A stretch of 36,066 bases of DNA from a virus: the IMG/VR virus record IMGVR_UViG_3300045988_070666. The stretch is one strand, 5' to 3'. The translations under genes were made by a program, and so were the position numbers. A model generated the notes under the pieces. The model was not told where the DNA came from. It made no database searches and saw only the letters and a program-made list of their open reading frames with translations. Position 1 is the first letter of the stretch. The number at the start of each line of letters is the position of its first letter. This document shows positions 1 through 36,066 of the stretch, piece by piece.

Positions 1-99
1 CTTTTTTTGTCTTGATGCTTATCATCGGTGTCGCATCTGGCAGCGGTTCTTCTGACGATTCCAGTTCTTCCCCTGTTGTGACTACGACAGCAACCACAA
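1..99. repeat. Left copy of an exact 99-bp terminal direct repeat (identical to 35968-36066)
   Basis: By-eye comparison finds ctttttttgtcttgatgcttatcatcggtgtcgcatctggcagcgg...acagcaaccacaa at both window ends. The ORF frame is continuous across the junction. Confidence 0.95.
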
Positions 100-665
100 C
101 GGAAGAAGCAACGGAAGCGGAAGAAACCACTACTGCACAAGCTGAAGATGCAACAGATGCACCGACGGAAGCACCGACAGAAGCGGCTGCTACGGTTGAC
201 ATTACCAAAGAGGGCACATACAAGGTCGGCGTGGATATTGCCGCCGGAGAATACTGCATCTTTGCAATGGATTCCAATTTTGGCGGATACTACAGCGTAA
301 ACGCTGATAGTGTCGGCGACAGCATCATTGGAAACGAAAACTTCGATTACAACGCCTTTGTCACTGTATCTGACGGACAGTATCTTGAACTGAACCGTGC
401 TATGGCAATTCCGGCAGAACAAATTGCCGGCAGCCCATATGCCATTATGACAGACGGTGAGGGCGAATTCCGCATCGGTATCGACCTTCCGGCAGGAGAA
501 TACAAGCTGGAATCTACAGACGAGATCGACGGCTACTACTGCGTATATGACAGCAGTGCACCGGATGCTCCAATTGTCACCAATGAAAATTTCAGCGGAC
601 AGTCCTATGTTACCGTTTCTGACGGACAATACCTGCTGCTGTCCAGATGCAAAATTGCAAACTAA
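1..665 (+). CDS. 3' portion of the zinc-ribbon membrane protein that starts at 35628 (about 334 aa when the circle is closed). It carries two tandem ~70-aa repeats of a GEY...GYY...NENF...VTVSDGQYL motif domain.
   Basis: Track ORF 12..665 is in the same frame as the open ORF starting at 35628. The internal duplication is visible in the protein (GEYCIFA..GYYSVNADS..NENFDYNAFVTVSDGQYLELNRA versus GEYKLES..GYYCVYDSS..NENFSGQSYVTVSDGQYLLLSRC). A terminator follows. Confidence 0.8.
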   Translation, partial: FFVLMLIIGVASGSGSSDDSSSSPVVTTTATTTEEATEAEETTTAQAEDATDAPTEAPTEAAATVDITKEGTYKVGVDIAAGEYCIFAMDSNFGGYYSVNADSVGDSIIGNENFDYNAFVTVSDGQYLELNRAMAIPAEQIAGSPYAIMTDGEGEFRIGIDLPAGEYKLESTDEIDGYYCVYDSSAPDAPIVTNENFSGQSYVTVSDGQYLLLSRCKIAN

Positions 666-687
666 GCAGATTTCTCTCTGCTTCCCC

Positions 688-719
688 AAAAGCCTGCCGC
701 TTTGCGGTGGGCTTTTTTG
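688..719 (+). terminator. Rho-independent terminator after the zinc-ribbon membrane protein gene
   Basis: GC-rich hairpin gcctgccgc-tttg-gcggtgggc followed by tttttt, preceded by an A-run, so it may act weakly in both directions. Confidence 0.7.
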
Positions 720-797
720 CTGCCTTGTCTACAGTATATAACGAGTGACTTTTCGTGACTTGTAAAGCAGCTATCAAATTTAGGAACGATTCTGCAT

Positions 798-995
798 TCA
801 GGGAACTAGCAAAGTCACTACAAACGGATTACCAATCATTATGCCGAAAGCTAAAATTAGAGCAACCCATAGAATTATTTTGATGCGTACACTATCGCTG
901 TCCAATGTGGACTGAAAAATAACAGCCGTAACAGGAACCATCGACCAACTTATCAATTGGCAGATGACCTCTGCTGTTTTACTCATGTCATTCAC
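798..995 (-). CDS. Small hydrophobic (about 2-TM) protein, unknown function. The likely start is the ATG at 986.
   Basis: Track ORF. GAGGGGG RBS lies 8 nt before the ATG at 986. Two hydrophobic segments. AT-rich local composition. Confidence 0.55.
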   Translation of the reverse strand: MNDMSKTAEVICQLISWSMVPVTAVIFQSTLDSDSVRIKIILWVALILAFGIMIGNPFVVTLLVP

Positions 996-1015
996 CCCCT
1001 CAGTATCGTTTTCCC
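993..1015 (-). repeat. Copy 1 of a duplicated 23-nt leader/RBS segment (caccccctcagtatcgttttccc)
   Basis: 22/23 identity with 1191-1213. Both copies sit directly 5' (gene sense) of a small minus-strand ORF and contain its Shine-Dalgarno sequence. Confidence 0.8.
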
Positions 1016-1018
1016 TTG

Positions 1019-1183
1019 CTATAATTCAGTCGCAATTATAGGATTTGCATTCTCATCGGTTACGGCAAATTCTTTCTTTGTTGTAAGAAAGCAGCCATTT
1101 GGTATCTGACAATTTCTTTTTTGGCACTCTGTATTTTTCTGCGGGTCACACAGATACAGAGTGCTTTTTTCATCGGTTTTCAC
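1019..1183 (-). CDS. Cys-rich 54-aa protein (VKTDEKSTLYLCDPQKNTECQKRNCQIPNGCFLTTKKEFAVTDENANPIIATEL), GTG start. It is the first gene divergent from the repressor.
   Basis: Hand translation; too short for the ORF track. GGAGG lies 9 nt upstream of the GTG. The four-Cys pattern resembles small phage Zn-binding proteins. Confidence 0.4.
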   Translation of the reverse strand: MKTDEKSTLYLCDPQKNTECQKRNCQIPNGCFLTTKKEFAVTDENANPIIATEL

Positions 1184-1190
1184 TGCTTTA

Positions 1191-1213
1191 CACCTCCTCA
1201 GTATCGTTTTCCC
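1191..1213 (-). repeat. Copy 2 of the duplicated 23-nt leader/RBS segment (cacctcctcagtatcgttttccc)
   Basis: See 993-1015. Confidence 0.8.
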
Positions 1214-1242
1214 CTAGGCGGGAAACAAGATTTTCTTGCATT

Positions 1243-1410
1243 CACACATTTTCGTGTGCTGCAATTATATATTATCACACTTTTCTGTGCTTGTCAATAG
1301 AATTTGAAGCACATTTTTGTGTTTCTCTGTATTGCACATATTTGTGTTTGTGAGTTTGTTTATAAAGCACAAAAAAGTACCATTTCAAGAAAATAACACT
1401 TTTTTGTGTT
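1243..1410. promoter_or_regulatory. Operator cluster: at least 5 inverted repeats of type CACA-N4/6-TGTG in the divergent switch region
   Basis: Sites at 1245-1258 (CACAttttcgTGTG), 1276-1289 (CACActtttcTGTG), 1310-1321 (CACAttttTGTG), 1335-1346 (CACAtattTGTG) and 1396-1409 (ACACttttttGTGT). The sites overlap both promoters. Confidence 0.65.
1269..1297 (-). promoter_or_regulatory. Sigma-70-type promoter driving the minus-strand small-gene operon (PR-like)
   Basis: On the minus strand: TTGACA (1297-1292), 17-nt spacer, TAATAT (1274-1269). One operator lies within the spacer. Confidence 0.55.
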
Positions 1411-1437
1411 GACATAAACGAGAAAAGGCTGTATAAT
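1409..1437 (+). promoter_or_regulatory. Sigma-70-type promoter of the repressor gene
   Basis: TTGACA (1409-1414), 17-nt spacer, TATAAT (1432-1437). An operator overlaps the -35 element. Confidence 0.7.
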
Positions 1438-1464
1438 ATAAGCAAGTCCAAGGAGGTGAAAAAA

Positions 1465-2211
1465 ATGGAAACAAAAGACATATTAAAGCAACTTCGTGAA
1501 AAAAACAATTATAGTATAAAAGACGTTGCGAATGGAACGAAGATGCAGTATACAATGTGCAGGGAGTATGAGTCAGGCGATAGAAGATTAGGAATGTCGG
1601 CAGCTATTAAGTTCGCCGACTTCTACAACGTATCAATCGACTATCTTTTAGGCAGACCAGATGCCAAAGAGCCAGCCGATCCGATCGACAAGCTGATGAC
1701 GGTGGACGAAATGGAAAAGGACCTGCTCCGAGAGTGGCTAAGTCTGGACGAAGCTTCCCGAAAGTCGTTCTTGGACGTACTGCGGAAGATCGTTGCCGCC
1801 GACCAGAAACGGCAGACTGCCGCATCAAAGCGTGCTGCCTATCTGCTCCACCGCCTGAGCCGCCACAAAGTTTCTGCCGGTCTGGGTTACAACCTGGACG
1901 ACGATGATAACTGGCAGGAGGCAGAGGTTGTGGAAACCGCCGCCGTACATCAGGCAGACTTTGCTGTGGAAGTAGACGGGGACAGCATGGAGCCGGACTA
2001 CTTGAACGGTGACATTCTGCTGGTGCAGTCTACCCCGACGATTGAAGTGGGCGAAGTGGGCGTGTTTACGCTGAACGGTGACGGCTACGTCAAGGAACTG
2101 GGCGAAGGCGAACTGCTCTCCCGCAATCCGGAGTATGATCCCATACCGATCCACGAAAGCGACAGCCTGCAATGCTGGGGACGTGTCATCGGGAAGACGG
2201 AGCTGGTGTGA
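1465..2211 (+). CDS. cI/LexA-like phage repressor with an N-terminal XRE-type HTH and a C-terminal S24 peptidase domain
   Basis: HTH segment YSIKDVANGTKMQYTMCREYESGDR. Ala-Gly (SAGLG) candidate cleavage site. GDSMEP serine motif and a later VKEL lysine. AGGAGG lies 8 nt before the ATG at 1465 (the track starts at an upstream GTG, 1456). Confidence 0.9.
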   Translation: METKDILKQLREKNNYSIKDVANGTKMQYTMCREYESGDRRLGMSAAIKFADFYNVSIDYLLGRPDAKEPADPIDKLMTVDEMEKDLLREWLSLDEASRKSFLDVLRKIVAADQKRQTAASKRAAYLLHRLSRHKVSAGLGYNLDDDDNWQEAEVVETAAVHQADFAVEVDGDSMEPDYLNGDILLVQSTPTIEVGEVGVFTLNGDGYVKELGEGELLSRNPEYDPIPIHESDSLQCWGRVIGKTELV

Positions 2212-2272
2212 TATAGAAACAACGCCCTGCCAAGACCGGCAGGACTAAAACAATAGAACAGGAGGAATTTCT

Positions 2273-2491
2273 ATGAGTACAAAAGAAAAGCTTTACAGTC
2301 TGATCGACATCATCAACCCTGACGATCTGGAACTTGTCCTGCAAATTCTGGAACGCTTTGCACTAACGGCAGAGATCCCGAACGAAGAAACAGCAGAAGC
2401 GATGCTGGAGGCTGACCGTATTGCAAGAGATCCGAATGTCAAGGGCTATACCAGCATTGCAGAGTTGATGGAGGCACTGGACAAAGAATGA
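2273..2491 (+). CDS. Putative antitoxin partner of the YafQ-like toxin
   Basis: 72 aa. Its stop overlaps the toxin start (ATGA). The C-terminal motif IPNEETAEAMLEADRIARDPNVKGYTSIAELMEAL is typical of antitoxins paired with RelE/YafQ toxins in Firmicutes. AGGAGG RBS. Confidence 0.6.
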   Translation: MSTKEKLYSLIDIINPDDLELVLQILERFALTAEIPNEETAEAMLEADRIARDPNVKGYTSIAELMEALDKE

Positions 2492-2778
2492 AGTACACTG
2501 TCAAATTCACTGCCAAATTCAAAAAAGACTATAAGCTGGCTCTGAAGCGTGGCTGTAAGCGTGAGAAGATGGAAACGGTTCTCACGCTCCTTGCAGACGG
2601 TAACCAATCCGAAATTTTGCTGGCCAAATACAAAGACCATGCTCTCACCGGAAACTGGAACGGCTATCGGGAATGCCATATCGAACCGGACTGGCTGTTG
2701 ATCTATGAAATTGTGGATGATATTCTGGTATTGTCCGCATCCCGCACCGGAACACACAGCGACTTGTTCGGGAAATAA
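2488..2778 (+). CDS. yafQ: Type II toxin, YafQ family (RelE/ParE superfamily mRNA interferase)
   Basis: Motifs KDHALTGNWNGYRECHIEPDWLLIY and SRTGTHSDLF match the YafQ signature. 96 aa. 4-nt overlap with the upstream gene. Confidence 0.85.
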   Translation: MKYTVKFTAKFKKDYKLALKRGCKREKMETVLTLLADGNQSEILLAKYKDHALTGNWNGYRECHIEPDWLLIYEIVDDILVLSASRTGTHSDLFGK

Positions 2779-2811
2779 CAGCCGGACAGGAGATATTCTG
2801 CATGCAAAACC

Positions 2812-2836
2812 GCCCTGCCGCCCACCACGGCAGGGC
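2812..2836. other. Perfect 9-bp inverted repeat (GCCCTGCCG-N7-CGGCAGGGC) 24 bp upstream of the integrase start
   Basis: Seen directly in the sequence. No T-tract follows on the plus strand. A related cgccctgcc...ggcagg hairpin sits after the repressor gene at 2226-2243. Confidence 0.6.
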
Positions 2837-2859
2837 ATCACTATAGAAAGGAGTGTCCC

Positions 2860-4293
2860 ATGAAAATCGCAGCGGCGTACATTCGCGTATCCACCGACGA
2901 CCAGATCGAATACTCCCCCGACAGCCAGCGGAAAGCCATTCTGGACTACGCCAAACGCAACGACTACATCGTGCCGCAGGAGTACATCTTCGTGGACGAG
3001 GGCATCAGCGGCAGAAGCACCAAACGACCGGCGTTCCAGCAGATGATCGGCACGGCAAAGCAGAAAAGCCACCCCTTCGATGCGATACTGGTGTGGAAAT
3101 TCTCCCGTTTCGCACGAAACCGGGAGGACAGCGTGGTCTACAAGTCCATGCTCCGGAAACAGTGCGGTGTGGAAGTGGTGTCTATCTCCGAGCAGATCGG
3201 AGAAGATAAAACGTCTATCCTGATCGAAGCCCTGCTGGAAGCTATGGACGAATACTACAGTATCAACCTGTCGGAAGAAGTCGTCCGCGGCATGTCGGAA
3301 AAGGCACGGCGTGGCGGCACTCTTGGACGTGCTCCGTTTGGGTATACGGCGAAAAACGGCGAGCTGCTGCCCAACGACGATGCAAAAACGGTGCAGTGGA
3401 TCTTCAACGCTTTTTTAAACGGCACAGGAATGCGGACTATCGCCACCCAGCTGAACAGCAGCGGCATACGCACCGCATACGGAAAGCCCTGGGAGAACCG
3501 TACAGTGGAATATGTGCTGCGGAATATCACCTATGCGGGACACCAGCACTGGACGCCCGGAGGGACAAAAGACATGAAACACGCAGAAAAAATCAAAGGG
3601 AATACCATTGTTAAAAACAACGCCCACACCGCGATTGTGTCCGAAGAACAATTCGCCGCGGTACAAGAGAAGATCGCGGAGAACAAACGTAAGTACAAGA
3701 AGCACGAGCAGCCGGAAGTCGGTATCCCGTTTCTGGGAAAGGGGCTGCTGCGATGCAGCGACTGCGGCGGGGCACTATGTATGCTTGGCCGTGGCAACGG
3801 GATCCAGTGCCACAACTACGCACACGGGAAGTGCAATGTATCTCACTATATCAAGCTGGAATATATTGACAAGATGATTGTTGATAAGATCAAAAGCGAT
3901 GTGGAGGCACAGAATTTCCGCACCATACTGATTCCGGAAAACGCTGCAGAAAGTCAGGAGATGCAGGACAACAAGAGAACGTTGGAGCGTGCCAGAAAGA
4001 AACTTGCCCGTGTCAGGGAGGCGTATGAAAACGGCATTGACACGATAGAGGAGTACAGGCAGAACAAAGCCAGAATCCAAAAGGAAATCGAAGAACTGGA
4101 AGCGAAGCCTGCTCCGCCGAAAGAAACCCAGGAATCTGCGGCAGAAAAGCTGCGGCAGCGTATCCTGTCAAACGTTACACTTCTGGAATCCGATGCACCG
4201 GCAGGGCTGAAAAACGACATGCTCCACACGTTTGTCAACAGGATCGTATTTGACCGCAAAAACACGCGGTTGGAAGTGGAGTATCACGGGTGA
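2860..4293 (+). CDS. Large serine recombinase (phage integrase)
   Basis: N-terminal resolvase catalytic motif AAYIRVSTDDQ, a recombinase domain, a Cys cluster (CSDCGG...CHNYAHGKC) and a C-terminal coiled coil. 477 aa. AAAGGAG RBS. Confidence 0.92.
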   Translation: MKIAAAYIRVSTDDQIEYSPDSQRKAILDYAKRNDYIVPQEYIFVDEGISGRSTKRPAFQQMIGTAKQKSHPFDAILVWKFSRFARNREDSVVYKSMLRKQCGVEVVSISEQIGEDKTSILIEALLEAMDEYYSINLSEEVVRGMSEKARRGGTLGRAPFGYTAKNGELLPNDDAKTVQWIFNAFLNGTGMRTIATQLNSSGIRTAYGKPWENRTVEYVLRNITYAGHQHWTPGGTKDMKHAEKIKGNTIVKNNAHTAIVSEEQFAAVQEKIAENKRKYKKHEQPEVGIPFLGKGLLRCSDCGGALCMLGRGNGIQCHNYAHGKCNVSHYIKLEYIDKMIVDKIKSDVEAQNFRTILIPENAAESQEMQDNKRTLERARKKLARVREAYENGIDTIEEYRQNKARIQKEIEELEAKPAPPKETQESAAEKLRQRILSNVTLLESDAPAGLKNDMLHTFVNRIVFDRKNTRLEVEYHG

Positions 4294-4368
4294 TTTCTTA
4301 TGCGTTCCGATTGTCAGCTTTTGCAATTTGGCGGACTTAACTGTAAAAGATGATAATAAGATTATGAC

Positions 4369-4421
4369 AAAAAAACCGGCAGTACAGCAGGAGGTTTCCT
4401 GTTTTGTGCTGCCGGTTTTTC
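4369..4421. terminator. Bidirectional terminator between the convergent integrase and endolysin genes
   Basis: aaaaaaa-CCGGCAG...CTGCCGG-ttttt. The long imperfect hairpin is flanked by an A-run and a T-run. Confidence 0.7.
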
Positions 4422-4439
4422 TGTATAATTATGCCTTAT

Positions 4440-5324
4440 TTACACTTTCCGAAAATTATCCACGCTCACATACCCCGTAACGTACTTCCCCGCCGGTGTC
4501 TTACCGCAGTACGCCTTACGCGTTGTGATCCGGAAACGTCCCAGCTTGCACTGCTTGCCGTCGTAGATGTAGTACACGCCAGCTGGTAACGTGTTTGCCG
4601 CCTTGGTAGCCGTGTCACTGGAAAACAGCTGTGTCCTGGTCTTGTACAGACGCACCGCCTGCCCCTGCTTCCAGTCGTATCGCAGGGCAGTCGATGCAGC
4701 CGGCTTTGCAGCAGAAGTGCCATTCAGATAGGCTTGTACCTTTGCTTTGAACGCCACCCAGTGCGGCAAGATATACGCCGGGCACATTTTATAACTGTTG
4801 TGCATGGTGTTCAGCTGATCCACGGTCCCGTTCCGCCCGTCACGGACGTTAAGCCAGTGTGTGTGCGTGTACAGGTGGTTGATGCCCAATCCATGCTGTT
4901 TCAGAAGTGCAGCTGCCAGACGTGCAGCATTTTCCTCTGCCCGCTTGTCTGCTGCGTCACCGCTGCCATTCATGATGCACTCAATGGCGATGGTTCTGCG
5001 GTTGCCGTTTCCGCTGCCGTCGGCAGCATGCCAGCCGGACAGCGACAGCGGCAGATTCTGCCACGCACAGGTGCTGTCCACATAGTAGTGTACCCGCACG
5101 GTCTTCATGTTGCCGTTGACAGTCGCACGGGTGTACTGCTCTGCTGGCGTAGTGACGGCGGCAGTCTTGATGCGGTCAGTGTTGTGGATCGTCACGCCCA
5201 GCACCTTGCCTGTCAGCTGTGCTGTCGGCATGTCAATACGATTGGGGTTGTGCTTTGTCAGCAGATACTCCTTGACGGTCACACCGCCGAGCGTGGTTGT
5301 TTTGTCTGGGGTTAAAATTGCCAT
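4440..5324 (-). CDS. Endolysin: N-acetylmuramoyl-L-alanine amidase (Amidase_2/PGRP fold) with a C-terminal SH3-like wall-binding domain
   Basis: Motifs GVTIHNT, HYYVD, WHAADG, AIEC and HTHW...CP. The C-terminal 80 aa resemble SH3b. Located next to the holin. Confidence 0.88.
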   Translation of the reverse strand: MAILTPDKTTTLGGVTVKEYLLTKHNPNRIDMPTAQLTGKVLGVTIHNTDRIKTAAVTTPAEQYTRATVNGNMKTVRVHYYVDSTCAWQNLPLSLSGWHAADGSGNGNRRTIAIECIMNGSGDAADKRAEENAARLAAALLKQHGLGINHLYTHTHWLNVRDGRNGTVDQLNTMHNSYKMCPAYILPHWVAFKAKVQAYLNGTSAAKPAASTALRYDWKQGQAVRLYKTRTQLFSSDTATKAANTLPAGVYYIYDGKQCKLGRFRITTRKAYCGKTPAGKYVTGYVSVDNFRKV

Positions 5325-5326
5325 AA

Positions 5327-5743
5327 TTAATCTTCCTTTCCCTTGCTTTGCAGCAAGTCAATTGCTTTTTTTAACGCCGCCGGCATGGGGATTCCCATTA
5401 GTCCGGCGTTTTCAAAAATGGAAATCAGCTCGTTGACAGTAAACGCGATGCAGACTGCATCACGGATATACGTTGTGCCAAGAATCAGATCCAGTTGTGC
5501 AGAGATCAGCACCAGCAGCAGCGTTACACATTTTCGGGAAACGCCTTTCCAGCCAATTTTTGATTGCAGACCGCCGGAAGCTGTCTTGGGGGATTTCCGG
5601 AATACGCCTGCCAAAATCAAACCGGTCAAAAAATCGATTGCCATAAACAACAGCAATGCCCGAATAGATGCGTCCCACCCGCCGAACAGCCCTGCGATAA
5701 AGCTGCCGACAACGCCGGCAACTGTGCAGATTGTTTCTTTCAT
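5327..5743 (-). CDS. Holin (phage_holin_4_1 / LL-H-like family)
   Basis: 138 aa with 3-4 TM segments. FENAGLMGIP motif. Lies directly upstream of the endolysin. Confidence 0.85.
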   Translation of the reverse strand: MKETICTVAGVVGSFIAGLFGGWDASIRALLLFMAIDFLTGLILAGVFRKSPKTASGGLQSKIGWKGVSRKCVTLLLVLISAQLDLILGTTYIRDAVCIAFTVNELISIFENAGLMGIPMPAALKKAIDLLQSKGKED

Positions 5744-5756
5744 AGTTTCCTCCTAG

Positions 5757-8700
5757 TCAGTCAATAAAATAAGTCATACTGCACTCATACGAATTAGCAG
5801 GGTTGAATTCGTATGAGCTGTTTCCTGCTGGTGCAAACGACAGATTGCCACCAACGCCGAGGGTTGCGTCAAACCAAATCTTTTCCGTTGCAGTCGATGT
5901 AATACCGTGCTCTCTTTGTAACACAGACGGACGATAACCCTCTGGTATTGTTGCTACATTGTGACCTGTTCCAAACGCTGTCTTATACTTGACCGCTGCC
6001 TCAAGCCGGACTAGCTTGCCGTATTTTCTAACTTTAATGATGCTGGAAGAGCTTGGATACGTCGTATTGCCGGTGACAGCCAAGGGGCAGGTTACCCAGC
6101 CGGAATCGGTCAATGTTTTGGCAGAGTTTACGTCCAGTTCACCCGCATATCGATGCTGAATTCGATTATCCTTTTTCACTAAAACCCACGTGTCTGACGA
6201 GTTGTATGTATCAACGTCGTTTATCAAGCCGTTCCAGGTGGTGGCAGTGTTGACTACACCGTTGTTGTAGTACGTTGCCTCTTTATTCCCAGTAGGCGGT
6301 GCTGTTTGAAACGTAGTGGCATCGTGTTTTTCAAATATCCATCTGTTTGTATTTGCACCAGCGTAGGCTTGCTCAGCTAAGCACGTAAATTGCGTTGAAT
6401 TCCATCTTACCTGTGTGTTATGCCATATCTCATACCGAACGCCGCTATCGGTGTAAACCGCAACAAATTTGAAATACGCATTAGCTAACCCGGTAGGCTT
6501 ATTCGTAAAAATCTGCTCAAACCTGATCCAATCACAGGCTTTACCCGTTGAGCTGTTACGATAAGATACGCTAAACAGCCCAGCACCATTGTGCCCAGAT
6601 GTAGCCAACAGCGTCATGGTGATCGTATCGTATCCGACAGTGTCCTCACAGTAGGCTACTCTTGCCCAAGTATACCCGGAATTAGCAGTCGTGGTTGAGT
6701 TTTGCACATATCCGTACTTCATATGCCCAGCACTCAGAGCATTAGCTTTAACCGCCGTGCCGCTTTTTGCAAGAGCGTAGTTCGTATAATTCTTAACATC
6801 TAGCAGTGTATTTTCATGCGAATGCGTATTCCCATAAACCGTATTCCAGCCAACATCTGTAATCTTATCCAGCGTTCCCTTATTGTCATGAACGTGTGCC
6901 TTATTTGCCGCACCGTTGATAAGCTTCCACTGTTCCTCGCTCAGCTGGTCAAGCACTGCCTTATTGTCATGGGTGTGGCTGGATACTGTCAGGCGACCAG
7001 TCTTGGTATCAAGACTTACCGACGTTCCACCGTCCCCGTCTATCAAAAAAGCACTCTGCTTTGCCGTGGCAGCGTATCTCGCGGAGCCCGTTGCGATTGT
7101 GGAGAATGCGTTCTGATTCACCTCGGCACCTGCTGAAACGCCTTTTAGTTTCGTCTGCTCCGCGGTCGTATAGCTGGCAGTCGTTGCGTCCAGCACTGCT
7201 TTATTGCTATGAGAATGGCTTGAAATCGTTGCTCTGCCGTTGGTGCTAAGTGTAACGCTAGTACCGTCTTCACCCTCGATCACAAAAGCGGCAGTTTTGC
7301 TTGTCGCGGTATATCTTGCTGAACCAGATGCAATTGTGGAGAACGCATTCTGGTTGACTTCCGCACCGGCAGCAATGCCGGCAAGTTTCGTCTTTTCGGC
7401 AGCGGTATAGCTGGCAGTTGTTTTGTCCAGCACAGGCTGGTTCTCATGTACGTGTGTCTGCCCGTACACCAGCAGCCACGACGTTTCATCGATCTTGTCC
7501 AAGGTGCTTTTATTGTCGTGCACATGGGCTTTGTTTGCCGATGCTTTAAAGTCCGCGTAATCCTGTGCCGTGATTCTGTCCAGCACTTCCTCGTTATCAT
7601 GCCTATGGGATTGCCCGTATACAGTCAGCCACGCTGTTTCATCGATCTTATCCAGCGTGTCTTTGTTTGCGTGGATATGTGCCTTGTTGACAGCCCCTTT
7701 GAAGTCCGCGTAATCCTGCTCCATGATTTTATCCAGAACGCCCTTGTTGGAGTGTGTATGAGCCATTGCATCGGCACCGGAGCCGGCATCTGCAATGCTG
7801 CCGCCGCCCTGCCCGCCGCTTCCGCTTGTGATGCCGCTTTCCTGTGTGCCTACCGTCAGCTTCGCATTTTCAGGTGCCGCGATCGGAATCTCAATTGCGG
7901 TTATGGGGAAAAGGCTCTCCGCGGAATCCCCCGGCAGCTTTGTCCGTACATAGTCGCCGTGTGTGAAGTGCTCCACGCTTTCGTCGATGTCCGCCAGATC
8001 GATGGCTTCCGCACGGATCGTGCTTGCCGCCTTCCCGTTCTGCCGCAGCCACACTGCTCCCTGATACGCCAGCGTTCCCGCGTCTGTAATGTCGTCAAAA
8101 GTCACAGCCTGCTGTATCAGACCGTACTTTTCCATGCGGGATTTGCTGTAGACCATGTTTCCGGATTTCACAAGATCGTCCGTTCCGGTCATGTACTGGA
8201 TCATAAAAGTGGCATCGTCATCGTCCGCCTTATCTATCGTAAGACGGACTTCGTTATCTCCGCTGCTGTCCTTTCGCTTTCCCAGCGGTACAACAGCAGT
8301 TGCAATTGATGTACAATCATATGCCCAGTCGCAGTTCAGCAGATTTTTGGCATATCGCACGTCCTGTGAGCAGGTTCCTGACGGAATTGCAAGCCAGTCG
8401 ATATATCCGGCACAGGTATCGCTGCCGACATATCTGACACGCAGAATGCCGCCAAACGAGTTCAGCAGCTTGTCTTGGATTTCTTCCCAGAAGGACGGAT
8501 ACACACCACTGGAGCGGGCAATTGTTCCTTCTGTTCCGTCCTGCGTCATTGCCTTATGTACCGTCACATCACCCAGCTCGAAGCTTTTCGACTTGTCCCG
8601 CAGCTTTTGGTTGTACATTTTGATATACCAGTACAGTACGTCTTTGGGCGTTGCCCCGCTGATCGAGTAGGCAAAGTGCAGGTCGTTCAGCCATGCCAGA

Positions 8701-8972
8701 GCTCCCTCGCAGTCATACGTGCGTATGCCATACATGTCCTGACTGTATCCCGTGACTTCTCCGTAAAAAAGTAGTTTGCTGTCCCGCCAGATCTTCACGC
8801 GGGACACCTTGCATGCGATCTCTTTGTACAGCGGATGCTGCGGGTAGATCGCAAAGGAAAAGCTGTCCACGCCGTTGACCACAAGCTTCACATCAGGATC
8901 TGTGACGTACTCCATGCCGTTGACACTGCCGGTGAAGCACAGCAGCTTCTCATCTACTTTGACCTTATACAC
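5757..8972 (-). CDS. Tail-associated / tail fibre protein (Tal-like N-terminus, HxH repeat shaft, C-terminal receptor-binding region)
   Basis: 1071 aa, directly downstream of Dit. Gly-rich linker, then repeated H-x-H-x-N-K-x-x-L-D units. The C-terminal part is visibly AT-richer. Confidence 0.85.
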   Translation of the reverse strand: MYKVKVDEKLLCFTGSVNGMEYVTDPDVKLVVNGVDSFSFAIYPQHPLYKEIACKVSRVKIWRDSKLLFYGEVTGYSQDMYGIRTYDCEGALAWLNDLHFAYSISGATPKDVLYWYIKMYNQKLRDKSKSFELGDVTVHKAMTQDGTEGTIARSSGVYPSFWEEIQDKLLNSFGGILRVRYVGSDTCAGYIDWLAIPSGTCSQDVRYAKNLLNCDWAYDCTSIATAVVPLGKRKDSSGDNEVRLTIDKADDDDATFMIQYMTGTDDLVKSGNMVYSKSRMEKYGLIQQAVTFDDITDAGTLAYQGAVWLRQNGKAASTIRAEAIDLADIDESVEHFTHGDYVRTKLPGDSAESLFPITAIEIPIAAPENAKLTVGTQESGITSGSGGQGGGSIADAGSGADAMAHTHSNKGVLDKIMEQDYADFKGAVNKAHIHANKDTLDKIDETAWLTVYGQSHRHDNEEVLDRITAQDYADFKASANKAHVHDNKSTLDKIDETSWLLVYGQTHVHENQPVLDKTTASYTAAEKTKLAGIAAGAEVNQNAFSTIASGSARYTATSKTAAFVIEGEDGTSVTLSTNGRATISSHSHSNKAVLDATTASYTTAEQTKLKGVSAGAEVNQNAFSTIATGSARYAATAKQSAFLIDGDGGTSVSLDTKTGRLTVSSHTHDNKAVLDQLSEEQWKLINGAANKAHVHDNKGTLDKITDVGWNTVYGNTHSHENTLLDVKNYTNYALAKSGTAVKANALSAGHMKYGYVQNSTTTANSGYTWARVAYCEDTVGYDTITMTLLATSGHNGAGLFSVSYRNSSTGKACDWIRFEQIFTNKPTGLANAYFKFVAVYTDSGVRYEIWHNTQVRWNSTQFTCLAEQAYAGANTNRWIFEKHDATTFQTAPPTGNKEATYYNNGVVNTATTWNGLINDVDTYNSSDTWVLVKKDNRIQHRYAGELDVNSAKTLTDSGWVTCPLAVTGNTTYPSSSSIIKVRKYGKLVRLEAAVKYKTAFGTGHNVATIPEGYRPSVLQREHGITSTATEKIWFDATLGVGGNLSFAPAGNSSYEFNPANSYECSMTYFID
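6805..7775 (-). repeat. In-gene tandem repeats: 51-aa units (HxHxNK..LD...NKAHxHxNK.TLDKI) and two ~79-aa units (TTASYT..AEVNQNAFSTIA.GSARY..)
   Basis: The repeats are visible in the translated protein and as DNA similarity, for example around 7168 versus 7405 (offset about 237 nt). Confidence 0.85.
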
Positions 8973-8974
8973 TC

Positions 8975-9712
8975 TTACAGGCTCCTTTCCTGCAGCTTTA
9001 TCGTCACTGTCAGATCACCCTCTCCGACACAGCAGAACCCGAACTCCTGCGTTGCCCCAGCAGGAATCTCAACGCCGCTGATCGCCGTATCTTTCCCGCT
9101 TGGCAGCGATTCGGATTCGTTCAGGTACGTGTCGCTGCTGCCGCCTGTGTGCCGCTCCGTTGCTGTGACATAGAAATCCTTGTCGCCGTTGAACGTCGGC
9201 ACAGCAGGAACGCCGCCGGCGTTTGTGACGGAGGCGTGGATCAGGGTGGCAGCCGTACCACCAGCTGTACCAACGCCTTTTCCGACCGTGTGACCGGAGC
9301 AGGTCACTGTTCTAGCCTTGTTCTTGTACTTATACGGATCGCAGGTCGCCGTCAGCGTCACTTCCCCGATCTGCCCGTCAGGAGAGAGTTCCCCGACAGA
9401 TACACGCCCCGTGTAGAAGTAATCCTTGTCATCGTCCAGCACGATTTTCACTCGCTTGCCGTTCAGGGCGTTTTGCAGCTTTGCATATGCCGCGTTCAGC
9501 CCGAAGCGATCCGCGATAAAGGTGAACTGCATCTTCAGTATGCGGCTTTTGTACGTCACGCCGCCGAAGTACTCCGTAAAGTCCACAGCCCCGTCTACGC
9601 CGGGGATCTCCACCAAGTTGGTGTTCGGCTCCGCTTCGCCGATGCTGTAGGAATTCAGAAAAAGCTGGTACGCATCATACGAGTGGTTCCCGTCAAATTT
9701 GATGCCTTTCAT
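8975..9712 (-). CDS. Distal tail protein (Dit, siphovirus tail family)
   Basis: 245 aa, positioned between the tape measure and Tal. The N-terminal sequence MKGIKFDGNHSYD...VEIPGVDG is typical of Dit. Confidence 0.8.
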   Translation of the reverse strand: MKGIKFDGNHSYDAYQLFLNSYSIGEAEPNTNLVEIPGVDGAVDFTEYFGGVTYKSRILKMQFTFIADRFGLNAAYAKLQNALNGKRVKIVLDDDKDYFYTGRVSVGELSPDGQIGEVTLTATCDPYKYKNKARTVTCSGHTVGKGVGTAGGTAATLIHASVTNAGGVPAVPTFNGDKDFYVTATERHTGGSSDTYLNESESLPSGKDTAISGVEIPAGATQEFGFCCVGEGDLTVTIKLQERSL

Positions 9713-9713
9713 C

Positions 9714-12035
9714 TTATGTCACCCCTCTCCTCGCTTTGCTTTGCAGGCTGCCCAGTTCGCGGCTCATGTCGGAGGCGATCAGCTTCGCAAGCGTTCTGCC
9801 GTTGATTTTGATGTCATGACCGGACGCCGCCACAAGCTGCGGGAAGTAGTCCAGTATCGCCGCCAGAATTTCAGACAGCAGCTCCATCACGCCGGCATTT
9901 TCGGCACGGACAGCTTCCTGTACATAGCCTTGCAATGTGGCGATAGGGGCGACTGCTTCAGGACCTGCTTCGCCGCCTCCCATCATCTTTCCATTGCTCG
10001 GATTTACGCCAAATATTGTCGGCTGATTCAATACCATGCCTTTTGCGTGCCACTCTACGTCCAAATGCGGAACAGACAGTGGACTTAAACTGAACTCACC
10101 AGACCAATGGAACTCCGGCAGCTTGATGTCCGGCAGATGCCAGTCAAAGTCGAACACGCCTTTCAGCCACTGCACAACGCCGTCAACCACTTCCTTTACG
10201 CCGCTGAACTTCTCGGAAGCAGAATCAAAGATGCCCTTGAACGTATCTTTCGCACCATTGAGGAAGCCTGTCAGATAGCCGGAAACCGTATTCCACAAGC
10301 CCATAAACGTGTTGGAAATACCGGTGCCCATTTCGCCGAACCCCTGCTTGATACGATCAGTATCTCCTGTAAATATGCCGACAAAAACATTGAACACGCC
10401 CTGCAAAAATTCGAATACACCGGAGATCGCCTGTATAATGCCGTCGATCGCGTTGAACAGCCCGTTCAGCAGCCCTGCTACGGTGGAAACTGTTGTCGCC
10501 ACGACAGTGCCGATCAAAGCAATGATCGGTTGCAGCCAGCTTAAATTTTCGCCAATGGCTTGAATCTTCTCGATCCAGCCCGGCAGATGCTCTGCAATAG
10601 TGCTGCTGATCGTGGAAATTACAGGCGTTATCAGGGAGGACAGTATCCCGATCACGCCCGCCACAAACTGACACGCTCCGGCGAACACCGTCATTGCCGT
10701 AGATGCCGCACCGCCGCTTTCGACAAATCCGGAAAACAGTTCGGTCAGCGGCGAGACTGCATCTTTCAGGTTATTCCATGCATCTTTCAGTGCATCGATG
10801 ACCGGCTGGAAAGATTCCTGCACAAAGGCAGCAACTTCCTGTGCCTTTTCCCACCATTCCCCGAGTTTTTCCTTGAAGTCCTCGATCTGCGGCTGAATCT
10901 CCTCGAATTTCTGCCGTGCGATGTCTATCCACTCAGAAAGCTTTTGCATGGCAGGAATTACGAAATTCTCCATGATCGGCTCGCCGATTTCCGCCTTGAA
11001 CTGCCGCCATTTTTCCGTCAGATTGGCTTGCACGTTGGCGTACTGCGTGGATTCCTTTGCCGCCTGTCCGACAGCACCGGAAGCCTGCATCATGTTTTCT
11101 GCATATTCCAGACGTGTCGCCTGCTTTGTGGCTTCGTCCAGATTCGCCCATGCTTTTGTCTCGGAGATGATGCCCTTTTCCACGGCGTAGGATGCCATCT
11201 GCGTATCGTTGGCAAACAGACCGATGGCTTCACCACCCTCATAGGATCCGTTGATGAAGCTGTTCAGATGCCCCATGGACTCGTCCAGAGACACATCCCA
11301 GAACGCTGCTGCGTCGGATGCCAGAGTCAAGCCGCCTGTCGCAAGGTCGGTGGCGTCTTCTATGCCAAATCCCAGACCCTTGAACTTTGCAGTGAGAGAG
11401 GTCATGCTCCCGGTTAGCCGGGTGGATACCACACCGGTGGCATCTGCCACCCCCTGCATCTTTTTCTGTGCAGCACCGGCATAATTGCCCATGATCTGGT
11501 CAAAGGCAGAATTTTCCGCGGACACCTCTGCCGCAGATTCTACAGAATCCTTGCCAAAATCCCAAAGTGCCTGTCCTGCCTTTGCGGCAAGATCGATCAG
11601 CTTTTCAAAACCGCTCGCCAATACATTGGCAATGGCGCCCTTCATGACGGAAAATCCGCCTTCTGTGTTTTTGGCGCTGTCCCCCAGTTCCTTGACCGAT
11701 TTTTTCGCCTTTCCGGCGGAATCGTCCAGATTTTTCTGTTCCCGGTTCAGCTGATCGGCGGCTTTCTGTGCCTGACTCAACTTTTTCTCGTTGCTTTTCA
11801 GCTCAGAACTCAGCTTTTCGATGTTGTCCGCACAGGCTTTCGCCTCGTCGGATTCCTTGCCGGTTTCTTTGCGAAGGTCCTTGTACTTGTCTTTCAGCTT
11901 GTCCAGTGTCGTCCGCTGTAGTTCCACCTTTTTGGTCAGGATTTGCAGAGATTCCTTGGTGTCAGAGATGTCACCTTTTTGTCCTTTAAACGCCTTTCCA
12001 AACGCCTGCCCGATCTTGTCGAATGCCTTAGACAT
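9714..12035 (-). CDS. Tail tape measure protein (the N-terminus probably extends upstream, see findings)
   Basis: 773 aa. Coiled-coil N-terminus and Gly/hydrophobic repeats. Follows the G/G-T chaperone genes. Confidence 0.9.
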   Translation of the reverse strand: MSKAFDKIGQAFGKAFKGQKGDISDTKESLQILTKKVELQRTTLDKLKDKYKDLRKETGKESDEAKACADNIEKLSSELKSNEKKLSQAQKAADQLNREQKNLDDSAGKAKKSVKELGDSAKNTEGGFSVMKGAIANVLASGFEKLIDLAAKAGQALWDFGKDSVESAAEVSAENSAFDQIMGNYAGAAQKKMQGVADATGVVSTRLTGSMTSLTAKFKGLGFGIEDATDLATGGLTLASDAAAFWDVSLDESMGHLNSFINGSYEGGEAIGLFANDTQMASYAVEKGIISETKAWANLDEATKQATRLEYAENMMQASGAVGQAAKESTQYANVQANLTEKWRQFKAEIGEPIMENFVIPAMQKLSEWIDIARQKFEEIQPQIEDFKEKLGEWWEKAQEVAAFVQESFQPVIDALKDAWNNLKDAVSPLTELFSGFVESGGAASTAMTVFAGACQFVAGVIGILSSLITPVISTISSTIAEHLPGWIEKIQAIGENLSWLQPIIALIGTVVATTVSTVAGLLNGLFNAIDGIIQAISGVFEFLQGVFNVFVGIFTGDTDRIKQGFGEMGTGISNTFMGLWNTVSGYLTGFLNGAKDTFKGIFDSASEKFSGVKEVVDGVVQWLKGVFDFDWHLPDIKLPEFHWSGEFSLSPLSVPHLDVEWHAKGMVLNQPTIFGVNPSNGKMMGGGEAGPEAVAPIATLQGYVQEAVRAENAGVMELLSEILAAILDYFPQLVAASGHDIKINGRTLAKLIASDMSRELGSLQSKARRGVT

Positions 12036-12153
12036 TCGCGTCTCGGTCTTTTCGGCATCGTCCTGCGTGGTTTTCAGCTGTTTTCGCGCTTCACTGCTGT
12101 CTACGGCGATCTTGCCGAATAGCTTGAAAATATCCGTTTTCTCTCACCTCCCG

Positions 12154-12450
12154 TCAATAGATTTTTTCTGCCGCACCGAACTGCATCTTCTCAAACCGGG
12201 CGATATTCTGCCGGATCAGCGCCGGCACGTCTTCTTTCCGGATGTGCTGAGACCGTTCCTTTGCAGAACCGGTCTGTAGCCCGTCCATAAATTCCTGGAA
12301 AGACTTGTCGCGCACTTGATGCAGGAAAAACTCCCAGCACTGCTGCCGGGAGGATTCCTCATATATCTTGCAGACCGTCTCTGCGAACCGATGCTGCCGG
12401 AGAGCAGCGCCAAGCAGCCCCATAGGGTCAGCATACCGCCGCCAGATCAA
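12154..12450 (-). CDS. Tail assembly chaperone, T-part (expressed as a G-T fusion by -1 frameshift)
   Basis: No ATG/GTG start of its own (the track start is TTG). The frame stays open back to the slippery site at 12504-12510. Confidence 0.7.
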   Translation of the reverse strand: MIWRRYADPMGLLGAALRQHRFAETVCKIYEESSRQQCWEFFLHQVRDKSFQEFMDGLQTGSAKERSQHIRKEDVPALIRQNIARFEKMQFGAAEKIY

Positions 12451-12851
12451 CTCGCAGAATCCGGTGATGCTGTCTCCGCTGCCGCAAACGGCAGCAATTC
12501 CGTGAAAAAATCCTTCATTCCCTGCGAGGTGACAAGCTGCCGCAGCATGGCAGCGTATGTGCCTGCGCCGGACTTTGCGATCTCTGCCTCAGATTTCCCG
12601 GTAACCGATGCCAGCAGCTGCCGGAGCAGCGGCTCACACTTCCGATAGTTTCGGATGATAATAGCGGCCGCCTTTGCTGCAGCTACTGCACCAACCTCAC
12701 GGAAATTTCCGCTGCCGAGCCGGGAAATGGCGGCGGCGATCGCCGGATCTTCTGTCAGAGCTGCGATCTCGTCTGAACCAATGGCGGATGCGATGTCGAA
12801 CAGCATCCCCATATCCTCTGCGGTAAGTTCCCGCATATTTACCTGCTTCAT
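12447..12851 (-). CDS. Tail assembly chaperone (gpG-like)
   Basis: 134 aa, Ala-rich and acidic, between the major tail protein and the tape measure. Confidence 0.75.
   Translation of the reverse strand: MKQVNMRELTAEDMGMLFDIASAIGSDEIAALTEDPAIAAAISRLGSGNFREVGAVAAAKAAAIIIRNYRKCEPLLRQLLASVTGKSEAEIAKSGAGTYAAMLRQLVTSQGMKDFFTELLPFAAAETASPDSAS
12504..12510 (-). other. Programmed -1 ribosomal frameshift slippery heptamer U UUU UUC
   Basis: mRNA reads gat ttt ttc acg in the G frame. The -1 frame runs cac gga att ... gag ttg atc tgg without a stop into ORF 12154..12450. Confidence 0.7.
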
Positions 12852-12864
12852 ACGCCTGCTCCTT

Positions 12865-13512
12865 TCACTTGGACGCTGCCGCGCTGGCAGCTACGCTCTG
12901 GACATCTGCGCTTGTTTTCGGATAATAGATATAGATGTTCAGACCTGTCATGCGGTCGCCGTCAGAATACGTCCGGTATGCCTCAAATGTCAGCGGCAGC
13001 ACACTCGCTTCAAAGCTCTTGCCGTCCACCTTTGCGCCGCTGGTGCAGATGGCTTTATCGAAAACAATGACAATAGGCTTACGGCCTTTCAACGTTTCGC
13101 CCACATACGCCAGCTTGTCGATCCAGTGCTTTTCTTCAATCTTTTGTCCGGTCGTGCCGACCAGGTAGTCTTTTGCGCCCTGCGATTCTACCAGATCGGA
13201 AAATAAGGCATGGTTCAGCAGCTCTGGCGTCATGTCCAGAGCATTGATGGTCATTGTGCCGGTCTCTCCGGTCTTTACCACACCGCCGTATACCTTGACG
13301 CCTACGCCGTCGATCGGCACATCGTACAGTGTGCTGGTGATCTCCAGGCTGTTACCGCCGGATGTCGCACACAACAACGTTTCTTTAAAATTGAACTGTG
13401 CATTGCCGCCGGAGGTGCCGGTCGTCAGCGTCAGTCCTTTGTGGATCGTCCCTGCGCCCAGCCAGATCCGCTCTAATGTATTTTGGGTCATGCCGTGTTG
13501 TCCTGCCTGCAT
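12865..13512 (-). CDS. Major tail protein (non-contractile tail tube)
   Basis: 215 aa, positioned upstream of the chaperones. No sheath gene is present. Confidence 0.75.
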   Translation of the reverse strand: MQAGQHGMTQNTLERIWLGAGTIHKGLTLTTGTSGGNAQFNFKETLLCATSGGNSLEITSTLYDVPIDGVGVKVYGGVVKTGETGTMTINALDMTPELLNHALFSDLVESQGAKDYLVGTTGQKIEEKHWIDKLAYVGETLKGRKPIVIVFDKAICTSGAKVDGKSFEASVLPLTFEAYRTYSDGDRMTGLNIYIYYPKTSADVQSVAASAAASK

Positions 13513-13513
13513 A

Positions 13514-13894
13514 TTACTCCACTCTCCATTCTATGTATTTCAGATTGATCTGTATTTTTTTCAGCCGTGCATCGTCGCACGGAGCAGCAACAGCGCTGTT
13601 AAAGAACAGCACCACTGCATAATCATCACCGGATGTGCTATATCCGGTGACTCTGGGGAACGCCCTGCAAATTCTCTCCCGGGCAGTTATCAGTGCATCC
13701 CAGCTCGTCCCAACCAACGTGAGCAGGAACGTCCCGGACAGCATACCGCTTTCTTCTGTGACCGGGCTGCTGCTGCAATGTCCGACACAGTAGACCGACG
13801 GCAGCTTTCCGGCAGTCTGATAGGTCTCATACTGATATGGTATTTCCGCTGTGTCCAGGCGAGCTTTTACCGCCGCCAGCAATTCTTTTGTCAT
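13514..13894 (-). CDS. Tail terminator / neck protein
   Basis: 126 aa. Assigned by gene order between the gp10-like protein and the major tail protein. Confidence 0.55.
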   Translation of the reverse strand: MTKELLAAVKARLDTAEIPYQYETYQTAGKLPSVYCVGHCSSSPVTEESGMLSGTFLLTLVGTSWDALITARERICRAFPRVTGYSTSGDDYAVVLFFNSAVAAPCDDARLKKIQINLKYIEWRVE

Positions 13895-14373
13895 GACACA
13901 CCTCGTTTCACAATTGCAGCCAGACGCTGTTCTGCTTTCGGCAGGTCTTGATCTGCTGCGTGCTGCAACGTGTGTTGCGCTGCCTTACCGTCCGTCTTGT
14001 AATATTGCACTCCGTTTTTTCCGTATACAACCGTGACCTTCCCTTGATATGTCGGTTTCCTTGACCCGGTGTATCCAGCAACAGGGACGTACCAAGGGGA
14101 CGCTCTGCCGTCACCGTTCGCTGCATGGGAACCTGTCCCAAACTCATTCCAGACGGCGTTTTCTAGGTTGCTGCCAACAGTAACGGAATGCTCTGCCGTG
14201 TCAACAACATAGTCCCATGAGCCTTTCAGCTGCCCCTCGTCTACGGGAGACATTGCCGCAGCATCTGCCGACAGCAGCGCACCCATTTCCGTGAGAAATT
14301 GTTCCACAGCGCTGTCAATCAGATCGGCAGCCTCCAGGATATGCGTTTCCAGTGATACCGTTTCCATTTTCAC
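13891..14373 (-). CDS. HK97 gp10-family tail/neck component
   Basis: 160 aa. GQLKGSW and NEFGT motifs typical of the HK97-gp10-like family. Confidence 0.7.
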   Translation of the reverse strand: MKMETVSLETHILEAADLIDSAVEQFLTEMGALLSADAAAMSPVDEGQLKGSWDYVVDTAEHSVTVGSNLENAVWNEFGTGSHAANGDGRASPWYVPVAGYTGSRKPTYQGKVTVVYGKNGVQYYKTDGKAAQHTLQHAADQDLPKAEQRLAAIVKRGVS

Positions 14374-14729
14374 TGTGCCGCACCTCCCGTATACCGCAGA
14401 TAGATCTCCAGCTGGGAGCCGTCCGCCATGCCCATAGGGTTATCGATTTGCAGTACGTCATACCGCTTTCCGCCGCAGAGCAGGCGGCAGTTTTCCGGAG
14501 AGAAGTCCTCCGGCAGCTGCACCCAGTCCGCCACAAACACATGCGTGGCTTCTTCGGTTTTGGCATGATATGTGGTATACCGGCTGTCCCCGCCGGTCAT
14601 GTCCAGCCAGCCGTGCAGCGTGACCGCAGATGCTTCCTGCGGCTCGGATTCTCCGATCGTATTGACAACGGATTTCAAACGCACAAGCTGTGCATCGGTA
14701 TTTCCGCCGATCCGTCCGTACATGGTCAA
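14370..14729 (-). CDS. Head closure / head-tail adaptor protein
   Basis: 119 aa. Assigned by position and size. 4-nt overlaps with both neighbours. Confidence 0.65.
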   Translation of the reverse strand: MTMYGRIGGNTDAQLVRLKSVVNTIGESEPQEASAVTLHGWLDMTGGDSRYTTYHAKTEEATHVFVADWVQLPEDFSPENCRLLCGGKRYDVLQIDNPMGMADGSQLEIYLRYTGGAAQ

Positions 14730-15238
14730 AACCTCGCTTTCCGGTATCTGTCCAGAAATCTGACAAGCCGTTCCGGAACGCCCAGAATGCCGCTGTAAGC
14801 GTCCTCTCCGGAAAAGGTCACGCTATGCCGGCTGATGGTTTCCGATGCAATTCCCGCCCTGTCGGCGGCGTTCTGCCCCGCCCTGCTAAGCTTGTACCGC
14901 AGAATTTCCACGCACCCCATTACCACGTCCGGCGGATATGCTACACGGTGCAGCACCGCAGAATCGGTGTCCGCCGGAGCAGGTGACAGCATGCTGTCCG
15001 GCAGTACCGTGTACAGTTGCTCGCCGATCTGCACGGTGTCCCCTGTCAGGATCCGCAGGCTCGGTGTCAGCATGACACCGCCCTGAATCGCCGTCACATA
15101 CCGGAAGCCGCGTTCTGTAAATGTGTTGTGCGTTTCCTGCCGGATCGCAGCTTCCAGTGCGGCAAGATATTCCGCAAGCAGTTCGTCCGGTGTTTCGGTG
15201 TCCACAAATTTTCGGAGATGCTCTACTGTCATTAACAT
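14726..15238 (-). CDS. Head-tail connector (gp6-like)
   Basis: 170 aa, directly downstream of the capsid gene. N-terminal helical LAEYLAALEAAIR pattern. Confidence 0.65.
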   Translation of the reverse strand: MLMTVEHLRKFVDTETPDELLAEYLAALEAAIRQETHNTFTERGFRYVTAIQGGVMLTPSLRILTGDTVQIGEQLYTVLPDSMLSPAPADTDSAVLHRVAYPPDVVMGCVEILRYKLSRAGQNAADRAGIASETISRHSVTFSGEDAYSGILGVPERLVRFLDRYRKARF

Positions 15239-15254
15239 TTCGCATTCTCACTCC

Positions 15255-16217
15255 TCACTTCTTGAACTTCGCCAGTACCACCTTGGAGGTGTCAGACAGT
15301 GCTACCGCATAGAACCGGTCTGCACTGATGTCTGTCTTTCTGGACAGGGTTGCACGTTCGATCTCCACGTTGGTGTCACGCTTCAGGTAAATGGTCAGTG
15401 CGGCAGTGTCGTCCTCGGTTTCGTCGTCCTGATTCAGCTTGACGATGGGGCAGAAGTAGCACGCCGTAGTGGACTTTGTGACCTTGTCGCCGACCTTTGC
15501 AGCGGGCAGGGTTTTCCGGATCTCCGCGATGTTCCCCTCAGTCGCCGCCGTGCCGCTTTCGTCAAAGTAATACCACTCGCTGTGCAGCGGCACTTTCTTG
15601 GACGGCACCACGCGGCAGTTTGCCACCATGCCAATTTCACCGGTCAGCATCACGCCGTCCTTGTACTTGTCTGCACTGAGGAAATCGCTGTCCTTCCGCA
15701 GCTGTGTCACCTGCTTCGGGTGCACAAAGATGACCTTGTCCGTATTCACTTCCTCGTCCAGCACGTCAATGGCGTCTACAATGCCGGCGTACTTGATCGC
15801 CGCCGCACTGCTGTCATAGGTCAGCTGTGCCCCCTGCAACGCAGCCATGGCATCGGCATCGACCTTCGCCGCGATGGACTTTCCGATCTGGTTATTGGTT
15901 TCTGCCACCGGATTGCCGTAGCCGGACAGCACAGACTCATCGGTCAGCTCCACTGCCTTCATTGCCTTCTTGATCTTCACGGTGGTGGTGCTGGTCTGGA
16001 GCTTTACGGTGTCTGCCTTTACGCCCTCGGCAACGTCTACCGCATCGCCGATGTAGCTGTACTGCGGCACGGTGATCGTGTCACCCGGTACGCCCTGCAG
16101 GGTGGTGTCCACCTTTGCGAACGGAGTGACGACGATCTTATTGGTGATTTTGGCGGAGATCATATCCGCCATGACCTGCGGGTTTACAAGGTCCTTAATA
16201 GTTGTTGTTTCTGCCAT
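15255..16217 (-). CDS. Major capsid protein (HK97 fold)
   Basis: 320 aa following the scaffold gene. The N-terminal MAETTTIKDLVNPQV...TPFAKVDTTLQG pattern is typical of Firmicutes phage major capsid proteins. Confidence 0.88.
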   Translation of the reverse strand: MAETTTIKDLVNPQVMADMISAKITNKIVVTPFAKVDTTLQGVPGDTITVPQYSYIGDAVDVAEGVKADTVKLQTSTTTVKIKKAMKAVELTDESVLSGYGNPVAETNNQIGKSIAAKVDADAMAALQGAQLTYDSSAAAIKYAGIVDAIDVLDEEVNTDKVIFVHPKQVTQLRKDSDFLSADKYKDGVMLTGEIGMVANCRVVPSKKVPLHSEWYYFDESGTAATEGNIAEIRKTLPAAKVGDKVTKSTTACYFCPIVKLNQDDETEDDTAALTIYLKRDTNVEIERATLSRKTDISADRFYAVALSDTSKVVLAKFKK

Positions 16218-16219
16218 GG

Positions 16220-16783
16220 TTATTCTCCTTTTCTCCCGGTAAGGGTGTCGTATGTGTCTTTGTCGGTCTTGTACAAGTCCAGCCGCTGGGCGTAGGACAT
16301 CTTTGCAAACGCATCAGCAGTCACCGCAGAGCCGCCGCTGTTGTCCGGCAGCTTCTGTTCCAGTATCTGCTTTTTCTCTGCCGCCGCGAACTGCGTCGGA
16401 TACTGGGATTTCAGCGTTTCCAGCGTGGTGTCCCAGCCTGTCAGATCGCCTTTATCGTCCAGAGCCACGCCGTCCATGCCTTGCAGTTTGTACGCCAGAT
16501 AGTCGGTGTCCAGTGCTCCCGCTTTCAGCAGTGCCACCTGTACCGCAGCGTCCAGCTTCGCCTTGGCGAGTTCCGCTTCCAGCTGTGTGATGCGTGTGCT
16601 CTCCTGTGCCTGCTTGGCGGCGTTGTCTGCCTTGGTCTGCTTCTGGGCTTGCTTTAACGCGTCCTGTGCCTGTTGCAGCTGCACCTGCAACGCGTTGTAC
16701 TCTGCCGCTGTGTAAGTCTTTTCCGGCGGCGACGCGTCGGGTTCAGGCGGCTGTGCCGGATTCTTCTTCGGTTCGTCTGCCAT
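16220..16783 (-). CDS. Scaffolding protein
   Basis: Likely start is the ATG at 16783 (AAAGGAA RBS). 187 aa, Pro/Ala/Gln-rich N-terminus and coiled coil. Lies upstream of the capsid gene. The longer track ORF (to 16918) is Arg-rich and looks non-coding. Confidence 0.8.
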   Translation of the reverse strand: MADEPKKNPAQPPEPDASPPEKTYTAAEYNALQVQLQQAQDALKQAQKQTKADNAAKQAQESTRITQLEAELAKAKLDAAVQVALLKAGALDTDYLAYKLQGMDGVALDDKGDLTGWDTTLETLKSQYPTQFAAAEKKQILEQKLPDNSGGSAVTADAFAKMSYAQRLDLYKTDKDTYDTLTGRKGE

Positions 16784-16810
16784 GTGTATCATTCCTTTCT
16801 GAAAATTGGG

Positions 16811-16841
16811 TATAAAAATAGCACCTGATCGCTCAGATGCT
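16811..16841 (-). terminator. Intrinsic terminator-like hairpin (9-bp stem, GCGA loop, then AUUUUUAUA) between the accessory cassette and the scaffold gene
   Basis: Minus-sense agcaucuga-gcga-ucaggugcu followed by a U-rich tract. A second 7-bp hairpin (aagaacg...cgttctt) lies just upstream at about 16860-16892. Confidence 0.6.
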
Positions 16842-16932
16842 GATTTTTCGATAAAAGAACGCCGTACCCGCTGGCTGAATCGTTCTTGTTTTCCGTCCCT
16901 CCGCCAGTTTTCGCCCATGGTCGGGGCGGTGA

Positions 16933-17196
16933 TTACAGTTCGATGTCTTCGATCGCTGCACGTGCTTCCAGACTGGAGATATAATCCGCCATCGCTCTGA
17001 TCTGGAAATTATAGATACCTCTCGGACAGGTCGGCTGGAAGTTCAGTTTGCCTTCGTCCCATTTGTCCAGCATTGCTTTCAGCTTCTGATACCGGACAGC
17101 CACCTGTGCATATTCTGCCTTAAAACGTTCCTTGTAGTCGTCGCTGCACATCAGCGATACTGTGTCTTTCAACTCTGTTGCTCTGTATGTTCCCAT
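16933..17196 (-). CDS. Small helical phage protein, unknown function
   Basis: 87 aa. RBS present. Sequence SLMCSDDYKERFKAEYAQVAVRYQKLKAMLDKWDEGKLNF. Frequently a neighbour of DUF2829 genes (from memory, unverified). Confidence 0.6.
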   Translation of the reverse strand: MGTYRATELKDTVSLMCSDDYKERFKAEYAQVAVRYQKLKAMLDKWDEGKLNFQPTCPRGIYNFQIRAMADYISSLEARAAIEDIEL

Positions 17197-17215
17197 GTTT
17201 TTCTCCTTTCGTGGC

Positions 17216-17467
17216 CTATTCTACGATATGCCAATCTTCCGCCAGCATATCGGTCTGACTAGCCAGCCAGCCGATGCAATACCGGTTATCTGCGGTTTTC
17301 ATAACAACGCTGTCCGTAAACGGATAACTTCCGTCACCGATTTCCTGCGTCAGTAATTTTCCGTCAGCAAGGTACAAGTACATTCCTTTGCCGTTCCAGC
17401 CGGTTCTGGCGACTTTCTTTCCAGCTTTCAGTGCTTCCAATGCACCGCCGAATGTCATTTCTTTCAT
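17216..17467 (-). CDS. DUF2829-family protein (Tad2-like, candidate anti-Thoeris sponge)
   Basis: Start is the ATG at 17467 with AAAGGAG 5 nt upstream. The sequence MKEMTFGGALEALKAGKKVARTGWNGKGMYLYL...GWLASQTDMLAEDWHIV matches the hallmark DUF2829 pattern. Confidence 0.75.
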   Translation of the reverse strand: MKEMTFGGALEALKAGKKVARTGWNGKGMYLYLADGKLLTQEIGDGSYPFTDSVVMKTADNRYCIGWLASQTDMLAEDWHIVE

Positions 17468-17566
17468 AGATTCTCCTTTCGGGCATAGAAAAAAGCACCC
17501 CGTTTTGAGATGCTTTCTGTGGTATTTGGTTTTACTTCTCAAAATAGCAGGCATTTTGAGATAGCT

Positions 17567-17737
17567 TTAATCATTTTTGTGCTTTTCTGCAAATTCCTTT
17601 TTGAATTTTTCAAATTCCATATCGAAATCTTCCTGCGTATAGTTTGCATATTTTGCATCTCTTTTTGCAAAATCAGATAAATCTCCATCGCACTCTCTGC
17701 AAATAAATCCATCTGTATTTACGTTATTCCCATCCAT
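17567..17737 (-). CDS. AT-rich 56-aa ORF immediately after the MuF-JAB gene (MDGNNVNTDGFICRECDGDLSDFAKRDAKYANYTQEDFDMEFEKFKKEFAEKHKND)
   Basis: Hand translation (below the track size cut-off). AAGAGG RBS lies inside the MuF 3' end. The ATG is 1 nt after the MuF stop. A hairpin follows. Confidence 0.5.
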   Translation of the reverse strand: MDGNNVNTDGFICRECDGDLSDFAKRDAKYANYTQEDFDMEFEKFKKEFAEKHKND

Positions 17738-17738
17738 G

Positions 17739-19406
17739 CTATTTTACCTCTTTTACTGAAAAGCCATATAATCTTGATAAATCGATTAGAGCATTATACT
17801 GTGCTTCAAATTCAGTTTGACCAAGATCTTTGTACTTCGAGATTCTGGTGTTATAAATTGATTGATCAATCAGATATTCCGGCTTTGTGTACTCAAATAT
17901 TATACCGTCATGCCCGATTGTATAACCCTTTTGATACCCATTTTTCAATGCAGCGTTCAGATCGCCGGCACTCGGCGGCATACCTAACGGGTGGTTATGG
18001 AACGAAACGATTTCATCTTTTTCAGATTCTTGCAACGCTCTGCGGATTTCTTCCGTATAGTCCGGCGTTCCGGCTTGCGTTCCTGTTGTTGAAGAATACC
18101 ATTTCTTCGTTCTGGTATTGTAGAAGTACAGGTCTTCACCGTTTGTGCCAGAACGATGGCTCAGCATTTTCTTAGCAACCTGATAATACTGCCGTTGGAT
18201 TTTTTTATCTGAATCCATGGAATCAAACTTGCTCCTGAACTCTCTGCTTTTTACCAGATCTTTTGGAACAGCATAATCCGAAGAACTTTGCATTCGTTCC
18301 TGTTCTTTTATTATACCACTATCCGCCCCAGAAGTCAACGCCTTTCCGCCGATTTTCTCCGCCCGATACGTCTTTCCCGTACCGCCGTTGTCCTTTGTTG
18401 CAGGCGGCGTGACTTCCACAGCGTGCCCCGCAGGAACCGGAACTGTTCCGTCCGGCTTCCCTGCTGTTTCCTGCACGTATCCCGCACGATATGCCGCGTA
18501 TGATTCACTGGAAACCTTCACAAGGGCTCTGTGCTGGTTGTCATACTTGTAATCGCCGTCGGCTCTGACCGCCCATCTGGGGCGGCTGTAGGCGTGACAG
18601 CGGCAGTTGATGTCCTCGGACGCAATGCCAAACTTACCGGGTGCCTGTGCCTTTCTGCCGTCCACCTCAAAGGGCTCGTCCAGTTCGCGGACCTGCCCGT
18701 CCAGCTGGACATGGTGCGGGCGTGTCTTTTTGTCCATGGTGCTGTCCCACTGCTTCACCAGATCTGCCCCCTGCTGCTTCGCCGTTCTGGCGGCTTCCAG
18801 TCTGGCAGCGTTGGCGATGCGGTTTCCCTCGGTGCGGACGATCAGCTTTGCCCGTCCCAGTGCCCCGCCACGCATAGTGGCATAGTTGCCGATCATTTTA
18901 CCGGTGATCTGGTTCGCCATATCCCCGTAGCTTGCACCAGATGCAAAGCCGGCGGAAACGATGTCGGTGATATGCTTTTTCAGTCCGGCAAAATCCTCGC
19001 CGATGCTGTCATACAGCGGCTTTACAAGCTTCGTGTCGTTGACGGCAGCCTGACAGACCTTATCCTGCGGAATTGGCAGCGAGAGCCGCAGCCCGTCGCT
19101 TTGCAGTTCGTACAGCACCGCCGTGTGCCCTGTGAGATAGCAGTCCTGCAAGTACTCCTGCACGGTGCGGTACGTCTTGCTGTGCAGCTTTCCGAGAATG
19201 CGTTCCAGCTGCTTCTGCAAGCCCTGCTGAAACGCTTTCTGGTAGGCAACAGCCTGCCGATTTTCCTCATCCGTCCGTTCGTCCAGCTGCCGGAGCCTGT
19301 CCTTGACATCTTCCAGTGCTTTCTGATACGATCGTTCCAGCTGCTCCATGACTTTTTTCTCGGAAAGCAGCTCATACTGCGTGGTCTGCTTCTGTGCCGG
19401 TGTCAT
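17739..19406 (-). CDS. Minor head protein (SPP1 gp7 / Mu F family) fused to a C-terminal RadC-like JAB/MPN domain
   Basis: The MuF core is present (LIVRTEGNR...KQWDSTMDKKTRPHHVQLDGQ...INCRCH). The C-terminal ~180 aa carry GEDLYFYN ... IVSFHNHPLGMPPSAGD, resembling the JAMM/RadC E...HxH...S..D motif. Likely start is the ATG at 19406. Confidence 0.8.
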   Translation of the reverse strand: MTPAQKQTTQYELLSEKKVMEQLERSYQKALEDVKDRLRQLDERTDEENRQAVAYQKAFQQGLQKQLERILGKLHSKTYRTVQEYLQDCYLTGHTAVLYELQSDGLRLSLPIPQDKVCQAAVNDTKLVKPLYDSIGEDFAGLKKHITDIVSAGFASGASYGDMANQITGKMIGNYATMRGGALGRAKLIVRTEGNRIANAARLEAARTAKQQGADLVKQWDSTMDKKTRPHHVQLDGQVRELDEPFEVDGRKAQAPGKFGIASEDINCRCHAYSRPRWAVRADGDYKYDNQHRALVKVSSESYAAYRAGYVQETAGKPDGTVPVPAGHAVEVTPPATKDNGGTGKTYRAEKIGGKALTSGADSGIIKEQERMQSSSDYAVPKDLVKSREFRSKFDSMDSDKKIQRQYYQVAKKMLSHRSGTNGEDLYFYNTRTKKWYSSTTGTQAGTPDYTEEIRRALQESEKDEIVSFHNHPLGMPPSAGDLNAALKNGYQKGYTIGHDGIIFEYTKPEYLIDQSIYNTRISKYKDLGQTEFEAQYNALIDLSRLYGFSVKEVK

Positions 19407-20850
19407 CTGCCGCACCTTCTTCCAGCTGCTGCATCAGGCTGTCCAGCTGTGCACCGTCCGTCTGTTCCAGCGACTTCCGCACCTCTGCCTCGTCCAGTTC
19501 CAGCACCTTGCACAGCGGCTGCAGCACGGCTTCCACGCCCAGCTGTGCCGCCGCGGCAAGCAGGGTGTTTACCTTGATCTGCACGGCAGCAGCTTCCGCA
19601 CTGCCGATCGCCGCGTTGTCGGATTCGTTCGTGATACAGGTTCTTGTGAAGTCCATTTTCACGTCAGCACGGGTGAACGCCGTCCCCCTGTCCTTGTTGA
19701 TCTGCTGCAATACCACGTCGATGATGCCGCCCATCATCTGCCGCAGGTGTGTTTCCAGCTTGCCGCACTTGATGTCCAGCAGGGCGTACCGGGACTTGAT
19801 GACCACGTTGGTGATGTTGCCGTCGCCGACCTGTGCGGCGTTGAAGCCCATGCCGAACTGATAGATGTTCTCTTTGTCCAGTTCCAGCTTGACCTTGCGG
19901 GCTTCATAGGGCACTTCTACCGTTTTCATATCCACCCCGCCGCTTTCACCGGTGCCGATCACCTTCTTGGTCTTGATGTTCTGCATCAGTTCCGTCATGT
20001 CTGTGCCGCCGTATCCGGACACGACCACCAGATACTCCGCCGCGTCCTGCAGGTTGTTGGACAGCCCGCAGGACATCAGGTCATAGTCGTCGATCAGCGA
20101 CTTCACCGGCTGAAGCCCCGAAACGCGTTCACGGTTGTTGTCGATGCGGAACCACGGCAGAAATCCCAGCCCCTCGAAGTAGGTATCGTCGGAATTGCCC
20201 TTTTTGTAGAGCACATGCGGCCGTGGATTGGGAAGCCCGTTTTCCGGTTCGTCCAGCGTGATCGTGCCGCTGTCCGGCTGCGTATACGTCCACGTCTGCG
20301 TGTCGTCCATGACAAGCACCTTGTACACTGTGTGCCCGTACATGTCTGTCCGCTGCGGATACCGGTACAGCACATAGTCCCTGCCGTCAGAAGTGTATCT
20401 GCCGTCCGCTTCCACCACAGACAACGCATCGGCACACTGGAACGCCAGCCTGCCGTCTGCGTTCATATAGGCGTACAGCCAGCCCCAGCCGCAGACCACC
20501 GCATCTGTACAGGCATCTGCCAGCTCCGCCCGAAAGCGGTCGTTCTCGTTGAAGTAGCTGTCCAGTTCCTTTTGCAGCCGGTCATCTTCGGCGACCACGA
20601 TCCTGTCACGGTTGCTGAGCAGATACTGCACTTCCTGATCTGCCAGTTCCGTGAAAAACGGGTGTGAGATTTTGATGTTGCTTCTGGTTTTGTCCTCTTG
20701 CAGCTCTCCGTGAGCATCATAGTAAAACAGGCGGTAGTTCTGTATTGCATGGCGGGCGTGGTAGTACTGCCGCCCGATGCGTGCCTGTGCCTTTTGCGGA
20801 TCCCCGTATGCTGTGTTCAGCAGCGTTTGTATTTCTCCGATGTGAAGCAT
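19372..20850 (-). CDS. Portal protein (SPP1 gp6-like)
   Basis: About 492 aa, positioned between TerL and MuF. TAGGAGG RBS precedes the ATG at 20850. Confidence 0.88.
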   Translation of the reverse strand: MLHIGEIQTLLNTAYGDPQKAQARIGRQYYHARHAIQNYRLFYYDAHGELQEDKTRSNIKISHPFFTELADQEVQYLLSNRDRIVVAEDDRLQKELDSYFNENDRFRAELADACTDAVVCGWGWLYAYMNADGRLAFQCADALSVVEADGRYTSDGRDYVLYRYPQRTDMYGHTVYKVLVMDDTQTWTYTQPDSGTITLDEPENGLPNPRPHVLYKKGNSDDTYFEGLGFLPWFRIDNNRERVSGLQPVKSLIDDYDLMSCGLSNNLQDAAEYLVVVSGYGGTDMTELMQNIKTKKVIGTGESGGVDMKTVEVPYEARKVKLELDKENIYQFGMGFNAAQVGDGNITNVVIKSRYALLDIKCGKLETHLRQMMGGIIDVVLQQINKDRGTAFTRADVKMDFTRTCITNESDNAAIGSAEAAAVQIKVNTLLAAAAQLGVEAVLQPLCKVLELDEAEVRKSLEQTDGAQLDSLMQQLEEGAADDTGTEADHAV

Positions 20851-20861
20851 TCTTTCACCTC

Positions 20862-22259
20862 CTACACAAGCCACATGCCGAGCGGCTTGGGATTTTCATA
20901 CACTCCGGTCAACGCGTCCGGTGCGTCGTCGTGGGCATTCTTTCCGGTACGCTGATAGGACAGCACCGCACCGGCAAAATCCCGCCAGCGGTCTGCCCAG
21001 TTCACCGGAAACAGCACGTTCTGCATCACGCCGGTGCTGTTGGATAAAATCCGTGCAATCTTGTTCTTATGCTGGTGAAACCACGTAATTTTCGTGTGCC
21101 GGTTCCCCAGCTTCCGGCATTCCCGTTCCACGTTTCTGGCGAACCCTCTGCCGCCGTTGTTGGATTCGATGATCGCACAGCCAATGCGGTGCTCGGTCAG
21201 CATCTGTGCAGTCTGCGGCTCGGTGGTTTCCATGGGTGCACTGGTATAGAGCACGTCCAGCACGTAGTATGTGCCGTTATACACGCCGTAGCAGATGCTG
21301 CACAGGTAGTCGCTGCCCTCGTCTGCGGTATCGGTGTAGCACAGCAGATACCGGAGCAGGGATTCCCCGTTCTCATCCGTTGGCAGTGCGGTGTACGTCT
21401 GTAGCCGGGTATACAGTCTGCCCCTGATGTCCATGGGCTCCTGCTGATAGTTGGCGGCGGCGATCTCTTTTCCCATGGCACTCGTCTTTGCCAGATAAGA
21501 CCTTTTGGTCAGCACGGCATCACAGAGCATTGTGCCGTCGTCCTGCAACGCTTTCATACAGACGTGCCGCATCTTTGCACCGGACTTTCGGTAGTGCTCC
21601 AACGCCCGCCCTGCGAGGTCGTCTGTCGCCCAGCGTGTCATGATGATGAGCAGCTTTCCGTTTTCCTCCAGACGGGACTGCATCGTATCCGTAAACCAAG
21701 CCCAGTGCTTTTCTTTCACCAGTTCGTTGTTGGCTTCTTCGGCGTTTTTGATGAGATCGTCGATAATCATCAGCGATGCCCCGAAGCCGGTCGCCGTACC
21801 GGTGGGCGATGTGGCAAGGTAGTTGTTGTAGCCGCCCTCCAGGCTCCACAGGTTCATTGCCCCGTCGCCGTGCTTGATGCGGGTGTCGGGGAACACATCG
21901 GCGTACACCGGTATGTACAAGTCCGCCTTTTGCTCGGAGATCGCGTTTCGCACATTCTTGGAAAACATGGTGGAAAGCGTTTCGTTGTAAGAGCCTGTCA
22001 TGATTTTCTGAGAGGGATCACGGCCGAGCACCCACTCCACCAGCAGACCGGCCGTTCTGGACTTGCCGTGACGGGGCGGGAGATTCACGATCATCACCTC
22101 GTCATCAGATTCCACGAACGCCTGAAACTCCCTGCACAGCCGCACAAGATACTGCCGGTCAGGCTGATAAAAGTCAGGTGCCATCAGGCTGCAATAGGCA
22201 AAAAAGTCACGCCTTGCCAGTTCCGCCTTCGCACCGAGCACGATCAGCCGCTTATCCAC
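20862..22259 (-). CDS. terL: Terminase large subunit
   Basis: 465 aa. Walker A-like PPRHGKS. LMIIDD Walker B. C-terminal nuclease-like region. Overlaps TerS. Confidence 0.9.
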   Translation of the reverse strand: MDKRLIVLGAKAELARRDFFAYCSLMAPDFYQPDRQYLVRLCREFQAFVESDDEVMIVNLPPRHGKSRTAGLLVEWVLGRDPSQKIMTGSYNETLSTMFSKNVRNAISEQKADLYIPVYADVFPDTRIKHGDGAMNLWSLEGGYNNYLATSPTGTATGFGASLMIIDDLIKNAEEANNELVKEKHWAWFTDTMQSRLEENGKLLIIMTRWATDDLAGRALEHYRKSGAKMRHVCMKALQDDGTMLCDAVLTKRSYLAKTSAMGKEIAAANYQQEPMDIRGRLYTRLQTYTALPTDENGESLLRYLLCYTDTADEGSDYLCSICYGVYNGTYYVLDVLYTSAPMETTEPQTAQMLTEHRIGCAIIESNNGGRGFARNVERECRKLGNRHTKITWFHQHKNKIARILSNSTGVMQNVLFPVNWADRWRDFAGAVLSYQRTGKNAHDDAPDALTGVYENPKPLGMWLV

Positions 22260-22644
22260 TGCCGATCACTTTCCGCAGTTCTTCTGTGGTAAGTTCTGCA
22301 AACGGATTTTTTTGCACCGATGCCTCCACCTTTGTGGTGTACTCCCCCGTCATCTTGTTCAGCGTGTCCACAGCTCGGATACGGTCTGCGGCGGCGTTGT
22401 CCTCGTCCCTGGCAATGTCGGACAGCAGCTCCTGCCGGCCCCGTGCCGTCATGATGCGTGCGGTCTGGGCAGCCTCAGACAGCTGCTTGATGTAGGCGGC
22501 AATCTCCACATTTCTCAACAATTCATCGGTTCGATGTGCAGCATAGCTTTCGCTGTACCCGGCTTTCCTCGCCGCATCAGCACCGTTTCCGCACTGATAG
22601 TAGTATTCCGCGAATTTTCGTTGGCGTTCGTTCAATGCGGTCAC
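22252..22644 (-). CDS. terS: Terminase small subunit (Terminase_2-like)
   Basis: LNERQRKFAEYYYQCGNGADAARKAGYSESYA...LLRNVEIAAYI is the classic TerS N-terminal HTH pattern. GTG or TTG start. Confidence 0.85.
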   Translation of the reverse strand: MTALNERQRKFAEYYYQCGNGADAARKAGYSESYAAHRTDELLRNVEIAAYIKQLSEAAQTARIMTARGRQELLSDIARDEDNAAADRIRAVDTLNKMTGEYTTKVEASVQKNPFAELTTEELRKVIGSG

Positions 22645-22661
22645 GTCCTTTCTCTAGGCAT

Positions 22662-22696
22662 ACAAAAAACGCCGCAAGGAAATCCTCACGACGTTT
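22662..22696 (-). terminator. Strand-specific intrinsic terminator immediately upstream of terS
   Basis: Minus-sense aaaacgucgugagg-auuu-ccuugcggcguuuu, followed by more U. Three G-U pairs make it stable only on the minus strand. Confidence 0.65.
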
Positions 22697-22715
22697 TGCT
22701 TTTTTCGTCAGTATA

Positions 22716-22744
22716 AGTATAGCATGGAATGTGGATTACTGCAA
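22716..22744 (-). promoter_or_regulatory. Sigma-70-type promoter with extended -10, firing into the terminator at 22662-22696
   Basis: Minus strand: TTGCAG (22744-22739), 17-nt spacer, TGC-TATACT (22724-22716). A second TATACT follows in tandem (22715-22710). Confidence 0.5.
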
Positions 22745-23182
22745 GTGAGATTCGGTGAGATTGTGTGAGGTTTTTTCCAGCATGGCAAGCCCCTCATGAA
22801 AAATCTTTCTCGTCACACCATAGTCCCGATGCACCACCAAACGGGAGATTTGCTTCAGACTGTTTCCCGTCAGCAGATGCGATTTCAGTATGATCCGCAT
22901 TTCCGCTTCCTTTACACCGCCGCCGGAAATGGCACGGTTGATCTCTTGCAAAATCCCCAGTTTCAGCTGATCCCGTTCCTGTTCCAGCTGCCCGATCTCC
23001 TCGTCGATCTCTGCGGCACGCAGCAGCTTCTGTTCCGTGCGGTTTTCGGCAGAACCGTGTGCGGCTCCGATGCTGTCGAACTGCACCGACTTTACAGACG
23101 TGCAGATTTCTTTGTCGATCTGGAGATCTCTTATCAGCTTGGGAATATCACGATAGCGTGTGATCTTTTCTTCGATGGTCAT
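22736..23182 (-). CDS. Putative late-gene transcriptional regulator (sigma-70 region-4-like HTH; ArpU/RinA/DUF1492-like)
   Basis: 148 aa. Central coiled coil. The C-terminal segment RIILKSHLLTGNSLKQISRLVVHRDYGVTRKIFHEGLAMLEK resembles a region 4 HTH. Positioned just upstream of terS. Confidence 0.5.
   Translation of the reverse strand: MTIEEKITRYRDIPKLIRDLQIDKEICTSVKSVQFDSIGAAHGSAENRTEQKLLRAAEIDEEIGQLEQERDQLKLGILQEINRAISGGGVKEAEMRIILKSHLLTGNSLKQISRLVVHRDYGVTRKIFHEGLAMLEKTSHNLTESHLQ

Positions 23183-36066: not shown

Follow-up and report, generated by a model that had tools for sequence, protein, structure and literature searches.

Polymorphic toxins of the MuF type have variable C termini with small immunity ORFs downstream (PMC5576092, PMC3482391), and for Apk2, both the MuF toxins and the immunity proteins have been examined in experiments (PMC12226406). 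Approximately 75% of MuF toxin domains occur in other polymorphic toxin families as well (Jamet et al., PMC5576092); thus, domain sharing is a typical feature of the class, not an obligatory one. The locus described here resembles these systems in that it encodes an N-terminal MuF head domain, the gene follows the portal gene in a temperate phage, the C terminus differs among near-identical phages, a small ORF lies directly downstream, and Ntox50, a listed MuF toxin domain, is one of the sister alleles. It differs from them in its C-terminal domain, which belongs to a JAB-type family that is not on the MuF toxin domain list in the main text of PMC5576092; that text names no JAB or RadC domain, and a search of its supplementary material gave only an unrelated phage name. 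In addition, this family has so far been seen only on MuF-type or portal carriers, and the cassette has promoter-like junction codons and a conserved terminator-like element, features that were not found in the searched parts of PMC3482391, PMC5576092, and PMC12226406. Literature searches on RadC or JAB in phage defense, on MuF together with JAB, and on phage-encoded deubiquitinases gave nothing relevant.

The window, that is, the whole stretch of 36,066 nucleotides that was analyzed, comes from a temperate siphovirus-type gut phage; the temperate lifestyle follows from the presence in it of genes for a serine recombinase, a CI-like repressor (HTH plus S24), and an amidase. Among cultured phages, megablast matched only Faecalibacterium phage FP_Lugh, in its replication genes and at 73% identity. 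The MuF-JAB fusion gene (17739..19415, minus strand) encodes 558 amino acids and opens at a GTG at 19415, with an alternative ATG at 19406 that the sequence-only reading had used as the start. Directly upstream of it is the portal gene (19372..20874), preceded by the large terminase gene (20862..22259); the order terminase, portal, MuF is that of a head module, and the fusion gene lies between those for the portal and the scaffold. The first 286 amino acids (18558..19415, minus strand) form the MuF (SPP1 gp7/Mu F) head morphogenesis core, in agreement with the earlier assignment of the N-terminal ~300 amino acids to this domain: amino acids 148 to 275 matched Phage_Mu_F (Pfam PF04233) with an E value of 8.6e-18 and 65.5 bits, above the curated cutoff of 29.6, and the pLDDT of the core was mostly 80 to 95 in a full-length AF2 model. 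The core is followed by a flexible linker (amino acids 287 to 376; 18288..18557, minus strand) with pLDDT values below 50 at amino acids 287 to 300 and 321 to 376, so that a disordered stretch of roughly 55 to 90 amino acids separates the core from the C-terminal domain. The linker ends at the left recombination junction, where identity with the sister phages stops at approximately 18304 to 18351.

The C-terminal domain (amino acids 377 to 558; 17742..18287, minus strand) has a JAB/JAMM fold and is RadC-like, as judged from the AF2 model, Foldseek, and its homologues. Its 180 amino acids begin with a helical part, continue into the JAB core, and end in two helices, and it was modeled confidently both alone (pLDDT of 94.4) and within the full-length protein (90 to 97). 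The metal-site motif H473-N-H475-P-L-G-M-P-P-S482-A-G-D485 (17961..17999, minus strand) is supported by conservation among homologues and by the AF2 model, in which a strand ends with HxH and a helix begins with S..D; a catalytic-type E427 (18135 to 18137, minus strand) is invariant among homologues. The E, H, H, P, D, H, and Y residues are invariant in 89 diverse homologues and likewise in a 52-sequence alignment (A6), so the predicted His and Asp metal ligands H473, H475, and D485 are all in place, and S482 is invariant in an 18-sequence alignment (A2) and almost invariant in another (A1). From these features, the domain is probably a metal-dependent hydrolase. The translation contains the three motifs quoted in the sequence-only reading, GEDLYFYN, EIVSFHNHPLGMPPSAGD, and GHDGIIF, and the spacing that it had described as one residue short of canonical is indeed so: six residues separate the second His from Ser in HNHP-LG-MPPS, compared with seven in RadC.

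The best structural matches in the PDB were Pyrococcus furiosus JAMM1 (5ld9/5lda; Foldseek probability of 1.0 and E value of 3e-3, with a modest TM-score of ~0.5 and 18% sequence identity), followed by RadC of Chlorobium tepidum (2qlc) and then by cytidine deaminases, which belong to the same fold class. RadC Pfam PF04002 gave 12.1 to 14.3 bits for the window protein, below the cutoff of 22.1, and the NCBIfam RadC model gave an E value of 0.14; subthreshold RadC Pfam matches were found in 14 of 18 family members (best E value, 2.9e-4). An hhalign comparison of the 18-sequence alignment with 2qlc reached a probability of 86.9% and an E value of 4e-6, spanning just 41 columns around the metal motif, and opened a 1-residue gap exactly at the HxH-to-S spacing difference. 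A profile search of PDB sequences gave no significant match. Since the domain misses the RadC cutoff, it represents a separate, undescribed JAB family. Thus, the proposal that the last ~180 amino acids are a RadC-type JAB/MPN domain is supported by the AF2 model, the PDB matches, the subthreshold RadC matches, and the hhalign comparison, and the data point to a new JAB/JAMM-fold family with RadC as its closest known relative.

The domain shares with RadC the JAB/deaminase-class fold, the HNHP...PS..D metal motif, and a His after the next strand (LDH in RadC and GHDG in the window domain), and like the RadC modules of polyvalent proteins (PMC5512222), it would belong to a phage or mobile-element type of effector delivered with DNA. 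Unlike RadC, it has one residue fewer between HxH and Ser, an additional conserved N-terminal helical segment (HRSGxNGED), a two-helix C-terminal extension, and an almost obligatory small partner ORF. Tox-JAB-1 and Tox-JAB-2 (DUF4329; Zhang et al. 2012, PMC3482391) also are C-terminal JAB-fold modules paired with immunity genes, and the window JAB domain has a candidate immunity ORF; however, they are separate sequence families, they are carried by RHS, T6SS, or T7SS proteins instead of MuF proteins, and their immunity proteins are Imm65 or NTF2-like, whereas the candidate here is an acidic helical peptide of 40 to 60 amino acids. When 18 family members were searched at E values up to 1, only one matched DUF4329 (E value of 0.13), and no Tox-JAB-1-type family was among the matches. 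With the ubiquitin-like protein (Ubl) JAMM isopeptidases (JAMM1, CBASS Cap3, and the Bil JAB protein), the domain shares the E...HxH...S..D motif; in contrast to these, its motif spacing is off by one and no Ubl, E1, or E2 gene is nearby, nor was any such gene seen near a JAB copy in any context examined.

The JAB homologue set comprised 1,106 clusters at 50% identity (matches at E values up to 1e-3), and the domain sits at the protein C terminus among the matches listed. In the 89 long members, the N-terminal partners were Phage_Mu_F (45 members), Phage_min_cap2 (32), VG15 (6), and portal (1), and no carrier from other polymorphic toxin systems was seen. The family is absent from Pfam, from PADLOC (no match at E values up to 1), and, at a significant level, from PHROGs and is annotated only as "minor capsid protein," the sole description also returned when BFVD was searched with the full-length model. 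It is probably among the larger uncharacterized MuF cargo families in phages of gut Firmicutes.

The fusion gene is followed by an ORF for an acidic protein of 56 amino acids (17567..17737, minus strand). The JAB stop codon (TAG at 17741 to 17739) is followed by a single base, C, and then by the ATG of the small ORF at 17737, exactly the 1-nt distance given in the sequence-only reading, and a Shine-Dalgarno-like AAAGAGG is located 9 nt upstream, within the last codons of the JAB domain; on this arrangement, translational coupling of the small ORF to the JAB gene is predicted. Of 66 loci, 63 had the small ORF beside the JAB domain, positioned -8 to +3 nt relative to the stop codon. Its family carries the motif [KRQ]-E-x-D ... 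[ST]-x-E-E-L-D, for which 1.38 Mb of locus sequence gave 54 occurrences, all but one of them just 3' of a JAB motif. A dN/dS ratio of 0.09 to 0.23 indicates purifying selection, and the protein is kept at the motif level throughout the family, which makes it less variable than many immunity proteins. Stand-alone pairs of JAB domain and small ORF were found in five distinct chromosomal contexts, located between housekeeping genes. Together with the lack of a small ORF after the MuF core in an allele without a C-terminal extension, the conserved synteny and purifying selection uphold the idea that the 56-amino-acid ORF is the partner of the cassette. Changes in the C-terminal helices of the JAB domain go along with changes in the small ORF, against a core that remains at least 95% identical; however, the two segments adjoin each other in the DNA, with a breakpoint near 17886, so physical linkage alone could explain the covariation, and we did not count it as evidence of contact. 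Weak matches of the 56-amino-acid protein to Gin and DUF4428 suggested a zinc ribbon, an identity that was rejected because the protein has only one CxxC, which is not conserved in its relatives.

The sequence-only reading had described the C terminus and the small ORF as AT-rich and suggested a swapped-in module, and both points held up in a comparison of related phages. The GC content falls from ~0.57 to 0.33 to 0.44 across 17400 to 18300, and the GC3 values of the JAB domain (0.40) and the small ORF (0.27) are well below the 0.70 to 0.75 of the MuF core and of the portal, terminase, and capsid genes. Sister phages (L067 to L083) have MuF cores that are 96 to 99% identical to that of the window and portal, MuF core, scaffold, and capsid genes with 89 to 98% nucleotide identity, but they carry at least nine other C termini at the same junction, and one allele (L080/L081) has no C-terminal extension. 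The other C termini include Ntox50 (E value of 1.8e-21), a second JAB type, and three HExxH types, so that 5 of ~10 alleles, counting both JAB types, are metallopeptidase-like. For most C-terminal types, a distinct small ORF comes next, usually overlapping the stop codon by 4 to 8 nt; core conservation is thus combined with variation of both the C terminus and the next ORF. Moreover, a block of 1,198 nt (17231 to 18428) that contains the linker, the JAB domain, the 56-amino-acid ORF, and a Tad2-like gene recurs with 98.5% identity in a phage that is otherwise unrelated (L009) and has a Ruminococcus callidus-type phage backbone, where it is fused to a PF06152 head protein instead. The cassette has moved between unrelated phages, and a swappable effector cassette is strongly supported.

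Hendrix-type phage morons are accessory units with their own promoter and terminator inside a late operon, and E-group colicin operons have an imm promoter inside the toxin gene; a promoter within a toxin-coding sequence would keep immunity expressed while the main operon is off. The flanks of the present cassette have comparable features. A promoter-like site, TTGACT-17 nt-TGgTATAAT (18310..18338, minus strand), lies within the codons for L-T-S...G-I-I, and the conserved junction peptide LTSGxDxGII is therefore encoded by a near-consensus promoter-like sequence that is written in rare codons (TTG and ATA-ATA). Among 13 distinct junction sequences with TTGACT/TATAAT, both hexamers (-35 and -10) were invariant and the spacer was variable, two diverged junctions retained TTGACA-17-TATGAT, and one stand-alone copy had TTGATT. 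The site is enriched upstream of JAB domains relative to the background, and an identical junction 30-mer was present in 43 IMG/VR contigs, where it precedes at least 11 C-terminal types. The cassettes of L070 and L075 to L078 join at ~18351 without the promoter junction, and no promoter-like site was found upstream in the group of JAB loci at 44 to 53% identity. An internal ATG, Met375 (18291..18293, minus strand), is preceded by AGGAAC, and its equivalent is the start of the stand-alone chromosomal homologues.

At the other end of the cassette, an intrinsic-terminator-like hairpin, AAAGCATCTC-AAAAC-GGGGTGCTTT plus a T run (17489..17516, minus strand; dG of -11.3 kcal/mol), forms a conserved right boundary, and the ribosome-binding site of the next gene comes directly after it. 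This element followed the C-terminal cassette in 15 of the 17 sister loci scanned, including the extensionless L080/L081, with no match in L068 and L079; it also occurs in L001, L009, L010, and L057. An Rfam search of 16000 to 19600 gave no match. The conserved flanks may thus function as a promoter and a terminator, and with a putative promoter in the junction codons and a conserved terminator-like element, the cassette resembles a moron joined in frame to MuF. In contrast to phage morons, its 5' part is predicted to be translated in frame as the C terminus of a structural protein, and in contrast to colicin and moron promoters, the putative promoter hexamers double as conserved recombination junction codons.

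Taken together, these results make it fairly likely that this temperate siphovirus-type phage carries one allele of a polymorphic MuF effector ("MuF toxin") locus. The MuF core would place the fusion protein within the capsid beside the portal, with the JAB domain held on the disordered tether, and the putative hydrolase would exit the virion along with the DNA to act in the cell just infected; both packaging and injection are proposed by analogy with known MuF proteins. The 56-amino-acid acidic protein would be a dedicated partner that most likely inhibits the domain, or confers immunity to it, in a cell that produces the phage or is lysogenic for it, and it might do so by placing its conserved E-x-D motif in the metal site while contacting the two C-terminal helices. 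In the lytic cycle, the MuF-JAB fusion would come from the late transcript, while in a lysogen, the internal promoter would yield the small protein and probably also free JAB domain from Met375; the conserved flanks would permit homologous exchange of cassettes between phages. That the JAB domain is toxic and the small ORF confers immunity is again suggested by the described systems. As regards the substrate, a peptide or protein bond has about an even chance of being the target, and a nucleic acid or nucleotide is a more doubtful candidate.

The second substrate class leads to an alternative that we consider unlikely but the strongest of those weighed, in which the RadC-like JAB domain is a nucleic acid or nucleotide hydrolase delivered with the DNA, that is, a nuclease-type toxin or an antirestriction factor acting on host or phage DNA or RNA or on signaling nucleotides. 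Head proteins of the SPP1 gp7 MuF type are described as associating with DNA, which would fit such a role. RadC is the nearest sequence family and the fold is common to deaminases, phages and conjugative elements have polyvalent proteins with RadC domains (PMC5512222), and nucleases make up more than half of the known MuF toxins (PMC5576092). However, nuclease activity of RadC is itself only a hypothesis (PMC5512222), the RadC match is below the Pfam cutoff with an hhalign alignment confined to the metal motif, and no HhH, ArdC-N, or other nucleic acid-binding module is attached to the domain.

A quite improbable alternative is that the JAB domain is not a toxin but an injected counterdefense enzyme that, early in infection, cleaves a host immune protein or strips ubiquitin-like conjugates (Bil or CBASS Cap2-type systems), with the small protein as a chaperone or temporary inhibitor needed in the producer cell only. 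The stripping of such conjugates, which the sequence-only reading itself put forward as speculation, stays speculative. The top structural match, to a Ubl-specific JAMM protein (P. furiosus JAMM1 in complex with SAMP2), is in line with this, as is the position of the cassette, which adjoins and is cotransferred with a Tad2-like anti-Thoeris gene. The JAB family occurs only on virion-internal carriers of the MuF or portal type (89 members), and a phage-specific role therefore fits at least as well as a generic toxin; in addition, about half of the alleles at the locus are metallopeptidase-like, and mildly toxic MuF peptidases were suggested by Jamet et al. to oppose cellular defenses (PMC5576092). 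On the other hand, no JAB copy examined is linked to Ubl, E1, E2, or known defense genes, the PADLOC search was without a match, and the sequence is nearer to RadC, which Iyer and Aravind argued to lack the groove for the Ubl tail (PMC5512222, PMC3482391). Stand-alone chromosomal copies with their own putative promoter are hard to fit as antidefense genes, and Ntox50, a bona fide toxin RNase domain, occupies the same slot. We regard as equally improbable the fuller version of this idea, in which a virion-delivered peptidase or isopeptidase disables a host immune component at DNA entry, is plugged by the 56-amino-acid acidic protein in the producer cell, and is traded between unrelated phages together with the Tad2-like gene as a promoter-to-terminator moron, homologous exchange placing it on different capsid-internal carriers. 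Finally, a head maturation or processing protease for capsid assembly, with the small ORF as an assembly factor, is very improbable despite the best whole-protein PHROG match (phrog_595, labeled "head maturation protease") and the flanking portal and scaffold genes, because near-identical sister phages with the same head genes have an unrelated domain or none in this position, so that the domain cannot be required for assembly, and because stand-alone JAB copies lie between housekeeping genes.

On the preferred reading of a polymorphic MuF effector locus, the JAB domain would be one of the proteins that a phage can deliver with its DNA, a set of MuF-borne C-terminal domains of which few (e.g., Apk2) have been characterized. 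The function of RadC-like JAB domains is a long-standing open question, and the conserved small partner would offer a tractable enzyme-inhibitor pair for addressing it. The promoter-in-codons junction and the terminator-like element suggest how such loci could exchange cassettes and yet keep immunity expressed in lysogens.

Downstream of the cassette are two further accessory genes. The first (17216..17467, minus strand) is Tad2-like and matched the Thoeris anti-defense 2 family (PF11195) above the cutoff, with an E value of 1.2e-25; it is present or absent among the sister phages. The second, a small gene related to crAss001_48 (PF21825; 16933..17196, minus strand), is a third variable accessory slot before the scaffold gene. 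The locus is thus a three-slot accessory array, consisting of the MuF C-terminal cassette, the Tad2-like gene, and the crAss001_48-like gene, and it is a useful place to seek new phage counterdefense genes.

The 558-aa MuF-JAB gene (17739..19415, minus strand) follows the large terminase (20862..22259) and portal (19372..20874) genes and precedes the scaffold (16220..) and major capsid (15255..16217) genes. Its start was placed at the GTG at 19415; the sequence-only reading had used the ATG at 19406. That reading had recognized a MuF core, and Pfam agreed, with Phage_Mu_F at aa 148 to 275 (E 8.6e-18, above the curated cut-off); the motifs that it quoted (GEDLYFYN, EIVSFHNHPLGMPPSAGD, and GHDGIIF) were all present in the translation. 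The C terminus and the small ORF behind it were, as it had noted, AT-richer: GC fell from ~0.57 to 0.33 to 0.44 over 17400 to 18300, and core structural genes had a GC3 of 0.70 to 0.75, the C-terminal domain one of 0.40, and the small ORF one of 0.27. The phage is temperate, with genes for a large serine recombinase (2860..4293), a CI-like HTH+S24 repressor (1456..2211), and an amidase endolysin. Among cultured phages, only Faecalibacterium phage FP_Lugh is related to it, at 73% identity and in the replication genes only.

A scan for MuF-core relatives yielded sister phages (L067 to L083) with MuF cores that were 96 to 99% identical. Their nucleotide identity to the window (94 to 98%) ended at about 18304 to 18351 and restarted, at 88 to 95%, from about 17210 or 16927 (17534 in L067), with other sequence between these breakpoints. 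A common junction peptide (...LTSGxDxGIIK) was followed by differing C termini in the region equivalent to window 17556-18351: Ntox50 in L068 (PF15542, E 1.8e-21), a second JAB-like C terminus with HNHPDGLPFSEAD in L069 and L074, three unrelated HExxH C termini (L070, L076, and L077; L075 and L078; L083), a GEHAHDY-motif C terminus (L067 and L082), and two further domains whose type was not recognized (L071 and L072; L073). In L079 to L081, MuF ended ahead of the junction with no extension, and the next gene followed directly. Most C-terminal types came with a small ORF of their own, which mostly overlapped the stop by 4 to 8 nt, and a Pfam scan of four of these ORFs from alternative cassettes gave no match.

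The same cassette was found in an unrelated phage. Window 17231-18428, which holds the linker, JAB domain, 56-aa ORF, and Tad2-like gene, was 98.5% identical over 1,198 nt to IMG/VR contig L009, a Ruminococcus callidus-type phage that is 96% identical to the L057 backbone; outside this block, only a 61-nt stretch aligned. In L009, the head protein that carries the cassette belongs to Phage_min_cap2 (PF06152; E about 1e-93 in L057 and L010), and BLAST found no relation between this head protein and the window MuF beyond the linker. In every locus examined, the JAB domain and small ORF segment had a lower GC content than its flanks. The sister-phage polymorphism, the transfer involving L009, and the low GC content together demonstrate the swapped-in module that had been proposed; the two outcomes named beforehand as counting against it, a C terminus that does not vary among relatives and a small ORF that is not conserved, were both contradicted. 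The shared block is new, direct sequence evidence of JAB cassette exchange among unrelated phages. Compared with L057, the L009 head-protein gene shifts reading frame at ~5626-5650 (aa about 305 to 338), which points to an assembly error or to a pseudogene. A further breakpoint was seen inside the cassette, at window 17886, beyond which JAB aa about 511 to 558 and the small ORF diverge as one segment; in copies with JAB cores at least 95% identical, the last ~46 aa and the small ORF jointly drop to about 40 to 48% identity, giving three types on one catalytic core (window/L009/L001; L010; L057). This joint divergence could reflect specificity switching or linkage alone.

Residues 370 to 558 matched no significant Pfam, NCBIfam, PHROG, or PADLOC family. 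The domain is predicted to belong to an undescribed family of RadC-like hydrolases with a JAB fold, as the sequence-only reading had proposed in outline. Its AF2 model (pLDDT 94.4, pTM 0.89, 21-sequence alignment) best matched Pyrococcus furiosus JAMM1 (5ld9/5lda, probability 1.0, E 3e-3) and Chlorobium RadC (2qlc) in the PDB, followed by cytidine deaminases, which belong to the same fold class. Sub-threshold RadC Pfam matches spanned the metal motif in 14 of 18 family members, and Prok-JAB matched 5 of the 18. By hhalign, the family profile aligned with 2qlc at 86.9% probability (E 4e-6) over 41 columns only, and a one-residue gap was forced between HNHPxG and MPPS, which confirms the claimed shortening of the HxH-to-Ser spacing by one residue. 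In canonical JAMM proteins, HxH closes a β-strand and S..D opens the next helix; in the model, HxH likewise lies at a strand end and S..D at the start of the following helix. The full-length model showed a well-folded MuF core (aa 1 to 286), disorder at aa 287 to 300 and 321 to 376 (pLDDT < 50), and a JAB domain with pLDDT 90 to 97; its pTM of 0.58 indicates a JAB domain predicted to be tethered to the core and not docked on it.

With a profile of the domain, 1,106 clusters were retrieved from 1.84 billion representative proteins, 741 of them at E up to 1e-10, and the domain lay at the C-terminal end, or at most about a dozen residues from it, in the best 150 of the 1,106 matches. Among 89 diverse long members, E427, H473, H475, P481, D485, H502, and Y509 (window numbering) were invariant, and the N termini were Phage_Mu_F (45), Phage_min_cap2 (32), VG15 (6), and portal (1), with no LXG, RHS, or other toxin carriers. 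This large, unannotated JAB family is new. Across 50,697 deposited phage genomes, the domain occurred only in Streptococcus phage MissF, three Anaerostipes phages, and one unannotated faecal phage record, in proteins labeled, where at all, "minor capsid protein" or "hypothetical." In L016, an R. callidus-type phage, the JAB domain is interrupted by an IS21-like element (6424-9276; IstA-like, 507 aa, and IstB-like, 248 aa), with the JAB core on one side and the C-terminal helices and small ORF on the other. The stand-alone chromosomal copy P0016 (L058 6013-6567, Ruminococcus MAG) has FHNYP instead of FHNHP, with the second metal-binding His changed to Tyr, and retains its small ORF; it may be an inactivated orphan.

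The 56-aa ORF (17567..17737, minus strand) starts with an ATG one base after the MuF-JAB stop TAG (17741-17739), and its Shine-Dalgarno-like AAAGAGG lies in the final codons of that gene. An ORF of at least 38 aa starting −8 to +3 nt from the JAB stop was kept in 63 of 66 loci with this JAB family, and the pairing held down to 32% JAB identity. Its dN/dS was 0.09 to 0.23, similar to the 0.08 to 0.37 of the JAB domain, and the alignment showed near-invariant E15 and D17 ([KRQ]-E-x-D) and E37 ([ST]-x-E-E-L-D). A motif regular expression matched 54 times in six frames of 1.38 Mb of fetched loci; for 53 of these, a JAB metal motif stood no more than 600 nt upstream, and the 54th was in L016, where the IS21-like element splits the JAB gene. 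Stand-alone pairs occurred in at least five unrelated chromosomal contexts, such as between SecDF-like and glyA/serS genes or beside sugar or ABC-transporter operons, and the best-characterized stand-alone proteins (P0004, P0009, and P0016) had gene-call starts at the Met matching Met375 (18291..18293, minus strand). On these comparisons, the small ORF is genuine and dedicated to the JAB domain as its partner, as suspected earlier, and an apparently obligatory partner of this family is new. Contig L025 and the L028 to L052 group use a GTG start; in the latter, the small ORF carries an extra ~55-aa domain in frame (MKVR...G.VY.AYHS...EDFEIVEEY; about 1 to 330 nt past the JAB stop), which is a separate 58-aa ORF in L006 (6731-6907) and matched no Pfam family. 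Weak zinc-ribbon matches of the window ORF were discarded because they were not conserved. The 52-aa partner in phage MissF (MissF_0029, L095 3090-3248) is labeled "ATP-dependent RNA helicase" in GenBank; it contains the motif (EDDNLD ... TVEDLD), so the label looks spurious.

The cassette junction resembles a promoter. A consensus scan found TTGACT-17-TGgTATAAT at 18338..18310 on the minus (coding) strand, with 11 of 12 matches and an extended −10, and the hexamers are the junction-peptide codons L-T and (G)-I-I. In 13 distinct TTGACT/TATAAT junctions with different C-terminal types behind them, the hexamers were invariant and the 17-nt spacer was variable; two diverged relatives with peptide LTNG..GMI retained TTGACA-17-TATGAT, and the stand-alone L001 copy had TTGATT as its −35. 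These codons are rare in the core genes of the phage (TTG, ~7% of Leu; ATA, 5 of 76 Ile). Of 37 distinct junctions, 13 had a near-consensus site (score ≥11) just ahead of the JAB domain, versus about 1% of random windows; among them were perfect-consensus sites before the stand-alone L006 and MuF-fused L017 domains. No near-consensus site was found upstream in the JAB clade at 44 to 53% identity, and the L070 and L075 to L078 cassettes join farther upstream (about 18351), with no promoter junction. The exact 30-mer pattern occurred in 43 IMG/VR contigs before at least 11 C-terminal types, on PF04233 as well as PF06152 backbones. In seven viral contigs (L096, L115, L118, L124, L128, L134, and L138), the pattern (TTGACTTC..GTGGTATAATA) lay outside long ORFs, directly ahead of a gene for an unrelated, zinc-ribbon-rich protein of ~285 aa, which fits a free-standing promoter.

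At the right boundary, a hairpin with a T-run (AAAGCATCTC-loop-GAGGTGCTTTTTT; 17516..17489, minus strand; dG −11.3 kcal/mol) followed the C-terminal cassette in 15 of 17 sister-phage loci scanned, stood behind the empty allele of L080/L081, and was present in L001, L009, L010, and L057; the RBS of the next gene always came after it. The conserved flanks are suggestive of a moron, an autonomous transcription unit, that in its first part doubles as the in-frame MuF C terminus, and they could serve as recombination anchors. This promoter-in-codons and terminator architecture, inferred at the sequence level, is new. Similar hairpins (GCATCT...GGTGC plus a T-run, with variable loops) lie at window 16820-16841 and 17489-17516 (minus strand) and about 490 to 530 nt beyond the JAB stop in L009 and L010; the copies repeat after successive accessory genes and ahead of the scaffold gene on the backbones of two unrelated phages, which may share them as cassette boundaries or recombination elements.

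The MuF polymorphic toxin/effector class was defined by Zhang et al. 2012 (PMC3482391) and Jamet et al. 2017 (PMC5576092), which already cover variable toxin domains on MuF carriers together with small immunity ORFs, and toxicity and immunity were shown experimentally for the Apk2 MuF toxins (PMC12226406). Judged by position, polymorphism, and small-ORF pairing, the MuF-JAB locus is most likely a member. Tox-JAB-1 and Tox-JAB-2 are JAB modules known from polymorphic toxins, and RadC modules are known in polyvalent proteins. The MuF core would carry the protein into the capsid, and the tethered hydrolase would pass into the next cell along with the DNA. The acidic 56-aa protein would block the hydrolase in the producer or lysogen, possibly with its E-x-D motif acting at the metal site in a manner analogous to aspartate-switch propeptides of metalloproteases, and the internal promoter would maintain inhibitor expression while late genes are off. 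A peptide or protein substrate would fit the many metallopeptidase-like alleles at the locus and the top structural match, a peptidase; by sequence, however, the domain is nearest to RadC, which Aravind and colleagues proposed to process nucleic acids (PMC5512222, PMC3482391). A less probable alternative is a counter-defence role, which would fit the restriction of the family to virion-internal carriers and the adjoining Tad2-like anti-Thoeris gene that moved together with the cassette. No link to ubiquitin-like systems was seen in the gene contexts of the JAB copies examined or with PADLOC.

The Tad2-like gene (Thoeris anti-defense 2 family; 17216-17467, minus strand; PF11195, E 1.2e-25, above the Pfam cut-off) lies directly past the cassette terminator, within the 1,198-nt block shared with L009; sister phages have it, lack it, or, in L071, have it joined to other sequence. 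Its listed start is 17554; the true start is probably the ATG at 17467, behind the RBS GAAAGGAGAA. A crAss001_48-related small protein gene (16933-17196, minus strand; PF21825, E 2.4e-18) forms a third accessory slot in the MuF-to-scaffold interval and is present or absent independently in sister phages.
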